64,000 nucleotides of DNA from an uncultured Bacteroidales bacterium (GTDB lineage Bacteria; Bacteroidota; Bacteroidia; Bacteroidales; UBA10428). Shown here piece after piece: positions 1-64,000 of this stretch. The position numbers and the translations under genes are program-made. How positions within the stretch are numbered: position 1 is the stretch's first letter; the number at the start of each line of letters is the position of its first letter. The stretch covers positions 4,035 through 68,034 of the forward strand of contig CAYWBC010000006.1 in NCBI GenBank assembly GCA_964456285.1, given 5' to 3'. The notes under the pieces are model-generated. The model worked only from the letters and a program-made list of their open reading frames with translations, made no database searches and was not told the origin of the DNA.

Positions 1-16
1 AAAAGTTCAATATATT

Positions 17-2377
17 ATGGAAGATCAAAATATCAAGTTCATTAAATATACACGTATATTATGGATTTTGTTCACATTCCCTTTCATAACTTTCACAATA
101 ATCATTCTATTGGCTCTTACCGGGAATTTAGGATATATGCCTAAAATTGAAGATTTAGAAAATCCTAAAATCAAGCTTGCTACTCAAATTATATCTGCTG
201 ATGGAGAAGTACTTGGTAGTGTTTATTTTGAAAATCAGAATAGAACCCATGTTGATTTTGATCATCTTCCAAAACACCTCGTCGATGCTTTGATTGCTAC
301 TGAAGATGTAAGATTTTACAGGCATTCCGGAATTGATCCTAAGGGATTGGCACGTGCTGTAATATTAACAGGTCTGTTGGGTAGAGAAGGTTCTGGTGGG
401 GGCAGTACAATAACTCAGCAATTTGCTAAATTGTTATTTCATGATCCTGCCCAAACTAAATTGGAGAGACTTAAGCAAAAAATTAAAGAATGGATAATTG
501 CGATTAAACTGGAAAAAGCATATACCAAAGAAGAAATTATTTCTCTCTACTTTAATCAGTATGATTTTTTATACAATGCTGTAGGAATTCATTCTGCTAC
601 CCAGGTTTATTTCAACACCTTGCCTGATTCTCTGAGTATTGAGCAATCTGCAATGCTTGTGGGAATGGCAAAAAACTCAGCTTTGTATAATCCAAAAAGA
701 TTTCCTGAGAAAGCACTGGGGAGAAGAAATATTGTTTTAATGCAAATGGAGAAATATGGATATATCACAAAAGAGGAATATGATTCTTTAAAAGCTTTAC
801 CTCTTGAACTGGATTTTCACAGGTTGAGTCATAATTCAGGCCCGGCAACATATTTCAGGGAATACATCAGAAAAATGATGAGCGCAAACGAGCCGGCAAG
901 AAAGAATTACAGCAATTGGAATTATAAGAAATACCAGGAAGACTCTTTGCAATGGCTTCATAATCCACTTTATGGATGGTGTCGTAAAAATCTTAAACCT
1001 GACGGGGAACCCTATGATTTATATACAGATGGTTTAAGGGTTTATACAACAATTGACTCCCGTATGCAGGAATATGCAGAAGCCGCTGTCAGAAAACAGC
1101 TTGGAGAATATTTGCAGCCCGCATTTTTTAAAGAAAAGAAAGGAAGGAAAAGAGCTCCTTTCTCCGGCGATCTTAAAAATCGGCAGATTGATAATATCAT
1201 TTGGAATGCTATGCGCTATTCTGATAGAGGAATAAGACTTATCAATGCCGGGGTATCTATTGATTCCATTTATAAAGTTTTCAGAGAACCGGTAGAAATG
1301 ACAGTTTTTACATGGCGGGGAGAGGTCGATACTGTTCTAAGCCCTCTTGATTCCATTTTATATTACAAGCATTTTCTTAATTCAGGATTTATGGCTATGG
1401 AACCTCATACGGGTTTTGTAAAGGCTTATGTTGGTGGGATTAATTTTAGATACTTTAAATACGATCATGTTGTACAGGGGAAAAGACAGGCCGGATCAAC
1501 CTTTAAACCCTTTTTGTACATTCTTGCCATGCAGGAGGGTTATTCTCCCTGTCGGGAAGTACCTGTTTCTCCCATTACTTTTTATGTGAATGATACAACA
1601 TGGTCACCAAGAACTACAGCCCGTAAGGAGGATATTAATACTATGAAACCTTTGAAATGGGGGCTGGCAAAATCTGAAAATTATGTTTCTGCCTGGCTGG
1701 TTGATCAGTTCAAACCTCAGTCAATAGCAGATATTGCTTATAAGATGGGAATTAAGAGTTACATTGATCCTGTTCCGGCAATGATTTATGGTACCAGCGC
1801 TATGTCAGTAGAAGAAATGGTGGGAGCCTATACAACTTTTGCAAATGGAGGAGTTCATATCAATCCATTGTATGTTACAAGAATTGAAGATAAACATGGC
1901 AATTTGCTTTCAACATTTATTCCTGAAACGATAGAATCCATAAGTGAAGAAACTGCCTTTCTCATGTTGAATCTCATGCAGGGTGTTACTGAATATGGTA
2001 CTGCTGCACGATTACGTTTCAGGTACAATATGACTGGTGAGATAGCAGGCAAAACAGGTACTACAAATAACAATTCTGATGGCTGGTTTATTGGAATAAC
2101 ACCAAAACTGGTTGCCGGGGGTTGGGTTGGAGGTGAAGTGAGATCAATACATTTCGACAGAACTTCCATGGGCTCCGGAACAAACACTGTGTTGCCTATT
2201 TGGGCTGAATTTATGCTTCAGGTTTATGGCGATTCTACGCTTGCAATTACGCAAGAGGATGTATTTGAAAAACCTGAGGGATTTGATGTTTCATTAGACT
2301 GTAACGATGCGCAATTTTTTAAAGATGCAGATTCAGATGAAAATTATGATGCCCCGGCAATATATGACTCTCCATAA
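17..2377 (+). CDS. mrcA: Penicillin-binding protein 1A (bifunctional transglycosylase/transpeptidase)
   Basis: N-terminal TM; GT51 motifs EDVRF, GGSTITQQ, RKIKE-like, YFN; transpeptidase SxxK (STFK) and KTG motifs. Confidence 0.93.
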   Translation: MEDQNIKFIKYTRILWILFTFPFITFTIIILLALTGNLGYMPKIEDLENPKIKLATQIISADGEVLGSVYFENQNRTHVDFDHLPKHLVDALIATEDVRFYRHSGIDPKGLARAVILTGLLGREGSGGGSTITQQFAKLLFHDPAQTKLERLKQKIKEWIIAIKLEKAYTKEEIISLYFNQYDFLYNAVGIHSATQVYFNTLPDSLSIEQSAMLVGMAKNSALYNPKRFPEKALGRRNIVLMQMEKYGYITKEEYDSLKALPLELDFHRLSHNSGPATYFREYIRKMMSANEPARKNYSNWNYKKYQEDSLQWLHNPLYGWCRKNLKPDGEPYDLYTDGLRVYTTIDSRMQEYAEAAVRKQLGEYLQPAFFKEKKGRKRAPFSGDLKNRQIDNIIWNAMRYSDRGIRLINAGVSIDSIYKVFREPVEMTVFTWRGEVDTVLSPLDSILYYKHFLNSGFMAMEPHTGFVKAYVGGINFRYFKYDHVVQGKRQAGSTFKPFLYILAMQEGYSPCREVPVSPITFYVNDTTWSPRTTARKEDINTMKPLKWGLAKSENYVSAWLVDQFKPQSIADIAYKMGIKSYIDPVPAMIYGTSAMSVEEMVGAYTTFANGGVHINPLYVTRIEDKHGNLLSTFIPETIESISEETAFLMLNLMQGVTEYGTAARLRFRYNMTGEIAGKTGTTNNNSDGWFIGITPKLVAGGWVGGEVRSIHFDRTSMGSGTNTVLPIWAEFMLQVYGDSTLAITQEDVFEKPEGFDVSLDCNDAQFFKDADSDENYDAPAIYDSP

Positions 2378-2378
2378 A

Positions 2379-3740
2379 TTAAGCCTTAAAAATAACTTTT
2401 ATTGCATCCTCGATTTTTGAGCATTGAACTGTTTCAATATCCTTAAAAATAGTTCCTGATTTTCTTTTTGAAAAAGGAGGAATGATTATTTTTTTGAATC
2501 CTAATCTTTCCGCTTCAGAAATGCGCTGTTCCATGCGCGATACTGGCTTAAGTTCTCCCGTCAGGCTTATTTCTCCTGTCAGACAAACACCTTGCCCTAT
2601 TGCTTTATCGAAATTTGATGACAGAATTGCACAGGCCACAGCAAGATCTGTAGCAGTATCCTGTACTTTTAATCCACCTGCTATATTTAAGAATACATCT
2701 TTTGATGCCAGGTTAAAACCTGCTTTTCTTTCAAGCACTGCCAACAGCATGTTCAATCTTTTGTTATCAAAGCCTGTTGAAGTACGCTGAGGTGTGCCGT
2801 ATACTGCCGAACTTACTAATGCCTGTAATTCAATTAAAAATGGACGCATTCCATCAATGACAGATGCTATTGCTACACCGCTTAAGGGATATTTATTATC
2901 GCTTAAAAAAATTTCTGAGGGACTTTTTACTTCATGAAGCCCATCTGGCTCCATTTCAAAAATGGCTAGTTCGGAGGTAGATCCAAAGCGATTTTTGATA
3001 GAGCGTAAAATTCTATAAACGTACTGATGATCCCCTTCAAATTGCAGGACTGTATCTACGATGTGCTCCAGAACTTTAGGGCCGGCAAGCATTCCATCTT
3101 TTGTAATATGACCAATTAAAAAGATAGGAACATGCGTGATCTTTGATAATTTCAGGAGTTGTGCAGCACATTCACGAATTTGAGAAATACTGCCCGGACT
3201 GGAGTCTATTGCATCCGTATATAAAGTTTGGATGGAATCAACAATCAGAAGTTCCGGTTTTTCTTTTTCAAATTGGACAAACAGTTGTTCAAGATTTACC
3301 TCGCAATATACTTTACAAGAAGGATTTGAGCCTTTTAATCTTTCTGCCCTTAATTTTAATTGCTCCGGACTTTCTTCTCCGGAAACATAGAGTACCTTTT
3401 TATCGAATTTTAAAGCTATTTGCAAAGCCAGGGTTGATTTCCCAATTCCTGGTTCTCCCCCAATCAGAATAAGTGAACCCGGTACTATGCCGCCTCCCAG
3501 TAAACGATCTAACTCGTGAATACCGCAGATCATGCGTTCAATTTTATCCGCTTTGATATCATCAATTGAAACAGGAAGTGAGGTTTGCGATTTTGTGACA
3601 ATTGAAGTTGCTGATTTTGATTTTACTATTAATTCTTCAACATAAGTATTCCACTGGTTACATGAAGGGCAGCGTCCAATCCATTTGGCAGAATCTGCTC
3701 CGCAGTTACGACATACATAAACAGTTTTTGTCTTTGACAT
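2379..3740 (-). CDS. radA: DNA repair protein RadA/Sms
   Basis: C4 zinc finger CRNCG..CPSC, Walker A GGEPGIGKST, KNRFG motif, Lon-like C-terminus. Confidence 0.97.
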   Translation of the reverse strand: MSKTKTVYVCRNCGADSAKWIGRCPSCNQWNTYVEELIVKSKSATSIVTKSQTSLPVSIDDIKADKIERMICGIHELDRLLGGGIVPGSLILIGGEPGIGKSTLALQIALKFDKKVLYVSGEESPEQLKLRAERLKGSNPSCKVYCEVNLEQLFVQFEKEKPELLIVDSIQTLYTDAIDSSPGSISQIRECAAQLLKLSKITHVPIFLIGHITKDGMLAGPKVLEHIVDTVLQFEGDHQYVYRILRSIKNRFGSTSELAIFEMEPDGLHEVKSPSEIFLSDNKYPLSGVAIASVIDGMRPFLIELQALVSSAVYGTPQRTSTGFDNKRLNMLLAVLERKAGFNLASKDVFLNIAGGLKVQDTATDLAVACAILSSNFDKAIGQGVCLTGEISLTGELKPVSRMEQRISEAERLGFKKIIIPPFSKRKSGTIFKDIETVQCSKIEDAIKVIFKA

Positions 3741-3753
3741 TTCAGCCGAATGA

Positions 3754-4236
3754 TTATAATTTACTTAGTATGGAAGTAGTAGAATACCCTTCAACAATAT
3801 CAATGGTGATTATTTCTCCTCCTTTTGCCTTGACAATATCAAATCCAACAATTTCATCAGGCTTATAGTCTGCTCCTTTTACAAGAACATCTGGCTGAAT
3901 CTTTTTTATAAGATCATAAGGCGTTTCTTCATCGAATAAAATAACTCTATCAACAAATTGAAGCGAAGCAAGGATCATTGCGCGGGCCTTTTCATCCTGA
4001 ACGGGTCTGCTTTCGCCTTTTAATTTTTGTACAGAATTATCTGTATTTAAACCGATAATTAATACATCACCAGTTGAAGCTGCTTTTGCAAGATACTCAA
4101 TGTGGCCCCGGTGCAAAATATCAAAACATCCATTCGTAAATACTATCTTAAACTCGCGAAAACGCCATAGGGCAAGTATCTGCTCAAGCCTGTCTGGTTC
4201 AATAATTTTTTGAGTAATGATTTCTAGCCTGTCCAT
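3754..4236 (-). CDS. rfaE2: D-glycero-beta-D-manno-heptose 1-phosphate adenylyltransferase (stand-alone RfaE domain II)
   Basis: VFTNGCFDILHRGH cytidylyltransferase motif, GLNTD, LVKGADY, STTSI. Confidence 0.9.
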   Translation of the reverse strand: MDRLEIITQKIIEPDRLEQILALWRFREFKIVFTNGCFDILHRGHIEYLAKAASTGDVLIIGLNTDNSVQKLKGESRPVQDEKARAMILASLQFVDRVILFDEETPYDLIKKIQPDVLVKGADYKPDEIVGFDIVKAKGGEIITIDIVEGYSTTSILSKL

Positions 4237-4313
4237 AGAATATTATTCAAATAGTATTGAAGGTAAAATAACAAAGAAATTGTTGAGAAATGTGAAGGAA
4301 AGTAACAAAATTG

Positions 4314-4664
4314 CTATTTGAGAGAATTTGTTTCAGTATCAGGAAAGATAATTTTCGGCTTAAATGATTTGGCTTCTTCAAAATCAATTGAAGCATAAGA
4401 GATAATGATAATTGTATCTCCAACAGTTACTTTTCTTGCTGCAGGTCCATTCAGGCAAACCTCACCAGAGCCTCGATCTCCCTTTATGACATAAGTCTCA
4501 AGTCGTTCACCATTGTTGATGTTTAAAATATGCACTTTTTCATTTTCAACTAAATTAGCAGCATCCATTAAATCTTCGTCAATAGTAATGCTCCCAACAT
4601 AATGCAAATTGGCTTCAGTAACTTTAACCTGGTGTATTTTTGACTTTATTACCTCGATAAACAT
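4314..4664 (-). CDS. panD: Aspartate 1-decarboxylase
   Basis: [13 protein letters not shown] autocleavage site, [15 protein letters not shown]. Confidence 0.97.
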
Positions 4665-4671
4665 AGCAGTG

Positions 4672-4679
4672 CAAATTTA
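4672..4679 (-). promoter_or_regulatory. Putative Bacteroidota -7 promoter element (TAAATTTG) for panD, overlapping the panC stop codon
   Basis: Exact TAnnTTTG match on the minus strand, ending 7 nt before the panD ATG. Confidence 0.5.
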
Positions 4680-5522
4680 CGAAATTAAATCGAAATTATC
4701 TATGAGTCTGATATTACCGGCATAAACTGCTATACAGGCAGTTAGAGGCTCATTATTTGTTATTTTACTAACAGGCACAAGCGTATGTGTATTTACAATT
4801 TCCAAATAATCGAGATTTAGGTGCTTAGTCTTATTTATTCTCTCTTCTGTAAATTTCTGTAATTCTGATATTTCACTATTTTGAATCATCTTTTTGATTT
4901 GCATCAAAGTCTCATAAATCTTTGGTGCTTCGGATCGTTCTTCGTTATGAAGTAAGGCATTCCTGGAACTCATTGCCAATCCGTCTTTCTCTCTTATTAT
5001 TGGGCAGGCAATAATTTCAATGGGGTAATGATAATCCGTAACTAATTTTCTAATGATAGCAAGTTGTTGAAAGTCTTTCTGACCAAAATATGCCCGATGA
5101 GGTTTTACAGCGTCAAATAATTTTGTTACTATCTGTGCAACGCCATTGAAATGCCCGGGTCGCATTCTTCCTTCCATTACTTCTCCCATATGTCCGAAAT
5201 CGAATTTTCTGTTGTCTTTTTCGGGATACATCTCTTTATCATCGGGCAGGAAAACAATATTGCATTTTGCAGATTCTAATAATCCAAGATCTGTTTTTAT
5301 ATCTCGAGGATAATTTTTGAGGTCATTCTTATCGTTGAACTGAGTGGGATTGATATATATACTTGCAAGGTTTATATCGTTTGACTTCACGGATGAATTA
5401 ACCAGAGAAATGTGCCCTTGATGGAGTGCTCCCATTGTTGGAACAAAACCTATTTTGGCTCCCTGGTTTCTGAATTCTTTCAGTAAGCTATCAAGTACGT
5501 GTATATGTTTTGCAACCTGCAT
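4677..5522 (-). CDS. panC: Pantoate--beta-alanine ligase
   Basis: GFVPTMGALHQGH, NPTQF, RPGHFNGV, YFGQKDFQQL, GLAMSSRN, RLIDN. Confidence 0.97.
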   Translation of the reverse strand: MQVAKHIHVLDSLLKEFRNQGAKIGFVPTMGALHQGHISLVNSSVKSNDINLASIYINPTQFNDKNDLKNYPRDIKTDLGLLESAKCNIVFLPDDKEMYPEKDNRKFDFGHMGEVMEGRMRPGHFNGVAQIVTKLFDAVKPHRAYFGQKDFQQLAIIRKLVTDYHYPIEIIACPIIREKDGLAMSSRNALLHNEERSEAPKIYETLMQIKKMIQNSEISELQKFTEERINKTKHLNLDYLEIVNTHTLVPVSKITNNEPLTACIAVYAGNIRLIDNFDLIS

Positions 5523-5535
5523 ATTAAATTTTGTA

Positions 5536-5543
5536 CAAAAGTA
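5536..5543 (-). promoter_or_regulatory. Putative -7 promoter element (TACTTTTG) for panC
   Basis: TAnnTTTG match 13 nt upstream of the ATG. Confidence 0.5.
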
Positions 5544-5669
5544 GTGAATTCAAAAATTGTATATGAATTCAGACACTTAATGGGAGTGATAAAAGGATAT
5601 CTAGCCATATTGCATGATTGCTGAAATAGGTTAGAGCGAGCATATTTAGAGTATTGAATATTTTTTTCG

Positions 5670-5677
5670 TAATTTTG
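5670..5677 (+). promoter_or_regulatory. Putative -7 promoter element (TAATTTTG) for the glgA-like/DUF4270/glmS operon
   Basis: TAnnTTTG match 29 nt upstream of the ATG. Confidence 0.5.
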
Positions 5678-5706
5678 CAACATATTTCGGAAATATTGAG
5701 AATCAG

Positions 5707-6534
5707 ATGGCTAGAAAAAAGATCTTATTTGTCGCGCAAGAAATCACTCCTTACCTTCCCGAAACAGAAATGTCAATCATAGGTCGCAGTCTGCCTCAAG
5801 GTATACAGGAAAGAGGTAAAGAGATAAGAACCTTCATGCCTCGTTATGGATGTATTAATGAAAGAAGGAATCAATTGCATGAAGTTATTCGCTTGTCTGG
5901 AATGAACCTTATAATAGATGATACTGATCATCCGTTAATAATAAAAGTTGCTTCTATTCAAACAGCTCGTATGCAGGTATATTTTATTGATAACGAAGAT
6001 TTCTTTCATCGCAAGCATACACTTACTGATGAGAAAGGGAAGCTATTCAGTGATAATGATGAACGGGCTATATTTTTTGCCCGCGGTGTAATTGAAACAG
6101 TGAAAAAATTGCAATGGTCACCAGATATTATTCATTGTCAGGGTTGGTTTACTAATCTGATACCCTTTTACATTAAAAAATATTACAATGATGATCCTCT
6201 ATTCATGGATTCTCAGGTTGTTACATCAATCTATGATACTGAATTTAACGATGTTCTGGATATAAGGTTAAAGGATAAATTGTCATGGGATAAGCATGAT
6301 CCAAAGGATGTTGAGATAATTAAGGAACCAGACTATGTTAATTTCACTAAGCTTGCCATTAATTATTCTGATGGCATAATTTTTGGAAGTGAAAAAATTA
6401 ATAAAGAATTGAACGATTATGCATCAAAATCCGGAACTTCTGTTCTGGAATATCAATCCGAGGATAATTACTTGGATGCATACTCTAGTTTTTATGATAA
6501 AATTTTAAGTGAAGTAGTCAATGGAGCTGATTAA
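5707..6534 (+). CDS. Glycogen/starch synthase-like protein (N-terminal Glyco_transf_5 domain only)
   Basis: ILFVAQEITPY, FMPRYG, YFIDNEDFF, DNDERAIFF, PDIIHCQGW; 275 aa, no C-terminal GT-B domain. Confidence 0.8.
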   Translation: MARKKILFVAQEITPYLPETEMSIIGRSLPQGIQERGKEIRTFMPRYGCINERRNQLHEVIRLSGMNLIIDDTDHPLIIKVASIQTARMQVYFIDNEDFFHRKHTLTDEKGKLFSDNDERAIFFARGVIETVKKLQWSPDIIHCQGWFTNLIPFYIKKYYNDDPLFMDSQVVTSIYDTEFNDVLDIRLKDKLSWDKHDPKDVEIIKEPDYVNFTKLAINYSDGIIFGSEKINKELNDYASKSGTSVLEYQSEDNYLDAYSSFYDKILSEVVNGAD

Positions 6535-7903
6535 GAAATTCTCACCCAAACGATTTTTAGTCGTTACAATATTCTCATTTTTTTTTCTGTTAATAATTAA
6601 TTCATGCAGTGAAGAGCCATTAAGAATTGGTATTAATTTGCTTCCTGAAGATGAATTATTACAAGTATATGACACAGTACTCACAGTTGAGTTGTATACA
6701 GTCCCTGCAGAACCTTTAATTTCAAGATCGTTGACTTATAACTCACTTGGAAGTATTAATGACCCTGTGATGGGGACATTAAAGACAGATTTTCTTACAG
6801 ACCTTAAACACAATGGAAATGTAAGTTTTAAAGATAGCATTATTGAGGGAAAAATTAGTATCTATAACCTCGAGCTTCAGCTGTATTTTGATTATGTTTA
6901 TGGTGACTCCATGGGATTTGAATTCAACATTTATGAGTTGATTGACTCAATACCTAGTAATGGAAAATCAAATTATGTTGTCCCACTTCAAAAGATAAAT
7001 CCAAATCCTTTAAATATTGGGAATCATGAATTGTTAAATGATACAACGCAGGCTATAAAGGTGATGCTATCAAATGAATTTGCAGAAAAATTCATTGATC
7101 CTCAATTGGTTGAAGATGGAATATATGATACAGATTCTTTGGGTCATGCACTTTTTAAAGAATATTTCAAAGGTTTTTATATTGCAACTGATTTTAGAAA
7201 TTCTGAAGGCGGTGGAATAATAACAGTAAATAATTCTACTTCTAAATTGATTTTAAGAACATTTGAATGGAATGCTGATTCAAATTATAATGATACCATT
7301 GAAAATGCATTTAGCCTGGGTAATCCTGCAATAATATGGAATGAGGATTCAATAGTAAATTTGGGTATGTACCAAAAAACATTTAGCAATGAAGTTGCCA
7401 GTATACTTAATGATACTGTAAACAGCCAGTCATTAGCATATGTTCAATCTTTAACAGGACCAAATGTAATGGTTGAAATGCCAGGCCTTAGAGATTTTCT
7501 TAAAGGATTTGAAGATAACCTGGTAATTCATAAAGCAGAAATAAAACTACCTCTTAACCAAGAGGTATATGATAATGAATACTACAAATCACCCAGTAGT
7601 TTAGGCCTGGTGAATAGTGTGTCTAAAACATATCTGGAAGATGATTTACCCATAACATATTATTTTGGAGGTGGTCTGGACAAGAATAATTACGTATATA
7701 TGTTTAATGTTGGGAATGATTTGAATGAGTTTATGAAGGATGAATCTGATAGTATTAAAAAATATTTACTCTTTCCTTCGAATAGAACTATGCCTGTTAG
7801 CCGAAATGAAATAGTGCCAGGAAGAGTAGTTTTGAATGGGGGGAATAATATTTCTGACCACGCACCGACTTTAAAAATATTTTATTCTTTAATAACCGAA
7901 TAG
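6521..7903 (+). CDS. DUF4270-family lipoprotein
   Basis: Lipobox IINSC, FKGFYI-like motif, position between the glgA-like gene and glmS as is typical in Bacteroidota. Confidence 0.7.
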   Translation: MELIKKFSPKRFLVVTIFSFFFLLIINSCSEEPLRIGINLLPEDELLQVYDTVLTVELYTVPAEPLISRSLTYNSLGSINDPVMGTLKTDFLTDLKHNGNVSFKDSIIEGKISIYNLELQLYFDYVYGDSMGFEFNIYELIDSIPSNGKSNYVVPLQKINPNPLNIGNHELLNDTTQAIKVMLSNEFAEKFIDPQLVEDGIYDTDSLGHALFKEYFKGFYIATDFRNSEGGGIITVNNSTSKLILRTFEWNADSNYNDTIENAFSLGNPAIIWNEDSIVNLGMYQKTFSNEVASILNDTVNSQSLAYVQSLTGPNVMVEMPGLRDFLKGFEDNLVIHKAEIKLPLNQEVYDNEYYKSPSSLGLVNSVSKTYLEDDLPITYYFGGGLDKNNYVYMFNVGNDLNEFMKDESDSIKKYLLFPSNRTMPVSRNEIVPGRVVLNGGNNISDHAPTLKIFYSLITE

Positions 7904-7904
7904 T

Positions 7905-9740
7905 ATGTGTGGAATTGTAGGATATATTGGAGATAGAGAAGCCCTGTCTGTATTGCTTAACGGATTGAAAAGGCTTGAATATAGAGGCTATGATTCAGCC
8001 GGAGTTGCTATTGTGGGAGAAGGAACTTATGTTTACAAATGCAAGGGGAAGGTATCTGATTTGGAAGATCATATTGATGGCAAGGATCATTCAGGAACAA
8101 TTGGTATGGGCCATACCAGATGGGCAACTCACGGTGAACCAAATGATGTTAATGCCCATCCTCACGTATCTTACAATGGGAAATTTATTATTATTCATAA
8201 CGGTATTATTGAGAATTATGCTCGTTTAAGAGATATACTTTCAGAAAGGGGCGTTAAGTTTAAGAGTGAAACTGACACGGAAGTTCTGGCAAATTTAATA
8301 GAATACATTTACGAAAAAGGAGATGTAGATGCTGAAATGGCTGTAAGACTTGCACTATCTAAGGTTATAGGGGCTTATGGACTGGTTGTAATATGCACAG
8401 ATGAAAGAGATAAATTAATTGCTGCTAGAAAGGGATCTCCTCTTGTTATTGGTGTAGGAAATGAAGAATACTTTATAGCTTCAGATGCTACTCCTATTGT
8501 TGAATATACCAAAAGTGTTATTTATCTGAACGATGGGGATGTTGCAGTTATCAGAAAGGAACAATTGAATCTAAAAACTCAACCAAGTGATGATACTACT
8601 ACTACTGTTCAAGAATTGACCTTTGATATCGGAGAAATTGATAAGGGAGGGTATGAACATTTTATGCTTAAAGAAATTTTTGAGCAGCCACAATCTATAG
8701 GAGATACATGTAGAGGGAGGGTTCGATCTGAAGAATCTGAAGTAAGGCTGGGAGGCTTATATGAAGTTTTACCAAAACTAATTGAAGCAAAAAGAATTAT
8801 TATTATTGGCTGTGGAACTTCATGGCATGCAGGCCTAGTTGGAGAATATTTGTTTGAAGATCTTGCCAGAATCTCTGTTGAGGTGGAGTACGCATCAGAG
8901 TTCAGGTATAGAAATCCAATAATAGAAAAAGATGACATAGTGATAGCCATAAGTCAGAGTGGAGAAACTGCCGATACCCTGGCTGCTATTAAGCAGGCTA
9001 AGGAGCAGGGCGCAATTGTATTAGGCATATGCAATGTTGTTGGTTCTTCAATTCCAAGAGAAACTCATGCAGGGGTTTATACTCATGCTGGTCCTGAAAT
9101 AGGCGTAGCTTCTACCAAGGCTTTTACTTGTCAGGTTACAGTATTAGCTATGATGGCCATACTTATAGGACGCAAAAAAGGATTAATTTCTGACAGTAAA
9201 TACAGGGATCTTATCAAAGAATTTACTGAAATTCCTGCAAAAATTAAGATAATTCTGAAGCATAGTAAGAATATAGAGAAAATTGCTGCTCTGTATCAAA
9301 ATGCGAGCAATGCCTTATATCTGGGGCGTGGATATTTGTTTCCGGTTGCATTGGAAGGGGCACTTAAATTGAAAGAAATTTCTTATATACATGCCGAGGG
9401 ATATCCTGCTGCCGAAATGAAGCATGGTCCAATTGCCTTAATCGATAAAAAGATGCCCGTAGTAATTATAGCTACTAAAGATTCTTCCTACGAAAAAATA
9501 GTTAGCAATATTCAGGAGGTAAAGGCAAGAAATGGAATTGTTATTGCAGTTGTTACTGAAGGGGATGCTGTAATACGTAAAATGGCAGATCATGTGGTTG
9601 AAATACCAGAAGCTGTAAATGTTTTTGCAGCATTACTATCAGTAGTACCTCTTCAGCTATTCTCATACTATATTGCTGTATTAAGAGGCTGTAATGTTGA
9701 CCAGCCAAGAAATTTGGCCAAATCTGTTACAGTTGAATAA
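7905..9740 (+). CDS. glmS: Glutamine--fructose-6-phosphate aminotransferase (isomerizing)
   Basis: MCGIVG N-terminal Cys, EYRGYDSAG, GHTRWATHG, SQSGETADT, C-terminal PRNLAKSVTVE. Confidence 0.99.
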   Translation: MCGIVGYIGDREALSVLLNGLKRLEYRGYDSAGVAIVGEGTYVYKCKGKVSDLEDHIDGKDHSGTIGMGHTRWATHGEPNDVNAHPHVSYNGKFIIIHNGIIENYARLRDILSERGVKFKSETDTEVLANLIEYIYEKGDVDAEMAVRLALSKVIGAYGLVVICTDERDKLIAARKGSPLVIGVGNEEYFIASDATPIVEYTKSVIYLNDGDVAVIRKEQLNLKTQPSDDTTTTVQELTFDIGEIDKGGYEHFMLKEIFEQPQSIGDTCRGRVRSEESEVRLGGLYEVLPKLIEAKRIIIIGCGTSWHAGLVGEYLFEDLARISVEVEYASEFRYRNPIIEKDDIVIAISQSGETADTLAAIKQAKEQGAIVLGICNVVGSSIPRETHAGVYTHAGPEIGVASTKAFTCQVTVLAMMAILIGRKKGLISDSKYRDLIKEFTEIPAKIKIILKHSKNIEKIAALYQNASNALYLGRGYLFPVALEGALKLKEISYIHAEGYPAAEMKHGPIALIDKKMPVVIIATKDSSYEKIVSNIQEVKARNGIVIAVVTEGDAVIRKMADHVVEIPEAVNVFAALLSVVPLQLFSYYIAVLRGCNVDQPRNLAKSVTVE

Positions 9741-9748
9741 GCTTGTTT

Positions 9749-10804
9749 TCAACGATTTTTATATTGCTTATGATAATATTCTTCGTATTCGCCGGAAGTA
9801 ATGTTATTTATCCATCCTTCATTCTCCAGGTACCAGTCAACTGTAATTTCTAATCCTTGTTCAAAAGTGACAGACGGTTGCCATTGAAGCTCATTTTGAA
9901 GCTTTGTTGAGTCAATTGCATAGCGCAGATCATGGCCGGCACGATCTTTTACAAATGTGATTAGTTTTTCAGAAGCACCTTCTTTTCTGCCAAGTTTTTT
10001 GTCCATCACCCTACACAACAAATAAATAAGATCTATATTCTTCCATTCATTATTGCCTCCAATATTGTATGTTTCACCTAAAATTCCATTATGATAAATA
10101 TTGTCAATAGCCCTGGCATGATCTACTACATATAACCAGTCACGAATATTTTCTCCTTTACCATAAACTGGAATTGGCTTATTGTTCTTTATGTTATTTA
10201 TCGAAAGTGGAATGAGTTTCTCTGGAAATTGATTCTGACCATAGTTATTTGAGCAATTTGAAATAACAATAGGCAGATTATAGGTATTATAATAAGCTCT
10301 TACAAAATGATCACTGCTGGCTTTAGAAGCGGAATAAGGACTTTTTGGATCGTATGCTGTGGATTCAAGAAAGTATCCACTATCATCCAAGGATCCATAT
10401 ACTTCATCAGTAGAGATATGGTAGAACAATTTATCCTGAAATTTAGATTTCCACTGCTTCAGACAGGCATTCAACAGATTTACTGTACCAACAACATTTG
10501 TGAAAACAAATTCCATCGGATTCTCAATTGATCTATCAACATGCGATTCAGCAGCAAGGTGAATTACTCCATCAACATGAAATTTTTCAAAAACAAAACT
10601 TAATTCTTCAGGGTTTACAATATCGGCTTTTTCAAAGTGATAATTTTTGGCTTTCTCAAGATCTTTAAGATTTTCCAAGTTGCCGGCATAGGTTAGTTTG
10701 TCAATATTGACTATTGTGTAATCAGGATAGTTTAATACAAACTGACGCACAACATGAGACCCAATAAAACCAGCCCCGCCGGTAATAACAATTGTTTTAT
10801 TCAT
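9749..10804 (-). CDS. rfbB: dTDP-glucose 4,6-dehydratase
   Basis: TGGAGFIGS, DKLTYAGN, AAESHVDRSI, STDEVYG, YSASK, RAGHDLRY. Confidence 0.96.
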   Translation of the reverse strand: MNKTIVITGGAGFIGSHVVRQFVLNYPDYTIVNIDKLTYAGNLENLKDLEKAKNYHFEKADIVNPEELSFVFEKFHVDGVIHLAAESHVDRSIENPMEFVFTNVVGTVNLLNACLKQWKSKFQDKLFYHISTDEVYGSLDDSGYFLESTAYDPKSPYSASKASSDHFVRAYYNTYNLPIVISNCSNNYGQNQFPEKLIPLSINNIKNNKPIPVYGKGENIRDWLYVVDHARAIDNIYHNGILGETYNIGGNNEWKNIDLIYLLCRVMDKKLGRKEGASEKLITFVKDRAGHDLRYAIDSTKLQNELQWQPSVTFEQGLEITVDWYLENEGWINNITSGEYEEYYHKQYKNR

Positions 10805-10812
10805 AATTCTGA

Positions 10813-11835
10813 TTACTCATTGTTTCTGATTTTCTTCTCCCATTCCCAGGCTGATTTTAAAGTCTCATCCAATGGAGTATCTGATTGCCAGCCTAGTTCT
10901 TTATTTGCATAAGAAGTATCCGCCCATACCTTATCGATATCCCCTTCTCGTCTGCCAACAATTTCATAGTTCACTTTTTTATCAGTTACTTTTTCGAATG
11001 TTTTAATGATTTCCAGAACAGAATTACCGTTCCCGGTACCTAAATTAAATACTTCAAAATTTTGTTTGTTTTCATTGTTCAGCATTCTTTTAACAGCAAT
11101 AACATGTGCTTTAGCCAGATCACAGACATAAATATAATCTCTGATGGCTGTTCCATCAGGTGTATTATAATCATTTCCAAATACCCTGAGTTTTTCTCTG
11201 AGTCCAAAAGCCGTTTGAGTAACAAAGGGAACAAGATTTTGAGGGACACCCAGAGGCAATTCACCTATTAACGATGTTTTATGCGCACCAATAGGATTAA
11301 AATACCTAAGGGAAATGGCTTTCATTTGAGGGTTTGCATAAATTGTATCCTGTAAGATCTCTTCAGAAATCTGCTTGGTATTCCCATAGGGAGACATGGC
11401 TTTTTTGATAGGCGCATTTTCATTTACTGGAAGTTCATCAGGCTGACCATATACAGTACAGGAAGATGAGAATACAAAGGATGAAGTATTGTATTCTCTC
11501 ATTGCCATCAGAAGATTAATCAGAGAGGCAATATTGTTGTTGTAATATTCAAGAGGTTTCTCAACCGATTCACCAACTGCTTTATAAGCAGCAAAATGGA
11601 TAATGGCATGAATAGAATATTTCTTAAAAAGTGAAAATACTTTTGATTTATCACAAAGATCAAATTTTTCAAATTTGGGCCTTATACCTGATATTTGTTC
11701 AATTCCATCCAATACTTCAATCTTTGAATTGGAAAGATTATCAACTATAACAACCTGATAACCATTCTCGATTAACTCAACAGCAGTATGGGAACCAATA
11801 TATCCGGTACCTCCTGTTACTAGAATAGTATGCAT
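10813..11835 (-). CDS. galE: UDP-glucose 4-epimerase
   Basis: TGGTGYIGSH, HFAAYKAVGES, YGNTK, LRYFNPIGAH, DGTAIRDYI. Confidence 0.95.
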   Translation of the reverse strand: MHTILVTGGTGYIGSHTAVELIENGYQVVIVDNLSNSKIEVLDGIEQISGIRPKFEKFDLCDKSKVFSLFKKYSIHAIIHFAAYKAVGESVEKPLEYYNNNIASLINLLMAMREYNTSSFVFSSSCTVYGQPDELPVNENAPIKKAMSPYGNTKQISEEILQDTIYANPQMKAISLRYFNPIGAHKTSLIGELPLGVPQNLVPFVTQTAFGLREKLRVFGNDYNTPDGTAIRDYIYVCDLAKAHVIAVKRMLNNENKQNFEVFNLGTGNGNSVLEIIKTFEKVTDKKVNYEIVGRREGDIDKVWADTSYANKELGWQSDTPLDETLKSAWEWEKKIRNNE

Positions 11836-11838
11836 TTT

Positions 11839-12414
11839 TTAAATTTTTTGAACGTTATTATTGACTAGTTTGTATTTTTCATCACTTTCCGGACAAACAG
11901 CAAAACCATCTTCATTAAATTGTAATTTGTGACCGTACTCACTGACCCAAGCTGTTTGTTTTGAAGGGTTTCCAAGAACAAGAGCATAAGCTGAAACATT
12001 TTTGGTAACCACAGATCCTGCACCAATAAGTGCATATTCACCAATGGTAATTCCACAAATTATAGTAGCATTGGCACCGATTGTAGCACCTTTTTTCACT
12101 TGAGTTTTGATGTATTCATCGTGACGGATAATTGCACTTCGTGGATTTAGTATATTGGTGAACACCATCGAAGGTCCAAGAAAAACATCATCCTCACAAA
12201 TAACTCCTGTATAAATGGAAACATTGTTTTGAACTTTTACATTTGATCCTAAAATCACATCCGGAGAAACAACAACATTTTGTCCAATATTGCATTTTTC
12301 TCCAATTTTACTTCCAGTCATAATATGAGAAAAATGCCAGATTTTTGTGTTATTCCCAATTTGGCATCCTTTGTCAATTATAGCGGTCGGATGAGCATAA
12401 AAGTTATCTTTCAT
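11839..12414 (-). CDS. wbpD: Hexapeptide-repeat N-acetyltransferase, WbpD/WlbB-like (UDP-3-amino-GlcNAcA N-acetyltransferase)
   Basis: [34 protein letters not shown]; adjacent to a DegT aminotransferase. Confidence 0.8.
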
Positions 12415-12417
12415 GTC

Positions 12418-13530
12418 TTAATTGTTAATATATTCTTCTATCTTATCGCAAATATATTCCTGTTGATCAGCGCTCATTTCTGTATGCATAGGTAAGGAAA
12501 GGACCATTTGCGTGAGTTTTTCAGTTACAGGAAATTTACCTTGTGCCTGAAATGCTTTTTGTGAATGAAGAGGAACAGGATAATATATCATTGAAGGAAT
12601 ATCCATATCAGTTAAATATTTTTTCAGAGCATCGCGGTCTCCATTATACTTAATAGTATACTGGTGAAAAACATGGGTTGAATACTCTGGTATTACAGGC
12701 ACTTCAATGTTCTGTAACTTACTTAATCTGGACGAATAGTAGGCTGCAACTTTTTGCCTTGATTCAATATATTGATCAAGGTATTTAAGTTTTTCATTAA
12801 GAATTGCAGCTTGAATTGTATCAAGACGAGAATTTACTCCAATTTCATCGTTGTAATATTTTACTCTTGCACCATGATTTGCAATGCATTTCATTTTCTC
12901 GGCCAAAGTATCGTTCTGTGTCATTAATGCACCTCCATCGCCAAAACAACCTAATACTTTCGAAGGGAAAAATGAAGTGCATCCAATTGACCCCAAGGTT
13001 CCGGCCTTACCAGATAATGCTCCATTATCGTATGTTGCTCCTAATGCTTGTGCATTGTCCTCAATGAGATATAAATTATTTTCTTTTGCGATTTCTAACA
13101 ATTCCTTCATGTTTGCACATAAGCCATAAAGGTGTACAGGCAGAATAACTTTTGTTTTGTTGGTTATAGCTTTTCTCACCTTGTCAGGATCAATATTAAA
13201 TGTTGCAGGATCAACATCTACAAATACAGGTTTGAGCTTAAGCAGTGATATCACTTCTGCTGTTGCTATAAATGAAAAGTCAGGAGTAATTATTTCATCT
13301 CCCGGCTTTAAATCGAGTGACATTAGAGCTATTTGCAGAGCATCCGTGCCATTGGCACATCCAATAACATGTTTAGCGTTTAAATATTTTGCTAGATTTG
13401 ATTGAAATTCATTGACTTGCGGTCCTTTTATAAATGCCGCTGAATCAATAACCTGTTGGATTGCTCCATCAATACCAGGTTTAATTTTTTGGTATTGGCC
13501 GGTTAAATCGACCATCTTTAAAGGCTTCAT
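12418..13530 (-). CDS. DegT/DnrJ/EryC1/StrS PLP-dependent sugar aminotransferase (WbpE-like)
   Basis: NGTDAL, VHLYG, IEDNAQA, SFFPSKVLGCFGDGG, NSRLD. Confidence 0.88.
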   Translation of the reverse strand: MKPLKMVDLTGQYQKIKPGIDGAIQQVIDSAAFIKGPQVNEFQSNLAKYLNAKHVIGCANGTDALQIALMSLDLKPGDEIITPDFSFIATAEVISLLKLKPVFVDVDPATFNIDPDKVRKAITNKTKVILPVHLYGLCANMKELLEIAKENNLYLIEDNAQALGATYDNGALSGKAGTLGSIGCTSFFPSKVLGCFGDGGALMTQNDTLAEKMKCIANHGARVKYYNDEIGVNSRLDTIQAAILNEKLKYLDQYIESRQKVAAYYSSRLSKLQNIEVPVIPEYSTHVFHQYTIKYNGDRDALKKYLTDMDIPSMIYYPVPLHSQKAFQAQGKFPVTEKLTQMVLSLPMHTEMSADQQEYICDKIEEYINN

Positions 13531-13715
13531 CGTTTTTTAATTGGTACGAAAATAAGATTTTTATAGCAACCTTCCTAAGGCTATGTTTCTTAACCAGAGT
13601 AAATGAAAAACTGGATTATCTTTTGCATATTGTATTTATAGTGTTCATAATTATTTGCAGTTATTAATTCATATTTTTGTGAGCGAGCTTATTTTTAAGA
13701 CATAAAAGATAAAAA

Positions 13716-14711
13716 TTGGATATTACTCCCTTCATAAGAGAATTAATTGTTCAAAACGAGTGTGTTATTTTAAGAGGAATTGGCGGATTTGAAACTTCTT
13801 ACAAACATGCTACGCTCGATAAGAAGCGAAAAATTCTTATTCCTCCAAGCAAAAAAATCAATTTCCGGCCAGATTTGATAAAGGACAATGGTGTTCTTGA
13901 GGCTTACCTTGCTGCAAACCTTGAAATTACTGATGCAAAAGCTTCTGCTGCAATAGATGAATTTGTGCAATGGTTCTTTAATGCGATTAAAGAAAAAGGT
14001 GAAGTGTTTCTAAAGGGAATTGGAGAATTCAGATTTGATGAGAAAAACAATATTGTATTTTCTGATATAGAGAATGAGAATTATTTGGCCGAATCCTTTG
14101 GATTGGATTCACTTGTATTTGAAAATGAGTTCAAAGAAGATGATACAGGGAAGATAGTGTTAAAACCAGTGCCTATGCAAAAAAGAAAACTTACCGGTTG
14201 GTATGTTACTATTGGCATACTTCTGTTATTGGTATCAGTAACAACACTTATTCTTATTTCCACCAGTAAAGGAGTTACTGTATTTCATCGGTCTGATAGT
14301 GGATCAAAGAAAAATGGCAAGGAAGAAATGATTTTCGGAGGAACGAATAAAGCTTTAGAGGATTCTATAATTAAGTCTATTGAAAGATCACTAAGCGAAA
14401 GTACTGTACCAAAAAAAGCCCTGGCAGTACCACCAACCCAAAAAACAGCTCCAGAAATTACAGCAAATACCTATGGGGCACAGTATTATTTGGTGGCAGG
14501 CAGTTTTAAAAGCAGTAAAAATGCTGATATATTAAAAGCTCAACTAAAGCGTAAAGGATTCAATCCTGAAATAATGATTACAGGAGAATATTATTACAGG
14601 GTTATTGTTGGTGCTTTTTCTGACCGAAAAGAAGCAATAGCTGAATTAAGACGTATCAGAGGGCAAATTGACCAATCAGTTTGGTTGTTTGAAGATAATA
14701 GCCTTAACTGA
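13716..14711 (+). CDS. HU-like (HU-CCDC81-type) N-terminal domain, single TM, C-terminal SPOR domain protein
   Basis: TTG start; N-terminus '[10 protein letters not shown]...IPPSKKINF' and second '[11 protein letters not shown]' HU-like repeat; TM at about aa 161-182; SPOR motif [12 protein letters not shown]...YYRVIVG. Confidence 0.72.
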
Positions 14712-16743
14712 TAGGACTTCCTGGTTGCACTGTTTCATCAGGACTAACAAATTTCAAAGAGCCATCTTCATCCTCGGCCATTAATATCATTCCCTGAGAT
14801 TCAATTCCTCGAATTTTTCTTGGTTCAAGGTTTGTAAGTATTGACACTTGTTTTCCAATGATTTTCTCCGGTTCGAAAAATTCAGCGATACCAGAAACAA
14901 CAATACGCTGATCAATACCGGTATCTATTGTAAGCTGCATTAACTTTTGAGTTTTTGGAACCTTCTCAGCTTTAAGAATTGTACCGATACGAATATCCAG
15001 TTTGGAAAAATCATCGTAAGTAATAGCTTCTTTTTGTGGATTCACGGCTTTATTTTTTGTGGCGTTTTGTTCCTTAATATTTTTTAGCTTTTCGAGTTGC
15101 TTCTCAATTACATCATCTTCTATTTTTTCAAACAGCAATTCTGTTTTGTTAATCTTGTGGCCTGATTTCAGAAGCTCATGGGAGCCGATCATTGCCCATG
15201 GTGCGGGATCAATGTTAAGAAAACGGGCAATCTTTTCACTGGTCTTGGGTAGGAAAGGTAAAAACAAGGTTACCAGATTTGCAGTAATTTGCAGTGAGAT
15301 ATTCATAATAGTTTTTACCCTGTCAGGATCTGTTTTTTGTAAACTCCAGGGTTCCGTATCAGCAAGGTATTTATTACCTAAGCGGGCCAGGCCCATGGCA
15401 TAATTGAGAGACTCCCTGATACGAAAATTTTCAAGACTGTTTTCAACCGATGCCTTAATCTTTAATATCTCAGCAAGGGTTTCATTATCGTAATCAGTTA
15501 ATGAATTCAATTCAGGAACTTTGCCATCGTAGTATTTCTGTGTTAGAACAAGGGAACGATTTACAAAATTGCCCAGAACAGCAACCAGTTCATTATTGTT
15601 TCTGGCCTGATAATCTTTCCATGTGAAGTCATTGTCTTTAGTCTCAGGCGCATTCGCACATAACACATACCTTAGAACATCTTCTTTGCCGGGAAAATCT
15701 TCAAGGTATTCATGAAGCCATACTGCCCAGTTGCGTGATGTGGAGATTTTATCTCCTTCAAGGTTAAGAAATTCATTTGCCGGAACATTTTCCGGAAGAA
15801 TATAACTTCCCTCAGTTTTTAACATGGTGGGGAAAATTATGCAATGAAATACGATATTATCCTTTCCAATGAAATGAATCAATCTTGTATCATCTTGTTT
15901 CCAATACTTTTCCCAGTCTGTTGTTAACTCCTTAGTAGCTGAGATGTATCCCAAAGGTGCATCGAACCAAACATAGAGAACTTTGCCTTCAGAACCTTTT
16001 ATTTCTTTTGGAACAGGCACTCCCCAATCCAGATCTCTGCTCACAGCCCTGGGTTGCAGACCAGCATCGAGCCAGGATTTGCACTGTCCGTAAACATTCA
16101 CTTTCCAGTGCTTATTTTCTTCCAGAATCCATTTCTTCAGAAAGCCTTCGTATTTATCAAGAGGAAGGAACCAATGCAATGTCTCTTTCAAAACAGGCTG
16201 AGTTCCACTAATGGTCGATTTTGGATTTTTCAGGTCTGTGGGATTTAATGACGACCCACAACTTTCGCACTGATCACCATAGGCAGAGTCGTAGCCACAA
16301 CGTGGACATTCGCCTGTAATGTATCGATCAGCTAAAAACTGATTGGCTTCAGTATCAAAGTATTGCTTGGTAGATTTTTCAATGAATTTTCCTTCATCGT
16401 ATAATTTCTTAAAAAAGTCTGAAGCAAGCTCATAATGGATTGAGGAGGTGGTACGGGAATAGATATCGAAAGAGATACCAAAATCTGCAAAAGCTTTTTT
16501 GATGATTCCATGATAGCGATCTACAATATCCTGGGGCTTAACACCTTCTTCTTTTGCTTTGATAGTGATTGGAACTCCATGTTCGTCTGAACCACAAACA
16601 AAAATTACATCTTCACCTTTAAGTCGGAGGTACCTGACATAAATATCTGCTGGCACATACACCCCTGCAAGATGTCCAATATGAACCGGGCCATTAGCAT
16701 ATGGTAAGGCAGCAGTAATGAGATGTCGTTTGTAATTCTTCAT
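14704..16743 (-). CDS. metG: Methionine--tRNA ligase
   Basis: [19 protein letters not shown], zinc knuckle CPRC..CESC, KISTS, C-terminal tRNA-binding domain. Confidence 0.99.
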
Positions 16744-16821
16744 TTTTTGATCTGATTTTTTATCCGATGAGAGTATTTATTTGAAATCTAATTTGTGTAA
16801 ATTTCAATTTGAAATATCCGG

Positions 16822-16829
16822 CAAAGATA
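16822..16829 (-). promoter_or_regulatory. Putative -7 promoter element (TATCTTTG) for metG
   Basis: TAnnTTTG match on the minus strand about 80 nt upstream of the ATG. Confidence 0.5.
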
Positions 16830-16872
16830 TGGAAAAGCAGTATTTTAGGAAATATTTATACACCAAACTTAC

Positions 16873-17787
16873 ATGGGTACTTTAACAGCTCCTCCAGCTT
16901 TGAAAGAGGGCGATGAAATACGAATAGTTGCTCCGGCAAGTATTGTTAAAAAGGAATCTGTTGATAAAGCAACAGAAGTTCTGTCAGAGCTTGGATATCA
17001 GATAACACTCGGCAAGCATATTTTTTCTGAATACAATCAGTTTGCGGGAAGTGATGCCGAACGATTATCTGATTTCCAGGATGCAATAGATGATCATAAT
17101 GTTAAAGCTATATTTTGTGCGCGTGGAGGTTATGGATCTCTTAGGATCATTGATAAAATAGAATTCTCAGGTTTTCAGCATAGGCAAAAATGGATTGTTG
17201 GATTTAGTGATATTACTGTATTTCATTCTTTAATAAATCAAAAATACAATACAGCAACAATTCATGCTCCTATGCCAATTAATAGTGGTAGTTCCCATTT
17301 TACAGACAATCTTGGTCAGCTCAATAACTTATTCACAGGGGAGAGGAATGATATATCCCTTCCTTATCATTCTTTAAACAGGAAAGGCAATTGCAGGGGA
17401 AAACTTCTCGGAGGAAATCTCACTATTATTCACAATTTGCAGTCGACTCCCTATGAATTTAAAACAGATAACTCTATTTTATTTATTGAGGAGGTTGGTG
17501 AACAGCTGTACCACCTTGACAGGATGATGAATAATTTGTTGTTGTCAGGTAAATTGGGAAACCTTAGTGGACTTTTGGTTGGCAGCATGGCTGAAATGCA
17601 GGATAAAAAAAGGCCTTTTGGTAAAACGGCTAACGAAATAATCTTAGATGCAGTTAAGGAGTTTAATTATCCTGTAGCATTTGATTTTCCTGCAGGGCAC
17701 ATTGAGAACAATACGCCATTCTTGTTAGGAACAGAGGTGGAGTTAGAGGTAAATGAGGAAGTGGTTATAATGCATGTAAGTAAATAA
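16873..17787 (+). CDS. LD-carboxypeptidase (peptidase S66)
   Basis: RGGYGS, GFSDIT nucleophile motif, GGNL, FIEEVGE, FPAGH. Confidence 0.92.
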   Translation: MGTLTAPPALKEGDEIRIVAPASIVKKESVDKATEVLSELGYQITLGKHIFSEYNQFAGSDAERLSDFQDAIDDHNVKAIFCARGGYGSLRIIDKIEFSGFQHRQKWIVGFSDITVFHSLINQKYNTATIHAPMPINSGSSHFTDNLGQLNNLFTGERNDISLPYHSLNRKGNCRGKLLGGNLTIIHNLQSTPYEFKTDNSILFIEEVGEQLYHLDRMMNNLLLSGKLGNLSGLLVGSMAEMQDKKRPFGKTANEIILDAVKEFNYPVAFDFPAGHIENNTPFLLGTEVELEVNEEVVIMHVSK

Positions 17788-17820
17788 TTTTATTTTAGTC
17801 AAATATTTTCAAGAGACGCG

Positions 17821-17905
17821 CATCATTGCGAGTGAGGAACGAACGCGGCAATCTGCTTTTTCGAAACCAGATTGCTACTTTCGATAATTCGGGATAGCAA
17901 TTACG
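17821..17905. repeat. Degenerate REP/MITE-like palindromic element
   Basis: GC-richer island with perfect 8-bp inverted repeat GCAATCTG (17848-17855) / CAGATTGC (17868-17875) and an outer CATTGC..GCAAT(T) pair; resembles the 'gtcattgcgag..gcaatct..agattgc..gcaatgac' interspersed-repeat type (from memory). Confidence 0.55.
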
Positions 17906-17931
17906 AAATTCTATTATCAAGATTTATTAAA

Positions 17932-18288
17932 ATGGCAGAACACAATGAAAAAGGCAAGAAGGGCGAAGTTGTAGCTGCTGACTTCATTAAAAAGAAGGGC
18001 TATAAAATTGTAAAATCAAATTGGCGATACAAGCATAAAGAAATTGACATTATAGCATACGATGGAGATGAGCTGGTAATTGTTGAAGTGAAACTCAGGA
18101 GTACAGACTATTTTGGTGACCCCAGTGAAGCGGTTACAAAAAAGAAGCAAAGATACCTGATAGAAGCTGCTGAAGCTTACCTGGATACTATTGCAGAGGC
18201 TCCTGAAGTACGCTTTGATATTATTTCAATAATAGGATCAGATCCGAATTACAAATACCAACACATTACCGATGCATTTAATCCATAA
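17932..18288 (+). CDS. yraN: YraN family (UPF0102) protein
   Basis: GKKGE..A, EIDII, VEVK, RFDII; start moved from 17872 to the ATG at 17932. Confidence 0.9.
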   Translation: MAEHNEKGKKGEVVAADFIKKKGYKIVKSNWRYKHKEIDIIAYDGDELVIVEVKLRSTDYFGDPSEAVTKKKQRYLIEAAEAYLDTIAEAPEVRFDIISIIGSDPNYKYQHITDAFNP

Positions 18289-18290
18289 CT

Positions 18291-18641
18291 ATGAATATCG
18301 AGTCTTTACGAGAATATTGTCTGTCGAAGAAGTTTGTAAGCGAAAGCTTCCCATTCAATGAAACAGCCCTTGTATTTAAGGTGTTTGATAAAATGTTTGC
18401 ATTGCTTGATCTCTCAGAAGATGGGAGAGGAATAAGCCTGAAATGCGATCCGGAGCTGGCCATTGAACTGCGCGAGCATTACCCAGAGGTTACTCCCGGG
18501 TATCATTTTAATAAAAGATATTGGAACGGAGTTAATATTGATGGATCGGTAAGTGATGATCTTATTAAAGAATGGGTAGATCATTCGTATGATGAGGTGG
18601 TGAAGAAACTTCCTAAAAACCAGCAAGAGTTATTGGATTGA
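18291..18641 (+). CDS. MmcQ/YjbR family DNA-binding protein
   Basis: PFNETALVFKV..KMFA, LKCDP, PGYHFNKRYWN, SYDEVV. Confidence 0.9.
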   Translation: MNIESLREYCLSKKFVSESFPFNETALVFKVFDKMFALLDLSEDGRGISLKCDPELAIELREHYPEVTPGYHFNKRYWNGVNIDGSVSDDLIKEWVDHSYDEVVKKLPKNQQELLD

Positions 18642-18655
18642 TAGTTACCTGGATG

Positions 18656-19693
18656 TCACTTAAAATCAATCAGTGCTTTCATTACACCATCCTGGTAGTG
18701 GCTTACCATATCAAATGCCTCCTTTGTTTCTGAAAAATCAAAATGGTGTGTAGGCATCAGGCTAATGTTATACTTCTTATCAGCGATACCTTTAAGTGTT
18801 TCATCAAGTGATTCATTCTGCCTTCTGATATGCGTGATCGATATTTCTTTTCTCCGGCCTATATCAACAGGAATGTTCCAATATTCGAATTCCGGTATGC
18901 CAATGATTATTATTTTGCCTCCTGGTTTTAATAGATGGAATGCCGTATGAAAGGCATCCTGCTGTCCACAACATTCGAATATACAATCGAGCCCTGAAGG
19001 ATTAATTGTAAGAATTTCCTGCTCTATATAACTCTTCTCAGGATTTCCAACATATTTCGCCCCTGTTTTCTCAGCAATTTTTAGCCTCTCTGCTATTTTG
19101 TCGGTAACCATTACCTCAGAAATACCCGAGGCTATTGCTGCCAGATGCACACTCATTCCAATCGGGCCATACCCGAGTATTCCGATGTTATCAGTTGTAT
19201 TAATCTTAGCCTGCTTTACAGCATATACTCCAATTGCCAAGGGTTCTGAGATAGCCGCTTCATCAAAACTCATATTTTCTGGAATCGGGAAGCAACTTGT
19301 TTCGGGCATCACAATAAACTCCGACAAGCATCCCGGAGCCTGACCCGGGCATCCCAGGAATTTAAGATTCCTGCACGTATTGTATCTTCCAGACAAACAC
19401 TGCTTGCATTCAAAACATGGCATTGCAGGTTCTATGGCGATTCTATCACCCTCTCTTACCCTGGATACTCCCGCCCCAACCTTTTCAACTATACCTGCAC
19501 TCTCATGTCCAACCGGAAAGGGGTATTCCACTACCTGGCTGCCGATTTTTCCTGTAGTATAATAATGCACATCGCTACCACAAACTCCTACTGTTTTCAT
19601 ACGGATTAGTACATCTGTATCCTTTTCGATTTTCGGATCGGGTACAGTAAGCATTTTCATTTGCCTGATACCAGTTAGTACAAAGGATTTCAT
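18656..19693 (-). CDS. Zinc-dependent alcohol/polyol dehydrogenase (sorbitol dehydrogenase-like, MDR family)
   Basis: GVCGSDVH, GHE, structural Zn CFECKQC..C, GYGPIG NAD-binding motif. Confidence 0.88.
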   Translation of the reverse strand: MKSFVLTGIRQMKMLTVPDPKIEKDTDVLIRMKTVGVCGSDVHYYTTGKIGSQVVEYPFPVGHESAGIVEKVGAGVSRVREGDRIAIEPAMPCFECKQCLSGRYNTCRNLKFLGCPGQAPGCLSEFIVMPETSCFPIPENMSFDEAAISEPLAIGVYAVKQAKINTTDNIGILGYGPIGMSVHLAAIASGISEVMVTDKIAERLKIAEKTGAKYVGNPEKSYIEQEILTINPSGLDCIFECCGQQDAFHTAFHLLKPGGKIIIIGIPEFEYWNIPVDIGRRKEISITHIRRQNESLDETLKGIADKKYNISLMPTHHFDFSETKEAFDMVSHYQDGVMKALIDFK

Positions 19694-19728
19694 TTATTAC
19701 CCGGGTAATTGTAAAATCAGGAAACCGA

Positions 19729-20640
19729 TTAAAATAATCCCTCTACCGATAAATACCTTTCACCAGTATCGTAATTAAAGCCTAATACTATAGCAGCTTT
19801 TGGAATTTCAGGTAATTTTTTAGCAATAGCAGCGAGTGTTGCTCCTGAGGATATGCCAACAAACAAACCTTCCTCTTTTGCTGCTTTCTGAGCAAATTCA
19901 AAAGCTTCATCTTTCGATACCTGAATTGTTCCGTCAATGGCATCAATATGAAGATTTTCAGGAATAAATCCGGCGCCAATTCCTTGCAAGGGATGAGGCC
20001 CGGGTTTACCACCACCTATAACCGGCGAAGCCTCAGGCTCTACAGCAAATACTTTTAAATGGGAAAATTTTTCTTTTAATACTTCAGCTACTCCGGTGAT
20101 ATGACCTCCGGTTCCAACACCGGTGATCAGGTAATCTATTCCGTCAGGAAAATCACTAGCTATTTCTTGTGCAGTTGCAGTTTTATGAATGTCTATATTG
20201 GCCTGGTTATTAAATTGAGAGGGCATCCATGCTTTACTATCATTGCTGACCATCTCTTCTGCCTTTTCAATTGCACCTTTCATGCCTTTTTCACGTGGAG
20301 TAAGTTCAAATTCGGCGCCATAGGCAGCCATTATTTTTCTTCGTTCAACCGACATAGACTCAGGCATAACCAATATGATTTTGTATTTCTTCACTGCGGC
20401 AACCATGGCCAATCCTATGCCTGTATTTCCTGATGTAGGTTCAATGATTACGGAATCTTTCTTAAGAATACCTTTCTTCTCAGCATCTTCAATCATTGCC
20501 AGGGCAATTCTGTCCTTAATACTTCCACCGGGATTGTTTTTTTCTAGTTTGATCCATACCTCATAATTTTTATCAAACATATTATTGATCTTCAAATGCG
20601 GGGTATTTCCAACTGCTTCTAAAATTGTATTTATTTTCAT
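19729..20640 (-). CDS. cysK: Cysteine synthase A
   Basis: [12 protein letters not shown] lysine, [29 protein letters not shown]; start moved to the ATG at 20640. Confidence 0.96.
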
Positions 20641-20659
20641 AATGTATTGTTTTCGAGTT

Positions 20660-21499
20660 TTAAATAATAAAATTGATGGGTTCATCCTTCATTTTGCCAT
20701 CCCTTACAACTGTTTTACTCTTGTTGTAGACAACACTGTATGGAGGAATGCTTTTTGTAAGCCATACATTACCTCCTACAATTGAATCATGTCCAATTAC
20801 AGTATCTCCTCCAAGGATTGTACTTCCTGAATAAATGATAACATTATCTTCAATGGTTGGATGACGTTTTGTTCCTCTCATTTTTTTCTCAACCATTATT
20901 GCACCAAGGGTTACTCCCTGGTAGATTTTTACGTTGTTTCCAACAGTTGCAGTTTCGCCAATTACTATTCCTGTACCATGGTCAATAAAAAAGTTTTTTC
21001 CAATAATTGCTCCGGGGTGAATTTCAATCCCGGTATTGCTATGTGCATATTCCGACATCATTCTTGGAAGGAATGGGATCTTTTGCTGGCAAAGTAAATG
21101 AGCCAAACGATAAACAGTAATTGCGTAAAAACCGGGATAATATAATATTATACTTTCCACAGATCTTGCTGCCGGATCAAAGTCAAGAAATTTCTTTGCA
21201 TCATCCATAAGATTGGAATAAATAGACGGAATTTTTGTAAAGAAATCAAGACTTATATCTCCTAAAGGTTTTTTGAGAGTAACTTCAAGAGGGCCTAATA
21301 AGTTTCTAAAATCAAGTTGAAGTTGAGCAAGATTTAATTCTATTTTCGGAAGAGTGCATTTTTTATCCACCTTAAATGGGAAAAGGAAATTTATAAGGTT
21401 CTCAGTGAAAGTTTGAGCCTTAAGCATTGAAGGGACATCCTTTCTGAATTCGTCATATTTTTTCAGTAAAAAAACAGGAAAATTTTCAAAATTATCCAT
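20660..21499 (-). CDS. cysE: Serine O-acetyltransferase (EpsC type)
   Basis: [42 protein letters not shown]. Confidence 0.94.
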
Positions 21500-21575
21500 T
21501 GTGTATTTTGTTTAAAAAAATGTATTATCCATAAAATAATTTGGAGTTATTGGAAACAACGACAATATGAGCTTG

Positions 21576-21671
21576 CTAGCAACAACACATACACACACCA
21601 CCATTCGAATAGCCTGTACGGCAGGGGAGTAAATTCCAGAAGAATAAGCTTAAAGTGGCGCTGTCTTTCAT
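21576..21671 (-). CDS. Putative Cys-rich leader peptide of cysE-cysK (MKDSATLSLFFWNLLPCRTGYSNGGVCMCCC)
   Basis: Read by hand: ATG at 21671 to TAG at 21576, 31 aa, last codons GTG TGT ATG TGT TGT TGC TAG; A-rich context before the ATG; same strand and 76 nt upstream of cysE. Confidence 0.8.
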   Translation of the reverse strand: MKDSATLSLFFWNLLPCRTGYSNGGVCMCCC

Positions 21672-21750
21672 ATTAGTTGATTCTATAAGTAAATTTCCGA
21701 ATTATTTATAATATAAAGCCGAAATCGCATGAAAATGTTTACGAGATCAG

Positions 21751-22566
21751 CTATTTTTTATTATTTCCCATCCGGACAAGTTTGTTATACGATGTAATCA
21801 GACCTTTGATAACTGATGAACTAAATCCCTGGTGTTCCATTTCATTTAAGCCGGAAATTGTAATGCCCTGAGGTGTTGTTACCTTATCAATCTCTGCTTC
21901 AGGATGTGAATTGTTCTCATGAAGCAATTGGGCAGCACCTTTAACGGTTTGAGAAACTATCAATTGTGATACCTCAGCACTAAACCCAATTTCAATTCCA
22001 CCTTGCGTAGCAGCCCTGACAAATCGCAGTGCAAAGGCAATACCACAAGCCCCCAAAACTGTGACTGCATCCAGTTGTTCTTCAGGAAGAATAATTGTTT
22101 TTCCAAGCTGCTCAAAAAGATTTACAGTCTTTTTTTCTTGTTCTTTGCTCGTATTATTAAAACAAATACAGGTCATTGATTCTCTAATTTCGATTGCTGT
22201 ATTTGGCATAATCCTTACTATAGGCTGTTTGCCTAAAGTGTCAGATATTTCAGAAAGGCTGACGCCTGTAACAGTAGATATAATAATTTGATCAGGTTTC
22301 AGATTGGGTTTGAGCTCTTCCAGAACAGATGTAAATTGTTGTGGTTTTACCGATATTATGATTACATTAGTATTATTTGTAACTTTTTTTATATCGCTAT
22401 CAATGGTATTGAAACCTGCTTCCTTAAGATATTCAACCCTCTGTTTTCGTTTTTCACAAATCACAAGGTTTTTGTTTGAAATATCCTTTAAGGAAAGAAT
22501 CCCTTTTGCAATAGATGATCCAAGATTCCCTCCACCAATGATTGCTATTTTATTAAAAGTTGCCAT
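21751..22566 (-). CDS. proC: Pyrroline-5-carboxylate reductase
   Basis: GGGNLG, VKPQ, RIMPNT, VTTPQGIT. Confidence 0.95.
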   Translation of the reverse strand: MATFNKIAIIGGGNLGSSIAKGILSLKDISNKNLVICEKRKQRVEYLKEAGFNTIDSDIKKVTNNTNVIIISVKPQQFTSVLEELKPNLKPDQIIISTVTGVSLSEISDTLGKQPIVRIMPNTAIEIRESMTCICFNNTSKEQEKKTVNLFEQLGKTIILPEEQLDAVTVLGACGIAFALRFVRAATQGGIEIGFSAEVSQLIVSQTVKGAAQLLHENNSHPEAEIDKVTTPQGITISGLNEMEHQGFSSSVIKGLITSYNKLVRMGNNKK

Positions 22567-22645
22567 TTTTATTCAGGTAGAGTATGATTTCAGGCAGTAA
22601 AGATAATTAAAGGTTTCAAATTAGTATTTTAAGTATGAGTGATGC

Positions 22646-23734
22646 TTAATTTTTTCTTTTTCTTAGAAGAGGCATGCTTACAGCCAAAAGAATAATAGCA
22701 ATTGTGATTATATAACTCCATTTATTGGTCTTTTTGGACTCGGCCCACATAGTATAATCTGTAAATACAAAAAACTCAGGTCCAAAATTCCAGTTTGGAA
22801 TTCCACCAATTATATTGCTTGCATTTGTATTTATCAAGGTTCCGGGCATAGAAACATTATGGGTATAGTCGTTATTTAAGTTGGCCAGGTAATCAGTATT
22901 TAACTTTTTATCAAACGATTTGAAAGCAAGTGTATCAGTAAATAATAAATCAGTGAAAGCTTTTGTATTATATATATTATCCAGGTGAGACAAAATTTGA
23001 TTAGCAGATGTATCAGATGATTCCCCTTCAGTTAAACAGAGACTCATTCTTGTTTGGGCTAACATCTCTGATTTTGCTTTTTCAAGATCTGTTTTCGAGA
23101 AAAAGTAGTTTGTTGAGTTCTTACTTTGCTTTACTAACTCAAGATAAAATTCTTCAAAAATATTTTCTGAAATAAAGTTGTCAACCTTTTTATCAAGATT
23201 TTTCTCAATTCTAGCACGCTCTATGGAATCTTTACCGGCATAAAAAACTGAATCTGTAACAGGATCCTCAAAAATAGATACTTCAATTTCTTCCTGGGTC
23301 ATGTAATCGCTTAGCGGAAAATGCTTAAAAGGAAACTGCTGGATATAGGTTTCCTCGTATCTGTATTTTGCGTAAAACCATCGGAATTTTTTAATAAGTT
23401 TCATTGTAAGATTAGGCTCTTCAGATGTAAAATCTTTTTTGTAGAATTCATTATTCATTGCTTTTACACTCTTGAATTTTTTCTGAACTGTTACAACAGC
23501 AAAGGTTTTATTTTCAGCCGTGTCGGTTTCCCACCTGACAGTTTTTTTCCAGGTAGTGTCAATGACAATGAAGAAAGGGTTACCATTATACTTATTGGAA
23601 TCCAGGCGGGCGGTCATGGTACGTAAGCAAGATCCATCGGCGAATACCCTTGTTGTGATGGTATAGTCTATTCCACAAGCAGTTAGTAGCAATATTAAGC
23701 TTACTGTGAATGCCCAATGACTAATTTTTTTCAT
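22646..23734 (-). CDS. Hypothetical lipoprotein with C-terminal transmembrane helix
   Basis: Lipobox LLTAC at aa 16-20; C-terminal hydrophobic helix followed by basic RKRKN. Confidence 0.65.
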   Translation of the reverse strand: MKKISHWAFTVSLILLLTACGIDYTITTRVFADGSCLRTMTARLDSNKYNGNPFFIVIDTTWKKTVRWETDTAENKTFAVVTVQKKFKSVKAMNNEFYKKDFTSEEPNLTMKLIKKFRWFYAKYRYEETYIQQFPFKHFPLSDYMTQEEIEVSIFEDPVTDSVFYAGKDSIERARIEKNLDKKVDNFISENIFEEFYLELVKQSKNSTNYFFSKTDLEKAKSEMLAQTRMSLCLTEGESSDTSANQILSHLDNIYNTKAFTDLLFTDTLAFKSFDKKLNTDYLANLNNDYTHNVSMPGTLINTNASNIIGGIPNWNFGPEFFVFTDYTMWAESKKTNKWSYIITIAIILLAVSMPLLRKRKN

Positions 23735-23744
23735 AACGAATTAT

Positions 23745-24371
23745 TTATAGTTTGTGTGTAGGATATTTACATTCTTTAAGTGTTCTTTGAAGTTCTTTAT
23801 ATACTTCCGGATGATTGATTCGGAGATAATTTAATATAGTAGATTTTTCTTCCTGAATAGATCTATAGCTATCGATAAGCTCCAATACCTCCTCCTCAGT
23901 GATTTCGAGTTTTTCTAATAGTTTTGGATTGTCTAAGAATGAAACAATATCTATTTCATTTGCCCTTATATCCTTGGTGTCAGGATAGTCTTGTAATTCA
24001 ATTCTTACTTTGAGATCTTTCAGGTTTCTTTTTATCTGCATTTGCTGAATAAGAAACAGACCGATCAGAAATACCGCTGCTGCATTAATAATTATTCGAA
24101 GAGTTCTGTAGCTAATTATTTGCGGATGGCGTATTTTCTGGAAAGCATTTATTTCTTTAAAAATAGAATTTATAGTGTTTTCCTTTTTTTCATCCTTAGG
24201 TATTGTAGTTCTTAGTTTTCTGGTAAGCTTGAATAATTGCTTATTTCTTTCAAGTTCTACAGTACATTTTTCACAGTTTTTCAAATGACTTTCCAAAAGA
24301 ACTCTTTCTTCCGGACTAATTTCCTCATAAAGAAATTGGATTAATAAATCCTGGTAGTCTTTGCATTCCAT
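23745..24371 (-). CDS. Zinc-binding anti-sigma factor (ZAS/zf-HC2) with a TM helix
   Basis: MECKDYQ..HLKNCEKC (HxxxCxxC), central TM, directly downstream of an ECF sigma; start moved to 24371. Confidence 0.85.
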   Translation of the reverse strand: MECKDYQDLLIQFLYEEISPEERVLLESHLKNCEKCTVELERNKQLFKLTRKLRTTIPKDEKKENTINSIFKEINAFQKIRHPQIISYRTLRIIINAAAVFLIGLFLIQQMQIKRNLKDLKVRIELQDYPDTKDIRANEIDIVSFLDNPKLLEKLEITEEEVLELIDSYRSIQEEKSTILNYLRINHPEVYKELQRTLKECKYPTHKL

Positions 24372-24381
24372 AATACAAGGT

Positions 24382-24936
24382 TTAATATTCAACTTTATAA
24401 ATTGTAACCAGTTTTTCCCGGATAGCCTTTCGGGCATGCCACAGATTACTTTTTACTCTTGATGCAGATAGTTTTATTATTTTGGCGATTTCTTCCATCT
24501 CAAGGCCCTCAAGATCGCGCAATACAAAAATGGCGCGTTGTTTGGGGCTTAGTTCATTTGCGATACAGGCAATTATTGATGCCAGGTCTTTTTTTGCAAG
24601 TTGGTCTTCTTCATTCGAGAGGTTTACCTTCCTGAGTGCTTCTTCACAATATATATCTGAATGTATTTTTTGTTTTCTCAAACTATCGATACAGAGATTA
24701 GTAACAATAGTATACAGCCAGGTAGTGAATTTTATTTTTTCGTTATAGGAAGAAATATTTTTCCAAACTCTGATAAAAGTTTCCTGTACAATGTCTTTGG
24801 CATCCTCTTCCTGTGCTAATATTCTGAAAGCTACCCTATAGATATAATCATAATTTTCTTCGCATAAAATTGCAAAGGCATTTTCATCACCAGCTTTACA
24901 TTTCCTAAGAATAGAGGATTGATTTCTGGATGCCAT
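24382..24936 (-). CDS. ECF (sigma-70 group 4) RNA polymerase sigma factor
   Basis: Region 2 DIVQETFIRVW..FTTWLY; region 4 LSPKQRAIFVLR..EIA..VKSNL. Confidence 0.93.
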   Translation of the reverse strand: MASRNQSSILRKCKAGDENAFAILCEENYDYIYRVAFRILAQEEDAKDIVQETFIRVWKNISSYNEKIKFTTWLYTIVTNLCIDSLRKQKIHSDIYCEEALRKVNLSNEEDQLAKKDLASIIACIANELSPKQRAIFVLRDLEGLEMEEIAKIIKLSASRVKSNLWHARKAIREKLVTIYKVEY

Positions 24937-24982
24937 ACTGCAATTTATGTTTTTTAATGATACGCAGTAGTGCTATAAAAGT

Positions 24983-25012
24983 AAAAAAAGGCCCGCTGAT
25001 TTCAGTGGGCCT
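24983..25012 (-). terminator. Intrinsic terminator of pgk
   Basis: Minus strand AGGCCCACTGA-AA-TCAGCGGGCCT followed by a T run. Confidence 0.85.
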
Positions 25013-25033
25013 GATAATATTATGTTGAGTAAT

Positions 25034-26242
25034 TTATTCCTGAATAGCTTTAATACCAGGGAGTTCTTTTCCTTCCATATATTCCAGCATGGCTCCGCCA
25101 CCTGTTGAAACATAGGAAACTTTATCAGCAAGATTGTTTTTATTGATAGCAGCAACTGAATCTCCGCCACCAATAAGTGTAAATGCTCCGTTGGCAGTAG
25201 CATCAGCTAAGGCATGGGCAATTGCCGAGGTTCCTTTTGCAAATTTTTCCATTTCAAACACACCCATCGGGCCATTCCACAGAATAGTCTTTGACTTTTT
25301 GATTACTTCTGTAAAAGTCTTAATAGTTTCTTCACCAATATCCAAGCCCATCCAATCTTCAGGCGTCTCATCAGTTTTGGAAGTATTAGTGCTGGCCTCT
25401 GCATCAAACTTATCTGCATTTATAGCATCTACAGGAATGTAAACTTTCACATTGTTTTGCTGTGCCTTTTTGAGAATATCAAGTGCCAGGTCAAGTTTAT
25501 CCTCTTCACAAAGTGAATTGCCAATTTTTCCACCTTTTGCTTTGATGAAGGTATAGGTCATTCCACCTCCAATTAGCAAATTGTCAATGTTTGGAAGAAG
25601 TTTTTCAATGATTAGAATCTTGTCAGATACTTTTGCGCCTCCCATGATAGCGGTGAATGGTTTCTCGGCATCTTTTATCACTTTGTCCATGGCTTTCAAC
25701 TCACTATTGATGAGAAAGCCAAACATCTTGTTATCCTTACTGAAAAATTCAGCTATAATTGCCGTTGAAGCATGTGCACGGTGTGCAGTGCCAAATGCAT
25801 CATTCACATAAACGTCGACGCCATTAGCCAGCTTTTCTGCAAAGCCTTTCATGCCTTCCTTATTTTTATCTTCTTCAAGATGGAACCGAAGGTTTTCAAG
25901 CAGCAAAATTTCCCCCGGCTTAAGATCATTTTTCATCTGAAGTGCTTCAGCGCTTATACAATCATCAGCAAATTTTATATTCACCCCGGGCAGATGTTTC
26001 TGAAGTGCCGGGATAACATGTTTCAGGGAGAATTTATCTTCAGGTCCGGTCTTTGGACGTCCCAGATGAGACATTAGAATTGCAGAACCTTTGTCGTTTA
26101 ATATCTTCCTGATGGTAGGTAATGCACCTCTTATTCGTGTATCGTCTGTTACCTCTAAAGTTTCTTTATTCAATGGAACGTTAAAATCGACACGCACGAT
26201 TACTTTTTTTCCTAAAAAATTATAGTTATCAATTGTTTGCAT
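25034..26242 (-). CDS. pgk: Phosphoglycerate kinase
   Basis: [44 protein letters not shown]; start moved to 26242. Confidence 0.98.
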
Positions 26243-26274
26243 TGGTGTACTGTTTGAGGTTAAAAATTGAGCTG

Positions 26275-26307
26275 CAAAGGTAAACAAACTATTTTTATTT
26301 ACCTTTG
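26275..26307. promoter_or_regulatory. Back-to-back divergent -7 elements (TACCTTTG on each strand) for pgk and holB
   Basis: CAAAGGTA at 26275-26282 and TACCTTTG at 26300-26307, within a perfect 10-bp inverted repeat. Confidence 0.55.
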
Positions 26308-26370
26308 GAACTCGTCATACAGAATGCCATTTTTGCAGTTTTAGTTTTAAATAAAGACCTTAAATAATTA

Positions 26371-27507
26371 ATGTTATTTTCACAGGTAATAGGACAAGGG
26401 GAGTTGAAGAAGAAATTAATAAATTCTGTTAAGGATGGTCGTATCCCTCATGCTCAACTTTTTTTTGGCCCTGAAGGTTCCGGATCACTGCCTCTGGCAA
26501 TAGCATATGCTCAATTTATTGTCTGTGATAATAGAGAAGAAATGGATTCTTGCGGCCAGTGTCCTGAATGTCAGAAAATATCCAAACTCAGTCACCCCGA
26601 TTTACATTTTTCATTTCCGGTAAGTACTACCAGTAAAGTACTTAAAGACCCGATCAGTGATAATTTCATTTCTGAATGGAGAGAATTTGCAAAGACAGAA
26701 CCCTATTTTAGTATAGGCCAATGGTATGAATTTATTGGGATTGAGAATAAGCAGGGACTTATCAGTAAGAGAGAAAGCGAAGAAATAATTAAAAAATTAA
26801 GGTTTAAGCCTTTTGAGTCTGAATATAAATTCATGATTATTTGGTTGCCTGAAAAGATGAATGCTTCTGCTGCGAACGTTTTACTAAAATTAATTGAAGA
26901 ACCACCCTCAAAAACGATATTCCTTTTGGTCAGTGATCAACCAGAGCAGTTGCTATCTACAATTAGCTCCAGAGTTCAACCTGTGAAACTTGACAGAATT
27001 GATGAGGTATCATTTTCTCATGCCCTTGAAGCGAAATATAACCTGCCGAAAGAAGAGTTATCAAATATTATAAGATTGTCTGGAGGAAGTTATATCAAGG
27101 CTAATGAAATTATTCTTACATCTGAGGAAAATACATATTATCTGGAAAAGTTTGTGCAAATTATGAGGTTCTGTTATTCACGTAGTTTTCTTGAAATTAA
27201 CTCATGGGTAGAGGAAATGTCATCTACTGGAAGAGAGAAATTGAAAAACTTTTTGCATTACTCTCTGAGACTAATAAGAGAGAACTTTATTCTTAATCTT
27301 AAGAATTCAAAACTTAATTATCTAACAAAAGGAGAACAGGATTTTTCAAAAAAATTTCATCCATTCATCAATGGGAGCAATGTGATAAAAATAAATGAAG
27401 AGCTAAATCGGGCATATTCTGACATTGAAAGAAATGCCTATGCCAAAATTGTCCTTTTTGATTTGACTTTACATTTTATGAAACTTATTCCTAATAAATT
27501 GAAATAA
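26371..27507 (+). CDS. holB: DNA polymerase III subunit delta'
   Basis: HAQLFFGPEGSG, C..C..C zinc module, HPDLHF, LLKLIEEPP, SRVQ. Confidence 0.93.
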   Translation: MLFSQVIGQGELKKKLINSVKDGRIPHAQLFFGPEGSGSLPLAIAYAQFIVCDNREEMDSCGQCPECQKISKLSHPDLHFSFPVSTTSKVLKDPISDNFISEWREFAKTEPYFSIGQWYEFIGIENKQGLISKRESEEIIKKLRFKPFESEYKFMIIWLPEKMNASAANVLLKLIEEPPSKTIFLLVSDQPEQLLSTISSRVQPVKLDRIDEVSFSHALEAKYNLPKEELSNIIRLSGGSYIKANEIILTSEENTYYLEKFVQIMRFCYSRSFLEINSWVEEMSSTGREKLKNFLHYSLRLIRENFILNLKNSKLNYLTKGEQDFSKKFHPFINGSNVIKINEELNRAYSDIERNAYAKIVLFDLTLHFMKLIPNKLK

Positions 27508-27598
27508 GATTTGGAGGAGGATTGAATTTGCATAGGATGTTAAGTACGATGTCTTTTGTTTTTTTTAGATTTGTTGAATAATTGGGAAAATAGAAAAA

Positions 27599-28756
27599 AT
27601 GAGTAACGAGAAATTATCAGAAACAATGCCGGGTAGTGATTTAAGTTCTGATCAATCAACGCAATGCTTCGGCAATTGTGTGAGATCTTGTGGAAAACTC
27701 ACATCTTATGATTGGTTGAAGGACATCACTGCAATGCAGGGATTTGAGGAAGTTGCGGAAATCAGATTTAAAAATACAAGAAAAGCATATTTTCATAATT
27801 TAAATCAATTGCAGTTGGAAGTAGGAGATATTGTTGCAGTTGAAGCTTCACCAGGGCATGATATTGGCATTGTCTCTATGGTTGGACAGATGGTACTCTT
27901 TAAAATGCAATGTGAGGGGATCAACTACAAAGAGCAGGAATACAAAAAGATTTACCGCAAGGCTAAACAGATAGATATTGACAAATGGAAGGAAGCAACT
28001 GCACTTGAGAACAAAACGATGATTAAAGCAAGGCAAATTTCTTCCGATCTGAAACTTGAAATGAAAATTGGGGATGTTGAATATCAGGGTGACAAAACCA
28101 AAGCAGTTTTCTATTACATTGCTGATGAAAGAGTAGATTTTCGTGAACTCATAAAAGTGCTGGCTGATGAATTTAAAATAAGGATTGAGATGCGTCAAAT
28201 TGGAGCTAGACAGGAAGCTGGAAGGATTGGTGGTATTGGTGCCTGCGGACGTGAATTATGCTGTTCAAAATGGGTTACAAATTTTGTATCTGTTACAACT
28301 AATGCTGCACGCTATCAAGAAGTATCCTTAAATCCGCAAAAATTAGCTGGTCAATGCAGTAAGCTAAAATGTTGTTTAAATTATGAATTGAATGCATATT
28401 TAGATGCTCAGGAGGATTTTCCAGATACTTCAATACCTCTTGAAACCAAGATTGGTAAAGCATTTCATCAGAAAACTGATGTTTTTCAACGCTTAATGTG
28501 GTATAGTATTAACACGGATTCCAAGCATAGTATTAGCTGCCTCAATGTAGATCAGGTCAAGGAAATAATAGAAATGAACAAAAGAGGTGAAACGCCGGAA
28601 CAATTGCAGGGAGTTGAGGAGTCTTCTATGGCTTCAGTTATCGATTACCAGAACGCAGTGGGAGAAGAAAGCCTTACACGTTTTGAAGATGCTCCTAAAA
28701 AATCTAAGCAGGGCCAGAAAAAGAAATTCAGACATCATCCTAATAAAAGAAGATAA
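27599..28756 (+). CDS. ricT: PSP1-domain protein RicT/YaaT
   Basis: RVDFRELIK, RIEMRQIGARQEA, GGIGACGRELCC, KLAGQCSKLKCCLNYE. Confidence 0.9.
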   Translation: MSNEKLSETMPGSDLSSDQSTQCFGNCVRSCGKLTSYDWLKDITAMQGFEEVAEIRFKNTRKAYFHNLNQLQLEVGDIVAVEASPGHDIGIVSMVGQMVLFKMQCEGINYKEQEYKKIYRKAKQIDIDKWKEATALENKTMIKARQISSDLKLEMKIGDVEYQGDKTKAVFYYIADERVDFRELIKVLADEFKIRIEMRQIGARQEAGRIGGIGACGRELCCSKWVTNFVSVTTNAARYQEVSLNPQKLAGQCSKLKCCLNYELNAYLDAQEDFPDTSIPLETKIGKAFHQKTDVFQRLMWYSINTDSKHSISCLNVDQVKEIIEMNKRGETPEQLQGVEESSMASVIDYQNAVGEESLTRFEDAPKKSKQGQKKKFRHHPNKRR

Positions 28757-28757
28757 T

Positions 28758-29228
28758 ATGTTGAAGTCCTTTATAATAATTTCGGGCATTCTTTATTTAT
28801 TATTACTGAATTCTTGTCAACGGAATGAGTTATATGATAAGACTTTTTCTTTTTCTGATGATAACTGGAGCTATGATCAAGTTGTTAATTTTGAATTTTA
28901 TGTGCCTGATACTTCAAAATCCTATGATTTGTTTCTTCAATTAAGAAATTCAGGTTTGTATTCCTATAGTAATATCTGGTTGTTTGTTGAAACCAAGGCT
29001 CCCAATGGGAATGTGCTGCGAGATACATTAGAAATAATGCTGGTAGATGAAACTGGCCGTTGGCTGGGTAAGGGAATAGGGAATGTGAATGAAATGCAGG
29101 TTTCTTATAAAAATAATGCCTACTTCCTTAACAGAGGAATATTTAATATTTCAATTCAACACGCAATGCGTGATTCTGTGCTTATGGGAATTATGGATTT
29201 AGGATTTCGATTACAGTACCACCAATAA
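28758..29228 (+). CDS. gldH: Gliding motility lipoprotein GldH
   Basis: Lipobox LLNSC, LRNSGLYSYSNIWL, DTLE..L.D..G.WLG.G, QHAMR; start moved to 28758. Confidence 0.85.
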   Translation: MLKSFIIISGILYLLLLNSCQRNELYDKTFSFSDDNWSYDQVVNFEFYVPDTSKSYDLFLQLRNSGLYSYSNIWLFVETKAPNGNVLRDTLEIMLVDETGRWLGKGIGNVNEMQVSYKNNAYFLNRGIFNISIQHAMRDSVLMGIMDLGFRLQYHQ

Positions 29229-29239
29229 AATCCTCTCTT

Positions 29240-29947
29240 GTGTCAAAAGGTAAGTTGCAAAAATTTTCTGAAATGAATTCTTTCAGGAACGTTGTTCAAC
29301 CATCGTTTGAAGAAGTTTTTCATAAGGATTATACTTTGAAAGGACAGTGGAACAGCAAATTCTTTAATGAAAATTTGCCTTTAACTATTGAACTGGGGTG
29401 TGGACGTGGAGAATATTCTGTTTCCATGGCACAGATATTTTCTGATAGAAACTTTATTGGGGTAGACATTAAAGGAGCCAGAATTTGGAAAGGAGCGAAA
29501 GAAGCACTTGAGAATAAAGTAAATAATGTGGGATTTATTAGAACCAGAATAGACCTTATTGAATCCTTTTTTTCAAAAGATGAGGTAAGCGAGGTATGGA
29601 TTACATTTCCTGATCCACAATTGAAAAAGGCAAGAAAGAGACTTACCTCGGCAAGATTTCTTAATATGTACAAAGGCTTTCTTAAAGCCGGTGGTCTTAT
29701 TCACTTAAAAACCGACAATGCCGAGCTGTTTGACTACACCTTAGAAATAGCAAAACTGAATAAATTTGAAATAGAATTTGCCACCAATGATCTTTACAAT
29801 GAAAAAGCCATAGATGATGTATTGAACATAGAGACATATTATGAAAAAATGTGGCTGGAACAGGGGCTTAATATTCATTATTTGCGATTCAAAATTAATG
29901 GTAATCATGTCATTAAAGAACTTCCGGACAGTAAAAAAGGAAAATGA
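29240..29947 (+). CDS. trmB: tRNA (guanine-N7)-methyltransferase
   Basis: GTG start; ELGCGRGEY, GVDIKGARIW, ITFPDPQ, HLKTD. Confidence 0.94.
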   Translation: MSKGKLQKFSEMNSFRNVVQPSFEEVFHKDYTLKGQWNSKFFNENLPLTIELGCGRGEYSVSMAQIFSDRNFIGVDIKGARIWKGAKEALENKVNNVGFIRTRIDLIESFFSKDEVSEVWITFPDPQLKKARKRLTSARFLNMYKGFLKAGGLIHLKTDNAELFDYTLEIAKLNKFEIEFATNDLYNEKAIDDVLNIETYYEKMWLEQGLNIHYLRFKINGNHVIKELPDSKKGK

Positions 29948-30266
29948 TTTTTTCGAACTTGTTTACAAGCTGACCAAATCCATTCCAGAGGGAAGAGTAA
30001 GCACCTATGGAGCTATCGCAAGATGTATTGGCTCTCCTGGAGCATCTCGTATGGTAGGCTGGGCATTAAATAATTGTCATGCAAAAGAAGAATTTATACC
30101 GGCACACAGAGTGGTAAACAGGAAAGGAATACTTACAGGCAAGCATCATTTCAGACACCCGGAATTGATGCAGGAACTTCTTGAAAGTGAAGGTGTCCTG
30201 GTAATAAATGATCAAATTACGGATTTCGAAAATAGGTTTTGGAATCCTTGTTCCGATTTAATCTAA
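29907..30266 (+). CDS. MGMT-family alkyltransferase-like (ATL) protein
   Basis: IPEGRVSTYGAIA, RMVGWAL, PAHRVVN; start uncertain, overlaps the trmB end. Confidence 0.82.
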   Translation: MSLKNFRTVKKENDFFELVYKLTKSIPEGRVSTYGAIARCIGSPGASRMVGWALNNCHAKEEFIPAHRVVNRKGILTGKHHFRHPELMQELLESEGVLVINDQITDFENRFWNPCSDLI

Positions 30267-30313
30267 ATAAAAACACTTATATTTACTTCTTCTTATTTAG
30301 ATTAATTATAGAC
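30250..30313. promoter_or_regulatory. Promoter of mrp-nfu with two Fur-box-like sites flanking a TATATTTA -7-like element
   Basis: 30250-30268 and 30295-30313 each match 14/19 of ATTTAGAATTATTCTAAAT; ATCTAAATAA (30261-30270) / TTATTTAGAT (30293-30302) is a perfect 10-bp inverted repeat. Confidence 0.5.
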
Positions 30314-30315
30314 TA

Positions 30316-31443
30316 ATGAATATCAGAGAGAGTGAAATTCTGGAAACGCTTAAAACAATTATCCATCCTTCAATTGAGAAAGATATTGTAAGCCTTGGAT
30401 TAATTAAAAATCTCAGCATTAATAGGAATAGATTATCCTTCATTTTGAGTTTTCCTTCAGTAAATGATCCTTTAAAATCCTCCATAAAAAGAGCTTGCGA
30501 AATTGCGCTTAAGGAAAAATTTTCAGATGAGTTGGAATTGGAAATTAAGATTGAAGCAAATATTAAACCAGTTCAGCCTAAAATTGAAGAAAAACCTTTG
30601 TCAGGAGTAAAAAATATTTTAGCTGTTGCATCTGGTAAAGGAGGTGTTGGCAAATCTACTGTAGCAGTCAATCTGGCTGTTGCCTTTGCTAAATCGGGGG
30701 CCAAAGTTGGCTTGATCGATGCGGATATTTTCGGACCTTCATTACCTAAAATGATGGGAGTGGAAGATATGAAACCATCAGTTACGAATATTGGAGGCAA
30801 AGATTTTCTGATACCTGTTGAGAAATACGGTGTAAAAGTCCTTTCCATCGGATTTTTTGTTAATTCACGGGACGCAACAGTATGGAGAGGGCCTATGGCA
30901 TCTAATGCTTTGAAACAGTTAATGACTGATGCAAATTGGGGGGAATTGGATTATTTAATAGTGGATCTTCCACCAGGCACAAGCGATATTCATCTTACTC
31001 TGGTTCAGACAGTATCAGTTACTGGAGCTGTCATTGTTAGTACACCCCAGGATATTGCCCTGGCGGATGTTATTAAAGGAGTAAATATGTTTCAGAATGA
31101 TACAATAAATGTTCCTGTGTTAGGTCTGATTGAAAACATGTCATGGTTTACTCCGGAAGAATTGCCAGAGAATAAGTATTATCTATTTGGACAGGATGGC
31201 GGAGTGAAATTAGCAAAGGAGCTTAATATTCCTTTATTGGGTCAGATACCTATAGTGCAGAGTATTCGTGAAGGAAGTGATGAAGGAAAACCAATAGTAA
31301 CTGAAAAGAATATTACAAGCGAAGTGTTTAAAAATATTGCTGAAGCTTTAAGAATTGAAATCATCAAAAGAAACACAAATATTGAGCCTACAAAAAAGGT
31401 GGAGATTACACGTAAAAGTATATCGGAATTAAAAAATAATTAA
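30316..31443 (+). CDS. mrp: Mrp/NBP35 (ApbC) Fe-S cluster carrier ATPase
   Basis: ASGKGGVGKST, DADIFGPS, WRGPM, DLPPGTSD, ENMS. Confidence 0.95.
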   Translation: MNIRESEILETLKTIIHPSIEKDIVSLGLIKNLSINRNRLSFILSFPSVNDPLKSSIKRACEIALKEKFSDELELEIKIEANIKPVQPKIEEKPLSGVKNILAVASGKGGVGKSTVAVNLAVAFAKSGAKVGLIDADIFGPSLPKMMGVEDMKPSVTNIGGKDFLIPVEKYGVKVLSIGFFVNSRDATVWRGPMASNALKQLMTDANWGELDYLIVDLPPGTSDIHLTLVQTVSVTGAVIVSTPQDIALADVIKGVNMFQNDTINVPVLGLIENMSWFTPEELPENKYYLFGQDGGVKLAKELNIPLLGQIPIVQSIREGSDEGKPIVTEKNITSEVFKNIAEALRIEIIKRNTNIEPTKKVEITRKSISELKNN

Positions 31444-31444
31444 T

Positions 31445-31690
31445 ATGGCAAGTTTAAGTAAAAAACAGGTATTGGAGAAAGTTAACCATGCTATTGATTC
31501 TATTCGACCATATTTAATATCTGACGGAGGTGATATTGAACTTGTTGAGATAACAGAAGATCTAGTTGTTAAGGTAAAACTTGTTGGTGCATGCCAGGGA
31601 TGTCCGTTTAGTTTGCAAACACTTAACGCAGGTATAGAGCAGGCAATTCGAAGTGAACTTCCTGAGTTAAAAGAGCTGGTTTCTGTTTAA
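31445..31690 (+). CDS. NifU/Nfu C-terminal domain protein
   Basis: IRPYL..DGGDIEL, GACQGCP CxxC. Confidence 0.92.
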   Translation: MASLSKKQVLEKVNHAIDSIRPYLISDGGDIELVEITEDLVVKVKLVGACQGCPFSLQTLNAGIEQAIRSELPELKELVSV

Positions 31691-31805
31691 CTATTCATCA
31701 ATGTATAATTCATTATTTATGCTAATTTTTAAGCAAACATTATCATTTTATTCATTTTCTTATTATTTTTTTCATACAATTCATAGCTAAGTCGCAGGTA
31801 GAATA

Positions 31806-31813
31806 TATTTTTG
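31806..31813 (+). promoter_or_regulatory. Putative -7 promoter element (TATTTTTG) for porW/sprE
   Basis: TAnnTTTG match about 60 nt upstream of the ORF start. Confidence 0.45.
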
Positions 31814-31872
31814 CACAAAATATACTTTTGTATTTCGAGTTATATCTAAATACAATTCGATAATCAGATACT

Positions 31873-34530
31873 GTGTGTAAGAACTTAAAATATTTACTTT
31901 ACATATCAACTCTTGTTCTGTTAATTTCTTCTTGTTCTACAAAAAAGAATACAGGTCTTACCAGGTGGTATCATAATGTAACCAGCAGATACAATATACT
32001 TTTTAACGGTACGGAAAGTTATAAAAAGGGGATGCTTAAGCTGGAGCAAACCTATGATGATAATTTTTCAGAATTGATTCCCGTTTTTCTTTATACCGAT
32101 GAGGAAGCTCTTGCAACGATAGCACCAGAGATGGATAGGTCTATCTCCAAAGCCACCAAACTAATAAGCATGCATTCCTTAACTGTTAAACCGAATATGA
32201 AGGCCGATAAGGAGCTTACTCAAAAACAGAAAGAGTTTTATAATACGAAAGAATATAATAAATGGGTTGATGAAGCATATCTATTGATGGGGAAATCTCA
32301 TTTTTATAAAATGGAATACTCCAGAGCCAAAGAGATTTTCAATTATATTTTATCCAATTATAATGAAAAATATTCTGTTTTTGAAGCTAAAATGTGGCTT
32401 GCCAGGTTAGCAAACGAAGAAAATAGGTTTAAAGAATCTGAAGAATTACTTACCTCACTGGAGCGTAACATTGAACTTCCTAAAAATCTAAAGGGTAAGG
32501 TTTATGCAACCCTGGCTGATTATTATATTAAGCAGGGGAATTACAAAGAGGCAATAAATTCATTAGTTGAATCAATTGAGTATACTACAAGAAAGCACGC
32601 TAAAACACGATATACTTATATTTTAGCACAATTGTACTCAAAAACTGATCAAAACTCATTGTCATATGATGCTTATAGTAAAGTCATTCAGATGAATCCT
32701 CCATATAAAATGGCTTTTAATGCTAAAATTAGCCGAGCTCTTGCCTATCAATTTGGTACAGGGAAAAAGAAGAGCATTGAAAAAGAGTTGCGCAAAATGC
32801 TGAAAGATGATAAAAATATTGATTTTCAGGATCAGATATATTTTGCACTTGGCAACATATTTTATAAAGATGGAAATGAGCCTGAGGCTATAGAAAACTA
32901 CAGAATGTCGATACAATATAGCGTAGATAATGTAAATCAGAAAGCAAAATCAAACATTACACTTGCAGATTTATATTATTCTAAACCTGATTATATCAAT
33001 GCACAGGCATATTATGATAGTGCAGTTGCATTGATTGATGCAGATTATCCAAATTATCAGGAACTCTATATAAAATCAGTAAGCCTGTCTAACCTGGTAG
33101 AATCTATAAATACAGTAAATTTTCAGGATAGTGTACTTAAACTTTCTTATTTATCTCAAAATGCATTGAATGATCTGATAGATGGATTGATAGAGGAAGA
33201 GATAAAAGCAGAGGAAGAAAAGAGGATCAAACAACAAGCATTTGCTGAGCAACAGGCAGATTATCAGTTAAACAAGAATGAATTTCAAGCTGCAGGAGCA
33301 AATAATGCCTGGTATTTTTATAATCCGGCAGTAAAAGGCATAGGCAAGAAAGATTTTACTCAGATGTGGGGGAATAGAAAACTTGAGGATAACTGGAGAA
33401 GAAAAAATAAAAGTTCGGTGAGCTTTGATGAATTGCCAACAGAACAGCTGGCATCTGAAGATGGGCAATCCCAGCAGGCTAGTAAAGCAAAGATTATAAC
33501 TAACAGGAAATCACGCGAATTTTATATGCAGTATATTCCTTTTACTGATTCTGCAAGAGAAGCAGCTCACAATAAAATTGCTGCAGGTTTGTATAATATG
33601 GGTGATATCTATGGAAATGAGTTGAAAGACTATGAGAAAGCAATTGAATCTTATGAAGAGTTATTGAGGCAATATCCCAAATATGAGAATCGATTGCAAG
33701 TATATTTTAAATTATATTCAATAGCTAAACTTAAGGAGGATAAAATCAGAGTTGGAAAGTATCAGCAGAAAATAGTTTCTGAATTTCCAAATAGCAGCTA
33801 TGCAAAACTAATTACAAATCCTAATTATTTGCAGGAACTTCAGGATCAGGAAAGAGTTAAAAATGAAGCTTATATGGCAACCTATAATTTGTTCCAATTG
33901 GGACGATACAATCAGGTGATTGCCCGTGCTGAAAAGGCTATGAAGGAAGCTCCTGATCATGAATTGTATCCCAAATATGACTATATGTATACTGTATCTT
34001 CCGGGCTGAAAAAAGACACCCTGAATTTTATGAATGATCTGCAGAATTTTATATCGAAATATCCTTTAACTGATCTTGCCGAAAGTGCACAACTAATTAT
34101 AAACTATATACAAAATACGGAACCAAGAATAATTGAATTGCATCAGAGAGAGATAGCAAAGAAAGTGTTTGTGGAATCTTTTAATGAGGTACATTATTTT
34201 GCATTCATATTACCGGCAAATGTTAAAATAAACCAATTAATATTTAATATTATAAACTTCAATCTTGATAATTTTGATGAGCTTAGGCTTGAGGTAAAGA
34301 AAGTTAATATTGATGGTCAAAATAATCTTTGCTTAGTTAGCAAGTTCAAAGACAGTGAAGAATCGATTCAATACCTGAAAAAGATTTTGCCTGATGAAAC
34401 AATATTTACCGATGTAGATAATGCTCAGGCAAAGGCAATAGTTATTTCAGAGACTAATTTAGATGCCTTAACTACCTCTGATAAAGCCGAACAATACCTA
34501 ATCTTTTTTAGAGATAATTACAAATACTAA
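31873..34530 (+). CDS. porW: T9SS periplasmic TPR lipoprotein PorW/SprE
   Basis: Lipobox ISSC, SCSTKKNT..R.YH..T.RYN..FNG signature, KWVDEAYLL.GKS, WG.R.LEDNWRR, multiple TPRs. Confidence 0.82.
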   Translation: MCKNLKYLLYISTLVLLISSCSTKKNTGLTRWYHNVTSRYNILFNGTESYKKGMLKLEQTYDDNFSELIPVFLYTDEEALATIAPEMDRSISKATKLISMHSLTVKPNMKADKELTQKQKEFYNTKEYNKWVDEAYLLMGKSHFYKMEYSRAKEIFNYILSNYNEKYSVFEAKMWLARLANEENRFKESEELLTSLERNIELPKNLKGKVYATLADYYIKQGNYKEAINSLVESIEYTTRKHAKTRYTYILAQLYSKTDQNSLSYDAYSKVIQMNPPYKMAFNAKISRALAYQFGTGKKKSIEKELRKMLKDDKNIDFQDQIYFALGNIFYKDGNEPEAIENYRMSIQYSVDNVNQKAKSNITLADLYYSKPDYINAQAYYDSAVALIDADYPNYQELYIKSVSLSNLVESINTVNFQDSVLKLSYLSQNALNDLIDGLIEEEIKAEEEKRIKQQAFAEQQADYQLNKNEFQAAGANNAWYFYNPAVKGIGKKDFTQMWGNRKLEDNWRRKNKSSVSFDELPTEQLASEDGQSQQASKAKIITNRKSREFYMQYIPFTDSAREAAHNKIAAGLYNMGDIYGNELKDYEKAIESYEELLRQYPKYENRLQVYFKLYSIAKLKEDKIRVGKYQQKIVSEFPNSSYAKLITNPNYLQELQDQERVKNEAYMATYNLFQLGRYNQVIARAEKAMKEAPDHELYPKYDYMYTVSSGLKKDTLNFMNDLQNFISKYPLTDLAESAQLIINYIQNTEPRIIELHQREIAKKVFVESFNEVHYFAFILPANVKINQLIFNIINFNLDNFDELRLEVKKVNIDGQNNLCLVSKFKDSEESIQYLKKILPDETIFTDVDNAQAKAIVISETNLDALTTSDKAEQYLIFFRDNYKY

Positions 34531-34654
34531 TTTATTTCATTGAGCGCATTATTAGGCAAAGTCTAATAAAGCTTAAATGGTCTTTACACTTAATAATCTG
34601 AAGTATCTTTACGTATTAACTAGTATGCATGAATGAAATAAATCACATCGTTTT

Positions 34655-36214
34655 ATGAAGAAAGTACAATTATTATGGACTGATGATGAGATTGATCTTT
34701 TAAAGCCTCATATTTTGTTTCTGAATGAGAAGGGATATAGCGTTGATACTGCCAGCAATGGTGCTGATGCGGTAGACTTGGTAAAGTCAAAAGATTTTGA
34801 TCTTATATTTTTAGATGAAAATATGCCAGGTATGAGTGGTTTGGAAACACTCACAAAGATTAAAGAATTTAAACCTGGAATACCGGTAGTAATGATTACT
34901 AAGAGTGAGGAAGAAGATATTATGGATGCCGCCATTGGATCAAAAATTGCTGACTATCTTATTAAACCGGTTAATCCAAATCAGATTTTACTTACTATAA
35001 AAAAGAACATTGATAACAAAGCGCTGATTAAATCAAAAACTACATCAGCTTATCAGGTTGATTTTGGAAATATTGGCGTGCTTATGTCATCTGCTTCTTC
35101 ATTTGATGATTGGGCTGATATATATAAAAAACTAATTTATTGGGAATTGGAATTGGACAATTCTCAAAACAACAATATGTATGAGGTTTTCAGAATGCAA
35201 AAAACGGAAGCTGATGTTGAGTTTAGCAAATTTATAAGCAAAAATTATTTATCATGGTTGCGACCTGATTCAAAGAATATTCCGCTATTATCTCCCAATA
35301 TTTTCAGCTCCTTGGTTATTCCTGAGATTAAGCAACATGAAAAGCTTGTTTTTCTCCTAATTGACAATTTACGTTACGATCAATGGAGAATAATACAATC
35401 CATTGTGAATGAATTTTATCTTACAGAAGAGGAAACTACTTTTTGTAGCATCCTTCCTACTTCCACACAATATGCAAGGAATGCAATTTTCTCGGGCATG
35501 ATGCCTGAGCAAATACAAATAAAGTTGCCTCAGTATTGGAAAAATGATGATGAAGAAGGAAGTAAAAATGAGTTTGAAGAAGAACTATTGAAATATCAAT
35601 TAAAAAGCAATGGTCTGGATAAAAAACTTTCATTCGGAAAGATTTTTAATAATAAAATGGGGGAAAAGATTTTGGATAATCTTCAAAATATTCTTCAAAA
35701 TGATTTGATAGTATTAATCTACAATTTTGTAGATATGTTGTCTCATGCAAATACAGATTTAGAGATGATACGTGAATTGGCAATTAACGATTCTGCATAT
35801 AGATCTCTAACCTTATCCTGGTTTCGCCATTCATATATCATTGAATTGCTAAAAGAACTTTCAGAAAAGAAAATAAGGGTAATTCTAACAACTGATCATG
35901 GCACAATTAGGGTAAATAGAGCAATCAAGGTAGTGGGTGATAAAACAACCTCGAAGAATTTAAGGTATAAGCTGGGCAAAAATTTATCATATAATGCAAA
36001 GGAAGTTTTTGAAATAATAAATCCCTCAGATGCTCTTTTGCCGAAATCAACAGTGAGCTCAAAGTATATTTTTGCCTTGAATAACGATTTTATGGCATAT
36101 CCGAATAACTACAATTATTATGTAAAATACTACTCCAATACATACCAGCATGGAGGCATTTCAATGGAAGAGATGATTTTACCTTTAATAAAACTAAAAC
36201 CCAAAGAGTCTTAG
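34655..36214 (+). CDS. porX: T9SS response regulator PorX (receiver plus PglZ/alkaline-phosphatase domain)
   Basis: LWTDDE, FLDENMPG, MITKSEEE, IDNLRYDQW, LPTSTQYARN, DHGTI, YQHGGISMEEM; upstream of tsaE. Confidence 0.93.
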   Translation: MKKVQLLWTDDEIDLLKPHILFLNEKGYSVDTASNGADAVDLVKSKDFDLIFLDENMPGMSGLETLTKIKEFKPGIPVVMITKSEEEDIMDAAIGSKIADYLIKPVNPNQILLTIKKNIDNKALIKSKTTSAYQVDFGNIGVLMSSASSFDDWADIYKKLIYWELELDNSQNNNMYEVFRMQKTEADVEFSKFISKNYLSWLRPDSKNIPLLSPNIFSSLVIPEIKQHEKLVFLLIDNLRYDQWRIIQSIVNEFYLTEEETTFCSILPTSTQYARNAIFSGMMPEQIQIKLPQYWKNDDEEGSKNEFEEELLKYQLKSNGLDKKLSFGKIFNNKMGEKILDNLQNILQNDLIVLIYNFVDMLSHANTDLEMIRELAINDSAYRSLTLSWFRHSYIIELLKELSEKKIRVILTTDHGTIRVNRAIKVVGDKTTSKNLRYKLGKNLSYNAKEVFEIINPSDALLPKSTVSSKYIFALNNDFMAYPNNYNYYVKYYSNTYQHGGISMEEMILPLIKLKPKES

Positions 36215-36266
36215 TAGTTTATTTAATTTCTTACTGTTTAGTATTGATATTATCAAAATTGTCTGG

Positions 36267-36689
36267 ATGAAAGAAGTGAAATTTGTTTTTTCCCTAGAGG
36301 AAATTGATAAAATAACAAATGATTTCCTTTTGGCTACTAAAGGATTTAAGCATTTTGCCTTTTATGGGAGTATGGGTGTAGGCAAAACGACATTAATTAC
36401 TTCAATCTGTAAAAAATTAGGAAGCGACGATCTGGTCAGTAGTCCTTCATTTGCAATTATTAATGAATATTCTTCTGCAAAAGATGACCTTATATATCAT
36501 TTTGATTTTTACAGAATAAAAGATCCGGTGGAATTATTGGACATTGGGTTTTATGAATATTGCAATAATGATGCGTATTGCTTTATAGAATGGCCCGAAA
36601 TAGGGGAAAACTTGATACCGGATGATTTTGTTAAGTTGAAGCTTTTAGAAAACGCAAACGGGAAAAGGATTTTGACATTCAATATTTAG
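36267..36689 (+). CDS. tsaE: tRNA threonylcarbamoyladenosine biosynthesis ATPase TsaE
   Basis: GSMGVGKTT, VSSPSF, YHFDFYRI, FIEWPE. Confidence 0.95.
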   Translation: MKEVKFVFSLEEIDKITNDFLLATKGFKHFAFYGSMGVGKTTLITSICKKLGSDDLVSSPSFAIINEYSSAKDDLIYHFDFYRIKDPVELLDIGFYEYCNNDAYCFIEWPEIGENLIPDDFVKLKLLENANGKRILTFNI

Positions 36690-36732
36690 GCACTTGTTAG
36701 GCATTTTATGTGCAACAACGAAATTCCTGTAC

Positions 36733-36740
36733 TATATTTG
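36733..36740 (+). promoter_or_regulatory. Putative -7 promoter element (TATATTTG) for the alanine dehydrogenase-like gene
   Basis: TAnnTTTG match 56 nt upstream of the ATG. Confidence 0.45.
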
Positions 36741-36796
36741 GTAAATCGTTCATTTCATAATTTAGTTACAAATCCTGTAAATTAATTTCTAATCTT

Positions 36797-38020
36797 ATGA
36801 TCGATCAAAATTCTGATTCATCCGGCACTCCATTGATGTATACTGGATTAATGCCACAGGAAGAGATGCTCGAAATAGGGAAGAAGCAAAAGAAACTGAT
36901 CATTGGAATTCCTAAAGAAGATCATAAATATGAAAAAAGGGTTTCTCTGACTCCTGAAGCAGTAGAAGTTCTTATTAATAATGGTCATGATGTATTGGTT
37001 GAGACGGGTGCAGGTGATGGAGCCAATTATACCAACAAAGCTTATAGTGAACATGGTGGTTTTATTCTTGAGACGCGTAAGCAGGTATTAAGTGCTGATG
37101 TTGTTTTAAAAGTGGCACCATTCAATAATGAGGATATTGATTTATTGAAAGGTAATCAGGTAGTTTTCTCATCATTGCATGTGAATAAGCAGAGCCACGA
37201 GTACATCAAAAAATTAATGAATAAGAAGGTCACTTGTATTGCTTATGAGTATTTGCAGAATGAATTTGGACATTATCCTGTCCTTCAATCCATGAGCTCT
37301 ATCTCAGGCAATGCCGCTATTATGATTGCAGCAGAATTACTTTGCAATACTTCGGGAGGGAAAGGAATTATTTTAGGAGGAATTTCAGGAATTACTCCTA
37401 CTGAAGTTGTGCTAATTGGAGCTGGAACTGCCTCTGAATTTGCAGCACGTGCTGCATTAGGCATGGGAGCATTTGTGAAAGTATTTGACACATCGGTTCA
37501 GAAACTGGAAGAACTTCAAAGAAACATCGGTTTACGTTTACATACTTCAATTTTTCATCCACAAGTTCTTATGCGTACTCTTAAATCAGCTGATGTGCTT
37601 ATAGGAGCAGTTAATTTACGTGATTCCGGTCCCAGATTTTTCGTTACCGAAGACATGGTAAATAATATGAAAAGGGGGTCAGTAATTATCGACTTATGTG
37701 TTGATCAGGGTGGTTGTATAGAAACCTCTGAGTACCGTTCCTTGCAAGAACCTGTATTTACCAAGAATGGCGTAGTCCATTACAGTGTTCCAAATGTTCC
37801 ATCCAGAGTAGCCCGCACAGCATCTATCGCTATCAGCAATATTATTTCGCCTGTGATGCTTGAAATGGGAAATGTTGGAGGAATAAAATCTTTGCTTAAG
37901 AGCAGAAATGGTCTTCGACAAGGAGTGTACATCTATACTGGTATTCTCACCAATGAATATATAGGCAACCGATTTGATATACCATATCAAGAAATTGATT
38001 TATTAATGGCAGCGTTTTAA
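36797..38020 (+). CDS. Alanine dehydrogenase-like protein (AlaDh/PNT fold)
   Basis: IGIPKE..EKRVSLTP, GAGDG, GAGTA, IDLCVDQGGCIETS, VPNVP; about 30-aa N-terminal extension. Confidence 0.8.
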   Translation: MIDQNSDSSGTPLMYTGLMPQEEMLEIGKKQKKLIIGIPKEDHKYEKRVSLTPEAVEVLINNGHDVLVETGAGDGANYTNKAYSEHGGFILETRKQVLSADVVLKVAPFNNEDIDLLKGNQVVFSSLHVNKQSHEYIKKLMNKKVTCIAYEYLQNEFGHYPVLQSMSSISGNAAIMIAAELLCNTSGGKGIILGGISGITPTEVVLIGAGTASEFAARAALGMGAFVKVFDTSVQKLEELQRNIGLRLHTSIFHPQVLMRTLKSADVLIGAVNLRDSGPRFFVTEDMVNNMKRGSVIIDLCVDQGGCIETSEYRSLQEPVFTKNGVVHYSVPNVPSRVARTASIAISNIISPVMLEMGNVGGIKSLLKSRNGLRQGVYIYTGILTNEYIGNRFDIPYQEIDLLMAAF

Positions 38021-38037
38021 ATAGTTATATGTAAATC

Positions 38038-38067
38038 TTTGCTGCTGTTATGTTTATATTATTTTTG
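38038..38067 (+). promoter_or_regulatory. Putative -33/-7 promoter for the queuosine precursor transporter
   Basis: TTTG (38038-38041), 18-nt spacer, TATTTTTG (38060-38067). Confidence 0.55.
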
Positions 38068-38094
38068 CAATCTTAATCAATTCAGCAAGTCAAG

Positions 38095-38793
38095 ATGAAT
38101 GAGATTTATTGGGGAATAATGCTCCTAACTAACTTTCTACTGGTTATACTGGCGTATAAAATTTTCGGGAAAAGGGGGCTTCTTATCTGGATTCCTGTTG
38201 CTACAATTGTCGCCAACATTCAGGTTATTCAAACCATTGAGCTATTTGGTTTAACTGCCACTCTTGGGAATATTGTATATGCCAGCTCCTTTCTGGTTAC
38301 AGACATATTGAGTGAGATATATGGAAAAAAGGAGGCAAACAAAGCTGTGTGGATAGGATTCTATAGTTTAATAGTAATGACTATCCTTATGAATCTCGCA
38401 CTACTTTTCCAGCCTATAGAAGGAGATGATTTTTCAATAGTATCATACGATAGCTTGAAAACTATCTTTAGTTTGATGCCGCGCATAGTTGTTGCCAGTC
38501 TGGTGGCATACCTGATTTCTCAGCGACATGATGTTTGGGCATATCATTTCTGGAAAAATAAATTTCCAGGATTAAAAAAAATCTGGATCAGAAATAACTT
38601 AAGTACAATGGTATCGCAATTGTTAGATAGCTTAATATTTACATTTATCGCATTTTATGGAAAATATGAGCTCAGTATATTAGGAGAAATATTTCTGACA
38701 ACATATGTCTTAAAATGGATTGTGGCTGTTGCAGATACTCCTTTTATTTATTGGGCTATTAAGATTAAATCATTGGTGAAAAATGATGAATGA
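38095..38793 (+). CDS. yhhQ: Queuosine precursor transporter (VUT/YhhQ family)
   Basis: Multi-TM; GNIVYASSFLVTDILSE.YG, AS..AY..SQ..DV, RNNLST.VSQ..DS, DTPF. Confidence 0.88.
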   Translation: MNEIYWGIMLLTNFLLVILAYKIFGKRGLLIWIPVATIVANIQVIQTIELFGLTATLGNIVYASSFLVTDILSEIYGKKEANKAVWIGFYSLIVMTILMNLALLFQPIEGDDFSIVSYDSLKTIFSLMPRIVVASLVAYLISQRHDVWAYHFWKNKFPGLKKIWIRNNLSTMVSQLLDSLIFTFIAFYGKYELSILGEIFLTTYVLKWIVAVADTPFIYWAIKIKSLVKNDE

Positions 38794-38874
38794 AATACAT
38801 CACTGTTAGCTGTTAGTAGAGTAATGAAGGAGTATCAGTTTTCATAAAAAATAAATAGAACATTAATCTCATCT

Positions 38875-38900
38875 ATCCCGATGCACTCTGCTATCGGGAT
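38875..38900. repeat. Small palindromic REP-like hairpin ATCCCGAT..ATCGGGAT
   Basis: Perfect 8-bp inverted repeat with a 10-nt inner segment that also pairs (GCA/TGC). Confidence 0.5.
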
Positions 38901-38955
38901 TTGTTCAGCTTACAAATTTTAATATGCTCCCTATGAAAATTTGAGTTTCACGAAT

Positions 38956-38991
38956 AAAAAAAGGTGTGTCATTTATGACTCACCTTTTTTT
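38956..38991. terminator. Bidirectional intrinsic terminator between yhhQ and the T9SS CTD gene
   Basis: A-run, GGTGTGTCA-TTTA-TGACTCACC hairpin, T-run. Confidence 0.78.
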
Positions 38992-39011
38992 ACTAACCCT
39001 ATTCACTTAAC

Positions 39012-39344
39012 TTATTTAACCCAAATACGTTTGGTAGCATTAGTATTGTCAGAAAAGGATAATTTTACAAGATAGATACCTGCATTCAGATTGCCAATTT
39101 CCAGTCTCACGCTATTTAAGGACTCTGGTCTGTAAATAAGAATTCTTTGTCCGACAATATTCATTATTTCAATTTGCGTAATTTCTTTTTCAGTTTGAAT
39201 AGAAATAAATCCATCTGTTACAGGATTTGGGAACACCACTATCTTATTATCATCATCCGGATTATTCATTGACACATTCCCATACGCATCCATAATTCCA
39301 ATTCCGAAAAGAAACAACAGCAATATGGTTCTAAAGATTTTCAT
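39012..39344 (-). CDS. T9SS type A sorting-domain protein (signal peptide plus CTD only)
   Basis: Sec signal aa 1-22; VFPNPV, EIMNIVGQ, LNAGIYLVKL, terminal KRIWVK. Confidence 0.88.
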   Translation of the reverse strand: MKIFRTILLLFLFGIGIMDAYGNVSMNNPDDDNKIVVFPNPVTDGFISIQTEKEITQIEIMNIVGQRILIYRPESLNSVRLEIGNLNAGIYLVKLSFSDNTNATKRIWVK

Positions 39345-39546
39345 TTTGAAATAAGTTCAAAAAACATGCCATCAAGTAAGAAATCTTATTATTTTCTTAG
39401 TTGGTATAAATATTAATACGGGCTTGATCTAAATTTTGTTTTGAAATTGAATATGAATTTTCTTTATGAATATTCGGCATAGTTCTTTTTTAATAGAGAT
39501 TACTTTAATAAATTTAATAGAGTCTCAACAACTATAGCTTAATAAT

Positions 39547-40452
39547 ATGAAAACCAGGCAAACATTTTTAATGGCAATTTTTTTAATTATTGCTCAAACC
39601 AATTCTGCGCAAAATTATGCGAACATTGTAAACCCAAGGTATTATTACATACCTCAGACTTCTCTCACTGATACTAACCAGAGTGTCGACATCTATGAAA
39701 TTCGGATTCAAACCACTATCCCCATTGAATTGAAAAATGGGAATATAATTGGCATTAAACCCCAGTATAGTAGTACTTCACTTAAAACAGATAATCCTGA
39801 GCTTAAAAATTTACAATTGCATTCAATTAAAATCCCATTATTTATCTACTGGAAGTTAGGTGATTCTAAATGGTCTTCTTATGTTGATGTATCACCAAAA
39901 TTGAATTCAGATTTTAAAAATATAACAGGGCGCCATTTTCAAATAGGGGGCATGGTCATCATGTATTATGAAAAACGAAAAGATTTCGTTTGGCAGTTTG
40001 GGGTTTTTTATAATCAGGATACATATGGCCCTTTTGTAATGCCCCTTGTGGGATTGTACTTGGTCAAGGAAAAGAGTTATTTTGAAGCTCTTCTTCCCGC
40101 TTACATTTTGTATGAAAGAAAACTTAGTGAACGATTTTATGCAGGATTTGAATTGGAATTACGTGGTGAAACATTTCGATTAGGAGATTCTCAGTATGAA
40201 AACTCATTCATTAGCCAATTGGGAGAAAATAAACTTACATTTCTTACTGAGCCAAGATTATATGTAGATTTCTACTTAACAAAACATTTGGTACTCTATT
40301 TGAAGCCTGGAATTCGCCTTTTCAATAAGTTTGAACACTTTACGGAAGACGATAATATTATTGAAAATTCTGAGTATATACAAGGCACTTTAAAGAATAG
40401 CTTTTATACTGAAATTGGACTTGCTTTAAGGTTTAGGTATGATGAGGAATGA
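39547..40452 (+). CDS. Outer-membrane beta-barrel protein (DUF6268-like)
   Basis: Signal peptide, alternating aromatic/hydrophobic strands, 'FGVFYN..YGPFVMPLVG', C-terminal strand GLALRFRY. Confidence 0.6.
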   Translation: MKTRQTFLMAIFLIIAQTNSAQNYANIVNPRYYYIPQTSLTDTNQSVDIYEIRIQTTIPIELKNGNIIGIKPQYSSTSLKTDNPELKNLQLHSIKIPLFIYWKLGDSKWSSYVDVSPKLNSDFKNITGRHFQIGGMVIMYYEKRKDFVWQFGVFYNQDTYGPFVMPLVGLYLVKEKSYFEALLPAYILYERKLSERFYAGFELELRGETFRLGDSQYENSFISQLGENKLTFLTEPRLYVDFYLTKHLVLYLKPGIRLFNKFEHFTEDDNIIENSEYIQGTLKNSFYTEIGLALRFRYDEE

Positions 40453-40460
40453 TTAATTTA

Positions 40461-40593
40461 TGGTTGCTGGGTACTGGTTTCTAGTTGCTTCCGGTTTCCG
40501 GTTTCTGATTTACTGCCTAATACTTAATACTTATCACTTATGCCTTATCACTTATGCCTTATCACTTATACCTTATCACTTATACTTCACTTC
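40461..40593. repeat. Heptamer tandem-repeat array (19 units) between convergent genes
   Basis: TGGTTGC TGGGTAC TGGTTTC TAGTTGC TTCCGGT TTCCGGT TTCTGAT TTACTGC CTAATAC TTAATAC TTATCAC TTATGCC TTATCAC TTATGCC TTATCAC TTATACC TTATCAC TTATACT TCACTTC. Confidence 0.85.
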
Positions 40594-40596
40594 TTC

Positions 40597-40929
40597 CTAC
40601 AACATTCCAAGTTCAAGCAATGCTTCTTCAGACATCATAGTCTGATCCCAGGGAGGATCAAACACCAGGTTTACATTACATTCTTTTACTTCATCAAAAA
40701 ATTCAATTTGGTTTTTCACCTCCAAAAGAATATGATCTGCAACAGGACAGTTTGGGGCAGTAAGAGTCATAACGATTTCCACATTACCTTCTGCATCAAT
40801 ATTGATATCATATATCAGTCCGAGATCATAAATGTTTACAGGAATTTCGGGATCATATATAGATTTAAGAGTCTTTACTATTTCTGTTTCCAACTTGAGT
40901 GAAGTATTGTTATTCTTTTTTTCTTCCAT
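40597..40929 (-). CDS. SUF-associated DUF59 (SufT/PaaD-like) Fe-S assembly protein
   Basis: DPEIPVNIYDLGLIY, TLTAPNCP, FDPPW; last gene of the suf operon. Confidence 0.9.
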   Translation of the reverse strand: MEEKKNNNTSLKLETEIVKTLKSIYDPEIPVNIYDLGLIYDINIDAEGNVEIVMTLTAPNCPVADHILLEVKNQIEFFDEVKECNVNLVFDPPWDQTMMSEEALLELGML

Positions 40930-40940
40930 CTCTCAATTAT

Positions 40941-41369
40941 TTATTTTTTATCCCTGGCATCGTAGGCAATAGCATAAAGCTTCATCTGTTTAATCATTGA
41001 TAATAATCCATTTGCACGAGTGGGTGAAAGATTCTGTTTCAGTCCTATTTTATCAATAAATTCCAGATCAGTATCTATTATTTCTTCAGGAGTACGATTA
41101 GAGAGTACCCTGATCAGCAAAGCAATGATCCCTTTTGTAATAATGGCATCGCTATCAGCCGTAAATATTATTTTTCCTTCAGAATACTCTGCATTCAGCC
41201 ATACTTTCGATTGACATCCTCTAATCAGATAATCATTATTCTTTAATTTCTCATCAATTACAGGCAGTTCATCCGATATTTCGATCAAATAATTATACTT
41301 ATCCATCCAATCGTCGAAAACATTAAATTCATCGACTATTCCGTTTTGTACTTCTTTTATTGATGTCAC
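40941..41369 (-). CDS. sufE: Sulfur acceptor protein SufE
   Basis: GTG start; DWMDKYNYLI, IRGCQSKVW, DSDAIITKG, LSPTRANG. Confidence 0.94.
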   Translation of the reverse strand: MTSIKEVQNGIVDEFNVFDDWMDKYNYLIEISDELPVIDEKLKNNDYLIRGCQSKVWLNAEYSEGKIIFTADSDAIITKGIIALLIRVLSNRTPEEIIDTDLEFIDKIGLKQNLSPTRANGLLSMIKQMKLYAIAYDARDKK

Positions 41370-41411
41370 AATTACAACTTTAACAATAAAACTCCAGGTT
41401 ATGTTCGCAGA

Positions 41412-42635
41412 TCAGGTAAACATTGTTTTTACCTGCTCAATTGCTTTGCAAAGGTAGTCAATCTCTTCTTTTGTATTGTATAGTGAGAAGGAGGCGCGAA
41501 GTGTACCATCTATATTGAAATGTTGCATTACCGGCTGGGCACAGTGGCTTCCTATTCTGACAGCGACTCCCATTTTATCAAATATCATTCCTGTGTCGAG
41601 CATATGAACTCCATCGATCAGGAATGAAAGAATGGAAGCTTTTTTTGGAGAGTGCCCGTAAATTGTTAATCCTCCAGTATTATTTATTTTATTAGTAGCA
41701 TATTCAAGGAGTTCTGATTCATAAGCAGCAATTTTATCCAATCCTATTCCAGAAATGTAATCCAGTGCAGTGGCCATGCCAATTGCTCCTATATAATTGG
41801 TTGTTCCTGCTTCAAATTTAAATGGCAAAACATTGTAAGTGGTTTTTTCGAATGTAACAACATCTACCATATCACCGCCTCCCTGATAAGGAGGGAGCAA
41901 ATCAAGCCATTTTTCTTTCCCATAAAATATTCCTATACCCGTAGGCCCATAAATCTTATGTCCGGAAAATACAAGAAAATCACAATCCAGTTTTTGAACA
42001 TCTATTTCAGTATGTTGAATGGATTGGGCAGCATCAATCATAACTGGAACATTGGCCTCATGTGCAATCCGGATCATTTCTTTGATCGGGTTTACACTTC
42101 CAAGAGTATTCGAAATATGAATTATAGAAACAATTTTGGTTTTCTCAGTAAACAAGTTTTTGTATTGCTCAATATCCAGTATACCATTATCATCAAATGG
42201 GATTACATTTAATTTGGCTTTTTTTCTTTCGCAAAGCATTTGCCATGGAACTATATTGGCGTGATGTTCCATCTCAGTAATGATAATTTCATCCTCTTCT
42301 CCAATAAATTGCTCGCCAAAAGAAAAGGCTAAAAGATTGATAGAATGTGTAGTGCCACTGGTGAATATGATTTCTTCTTTCTTTTCTGCATGAATGAAAT
42401 TTTGAACTGTTTCACGTGCTTTCTCGTAAGCATTTGTTACCTGGTCGCTTAAAAAATGCACACCACGATGTATGCTGCTGTTTAATTCAGAGTGATAACG
42501 GTTAACTACTTCTATTACTTGCACAGGCTTTTGAGTAGTAGCTCCATTATCAAAATAAATAAGAGGCTTATTGTATACTTTTTGTTCTAATACAGGAAAA
42601 TCTGCCCTGATTTTTTTAATATCATAACCATTCAT
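41412..42635 (-). CDS. sufS: Cysteine desulfurase SufS
   Basis: YFDNGATTQKP, EHHANIVPW, FSGHKIYGPTG, FEAGT, GSHCAQP; start moved to 42635. Confidence 0.96.
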   Translation of the reverse strand: MNGYDIKKIRADFPVLEQKVYNKPLIYFDNGATTQKPVQVIEVVNRYHSELNSSIHRGVHFLSDQVTNAYEKARETVQNFIHAEKKEEIIFTSGTTHSINLLAFSFGEQFIGEEDEIIITEMEHHANIVPWQMLCERKKAKLNVIPFDDNGILDIEQYKNLFTEKTKIVSIIHISNTLGSVNPIKEMIRIAHEANVPVMIDAAQSIQHTEIDVQKLDCDFLVFSGHKIYGPTGIGIFYGKEKWLDLLPPYQGGGDMVDVVTFEKTTYNVLPFKFEAGTTNYIGAIGMATALDYISGIGLDKIAAYESELLEYATNKINNTGGLTIYGHSPKKASILSFLIDGVHMLDTGMIFDKMGVAVRIGSHCAQPVMQHFNIDGTLRASFSLYNTKEEIDYLCKAIEQVKTMFT

Positions 42636-42745
42636 AGAATTCAAATTTAAAGCCACTAAATTAATCTTGATGGTTAAAGAATAAAATGATATTTGTAGTA
42701 TTTAGCATTTTTCAGCTTGAAGGAAGATTCCAGAGAGAAAGGCAA

Positions 42746-44098
42746 TTAATTGTAATGCATATTGCAATTCTCACATTGAGCGAGTTCTCCATTCAGTCTT
42801 TTTTCAACCATATCATTCATACGTTCTCTTACTGGATCAAGGCTGATTTTATCAATTACCTCATTTGCAAAAGCGTACATTAAAAGATGCCTTGCCTTTT
42901 CATACCCTATGCCTCTTGAGCGAAGGTAGAAAAGAGCATTTTCGTCTATTTGTCCAACGGTTGCTCCATGGCTGCATTTCACATCATCATTATAAATTTC
43001 AAGCTGAGGTTTGGTATTCATTCTGGCCTTTTTTGATAAGAGGATGTTATTGTTGCGTTGATAAGCCAAAGTTTTCACGGCATATTTATCTACGAGTATT
43101 TTCCCGTTAAATGCACCTGTAGCCTCTCCATCAAGAATGCCTTTAAACAATTGATCGCTGTAGCAATGTGGCTTTGCATGATGAACATGCGTATAATTTG
43201 CTACATGTTGATTGTCTTCGCAGAAAAATATTCCATAATTGTAGTTCTCTGCACCCTCTCCGTTAAGCTTTGCAAAGACATTATTACGAATCAGTCCGCC
43301 ATGCAGGGATAGTGTGTTAGATGAGAACCTACTGTTTGCTTCTTGCTGTATGAATGTATTTGATATTTGAGATGATTTGTTGTTCTCATTTTGCATCCTT
43401 ACATAATCAATTTTCGAATTTTGTCCGGCATAAATTTCAGTCAGTGAATTTGTAATGAAGCTGGATTTGCAAAGAGTGTGATCACAGACCAACAAAGATG
43501 CAGATGAATTTTCTTCAGCAACAATCAGGTTTCTTCTGGTAATTCTTAAATTTTTAAGTGAGAAACCTACATTAATGATTTGGATAGGTTTATCTATATG
43601 AGTATTCTTAGGGACATATATAAAGATGCCATCTTGAGCAAATAAGGTGTTTAGCGCGGCCAGGCTATCCAGCTTAGTATCAGCATATTGGGCATAGTGT
43701 TTGTTTACAATTTCAGGGTATTTTAAAGAGGCCTCAGCCAGGCTGCTTATTATTACTCCTTCCGGAAGTTTTTCAGGTGAATTATTTCTATAGTAGAATC
43801 CATTTAAGACAAGTACAATGTGAGTATCTAATTCGGGAATATCACAACGGAATAATTCTTCCAGATCAACAGAAAAATTTGCCGGAGCTATTTCATAAGA
43901 ATAATCACCTTTCAGATAGGACATTAAATCTGTATAGCGATAATCTTCATTTTTTTTGGTGGGGATACCTAATTTCTGAAAATCACTAAAAGCCTGTTCT
44001 CTGTATTTGTTGATCAGACTACTGGTGCCCTTTGCAATCTCACCTGCATTTTTTGTATATATCTCAGTTAATTCTTCCTGTAATTGCATTGTTGTCAT
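42746..44098 (-). CDS. sufD: Fe-S cluster assembly protein SufD
   Basis: PTKKNEDYRYT, FNGKI, PQLEIYNDDVKCSHGAT, FYLRSRGI. Confidence 0.95.
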   Translation of the reverse strand: MTTMQLQEELTEIYTKNAGEIAKGTSSLINKYREQAFSDFQKLGIPTKKNEDYRYTDLMSYLKGDYSYEIAPANFSVDLEELFRCDIPELDTHIVLVLNGFYYRNNSPEKLPEGVIISSLAEASLKYPEIVNKHYAQYADTKLDSLAALNTLFAQDGIFIYVPKNTHIDKPIQIINVGFSLKNLRITRRNLIVAEENSSASLLVCDHTLCKSSFITNSLTEIYAGQNSKIDYVRMQNENNKSSQISNTFIQQEANSRFSSNTLSLHGGLIRNNVFAKLNGEGAENYNYGIFFCEDNQHVANYTHVHHAKPHCYSDQLFKGILDGEATGAFNGKILVDKYAVKTLAYQRNNNILLSKKARMNTKPQLEIYNDDVKCSHGATVGQIDENALFYLRSRGIGYEKARHLLMYAFANEVIDKISLDPVRERMNDMVEKRLNGELAQCENCNMHYN

Positions 44099-44109
44099 AC
44101 GATAATAAA

Positions 44110-44850
44110 TTATTCTTTAAGCCATTCGTATCCTTTATCTTCAAGTTCCAAAGCAAGCTCTTTGCCACCTGATTTCACAATATCTCCTTTGTAGAGTACA
44201 TGTACAAAATCCGGAACAATATAATCCAATAATCGCTGGTAATGAGTGATGATGATGGTGGCATTATCCTTGTTTTTCAATTTATTAACTCCGTTTGCCA
44301 CAATACGCAATGCATCTATGTCAAGACCGGAATCAGTCTCATCAAGAATTGCCAGTTTCGGTTCCAGCATTGCCATTTGAAATATTTCATTTTTTTTCTT
44401 TTCTCCACCTGAAAAGCCTTCGTTAACAGAGCGATTAGTTAAAGCAGATGTTAGTTCAACGGTCTCTTTTTTCTCCCTCATTAATTTTAAAAAGTCTGAT
44501 GCGGAAATGGGATCCTGGTTCTGAAATTTTCGCTTTGCATTAATGGCTGATTTCATGAAGTTTACCATTGACACGCCTGGAATTTCTACAGGATATTGAA
44601 ATCCTAAGAAAATTCCCTGTCTTGCCCTGATTTCAGGTGAGAGATCAAGAAGATCTTCTCCCAGGTATTTGACACTGCCTTTTGTAACCTCAAAAGTATC
44701 TCTTCCTGCAAGCACAGATGCCAGTGTGCTTTTTCCTGATCCGTTTGGTCCCATAATGGCATGTACCTCACCAGCATTAACTGTTAAATTAATCCCTTTT
44801 ATTATTTCCTTTCCTTCAATTGCAACATGCAAATTCTTTATCTCTAACAT
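44110..44850 (-). CDS. sufC: Fe-S cluster assembly ATPase SufC
   Basis: GPNGSGKST, FQYPVEIPGV, NEGFSGGEKK, LDETDSGLDID, ITHYQRLL. Confidence 0.98.
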   Translation of the reverse strand: MLEIKNLHVAIEGKEIIKGINLTVNAGEVHAIMGPNGSGKSTLASVLAGRDTFEVTKGSVKYLGEDLLDLSPEIRARQGIFLGFQYPVEIPGVSMVNFMKSAINAKRKFQNQDPISASDFLKLMREKKETVELTSALTNRSVNEGFSGGEKKKNEIFQMAMLEPKLAILDETDSGLDIDALRIVANGVNKLKNKDNATIIITHYQRLLDYIVPDFVHVLYKGDIVKSGGKELALELEDKGYEWLKE

Positions 44851-44874
44851 TTTCTTTTGCTTAATAATTAATGA

Positions 44875-46323
44875 TTATCCAACACTTCCTTCCAGACTAA
44901 TTTCTAAAAGTTTTTGTGCTTCAACCGCAAATTCCATTGGCAATTTATTCAATACTTCCTTGGCATATCCATTGATGATTAATCCTATTGCAGTTTCAGT
45001 ATCTATGCCTCTCTGGTTGCAGTAAAAGATCTGATCTTCTCCAATCTTGGAGGTAGTAGCTTCGTGCTCAATTATGGCAGATTCACTATCAATCTCAAGA
45101 TATGGAAAGGTATGAGCACCGCATTGATCGCCAAGAAGCAGAGAATCACACTGAGTAAAATTTCTTGCGTTATCTGCATTTTTCAGAACTTTTACCAATC
45201 CTCGGTAGCTGTTCTGGCTTTTTCCAGCCGATATGCCCTTGGAAATTATGGTGCTATGTGAATTTTTTCCAATATGCATCATTTTAGAGCCAGTGTCGGC
45301 CTGTTGGTAATTGTTGGTAACTGCAACTGAGAAAAATTCTCCGATAGTGTTATCGCCCTTTAAAATGCAACTAGGGTATTTCCAGGTAATTGCAGAACCT
45401 GTTTCTACTTGTGTCCACGAAATTTTTGAGTTATTGCCTTTGCAAATTCCGCGTTTTGTAACAAAATTGAAAATACCTCCTTTGCCATTTTTGTCACCTG
45501 GATACCAATTTTGTACTGTGCTGTACTTTACTTCGGCATTCTCATGTGCAATGATCTCAACAATGGCTGCATGCAGCTGATTTTCATCTCGCTGAGGGGC
45601 AGTGCATCCTTCAAGATAACTTACATAACTATCATCATCAGCTACTAATAATGTTCTTTCAAATTGCCCTGTGTTGAAAGCATTGATGCGAAAATACGTT
45701 GATAGTTCCATAGGGCATCTTACCCCTTTGGGGATGTAACAAAAGGAGCCGTCACTAAAAACAGCTGAGTTTAATGCAGCAAAAAAGTTATCGGTATATG
45801 GAACTACTGAACCCATATATTTCTTTATAAGGTCCGGATGTTCTTGAACAGCCTCACTGAAAGAACAAAAAATAATTCCCATCTCAGCCAGTGTTTCACG
45901 GAAAGTGGTTTTTACTGAAACACTATCCATCACAGCATCAACAGCTACTCCTGCCAAATGTTTTTGTTCATCAAGAGGGATTCCAAGTTTTTTGAATGTC
46001 TCAAGTAATTCCGGATCTACTTCATCAAGACTTTCGTATTTGGTCATTTGCTTAGGAGCCGCATAATATATTATGTCCTGGTAATTAATTACCGGCAATT
46101 TCAAATGCGCCCATTTGGGCATTTTCATGGTTTTCCAATGTCTATAGGCCTTTAGGCGGTATTCAAGCATAAATTCAGGTTCATTCTTCTTCTCTGAGAT
46201 CATCCGAATGATCTCTTCATTCAATCCTTTTGGAAGGGCATCGACCTCAATATCAGTATAAAAGCCATACTTGTATTCATTAGATGTAACCTGATCTATT
46301 ATTTTATCCTGTTCTGCACTCAT
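44875..46323 (-). CDS. sufB: Fe-S cluster assembly protein SufB
   Basis: [44 protein letters not shown]. Confidence 0.98.
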
Positions 46324-46355
46324 TGTCGCTACGATTCAATGTTCTGGAATAATAA

Positions 46356-46378
46356 TTATTTAGAAATAGTCTAAATAA
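46356..46378. promoter_or_regulatory. Fur-box-like palindrome at the suf operon transcription start
   Basis: TTATTTAGA-AATAG-TCTAAATAA perfect 9-bp inverted repeat; core ATTTAGAAATAGTCTAAAT (46358-46376) matches 17/19 of ATTTAGAATTATTCTAAAT. Confidence 0.7.
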
Positions 46379-46381
46379 GGC

Positions 46382-46416
46382 CAAAGATACAAAAAGTAAA
46401 CGAATTAATATATTTG
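46382..46416. promoter_or_regulatory. Divergent -7 elements for sufB (TATCTTTG, minus, 46382-46389) and thiL (TATATTTG, plus, 46409-46416)
   Basis: Two exact TAnnTTTG matches in the 126-nt divergent spacer. Confidence 0.55.
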
Positions 46417-46449
46417 CACTGGGTTTGAAAGAATTAAAAATTCATACAA

Positions 46450-47496
46450 ATGACAAAAAGCAAAAAAAGTACAGAACTGGAGGAAATTGGAGAATTTGGG
46501 CTGATTAGAATGCTAACAGAAAATATTAAATTGAAGCAGGAATCTTCTTTACTGGGGGTGGGAGATGATGCTGCAGTTCTGGATATGAAAGGCAATAAAA
46601 CTGTTTTAACAACAGATTTGCTTTCTGAAGGAATTCATTTTGACTTGATATATACTCCTCTTAAACACCTTGGCTATAAAGCTGTTGTTGTTAATCTTTC
46701 GGATATATATGCTATGAATGCAAGGCCTACTCAGATTTTAGTATCGGTATCCCTATCAACCAAGTTTACAACAGAAATGATGATGGAACTCTATGATGGA
46801 ATTCATCTTGCCTGCAAATATTATAACATTGATTTGATAGGAGGCGATACAAGTAGTTCAATGACTGGCCTAAATATAAGTATTACTGCAATTGGAGTAG
46901 TTCCAGGAGGAAAAATTGTATATCGCTCAGGGGCTAAATCGAATGAATTAATTTGTGTAACAGGTGATTTGGGTGGTGCATATATGGGATTACAGCTACT
47001 AGAGCGAGAAAAGAAAATTTACAGTAAAAACTCTAAATCACAACCCGATTTGACGGGTTATGATTATGTACTTGAAAGGCAGTTGAAGCCCGAAGCAAGG
47101 AAGGACATAATCGATAGCCTGGCAAAAAACAATATCAAGCCAACATCAATGATTGATATATCTGATGGATTATCATCTGATTTATTACATCTCTGTGATT
47201 CCTCTAATACAGGATGCAAAATTTTTGCAGACAAGATTCCAATACTTGAAGAAACTCGCAGAGCTGCTAAGGAAATGAATCTTGAGCCCGTAACTATATC
47301 AATTCATGGAGGCGAAGATTATGAATTACTATTTACTTCCCCAACTGCGAACTATGAAAAGCTTTTGGCAATGCCTGGTATATCAATCATTGGTCATATG
47401 ACAGCTAAAGATGAAGGGAAACATCTGGTATTATCGGATGGTAGTTTTACAGAAATTCAGGCGATGGGATGGAATAGCTTAAAGAAAAAAGAATAA
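46450..47496 (+). CDS. thiL: Thiamine-monophosphate kinase
   Basis: GEFGLI, GVGDDAAV, EGIHFD, NLSDIYAM, GGDT, MIDISDGL, GGEDYELLFT. Confidence 0.96.
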   Translation: MTKSKKSTELEEIGEFGLIRMLTENIKLKQESSLLGVGDDAAVLDMKGNKTVLTTDLLSEGIHFDLIYTPLKHLGYKAVVVNLSDIYAMNARPTQILVSVSLSTKFTTEMMMELYDGIHLACKYYNIDLIGGDTSSSMTGLNISITAIGVVPGGKIVYRSGAKSNELICVTGDLGGAYMGLQLLEREKKIYSKNSKSQPDLTGYDYVLERQLKPEARKDIIDSLAKNNIKPTSMIDISDGLSSDLLHLCDSSNTGCKIFADKIPILEETRRAAKEMNLEPVTISIHGGEDYELLFTSPTANYEKLLAMPGISIIGHMTAKDEGKHLVLSDGSFTEIQAMGWNSLKKKE

Positions 47497-47499
47497 TCG

Positions 47500-48288
47500 T
47501 TATCCCTCGTTATCAAAGTACCCTCGAATTATTCCGCGCTTAGAATTAGTAATGAAAAGAAGAATTTCATCACGTTCATCAGTTGCCGGAGAATTGGCTT
47601 CAATGTATCTAATGGCGTCAGAGATATTCATGCCTCTCTGATAAATTATTCTGTAAATTTCCTGTATTTCGTATATAGATTCTTTTTCGAAATTTTTTCT
47701 CCGCAGGCCAATTGAGTTTATTCCAGTATATGACAGGGGCTCTCTGCCGGCAATAATGTATGGAGGTACATCTTTACCTACTTTCCCGGCTGCCTGAACG
47801 AAAGAATGTTTGCCTATTCTTACAAATTGGTGAACTATAGAATATGGGCTGACAATCGCAAAATCGTCAACTTCCACTTCACCTGCCAATCCGGCATGAC
47901 TACCTAATATCATGTTGTTTCCAAGGGAGCAGTCATGTGCAATATGCGCATACGATTGGATAAGACAATTGCTTCCAACCTTTGTAAGACCTTGTGCTTT
48001 GGTTCCTCTGTTAAGTGTTACAAATTCTCTAATTGTAGTATTATCGCCAACTTCGGCTGTAGTTTTTTCACCGGCAAATTTAAGATCCTGTGGAACGCCG
48101 GAAAGTATTGCACCCGGGAATATCTGACAATTTTTACCTATGCGTGCACCATCCATTATTACTGCATTGGATCCAATCCAGGTTCCCTCTCCAATTTCTA
48201 CATCTTTTGAAATACTAGCAAAGGGATCAACAACAACATCTTTGCCAATTTTTGCTTTTGGATCAACATAAGCTAGAGAATGTACCAT
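47500..48288 (-). CDS. lpxA: Acyl-ACP--UDP-N-acetylglucosamine O-acyltransferase
   Basis: Hexapeptide repeats, PQDLKF, IREFVTLNRGT, HIAHDC, VHQF, GINSIGLRR. Confidence 0.96.
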   Translation of the reverse strand: MVHSLAYVDPKAKIGKDVVVDPFASISKDVEIGEGTWIGSNAVIMDGARIGKNCQIFPGAILSGVPQDLKFAGEKTTAEVGDNTTIREFVTLNRGTKAQGLTKVGSNCLIQSYAHIAHDCSLGNNMILGSHAGLAGEVEVDDFAIVSPYSIVHQFVRIGKHSFVQAAGKVGKDVPPYIIAGREPLSYTGINSIGLRRKNFEKESIYEIQEIYRIIYQRGMNISDAIRYIEANSPATDERDEILLFITNSKRGIIRGYFDNEG

Positions 48289-48336
48289 ATAATGTGTTTA
48301 ATTATTCAGACAATATTAGAAAATATTATTTGTCTA

Positions 48337-49257
48337 TTAATGACTTTCTTTTATTAGTTGCTTTCTGATTAATTTGGCCAACTCAGTATTTGCATGATGT
48401 CCTGGTTTGTGTGCAATTATCTTTGCTTTCAGAGGCATCCCGATAAGTGAAAGATCTCCTACAATATCCAATAATTTATGTCGGGCAGGTTCATTCTGAA
48501 AACTTAACTTTGTATTGTTCAGATACCCTTCCGGAATAACTTCAACCTTAGGTTTCTTAAAAAGTTCAGCAAGCCGGTCCAATTGTTCCTGTGAAATCGG
48601 CTTATCAATAATAACCAAAGCATTATCAAGATCTCCTCCCTTAATCAGATTATTTGCTGCCAGCATTTCAAGTTCATGCAGAAATACAAAAGTCTTACAT
48701 CCTGAAATCTCTTTTTCGAATTCATTTAATGAATTCATTGTGGCATCCTGACAACCCAAAACTTTAGAATTAAAATCGATGTGAACCATAACGCTAAATT
48801 TATCATCAGGATAAGCTGTGATTTTTACGCCGTTTGTTTGGTCAATAAACTCGATCTCTTCTTTCAGAGTATAATATTTTTTTTCAGCATTCTGCTCAGT
48901 AATGCCCACTTCTTTGATTGCTTTCATATAATATTTGGCACTACCATCAAGAATAGGAACTTCAGAAGAGTTTACTTCGATTATAGCATTATCAATTCCA
49001 CTGCCAGACAGAGCTGAACAAGAATGTTCAATTGTCATTACCTGCACGCCATTCTCTTCAATGGTTGTCCCCCTTGAAGTATTAACAACATTTTCAGCTA
49101 AGGCTCTTATTTCTGGTTTATTATCAAGATCAACTCGTCTGAAAACATAACCTGTATCAGGTTCAGCTGGTTTAAAAGTGAGTTCAACTTCCTGACCACT
49201 ATGTAATCCTTTTCCTTTAAGTGTAACATCTTTTGAAATGGTTTTCTGCTTTTCCAT
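48337..49257 (-). CDS. lpxC: UDP-3-O-acyl-N-acetylglucosamine deacetylase, stand-alone (no FabZ fusion)
   Basis: QKTI..G.GLHSG, TIEH, PILDGSA, KGGDLDNA, EPARHKLLDIVGDL, GH; ends at 306 aa. Confidence 0.93.
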   Translation of the reverse strand: MEKQKTISKDVTLKGKGLHSGQEVELTFKPAEPDTGYVFRRVDLDNKPEIRALAENVVNTSRGTTIEENGVQVMTIEHSCSALSGSGIDNAIIEVNSSEVPILDGSAKYYMKAIKEVGITEQNAEKKYYTLKEEIEFIDQTNGVKITAYPDDKFSVMVHIDFNSKVLGCQDATMNSLNEFEKEISGCKTFVFLHELEMLAANNLIKGGDLDNALVIIDKPISQEQLDRLAELFKKPKVEVIPEGYLNNTKLSFQNEPARHKLLDIVGDLSLIGMPLKAKIIAHKPGHHANTELAKLIRKQLIKESH

Positions 49258-49330
49258 TGTATCAGAACCTGAAAGTTATTTTTTCGAGGGCGAAAGATAT
49301 AAAAATCTTGCGAAATGCTTTATAATAAAA

Positions 49331-50371
49331 CTATGACTTGTTTTCAATGAGTTTATTAAGGGCTTTTTCAAGATCATTCAATCTGGTATACATTTCAGGC
49401 AATTTCTTATAGATTATCATTGATCTCCTGGTTTCAGAATAATTATGTGCGGGTGATCCAAGTACAATATCTCCCTTATTCTTGATAGAATTGGCAACTC
49501 CTGCCTGGGCTCCGATTTTAACTTCATCGGCAATAGTTATGTGGCCAACAAGGCCAGCTTGAGCAGCAATTATGCAATTTTTCCCAACTTTCGTTGAGCC
49601 TGCTATTCCCGATTGAGCAATTACTACTGTATTTTCTCCAATTTCCACATTATGTGCAATCTGTATTAAATTATCAAGTTTGGCTCCCTTACGAATAATT
49701 GTTGACCCTATAGTTGCTCTGTCGATGGATACATTTGAACCGGTTTCAACATCATCTTCAAGAATAACATTTCCAATCTGTGGAATTTTCTGAAAAGTGC
49801 CTGAATCCGGGGCAAATCCAAATCCATCTGATCCAACAATTGTGCTGGCATGCAGGATGCAGTTTTTACCGACTGTACACTCCTTATATATTTTCACACC
49901 GGGGTATAGTATTGTATTATCTCCCACAACAACATTATCTCCTAAATAAACCTGGGGATAAATTTTTACATTATCACCAACTTTTACATTATCTCCCAAA
50001 TAAGCGAAAGCCCCAATATAGCAATCTTTGCCATATGTAGCTGTTTCACTGATAAATGTGTTAGGGTCAAGGCCAATCTTTTGAGGTAAAGAACTGGTAT
50101 AAAGGTTTAGTAAGGAAGCAAATGCCTGGTAAGCATCGTTAACCCGAATAAGAGTTGATGACACTTTCTTCTCTAAGTTTAAATCTTTGTTTATCAATAC
50201 AATTGATGCTTCGGTAGAATATAGGTATTTTTCATATTTTGGATTGGCAAGAAAAGCCAGTGTTCCTTTTTTCCCTTCTTCAATTCGAGAAATATTTGTA
50301 ACTGTTTCCTCAGGATTTCCTTCAAGAGTTCCCTTCAGAAAATCAGCAATCATTTGAGCGGTAAATTCCAT
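49331..50371 (-). CDS. lpxD: UDP-3-O-(3-hydroxyacyl)glucosamine N-acyltransferase
   Basis: [40 protein letters not shown]; start moved to 50371. Confidence 0.96.
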
Positions 50372-50408
50372 AGTATAAAAATTTGGATGCAAAAGTAGAG
50401 AATATAAT

Positions 50409-51680
50409 TTATACTCCACAATTCTTAGGATAACATATATAATATTTTATTTCTGATTTCTGAAGGTATGGAACATTCAGAATGTCAGAAACTTTAGAAA
50501 GATCTTTTGTCTCATTTTCATCGATGAGAATTTGTATCATATCATCAATACTGCTAAATGCTGAATTGGAAATTTCACCTGAAATGAGAAGGAATGAAGC
50601 TTCATCCTCAGAAAGGTGGTAGGTTTCAATAACCTTGTTTATGATCTGAGATACTTGTTTTCTATTGGGCTTATTCTCACTTAGGGTCATGGTTGGCAAT
50701 TTCCTTTCAATCAGATTTCGAGCCAGTATAGAAAGTACTTTGTCACTATGATTTATCCAGACTTTGGCCGATGAGATAATATCCGAATCGTCAAGATGTA
50801 CAAAATGTGAGATCACTTTCTGAAGTTGACCTTTATAGTTGTCAGTATTGATATCCTGATTTAGGAAAAATGAGAGAGAAGGTGTGGCAAATACATCTAT
50901 GCCCCTGTTTCCAAGATATTTTGCACGCTGTAGCATTTTTACCAACAGATATTCAGATGCCATAACCGTTTTGTGTAAATACACTTGCCAATACATTAAC
51001 CTACGGGAAATGAGAAATTTTTCAACTGAGTAAATGCCTTTTTTTTCTACAACCAGATTATCGCCCGAAACACTAAGCATTTTAATAATACGATCTGTTC
51101 CGATTGTACCTTCCGTTACTCCGGTAAAGAAGCTATCGCGTTTGATATAGTCCAATCGATCCATATCTAATTGACTCGAAACCAGTTGGTGAAGAAATTT
51201 CTTAGAATAGTTGTTATTGAAAATTTGTATAGCAAGATCTAATTTTCCTTCAAATTGTTGGTTCAGATCATTCATAAGAAGTTGTGAGAGCATTTCATGA
51301 TTTATTCCTGAAATCAGACTCTCTTCCAGAGCATGGGAAAAAGGACCGTGGCCAATGTCATGCAAAAGTATTGCAGCAAGTACTGCATCTTCTTCATAAG
51401 GAGTGATTTTAACGTCTTTACTTTTCAGACTTTCCAAAGCAATGGACATGAGATGCAAAGCACCTATAGTATGTTGAAACCTGGAGTGTGTAGCTCCCGG
51501 AAATACATAATGCGTTAATCCCAACTGCATAATCCTTCTTAGTCGCTGAAAATAAGGATGCTCAATAAGGTCAAAAATGAATTCAGAGGGTATGCTGACA
51601 AATCCATGAACAGGATCATTTATAATCTTTTTTTTATTGGTCTTTTTTGTATTCAAGTTGTGTCTGGAGTTTCTTTTCAC
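50409..51680 (-). CDS. HD-domain phosphohydrolase (dNTP triphosphohydrolase/SAMHD1-like)
   Basis: [44 protein letters not shown]; start uncertain. Confidence 0.88.
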
Positions 51681-51765
51681 AAATCTATTAATTCATTATT
51701 ACTTTCTGTAATAATTATAAGCCTTATAAATTTTAGTTTAATTATTGATGAATAAGTAATAAAAT

Positions 51766-51796
51766 TTTGTTGTTATTGTGATATTTTATAATTTTA
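51766..51796 (+). promoter_or_regulatory. Putative -33/-7 promoter of the rimP-nusA-infB operon
   Basis: TTTG (51766-51769), 19-nt spacer, TAATTTTA (51789-51796; one mismatch to TAnnTTTG). Confidence 0.45.
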
Positions 51797-51827
51797 CAGC
51801 TTAAAGAGAATTGATTTTGATAAAAGG

Positions 51828-51855
51828 ATAGGGGACAGAAGTCCCCTATTTTATT
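51828..51855 (+). terminator. Terminator-like hairpin in the rimP 5' leader
   Basis: ATAGGGGAC-AGAA-GTCCCCTAT perfect 9-bp stem followed by TTTATT, ending 8 nt before the rimP ATG. Confidence 0.65.
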
Positions 51856-51863
51856 GCCGGTAA

Positions 51864-52328
51864 ATGATTGAAAAAGAAAAAATATTGGGGTTGATCAAGG
51901 ACTTGATAGAAGAAAGGGAGCATTTTGTAGTACAACTCGATATCAGTACTTCCAATTCAATTCGCTTGTTGGCAGACAATATGAAAGGGATACAAATTCA
52001 TGAATGTGTTGAATTGAGTCGTGCTATTGAAAAGGGTTTAGATAGGGAAACTGAGGATTTTGAGCTTTTAGTTTCTTCACCCGGACTTGATTCTCCATTT
52101 AAAGTAAAACAACAATATGTTAAAAATATTGGAAAAGAACTTGAGGTATCTTTAAAGGAGGGGAGAAAATTGCAGGGAACACTTATTGAGGCAGATAACG
52201 ATGGTTTTAGCCTTGAAGAGACAAAAAAAGTAAAGATGGAAGGAAAAAAAAAGAAACAGACATTGATTGAGAAACATAGAATATTATTTAATGATACTAA
52301 TGAAGTTAAACTGATCATTAAATTTTGA
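51864..52328 (+). CDS. rimP: Ribosome maturation factor RimP
   Basis: ECVELSRAIE, FELLVSSPGL..P, QYVKNIG; first gene of the nusA operon. Confidence 0.93.
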   Translation: MIEKEKILGLIKDLIEEREHFVVQLDISTSNSIRLLADNMKGIQIHECVELSRAIEKGLDRETEDFELLVSSPGLDSPFKVKQQYVKNIGKELEVSLKEGRKLQGTLIEADNDGFSLEETKKVKMEGKKKKQTLIEKHRILFNDTNEVKLIIKF

Positions 52329-52352
52329 GTAAAAGAATAAATAAAATTTAAT

Positions 52353-53588
52353 ATGGAAAATTTAAATCTGATTGACACATTTTCGGAGTTTAAAGAGCTT
52401 AAGAATATTGATAGAGCCACTATGATTTCAGTACTTGAGGATGTTTTTCGCAGCATGCTGCAAAAAATGTTTGATACTGATGAGAATTTTGATGTGATTA
52501 TCAATATTGATAAAGGTGACTTTGAAATATGGCGCAACCGCGAAGTTGTGGAAGATGGTTTAGTAGAAGACCCGAATAGACAAATATCATTATCGGAAGC
52601 AAAAAAAATTGATGATGATTATGAGATTGGAGAAGATGTTACTGACGAAGTAAAATTTGTAGATTTTGGCAGGAGAGCAATATTAGCACTGCGTCAAAAT
52701 CTTACGGCAAGAATTCTTGATCTGGAGAAGAACAATGTATATCTGAAATATAGTGAGCGTATAGGAGATATAATAACAGGAGAAATTTATCAGGTTTGGA
52801 AAAGAGAAATACTTGTACTCGATGAAGAAGCGAATGAACTAATACTTCCTAAATCTGAACAAATTCCTTCTGATTATTTCAGAAAAGGAGATACAATACG
52901 CGCTGTTGTTGTTAATGTTGAAATGCGTAACAATACTCCTTTGATCATTTTATCGCGCACATCTCCTGTTTTTCTTGAAAGGCTTTTTGAGCTTGAAGTA
53001 CCTGAAATATTTGATGGGCTGATCACCATTAAAAAAATAGTTCGAGTGCCCGGAGAAAGAGCGAAAGTTGCGGTTGAATCTTATGATGAGCGTATAGACC
53101 CTGTGGGAGCATGTGTTGGAATGAAGGGATCCAGAATTCATGGTATTGTAAGAGAATTGAAAAATGAAAATATTGATGTGATTAACTTCACCAATAATAT
53201 TCAGCTTTACATTACTCGAGCACTTAGTCCTGCTAAAATTCTTAATATTAAAATAGACCAGGAAAACAAAAAGGCTGAAGTTTATTTGAAACCTAATGAA
53301 GTATCATTAGCGATAGGGAAAGGAGGCCTAAATATAAAACTTGCAAGTCAGCTTACAGATTACGAAATTGATGTTTATCGCGAGGCAAGTGAGGATGATG
53401 AAGACGTAAATCTAGAAGAATTTGCAGATGAAATCGACAGTTGGATTCTTGATGAACTTAAAGCGGTTGGTTGTGATACCGCAAAGAGTGTTCTGGAACT
53501 TTCTGTGGAAGATTTAGTAAAACGTACTGATCTTGAGGAAGAGACAATAGGCGAAGTGGTTAAGATATTAAAAGCTGAGTTTGAATAA
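52353..53588 (+). CDS. nusA: Transcription termination/antitermination factor NusA
   Basis: FGRRA..LRQ, S1 domain, LSRT, R.PGERAKVAV, GACVG.KGSRI, AIGKGG.N..LA. Confidence 0.98.
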   Translation: MENLNLIDTFSEFKELKNIDRATMISVLEDVFRSMLQKMFDTDENFDVIINIDKGDFEIWRNREVVEDGLVEDPNRQISLSEAKKIDDDYEIGEDVTDEVKFVDFGRRAILALRQNLTARILDLEKNNVYLKYSERIGDIITGEIYQVWKREILVLDEEANELILPKSEQIPSDYFRKGDTIRAVVVNVEMRNNTPLIILSRTSPVFLERLFELEVPEIFDGLITIKKIVRVPGERAKVAVESYDERIDPVGACVGMKGSRIHGIVRELKNENIDVINFTNNIQLYITRALSPAKILNIKIDQENKKAEVYLKPNEVSLAIGKGGLNIKLASQLTDYEIDVYREASEDDEDVNLEEFADEIDSWILDELKAVGCDTAKSVLELSVEDLVKRTDLEEETIGEVVKILKAEFE

Positions 53589-53651
53589 TAAGCAGTATAT
53601 TAGCGACGAATCAATAATACAGTAGTGATAGCTTAGAAAACAGGATTTTTT

Positions 53652-56525
53652 ATGGCAGATATCAAGGCAACCAGATTGAGTAAAATTGCAAGAGAATTTA
53701 ATGTTGGGATTAATACCATCGTTGAGTTTCTTCATAAAAAGGGCGAAAAAGTTGATTCAAACCCTAATACAAAAATTACGTCCGAACAATACGCATTGTT
53801 ATTGGATGAGTTTAGTTCTGATCTTTCCATCAAAAAGGAGTCTGATAAATTAAATCTTAGACACCTTTCTGAACAGAATAAGCCTTTATCTGAGGATAAA
53901 CCATCTGAAGAACCAGAAGAAGGAAGCGAGGAACAGGAAGAGTTTATTATAAAAGACACAAGTGCAAAAGCTTCTGTTACTGAATCAGATGATAAACTTA
54001 AGCTAAAAGTACTTGGCAAGATTGATTTAGAAGAAAAGGGGAAGAAAGAAGTTGTAAAAGAGAAAATTGAAGAGCTAAATAAGGAAGGAAAAGAGATTGA
54101 AGAAATAGTAAGTACTCAAAAAGATGAGAAGCCTGATACTACTGCAGAAGAAAATGTCTCAGAAAGCATCAAGGAAGAGGATTCTAAAGTAAAAGTGGTT
54201 GGAAAAATTGATCTTGATTCCATGAATCAACGGACTCGCCCAGCCAAGAAAACAACAAAGCAAATAGAAGAAGAAAAAATAAAGGCAGCAGAAGAAAAGA
54301 AGGCAATAGAAAAAGCTGCTGAGATAGAAGAAGACACCATAGAGGAGATTGAGCAACCTAAGAAAAAGCTTGTTGACAATAATGTTATTGAGACAAAGGT
54401 GAAGAAGCTGAATGGGCCAACTGTTGTTGGAAAAATGGATTTGCCTGAGAAAACAAAGAAAGTTGATACTAATGAAAATGCTTTTGACAAAAAGAGGAAG
54501 AGAAAGAGGATAAGAAAAGAAAAGATAAAGCTTGATGAAAATAAGACAAACAAGGGGGGTAATGATACTTTAAGCCGGGATAAATCGAAGAAAAGTCATA
54601 AAAAAAGAACCCTTAAGCCGGAGGTAAGTGAGGAGGATGTTCAAAAGCAGATCAAAGATACTTTAGCGCGACTAACAAAAAGTAAATCAAAAGGCGCAAA
54701 ATACCGAAGGGAAAAACGAGATGCCGTCAGTCAGAAATTAGAAGAGGAAACACTCAGGAAGGAAGAATCAAAAAACCAACTGCTGGTTACGGAATTTGTT
54801 TCTGTTAATGAATTGGCCTCGATGATGGATGTTGCTCCAAATGAAGTTATTGCTACATGCATGAGCCTTGGTATGTTTGTTTCTATCAATCAGAGACTTG
54901 ATGCCGAAACTATGTCTCTGGTAGCCGAAGAGTTTGGGTATACTGTTAAATTTATTAGTGTTGATGTTCAGGAGGCCATTAAAGAAGAAGTTGACCGTGA
55001 AGAAGATTTAGAACCACGATCACCTATTGTTACTGTAATGGGGCATGTTGATCATGGTAAAACCAAATTACTGGATTACATCAGACATGCAAATGTTATT
55101 GATGGCGAAGCAGGAGGAATAACCCAGCATATTGGAGCATATAGTGTTAAGCTTGACGATGACAAGAGAATAACATTTTTAGATACTCCCGGCCATGAGG
55201 CCTTTACTGCTATGCGAGCAAGGGGAGCACAGGTTACGGATTTGGTAATTATTGTTGTTGCGGCAGATGATGGCATTAAACCTCAAACTGTTGAAGCTAT
55301 TAATCATGCTCAGGCTGCCGGTGTGCCAATGGTATTTGCAATCAATAAAATTGATAAGTCAAATGCTAATCCTGAGAAAATAAAAGAAGAATTGGCCAAT
55401 ATGAATATTCTTGTTGAAGATTGGGGAGGAAAATTCCAGTCTCAGGATATCTCGGCAAAAAATGGAATAAACATTGAAGAATTGCTTGAGAAAGTTTTAC
55501 TTGAGGCTGAATTACTTGAATTAAAAGCAAATAAAAATAAACCGGCTTCAGGAACAGTAGTTGAATCTGCTCTTGATAAGGGTAGAGGATTTACTACTAC
55601 CTTACTTGTACAGGCAGGTACTTTAAGGGTTGGAGATATTTTGCTGGCGGGAGTGCAAATGGGAAGAGTAAAAGCTATGTATAATGAAAGAGGAAAGCTT
55701 GTTAATGAGGTTGGTCCGGCTACACCGGCACTTATTTTAGGACTTAGTGGGGCTCCCCAGGCAGGTGATAAGTTTAATGTTATGACCAGCGATAAAGAGG
55801 CAAGAGAGATAGCAAATAAGCGCGAGCAACTTCAGCGTGAGCAGGGAATGCGGACTCAAAAACACATTACACTCGATGAAATTGGTCGACGTATTGCAAT
55901 AGGAAACTTCCAGGAATTAAATATCATTGTTAAGGGAGATGTTGATGGTTCTGTGGAAGCTCTTTCAGATTCATTGATCAAACTTTCTACTGAAGAAATA
56001 CAGGTCAATATAAAACACAAGGCAGTTGGACAAATTTCTGAAGCCGATATTTTATTGGCAGCTGCCTCAAATGCCATTGTAGTTGGATTCCAGGTGCGCC
56101 CTTCATTGAGCGCTAGGAAACTAGCCGAGAAGGAGGAAATCGATATCCGTTTGTATTCTATTATTTATGATGCTATTGAAGAGATAAGATCGGCAATGGA
56201 AGGGATGTTATCTCCAGAAATTAAGGAAGAAATTACAGCTACGCTTGAACTTCTTGAAGTTTTTAAAATTACAAAAGTTGGAACAATAGCGGGTTGTATG
56301 GTGAAGGAAGGTAAGATTCGGCGTGATACAAAAGTGAGAGTGATACGCGAAGGGATTGTTATTTATACTGGCGTACTGGGTTCTCTAAAACGTTTTAAAG
56401 ATGATGTAAAAGAAGTTGTTAGCGGCCAGGATTGTGGCTTAAATATTGAAAATTTTAATGATATTAAAGTTGGAGATATACTGGAAGCATTTGAGGAGAC
56501 AGAGGTTAAGAAAAAATTAAAGTAA
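53652..56525 (+). CDS. infB: Translation initiation factor IF-2
   Basis: Long charged N-terminus; [39 protein letters not shown]-terminal beta-barrel domain. Confidence 0.99.
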
Positions 56526-56538
56526 AATATATGATTTA

Positions 56539-56576
56539 AACAAAAAAAGGCTCAAATTGTTGAGCCTTTTTTTGTT
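56539..56576 (+). terminator. Intrinsic terminator after infB
   Basis: AACAAAAAAAGGCTCAA-ATTG-TTGAGCCTTTTTTTGTT, 17-bp perfect inverted repeat with a T7 tract. Confidence 0.88.
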
Positions 56577-56585
56577 ACTACTATT

Positions 56586-57518
56586 ATGAAAACCAATCAA
56601 AAAATATGGTCTGATAAAATAAAACAAAAGGCAAAATCGATAGGATTCACCGACTGTAAAATAGCCCAGGCAGGTTTATTATCGGAAGATGCCAAGCATC
56701 TTAGAAAATGGTTAGTAGAAGGAATGCATGCAGACATGCATTACATGGAGAATCATTTTGAAAAGAGAATCAACCCGAAAAAACTGATGCCTGGAGCAAA
56801 GTCTGTTATTGTTGTACTTCTTAATTATTTTCCTAAAGATAAATTGGCTGAAGAAGGTAATTTTCATTTCTCAAAATATGCTTATGGGCGCGATTATCAT
56901 AAAGTGATGAAGACCATGCTTAAAAATTTGCAAATAGCTATTCACGATGAGATTGTGCCTCATAATGCAAGGATTTTTGTTGATTCTGCACCAGTACTCG
57001 AAAGAGCTTGGGCTGAAATGGCTGGATTGGGTTGGATTGGAAAAAATGCAAATCTGATTTCTCCTGAACATGGATCTTTTGTTTTTATTGGTGAACTGCT
57101 GGTAGATATTGAATTGGAGTATGATAAACCTATAAAAGATTATTGCGGTAGCTGCACAAAATGTATGCAGGCATGCCCTACAAATGCAATTCTTAAACCT
57201 AAGACAATTGACAGCAGGTTGTGCATTTCCTATTGGACAATTGAGAATAAGGGACCTATTGATGATGCCATGAAAGGAAAATTTCAAAATAGTATTTTCG
57301 GCTGTGATATTTGCCAGGATGTTTGTCCATGGAATAAGAAAGTAAAATCTCATAATGTTGAAGAATTTAAACCTGCTCCGGAATTAATCAATACGGTGCT
57401 AAAAGACTGGAATCAACTTACCGAGGAGAGATTCAACAAACTTTTCAATGGCTCCGCTGTAAATAGAACCGGGTATGCTGGATTAAAACGAAATATCCGT
57501 TTTGTAAATGATAAATAA
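56586..57518 (+). CDS. queG: Epoxyqueuosine reductase
   Basis: SKYAYGRDYH, VDSAPVLER, GWIGKN, CGSCTKCMQACPT, CISYWTIE, FGCDICQDVCPWN. Confidence 0.96.
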   Translation: MKTNQKIWSDKIKQKAKSIGFTDCKIAQAGLLSEDAKHLRKWLVEGMHADMHYMENHFEKRINPKKLMPGAKSVIVVLLNYFPKDKLAEEGNFHFSKYAYGRDYHKVMKTMLKNLQIAIHDEIVPHNARIFVDSAPVLERAWAEMAGLGWIGKNANLISPEHGSFVFIGELLVDIELEYDKPIKDYCGSCTKCMQACPTNAILKPKTIDSRLCISYWTIENKGPIDDAMKGKFQNSIFGCDICQDVCPWNKKVKSHNVEEFKPAPELINTVLKDWNQLTEERFNKLFNGSAVNRTGYAGLKRNIRFVNDK

Positions 57519-57612
57519 GTTATTTGATCATAGGAATCGAATGATACTGCATCATATATAAGCATAACAGAATTAAGTATCTTTAATAGTCTAAATCAGA
57601 ATTAAAACAACG

Positions 57613-58911
57613 ATGGAAAAACTTGATCCACAGTTAATGCACCCCAGAGATCAGATTACTGAAATAATAAGTAGGATCTACAAGGCAGGAATGACTACAA
57701 CCTCAGGAGGGAATATCTCAATTATTGATAATGCCGGGGATATTTGGGTCACACCTTCTGCAATTGATAAGGGTTCACTTACGCGGAAAGACATTATCTG
57801 CATGAAAAAAGATGGTATTATCAAAGGACATCATAAGCCATCGTCTGAATATCCATTTCATAAAGCTATCTATTCAGCACGGCCTGATATCAAAGCGATC
57901 ATCCATGCTCATCCTCCGGCACTGGTGTCATTTAGTATTGTGAGACAGAAACCGAACATGAATATTATACCTCAAGCTAAAAATGTTTGTGGTTCCATTG
58001 GTTATGCCAATTATGCCATTCCCGGGGGAGAGGAACTTGGAAAAGCCATTGCAGCTGAGTTTATTAAAGGCCATGATGCAGTTATCATGGAAAATCATGG
58101 AACGGTTGTAGGAGGTTCAGATTTACTCGATGCTTTTATCCGGTTTGAAACCTTTGAATTTGCTTGCAGGACCATTATTGGTGCTAAAACAGTAGGCAAA
58201 GCCATATACCTTAACGACGATCAAATTGAGAAATTTGAGGATCAAATTCCAAGAGATTTGCCTGAGATGCAAAAAGTTGAACACACCACAGATGAGTTAT
58301 CTATTCGTCGGAATATCCGCAACGTGGTTCGGCGTGCTTGTCTGCAGGGATTAATGATTGGTTCATATGGTACTGTTTCGGCTCGATGGCATGGTAATAA
58401 TTTTTTAATTACACCAACTAACGTTCCCCGATGGGAAATTACTCTGGAGGATATTGTTCAAATTCGGGATGGAAAACGTGAACAAGGAAAACTCCCGAGT
58501 CGTGCAGTTAAGATTCATAAGGATATTTATACAAAGAATCCTCACATTAATTCCATCATTCTTACACAGCCACCAAACATTATGGCTTTTGGAGTTACAA
58601 ATGTAAGACTTGATGTTAGAACCATACCGGAAAGTTGGATCTTTCTCCAGGATATCCCTGTAATTAAATTTGGAGATCAGTTTGCAGGGAATGATACTAT
58701 TCCTAAATTATTAAATCCTAATACTCCTGCACTTATTATTCAAAATGATGCGATTGTTGTTACTGGTGATAAATTGCTACAGACATTCGATCGACTTGAG
58801 GTTGCTGAATTTAGTGCAAAGTCTCTTATTATGAGTACTCCGTTGGGCAGCTTGGTTCCAATAGGTGAAGCTGATATTCAAGGTTTAAGAAATAAATTTC
58901 TCAAAAACTAA
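57613..58911 (+). CDS. Class II aldolase/adducin-family protein with two tandem domains
   Basis: Domain 1: GGNIS, PSSE..FH, IHAHP, MENHG; domain 2 is a degenerate copy. Confidence 0.85.
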   Translation: MEKLDPQLMHPRDQITEIISRIYKAGMTTTSGGNISIIDNAGDIWVTPSAIDKGSLTRKDIICMKKDGIIKGHHKPSSEYPFHKAIYSARPDIKAIIHAHPPALVSFSIVRQKPNMNIIPQAKNVCGSIGYANYAIPGGEELGKAIAAEFIKGHDAVIMENHGTVVGGSDLLDAFIRFETFEFACRTIIGAKTVGKAIYLNDDQIEKFEDQIPRDLPEMQKVEHTTDELSIRRNIRNVVRRACLQGLMIGSYGTVSARWHGNNFLITPTNVPRWEITLEDIVQIRDGKREQGKLPSRAVKIHKDIYTKNPHINSIILTQPPNIMAFGVTNVRLDVRTIPESWIFLQDIPVIKFGDQFAGNDTIPKLLNPNTPALIIQNDAIVVTGDKLLQTFDRLEVAEFSAKSLIMSTPLGSLVPIGEADIQGLRNKFLKN

Positions 58912-58996
58912 CACAACTATATCATTAGCTCCAGAATTATATACATAAAGGAATTAAGAATCGAAATTTGTAGGATCTTCCTGAGAACACTAAATT

Positions 58997-59407
58997 CTAG
59001 GGCTTGGTATCTATCAGTGTTACAACAATACTCCGCTTATTCCTCGGACCGTCAAATTCACAAAAGAAGATATTCTGCCAGGTAGATAAGCCCATTTTGC
59101 CATTTACTATTGGTATTGTTTCGCTTGGCCCGACAATGCCTGCTTTTAAATGTGAATCACCGTTATTGTCCTGAGCATCATGTTCCCATATGCCCGAAGG
59201 AACAAGTTTATTGAAAAGAGTAATAACATCATTTTGTACAGACTGGTCCCAGTTTTCCTGTATCATTATTCCAGCTGTAGCTCCCTGAGCATAGACATTA
59301 ACAATGCCTGCATTTATTTTACTTTTTGATAAAATGGCTTCTACTTTTGCTGTTATATCAAACAGCCCATTCTGACAATTTGTAGTTATTTGTATTACTT
59401 CCTGCAT
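58997..59407 (-). CDS. yjbQ: YjbQ/UPF0047 family protein
   Basis: ATAGIMIQEN, N.DSHLKA, LSTWQNIFFCEFDGPR. Confidence 0.92.
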   Translation of the reverse strand: MQEVIQITTNCQNGLFDITAKVEAILSKSKINAGIVNVYAQGATAGIMIQENWDQSVQNDVITLFNKLVPSGIWEHDAQDNNGDSHLKAGIVGPSETIPIVNGKMGLSTWQNIFFCEFDGPRNKRSIVVTLIDTKP

Positions 59408-59506
59408 TTTGCTAAATTTGTGGAGTTTTAGAAATAGCTGTTAACTCGTTATTTTAAAGATAATATTAGTTAAATTGTATAGGAAATTTTATTCTGAGCT
59501 AGAAAA

Positions 59507-60373
59507 ATGTTGAAGAGTGAACTTTTAAGGACGGAAGAAGGGTTCGAAAATTCTGAGAATTATTGGAAATCTTTTGATGGACTAAATTTATTTTCACGAA
59601 CCTGGCATCCTTCAGGAAAGCCAAGAGCTGTTATACATCTTATACACGGACTCGGAGAACATTCTGGAAGATACAATGCATGGGCAGAAAAGCTTTCAGA
59701 ACAAGGTTTTTTAGTGAGATCTTTTGATTTACGGGGGCATGGCAAATCGGAAGGGAAAAGGGGATATTCTTCAGCATATGCGAAATTAATTAAAGACTTA
59801 GATACTTTTATTGAGATAGGGAAAGACATATATTCTTCACTCCCATCCTTTATTTACGGACACAGTCTTGGTGGAAACCTGGTTATTAATTATACCATTC
59901 AGAATTATTGCAAAATAAAAGGTCTGATTGTTACATCTCCATGGCTGGAACTAACAAATCCTCCTTCAAAGATTACTTTATTTGGAGTGAGTGTTTTAAG
60001 CAAAATATTTCCTGGATTGCTTAGCTCGAACCGATTAAATCCTGAAGATTTGTCGCGGGATCTGCGTATAGTACATGCCTATAAGAATGATGAACTTGTT
60101 CATAATAGAATAGGAATAAAATTATTCACACAAATATGCGAAGCAGGTGCCAAAGCGTCTTTGAGTATTTATAAAATTAATGTTCCACTTCTTCTTATGC
60201 ATGGCAGTAATGATAAAATAACCTCTTGCAAATCGTCAAGAAACTTTGTTCGAAATTCCAGTGATAGAACTACCTTTATTGAATGGACTGATGGCTATCA
60301 TGAATTGCATAATGATCTTGAAAGAGATAAAGTATTTAATTCGCTGATGTCCTGGCTAAACAAAAACATTTAG
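59507..60373 (+). CDS. Alpha/beta hydrolase (lysophospholipase/monoacylglycerol lipase family)
   Basis: HGLGEHSGRY, FDLRGHG.S, GHSLGG nucleophile elbow, HGSND, HELHN. Confidence 0.9.
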   Translation: MLKSELLRTEEGFENSENYWKSFDGLNLFSRTWHPSGKPRAVIHLIHGLGEHSGRYNAWAEKLSEQGFLVRSFDLRGHGKSEGKRGYSSAYAKLIKDLDTFIEIGKDIYSSLPSFIYGHSLGGNLVINYTIQNYCKIKGLIVTSPWLELTNPPSKITLFGVSVLSKIFPGLLSSNRLNPEDLSRDLRIVHAYKNDELVHNRIGIKLFTQICEAGAKASLSIYKINVPLLLMHGSNDKITSCKSSRNFVRNSSDRTTFIEWTDGYHELHNDLERDKVFNSLMSWLNKNI

Positions 60374-60391
60374 TTTTATTCCTCATTAGTT

Positions 60392-61372
60392 ATGAATGGG
60401 TTTTTTACAAAAGTTAAAATACCCGAACCCGGGTTTGAGGTAGATTACAATTCCAATCTGTTCTTTATGGGTTCTTGTTTTTCTGATTACATTGGAAAGA
60501 GAATGCAAAGCTTTAAATTTAATGTATGTCATAATCCCTTCGGCGTGATTTATAACCCGGTTTCAATTGGCAATGGTATTCTGCAATTATTGCAAAAAGA
60601 AAGATTTGTCGAAGCAGACCTGAATTTTTATAATGAATTGTGGTTCAGTTATTCTCATAGCACGAAGTTTTCAGATACAGATAAGCTGAGATGTCTGAAT
60701 AAAATAAATGTTGGGTTTGAGGATGCAAAAGATGCTATTTTGGAGGCAGATGTTTTGCTTCTTACTCTTGGTACATCATGGGTATTTGAGCTTAAGGAGA
60801 CGAAGAAAGTTGTTGCTAATTGCCATAAAATACCATCTGAGAAATTTAAAAGGTACTTTTCTTCTGTTGACAATACTTATGATATTTTATACAAGGCAAT
60901 ATCAGAATTAAGAAAATTGAATCCTTCTGTAAAAATTGTATTCACTGTTAGTCCGATAAGACACTGGAAAGATGGTGCAATTGAGAATCAAAGAAGTAAG
61001 GCAGCCCTTATTCTTGCCATTGCGAAATTGCAGGAAGATATAAAGGAGGTTTTTTACTTCCCCGCCTATGAAATCTTTATGGATGAACTTCGTGATTATC
61101 GTTTCTATTCTCAGGATATGTTTCATCCATCAGATAGCGGCATTGAATACACCTGGAATTGTTTTATTGATACTTTTTTTAGTAATGATGCGAAAGGCAC
61201 ATTAACTCAGGTGCAATCTATTCTGAAGAAATTGGATCACAGGCCCTTTCATAAAAATACTGATACCTACCAAAAGTTTATCTCTTCCTTAAGTAAAGAA
61301 ATTTCAGATTTTCAAATCAAAAACGCGGCTATTAATTTCAAAGATGAATTGAATTCGCTGAATAATGTTTAA
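60392..61372 (+). CDS. GSCFA-domain protein (SGNH-like)
   Basis: MGSCFS, NPFGVIYNP, TLGTSW, NCHK, FTVSPIRH, YFPAYEI.MDELRDYRFY..DM.HP. Confidence 0.88.
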   Translation: MNGFFTKVKIPEPGFEVDYNSNLFFMGSCFSDYIGKRMQSFKFNVCHNPFGVIYNPVSIGNGILQLLQKERFVEADLNFYNELWFSYSHSTKFSDTDKLRCLNKINVGFEDAKDAILEADVLLLTLGTSWVFELKETKKVVANCHKIPSEKFKRYFSSVDNTYDILYKAISELRKLNPSVKIVFTVSPIRHWKDGAIENQRSKAALILAIAKLQEDIKEVFYFPAYEIFMDELRDYRFYSQDMFHPSDSGIEYTWNCFIDTFFSNDAKGTLTQVQSILKKLDHRPFHKNTDTYQKFISSLSKEISDFQIKNAAINFKDELNSLNNV

Positions 61373-61441
61373 TAAATATACATAATTATTAAACAAAATA
61401 ACTCTTCCACTTGTTATGGTTTAAAATCATAAAATAGTAGA

Positions 61442-63865
61442 ATGGTCTATGCAAGATTTATAGCAATTTTCTTTATCCTGGCAATGTTTGATATTCAGAT
61501 TTCAGCTCAGCCACCTGCTGAAGGTGAAATTGAAGGAAGAATTTATAATGCTTCAAATAACGAGCCTATTCCATTTGCAAATCTGATTATTTGGGGAACA
61601 AATATTGGCTCAGTTAGCGATCTGGATGGGAATTTTGTATTTACTGGGATTAAACCTGGATATGTTAGGATTCAAGCAAGTTCTGTGAGCTATGAGCAAT
61701 ATTTGTCAGAAGAATTTCTTGTTACTAATGCCAACAAAGCATTTATTGATATTCCTATGAAGGAAACTTCGATTGCTATTGACGAAATAGTAATAAAAGC
61801 TTCTCCATTCAGAAAAAATGAAGAAAGTCCTGTTTCCTTGAGGCGAATTGGGATTGAGCAAATTGAAAAAAATCCCGGAGGGAATCGTGATATATCAAAG
61901 GTAATTCAGGTATTGCCGGGTGTTGCTTCCACTCCTGCTTTTAGGAATGATTTAATAGTGAGGGGAGGAGGGCCAAGTGAAAATCGTTTTTATCTTGATG
62001 GAGTAGAAATCCCAAATCTGAATCATTTTGCCACACAGGGAGCATCAGGTGGCCCGATAGGAATCATAAATGTTGATTTTATTCGTGAAGTAAATTTCTA
62101 TTCAGGAGCATTTCCGGCAAATACTGGCAATGCCATGAGTTCAGTGCTGGATATGCGGCAGGTTGATGGGAACAAAGATAAACTGAAATTTCGTGGCTCA
62201 GTTGGAGCAAGTGATCTTGCCTTAACACTTGATGGACCAATATCTGACAATACTTCGTTTATTCTTTCAGCAAGGAGATCATATCTTCAGTTCTTGTTTG
62301 CTGCTCTCGAATTGCCTTTTTTACCTACATACAACGATTTTCAATTCAAAGTGAAAACCAGGATAAATAAGAAGAATGAGATTACATTTATCGGACTGGG
62401 AGCTATCGATAATTTCCAATTGAATCCGGATTCTGCTAAAACCTTGGATCAAAGATATATTCTCAGTTATTTACCGGTTAGTGAACAATGGAATTATACA
62501 ATTGGGGCTGTATACAAACATTATCGTGAGAATGGTTATGATACCTGGGTGCTTAGTAGAAACTACCTGAACAATGTATCTTATAAATACCTGGAGAATA
62601 ATGAAGATTTAGGGAAAACTTTCGATTATTCTTCTGCTGAAATTGAAAACAAATTCAGGTATGAGCGAACAAGCGAATTATGGGATGGATATAAATTTAA
62701 TATGGGAATGGGATTTGAATACGCCAAGTATTTTAATGATACCTACAACCAGGTATACCAGGGTGATTCTCTAATAGAATTTAGGTACAATTCATTTCTT
62801 GATATGTTCCATTACAATGCCTTTGCACAGGTAAGTAAAAGCTATTTCAGTGATAGGTGGACTCCTTCCTTCGGCATTCGTTTTGATGGAAGTAGCTATT
62901 CTGATGAGATGCGAAATCCTTTAAAGAACTTTTCTCCTCGCTTATCTTCTTCACTCTTAATTGCTCCAAAAATCTCATGGAACTTTAGTGTAGGAAGATT
63001 TTATCAAAGGCCTCCATATACTGCAATGGGGTATAAAAACAACATGGGTGAGTTTGTAAACAGAAACAATAGGATAAAATTCATTACCTCCGATCACCTG
63101 GTTTCCGGATTTGAATTCCGCCCTACTGAAGTTTCACAAATTAGCATTGAGGGTTTCTACAAATGGTATTCCGATTATCCTTTTTCAGTGAATGATTCAG
63201 TGCCTTTGGCAACTAAGGGAGCAGGCTATGGTGTCTTTGGAGATGAAGAATTGATTCCGATTGCTGATGGCCGTGCCTACGGTTTTGAAGTATTAGGGCG
63301 CTGGCAGAATATACTTGGGTTCAATACTATTGTCTCATATACTTATGTGAGAAGTGAATTTAAGGATTACAGGAGCAACTTCAGAGGTGCTTACCTTCCA
63401 ACTTCATGGGATAATAGAAATCTCTTAAATATAACAGCCACACGAACTTTTAAAAGCAATTGGTATTTTGGTTTTAAATGGAGGTTTGTTGGTGGTGCTC
63501 CTTACACTCCTTACGATGAAGATAAATCATCCATTAAAGAGGCATGGGATGCCCAGGGTGGACCATATCTTGACTATTCCCGGTATAATGAACTTCGCTT
63601 GAAGGCTTTTCACCAGTTGGATATCAGGGTGGATAAACAATTCTATTTTAAAAAATGGTCATTAAATTTTTATATTGATATTCAGAATATATATAATTTC
63701 AAGGCTGAAGAACCTGATAGACTTGTAAGAATGTCATTTATTGATCCCAATTACGATGATGTTTATTTTGATGAGAATGGTGTTGAAAGGTATGAGCTGA
63801 AAAAAATAACACCTGATGGTTCTGGAACAATACTCCCGACTTTAGGTATAATTGTTGAATTTTAG
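61442..63865 (+). CDS. TonB-dependent outer-membrane receptor
   Basis: Signal peptide, carboxypeptidase-regulatory-like domain, plug (LPGV..RGG.PSENRFYLDGVEIP), C-terminal aromatic GIIVEF. Confidence 0.92.
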   Translation: MVYARFIAIFFILAMFDIQISAQPPAEGEIEGRIYNASNNEPIPFANLIIWGTNIGSVSDLDGNFVFTGIKPGYVRIQASSVSYEQYLSEEFLVTNANKAFIDIPMKETSIAIDEIVIKASPFRKNEESPVSLRRIGIEQIEKNPGGNRDISKVIQVLPGVASTPAFRNDLIVRGGGPSENRFYLDGVEIPNLNHFATQGASGGPIGIINVDFIREVNFYSGAFPANTGNAMSSVLDMRQVDGNKDKLKFRGSVGASDLALTLDGPISDNTSFILSARRSYLQFLFAALELPFLPTYNDFQFKVKTRINKKNEITFIGLGAIDNFQLNPDSAKTLDQRYILSYLPVSEQWNYTIGAVYKHYRENGYDTWVLSRNYLNNVSYKYLENNEDLGKTFDYSSAEIENKFRYERTSELWDGYKFNMGMGFEYAKYFNDTYNQVYQGDSLIEFRYNSFLDMFHYNAFAQVSKSYFSDRWTPSFGIRFDGSSYSDEMRNPLKNFSPRLSSSLLIAPKISWNFSVGRFYQRPPYTAMGYKNNMGEFVNRNNRIKFITSDHLVSGFEFRPTEVSQISIEGFYKWYSDYPFSVNDSVPLATKGAGYGVFGDEELIPIADGRAYGFEVLGRWQNILGFNTIVSYTYVRSEFKDYRSNFRGAYLPTSWDNRNLLNITATRTFKSNWYFGFKWRFVGGAPYTPYDEDKSSIKEAWDAQGGPYLDYSRYNELRLKAFHQLDIRVDKQFYFKKWSLNFYIDIQNIYNFKAEEPDRLVRMSFIDPNYDDVYFDENGVERYELKKITPDGSGTILPTLGIIVEF

Positions 63866-63875
63866 TCATTGAATC

Positions 63876-64000
63876 ATGAAGATAAAAGTATTCCTGTACT
63901 TCTCGATAATTAGTAGTTTAATTGCAATCTTTATATTTTTTGAAAGTTGCAGAATTTCCCGAATTTCTGTCGATTATCAAATTGACACACTTCAAACCAA
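63876..64000 (+). CDS. Probable lipoprotein, truncated by the window edge
   Basis: Read by hand: MKIKVFLYFSIISSLIAIFIFFESCRIS..., open to the window end; hydrophobic signal plus Cys. Confidence 0.45.
   Translation, partial: MKIKVFLYFSIISSLIAIFIFFESCRISRISVDYQIDTLQT

Follow-up and report, generated by a model that had tools for sequence, protein, structure and literature searches.

Introduction

Leaders carrying Cys codons have been described in mycobacteria as leaderless polycysteine small open reading frames (sORFs) of the Ms5788A type (Canestrari et al., bioRxiv 10.1101/834739), which confirms the remark in a first-pass annotation of the DNA studied here that short ORFs of Cys codons are known in that group. 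For Actinobacteria, Seliverstov et al. (2005, PMC1262725) predicted Cys-codon leaders upstream of cys and cbs genes, noted that terminators were missing and proposed a Rho mechanism like that of tna. In Rhodobacterales, the uORFC-8-2 motif lies upstream of cysS (Brewer et al. 2021, PMC8632094). A literature search for a description of a Cys-codon leader in Bacteroidota returned none, in line with the first-pass annotation, which knew of no characterised example in this phylum.

Little is known about how Bacteroidota regulate the synthesis of amino acids, and neither proteobacterial CysB nor the firmicute T-box and CymR systems are obviously applicable to it. Here we analyse a short, Cys-ending ORF upstream of cysE and cysK in an uncultured Bacteroidales bacterium and compare it with its counterparts in relatives. 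The conserved leader is most likely a variant of the known Cys-codon leaders, built on a peptide tail and one fixed Cys codon and not on a run of codons plus a terminator.

Results

The leader ORF at the cysE-cysK locus

The stretch of DNA that was analysed, 64,000 nt in full and referred to below as the window, carries the following genes at the locus:

21576..21671, minus strand: leader ORF, 31 codons plus TAG, encoding MKDSATLSLFFWNLLPCRTGYSNGGVCMCCC, with its ATG start at 21671
20660..21499, minus strand: cysE, serine O-acetyltransferase, 279 aa, EpsC-type, above the NF041874 cut-off, C-terminus ...NFII
19729..20640, minus strand: cysK, cysteine synthase A (TIGR01139, 392 bits), directly after cysE

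Upstream, proC (identified by its TIGR00112 match) ends at 21751 and cysE starts at 21499, leaving an intergenic gap of 251 nt in which the leader stop lies 76 nt before the cysE start. The 31-codon minus-strand ORF, the gap and the distance to cysE, with cysK behind it, were all exactly as the first-pass annotation had given them. For cysK, an internal Met is the probable start, yielding a protein of 303 aa that matches the orthologues (302 or 303 aa).

Cys makes up 5 of the 31 leader residues (16%), compared to 0.93% in the long ORFs of the window. The last five codons comprise four Cys and one Met, and an ATG nested inside the ORF would give the mini-ORF MCCC. CysK has no Cys in its 303 aa and CysE has only 2, so that both could be made when the leader cannot be. 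The six-frame translation of the window holds 14 other reading frames that end in CC or CCC before the stop; the window by itself can thus not separate the leader ORF from chance, and it is the comparison with relatives that decides.

Bacteroidota promoters carry the elements -33 TTTG and -7 TAnnTTTG. A block upstream of the leader appears to resemble them, and a sigma-70 scan does not cover promoters of this kind:

21690..21717, minus strand: promoter-like block, CTTTAT...AAATAATTCGGAAATTTA, ending 18 nt before the leader ATG and kept in the alignment of relatives

With this block about 18 nt from the ATG, the 5' UTR would be short, and the leader ORF probably sits at the 5' end of the cysE-cysK transcript. 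Co-transcription of the leader with cysE is assumed, since an AT-rich near-match to the promoter consensus is possible inside the spacer between them. To our knowledge, ribosomes of Bacteroidota do not use Shine-Dalgarno pairing.

Occurrence of the leader in relatives

A set of orthologous loci was found through CysE alone. A syntenic ORF between proC and cysE was present in all nine orthologous loci with a gap of at least 239 nt. It was absent from all five with a short proC-cysE gap (15-81 nt), and also from more distant CysE relatives. The expectation that conserved Cys-rich ORFs would be found upstream of cysE in relatives was thus borne out for the ORF itself at every long-gap locus, but most of the ORFs there are not poly-Cys and the short-gap and distant loci have none. 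The syntenic copies are:

Loci L001-L003, L082, L084, L087, L089, L092, L098, L108-L111 and L115-L117: leader ORFs of 27-36 codons

The gene order pgk-proC-leader-cysE-cysK is kept. The sample of the family amounts to 13 distinct copies; it is phylogenetically narrow, and all copies come from metagenomes or metagenome-assembled genomes. At three loci representing two leaderless relatives (L114, L118 and L119), a gene for an Rrf2-family regulator lies between cysE and cysK, which fits the replacement of one regulator by another.

A pattern scan of metagenome DNA returned 27 loci. Nine of these lie upstream of cysE; twelve correspond to a plant NPR1-like exon read in another frame and six to GC-rich long ORFs, and both of these groups were taken as chance. 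A broad peptide pattern run across 0.8 Mb of locus sequence found no additional members, and when 1.8 billion representatives were searched by phmmer with the leader peptide, the only matches were four multi-stretch ones in long unrelated proteins. The more distant CysE loci L004-L012 lack a leader; a frame there that ends in LNLC and stop turned out to be a by-product of a promoter-like element situated about 35 nt upstream of cysE. Three leader peptides had no match in Pfam or NCBIfam at E<=10. Likewise, the window's leader had no Rfam match at E<=10, nor did nine related loci at gathering score; for Bacteroid-trp (RF01692), the sole match in the region falls inside proC at chance level (25 bits, where the gathering score is 49; E=9).

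The leader is conserved as a coding sequence

Across 14 copies, the leader frame contains no in-frame stop, compared to 18 and 12 stops in the other two frames. The chance of every copy being open is about 2e-7 when 12 distinct copies are taken as independent. Exactly 21 codons precede SNGG in 8 of the first 10 distinct copies, the others differing by whole codons, and all indels in the leader are multiples of three (-6 and +18 nt). This regularity is seen among copies whose CysE proteins are only 72-87% identical and whose flanks and N-terminal codons have diverged almost beyond alignment; the N-terminal two thirds of the peptide are fixed in length and not conserved in sequence.

Conservation is concentrated at the end of the ORF:

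21585..21614, minus strand: conserved coding block, codons 20-29, G-Y-S-N-G-G-V-C-M-C
21585..21587, minus strand: invariant Cys codon 29, TGT, at NGG + 4 in every copy; candidate sensing codon
21579..21584, minus strand: two extra Cys codons, TGT TGC, both found only in the window and in an identical metagenome copy (L090)

The family consensus of the block is G-[FY]-[SG]-N-G-G-[VIM]-[CYA]-[MC]-C, followed by 0-2 more Cys codons and the stop. In the nine copies found via CysE alone, the entropy of the block by codon position is 4.25, 3.62 and 10.17 bits (permutation P=0.002), and within the N-G-G-V codons position 3 has 7 extra states, whereas positions 1 and 2 have 1 and 0. The open frame, the kept length and this variation show that selection for coding acts on the leader ORF, on its length and on its final ten codons.

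Codon 29 is TGT in 13 of 13 distinct copies. The distance from NGG to the stop is not fixed, as between none and two Cys codons follow codon 29, and the C-terminal residue of the peptide is Cys in all copies. The stop is UGA in 10 of the 13 distinct copies. Nine of the 13 end in C-M-C or Y-M-C, and two or more consecutive Cys codons occur only in the window, in L001/L084 and in L111; these three relatives each have one or two extra Cys codons of their own. At the position of the extra Cys codons of the window, relatives have TGA, TAA or TGT-TAG, and the C-C-C end of the window seems to have arisen by extension, with stop codons changed to Cys (TGA to TGT). The first-pass annotation had taken the poly-Cys run for the key feature; most relatives end in C-M-C or Y-M-C, and what is conserved is the C-terminal peptide with a single invariant Cys codon. 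The MCCC mini-ORF that it had pointed out is present in the window but is not conserved, L111 having no ATG at that place.

An RNA helix joins the start of the ORF to the conserved block

Folding of the aligned copies with RNAalifold placed a helix, P1, inside the ORF:

21652..21662, minus strand: 5' strand of P1, ORF nt 10-20, AGCGCCACTTT
21594..21604, minus strand: 3' strand of P1, ORF nt 68-78, ATGGTGGTGTG, overlapping the N-G-G-V codons

Paired cells amount to 83.6% for P1, compared to 36-56% when the partner is slid, and the summed duplex energy is -221 kcal/mol against -159 +/- 10 kcal/mol for shuffles (z of about -6). Double changes were seen at pairs 10:78 (AU/UA) and 16:72 (AU/GC), together with 24 wobble-compatible single changes. 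The peptide is kept in L115, where the 5' segment has its pairing partner elsewhere in the 3' block. Taken as a whole, the leader of the window folds no better than its shuffles (z = +1.15). A second hairpin 5' of the motif, P2, appears in most single-sequence folds but in differing registers (sums 105, 106 and 110), and we do not claim it. A terminator formed by P1 and the U/G-rich tract that follows was ruled out by logic, because RNA polymerase passes this point before any ribosome reaches the Cys codon. Both the conserved GFSNGGVxMC under coding selection and the helix that joins the 5' part of the ORF to it go beyond the first-pass annotation.

The spacer and the search for an output

Between the leader and cysE lies the following element:

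21500..21575, minus strand: spacer from leader stop to cysE, 76 nt, A/T-rich, with 13 C and 6 G and little structure

Spacers of the family measure 68-101 nt and have a C/G ratio of 2.1, compared to about 1.07 in the other upstream regions of the window. The skew is strongest directly behind the leader stop, where the first 30 nt hold 95 C against 36 G in 12 copies; the C-over-G skew of the window's own spacer is inside the range of the other upstream regions of the window.

No intrinsic terminator lies between the leader and cysE in the window, and among 14 copies a terminator-like hairpin occurs in the spacer of only one (L002), a further match in L115 being inside the ORF. Neither the motif nor the P1 5' strand gave duplex energies with the spacer or cysE start that were better than those of shuffles (z = +0.65 and -1.4), and pairing of the cysE start with the spacer was not conserved (z = -0.3 against shuffles). 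In a sub-clade (L087, L089, L092 and L110), a UUUUUCCAU segment is complementary to the cysE start of the same locus, a feature that is not general. When a stalled ribosome was simulated, the mean opening cost of the cysE start was unchanged (5.5 vs 5.4 kcal/mol), and translational unmasking of cysE by such a ribosome was rejected for want of a consistent effect. A classical attenuator was likewise rejected, for want of a terminator and because shuffles fold as well as the window's leader does. The trp/his/leu-type design proposed in the first-pass annotation does not survive the finding of a terminator-like hairpin in only 1 of 14 spacers and the lack of a conserved alternative pairing.

Discussion

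A leader that may report the supply of charged tRNA-Cys

On balance, we lean towards reading the ORF as a translated, cis-acting leader of the cysE-cysK mRNA, present in one uncultured Bacteroidales clade, that reports the supply of charged tRNA-Cys. Sensing probably takes place at the fixed Cys codon with the help of the nascent peptide. When Cys-tRNA is scarce, the ribosome would wait with this codon in its A site, at which point the upper exit tunnel would be filled by the conserved G-F/Y-S-N-G-G-V-x-M. These tunnel residues probably slow the incorporation of Cys, so that a single codon would suffice as sensor; the three consecutive terminal Cys codons of the window could make it a more sensitive copy. 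With the motif transcribed, P1 would close over the stretch that directly follows the leader start, so that translation of the leader would fall mainly to the first, co-transcriptional ribosome. The weakest step is the output. As neither a terminator nor a conserved switch helix is present, we favour a route similar to that of tna, in which a ribosome stalled at the end of the ORF might deny Rho access to the first part of the spacer, which is rich in C and poor in G; alternatively, the stalled ribosome might shield the mRNA from decay. Either way, expression of cysE-cysK would rise when cysteine is short. Of the earlier proposal that the ORF is a Cys-tRNA-sensing switch, the core stands, as a conserved, always Cys-ending ORF is best explained by ribosome-mediated cysteine sensing, while the poly-Cys and attenuator design does not. 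Against this reading counts the fact that a single sensing codon is unusual among starvation-sensing leaders.

The same conserved tail could belong to an arrest peptide that senses a ligand, in which nascent ...GFSNGGVxMC and the ribosome bind a small ligand, for instance free cysteine, O-acetylserine or sulfide, and elongation or termination stalls, in the way that TnaC responds to tryptophan and SpeFL to ornithine. About ten C-terminal residues kept as amino acids with synonymous variation, an N-terminus that varies at fixed length, the lack of both an RNA switch and a terminator, and the UGA stop of 10 of the 13 distinct copies all suit such a peptide, and the sensing of a free amino acid by a leader peptide has a precedent in TnaC (PMC8429421). 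We consider it unlikely, since the stop lies at differing distances from NGG (1-3 Cys codons), an argument against a stall at termination, and since a product that induces its own biosynthetic operon follows the wrong logic, such that a precursor ligand or a repressing stall would be needed. The peptide might instead act in trans, as a co-expressed, non-regulatory micropeptide whose Cys-ending tail has a function of its own, for example in binding CysK or CysE, as a sulfur or metal carrier or as a modified peptide. The tail is under coding selection, which tRNA-Cys sensing explains no better, the Cys is always C-terminal, and CysK is controlled by C-terminal tails that insert into its active site. 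However, known CysK-binding tails end in Ile and not in Cys, and CysE already bears the usual Ile-ending tail (...NFII). No genes for a modifying enzyme or transporter lie nearby, the N-terminal two thirds of the peptide are not conserved and find no Pfam or NCBIfam match, and P1 over the start region together with the fixed place before cysE better suit a leader; a micropeptide therefore seems rather improbable to us.

If the element were a structured RNA, for example a riboswitch, a site for protein binding or a P1-based 5' stabiliser, the reading frame would be incidental. The conservation of P1, with wobble-compatible and some compensatory changes, and the small hairpins just 5' of the motif in most copies are in keeping with this. 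What makes it very improbable is the three-base periodicity of variation in the motif, the 0 stops in the leader frame against 18 and 12 in the others, a start codon at fixed codon distance and indels in multiples of three. L115 moreover re-pairs its 5' segment elsewhere yet keeps the peptide, there is no Rfam match, and the leader of the window stands at z = +1.15 against shuffles. As CC and CCC ends before a stop are common in the six-frame translation of the AT-rich window, one could also imagine a functionless chance frame in a T/G-rich stretch, kept only through close kinship. This we can hardly credit, given that the flanks have diverged and the CysE proteins are 72-87% identical, yet the frame, its length and its last ten codons are kept.

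A more specific claim is offered tentatively and with some doubt: that the tail G-[FY]-S-N-G-G-[VIM]-x-M is a new arrest or sensitiser motif of the tunnel, through which a single Cys codon or a bound sulfur metabolite switches cysE-cysK. Should the tail indeed arrest or sensitise, it would be the first cysteine sensor based on a nascent peptide and, in Bacteroidota, the first arrest peptide linked to a metabolite; working inside the ribosome, it would represent a new arrest or sensitiser motif and one codon that serves as a terminator-free amino-acid sensor. A leader before cysE-cysK offers a concrete, testable regulator of sulfur assimilation in anaerobic Bacteroidales. It also illustrates that ORFs of 27-36 codons, at or below common length limits of gene calling, can be found and then validated by synteny and codon-position analysis.

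Comparison with known systems

With the mycobacterial and Actinobacteria leaders, the ORF shares its place as a short ORF first in the transcript of cysteine genes, Cys codons beside the stop, the lack of an intrinsic terminator and a proposed sensor that is Cys-tRNA supply read by the ribosome. It differs from them in phylum, in unrelated sequence and in the conservation, as amino acids, of the peptide before the Cys codon. The mycobacterial class is defined by at least two consecutive Cys codons, whereas here one is invariant and the end is mostly C-M-C or Y-M-C. The output differs as well: there, a stalled ribosome opens a duplex that hides the downstream ribosome-binding site, and here no such duplex is conserved. 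The mycobacterial mRNAs are leaderless, whereas this one probably has a short 5' UTR. The uORFC-8-2 motif has in common with our leader a predicted uORF, conserved Cys codons and a link to cysteine and tRNA-Cys supply; it belongs to another phylum and precedes another gene, and its two tandem Cys codons lie mid-ORF in a stem, with an intrinsic terminator after it.

The trp/his/leu/thr attenuators, Bacteroid-trp among them, likewise place a leader ORF with cognate codons upstream of biosynthetic genes and have an RNA helix over the ORF, P1 being comparable to the 1:2 pause hairpin. In contrast to them, the leader described here has no terminator/antiterminator pair and mostly no codon run, and its peptide sequence is conserved.

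TnaC, the leader of tna in E. coli, senses a free amino acid, stalls at termination and induces a catabolic operon. In our case the genes serve biosynthesis, what is fixed is a sense (Cys) codon and not the stop, and dependence on Rho is conjecture, whereas the nascent-peptide sensors TnaC and SpeFL are coupled to termination by Rho. TnaC and SpeFL otherwise resemble our leader in a variable N-terminal part, the absence of a terminator hairpin, a C-rich region that begins at the stop codon and a handful of conserved residues set at a constant distance from the stall site, which in our case is a presumed one. As in the nascent-peptide sensors TnaC, SpeFL and SecM, about ten tunnel-proximal residues are conserved while their nucleotides vary synonymously.

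A small ORF between proC and cysE

Re-reading of the proC-cysE gap bore out every detail of the ORF described in the first-pass annotation: its coordinates, its sequence, the 251-nt gap and the 76 nt that separate its stop from cysE. A zinc-type dehydrogenase gene also lies downstream of cysE, following cysK. The features concerned are as follows (asterisk, stop codon).

21671..21576, minus strand: leader ORF, peptide MKDSATLSLFFWNLLPCRTGYSNGGVCMCCC*
22566..21751: proC, upstream neighbour of the leader
21499..20660: cysE, downstream neighbour of the leader
20640 (probable start): cysK, 303 aa, next after cysE

Six-frame translation of the window (35.5% G+C) gave CC* or CCC* frame ends at 14 other places, so the window by itself is no proof that the leader ORF matters. 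Upstream of the leader there is a conserved promoter-like block that ends approximately 18 nt before the ATG. About 60 nt 5' of this block, immediately past the proC stop, lies a conserved box, GTAAACATTTT (window 21732-21742, minus strand), which occurs at the same spot in most relatives, with the form TTGAACAATTT in several, and may either bind a regulator or contribute to the promoter as an upstream element. Two genes lie upstream of proC at window 22646-24437 (minus strand): the product of one, 230 aa long, carries a zf-HC2 anti-sigma-type zinc finger, and that of the other, 362 aa long, matches nothing in Pfam.

Distribution of the leader in related loci

CysE relatives were gathered independently of the leader, by a scan of species-representative genomes and a protein search that was then extended by contigs encoding selected CysE homologues. 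A small ORF was present at the same position in all nine loci with a CysE 72-87% identical to that of the window and a proC-cysE gap of at least 239 nt (the window and the related loci L001, L002/L109, L003, L108, L110, L111, L115 and L116/L117). No leader ORF was found in five of five orthologous loci with a gap of 15-81 nt (L112, L113, L114, L118/L119 and the P0113 locus; CysE identity 70-72%), nor in L004-L012 (CysE identity 50-59%), which carry a promoter-like element near cysE. Relatives share the arrangement pgk-proC-[leader]-cysE-cysK, and the leader lies 68-101 nt ahead of cysE.

A degenerate nucleotide pattern modelled on the C-terminal end of the peptide retrieved 27 loci from a metagenome collection. 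Nine are additional leader copies, each upstream of a cysE with an MDNFENFP-type start; the other 18, which fall in GC-rich long ORFs or in a plant NPR1-like exon read in a different frame, were rejected as chance matches. The NPR1/BTB-type lookalikes, which have a splice-donor-like end (L081, L083, L085, L088, L093, L095-L097, L099, L102, L106 and L107), come from soil or rhizosphere metagenomes and match the motif in a different frame; pattern matches of this kind therefore need a context check. The leader copies, a narrow family of 13 distinct sequences, all come from uncultured Bacteroidales, sampled as metagenomes or MAGs. A group II intron domain match (Rfam RF00029, 49 bits, E=1e-6) at L092 142-213 is about 12 kb away from the leader and unconnected with it.

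In two relatives (three loci), an Rrf2-family regulator gene is located between cysE and cysK (L114 3576-4025; L118 2643-3092; L119 2644-3093). These loci are leaderless, with a proC-cysE gap of 19-81 nt, and no leader-bearing locus has an Rrf2 gene at this position. It looks as if one regulatory device, Rrf2 regulator or leader, substitutes for the other.

The C-terminal peptide and a single cysteine codon are conserved

Leader peptides in the family are 27-36 residues long. Their first two thirds are hardly alignable; the final ten codons read G-[FY]-[SG]-N-G-G-[VIM]-[CYA]-[MC]-C, followed by 0-2 further Cys codons and the stop. Of the ten distinct copies collected first, eight have exactly 21 codons ahead of S-N-G-G; the others differ by -2 or +6 codons, in frame throughout. 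Between the ATG and the motif, 14 copies contain no stop in frame 0, 18 in frame +1 and 12 in frame +2, and the chance of every copy being open is about 2e-7 when 12 copies are treated as independent. Kept in frame at the same place in related loci, the ORF is a real feature. For nine copies found without use of the motif, entropy at codon positions 1/2/3 was 4.25/3.62/10.17 bits, with third positions the most variable (permutation P=0.002), and the N-G-G-V codons showed 7 extra states at position 3 versus a single one at position 1 and none at position 2. This concentration of variation at third positions shows that the leader motif is selected as an amino-acid sequence. In another frame, a 30-codon ORF (window 21512-21604, minus strand) starts at an ATG within the motif's conserved AATGG and extends to within 12 nt of cysE; this frame lacks conservation, having an early stop in L001 and no ATG in L116.

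Cys codons at the end of the leader (asterisk, stop codon)
CMCCC*: window only, with the identical metagenome copy L090
CMCC*: L001 and L084
ACCC*: L111
CMC* or YMC*: every other copy

The sole invariant Cys codon is the fourth after N-G-G and is TGT in every copy. The poly-Cys run initially singled out is thus not the conserved feature, and the nested MCCC* mini-ORF noted with it is not general, there being no ATG at that point in L111. The variable count of trailing Cys codons is what single TGA-to-TGT changes would give.

A helix joins the two ends of the leader

RNAalifold returned one consensus helix, P1, which pairs ORF nt 10-20 with nt 68-78, the N-G-G-V codons. With ten copies aligned without gaps, 83.6% of P1 cells were paired, compared to 36-56% when the 3' partner was slid by 1-3 columns. 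Two-sided changes occur at 10:78 (A-U/U-A) and 16:72 (A-U/G-C), and 24 single changes retain pairing via G-U. Summed over 14 copies, duplex energy was -221 kcal/mol, compared to -159 +/- 10 for a shuffled 5' segment. Individually, P1 is weak in some copies (the window, p=0.26; L087; L116), is displaced by one codon in L110, and has its 5' segment paired to another portion of the 3' block in L115; the helix is therefore less constant than the peptide. Constraint on the peptide appears to hold the 3' strand in place, with the freely evolving 5' codons adapting to that strand. The leader ORF of L115 exceeds that of most copies by six codons, and its lengthened part holds a perfect 10-bp hairpin (GCAAACAATT-TACG-AATTGTTTGC, 1053-1078); the frame is still open.

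Searches for a terminator, switch pairing or known family

Rfam gave no leader match, whether in the window at E<=10 or, with the gathering score as threshold, in nine related loci, and no Pfam or NCBIfam model matched the leader peptides. No intrinsic terminator was found in the window, and a terminator-like hairpin lies between leader ORF and cysE in one of 14 copies. The fold of the whole window leader was no better than shuffles (z = +1.15). Neither the motif/Cys region (z = +0.65) nor the P1 5' strand (z = -1.4) paired above shuffles with the spacer, from leader stop to cysE, plus the cysE start, and the cysE start did not do so with the spacer (z = -0.3). With no terminator in the window and no pairing better than shuffles, the trp-type attenuator design suggested at first is not present. 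A simulated ribosome footprint on the Cys codon left the opening cost of the cysE start unaltered (mean 5.5 vs 5.4 kcal/mol), and the mycobacterial design, in which a stall opens a duplex that hides the ribosome-binding site, was rejected on this result and for want of supporting pairing.

In the sub-clade of L087, L089, L092 and L110, a UUUUUCCAU-like segment 12-25 nt past the leader stop can pair with the cysE start AUGGAAAAA by complementarity, which brings the cost of opening that start up into the range of 7-10 kcal/mol. The segment may act as a translational element specific to this sub-clade. The window spacer also holds a second mini-ORF (21512-21532, minus strand; ATGGATAATACATTTTTTTAA, MDNTFF*) that duplicates the first three cysE codons (MDN). 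A similar one in L001 and L084, MDITSLLKYYI*, has its stop overlapping the cysE ATG, and the type is missing in other sub-clades, as in the L087 spacer, which has no ATG.

Proposed mechanism

With its constrained C-terminal peptide, single fixed Cys codon and helix joining both ends, the leader has the sequence hallmarks of a translated element. Because the invariant Cys codon, unlike the stop, keeps a constant spacing from N-G-G, Cys decoding rather than termination would be the critical event. While this codon is in the A site, nascent-chain positions -1 to -9, the stretch used by arrest peptides, would be filled by the conserved residues. We propose that the peptide slows Cys incorporation, such that a single codon could report Cys-tRNA supply; additional Cys codons, as in the window, would confer greater sensitivity. 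P1 starts 10 nt after the ATG, and initiation in Bacteroidota takes place on mRNA that is unstructured and does without Shine-Dalgarno pairing. After transcription of the motif, P1 would close the leader start, leaving only the first, co-transcriptional ribosome to read the leader.

Spacers in the family are rich in C and poor in G (C/G 2.1 vs about 1.07 for other upstream regions of the window), with the C excess strongest in the first 30 nt past the stop (95 C vs 36 G in 12 copies); the window spacer (13 C, 6 G) is within the range of its neighbouring upstream regions. By analogy with the tna operon, a ribosome stalled at the ORF end might mask a Rho-loading region, and assigning this role to the C-rich spacers is the weakest step of the proposal. 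Alternatively, the stalled ribosome may protect the mRNA. Cys is absent from the 303 residues of CysK and occurs twice among the 279 of CysE (background 0.93%), so both enzymes could be made when the leader cannot.

An arrest peptide sensing a ligand (free cysteine, O-acetylserine or sulfide) is compatible with these data and agrees with the peptide conservation, although its logic would be awkward for a biosynthetic operon. It is also possible that the ORF encodes a trans-acting micropeptide, as its tail is selected at the protein level; however, the usual Ile-ending CysK-binding tail is already on CysE, partner genes are absent from the neighbourhood, and the ORF position and helix are better suited to a leader. 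An RNA-only element is contradicted by the three-base periodicity, open frame and in-frame indels, and a chance frame by conservation that persists across diverged copies.

Relation to known cysteine-codon leaders

Cys-codon leaders have been demonstrated experimentally in mycobacteria, where a stalled ribosome opens a duplex hiding the next gene's ribosome-binding site (bioRxiv 10.1101/834739), and predicted in other Actinobacteria (PMC1262725) and, with a terminator, upstream of cysS in Rhodobacterales (PMC8632094). A Rho-based, tna-like mode had already been proposed for terminator-less mycobacterial Cys leaders (PMC1262725). Our literature search found no Cys-codon leader described in Bacteroidota; Bacteroides and Flavobacterium transcriptome papers note leader-like small ORFs just in general terms. 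We propose that the Bacteroidales leader works like the known class. Unlike mycobacterial leaders, it has no consecutive-Cys requirement and no detected duplex hiding the ribosome-binding site, and unlike trp-type attenuators and the Rhodobacterales cysS leader, it generally lacks a terminator (hairpin in 1/14 copies). The leader thus lacks the defining features of each named family, and what is new relative to known Cys-codon leaders is the conserved nascent-peptide motif.
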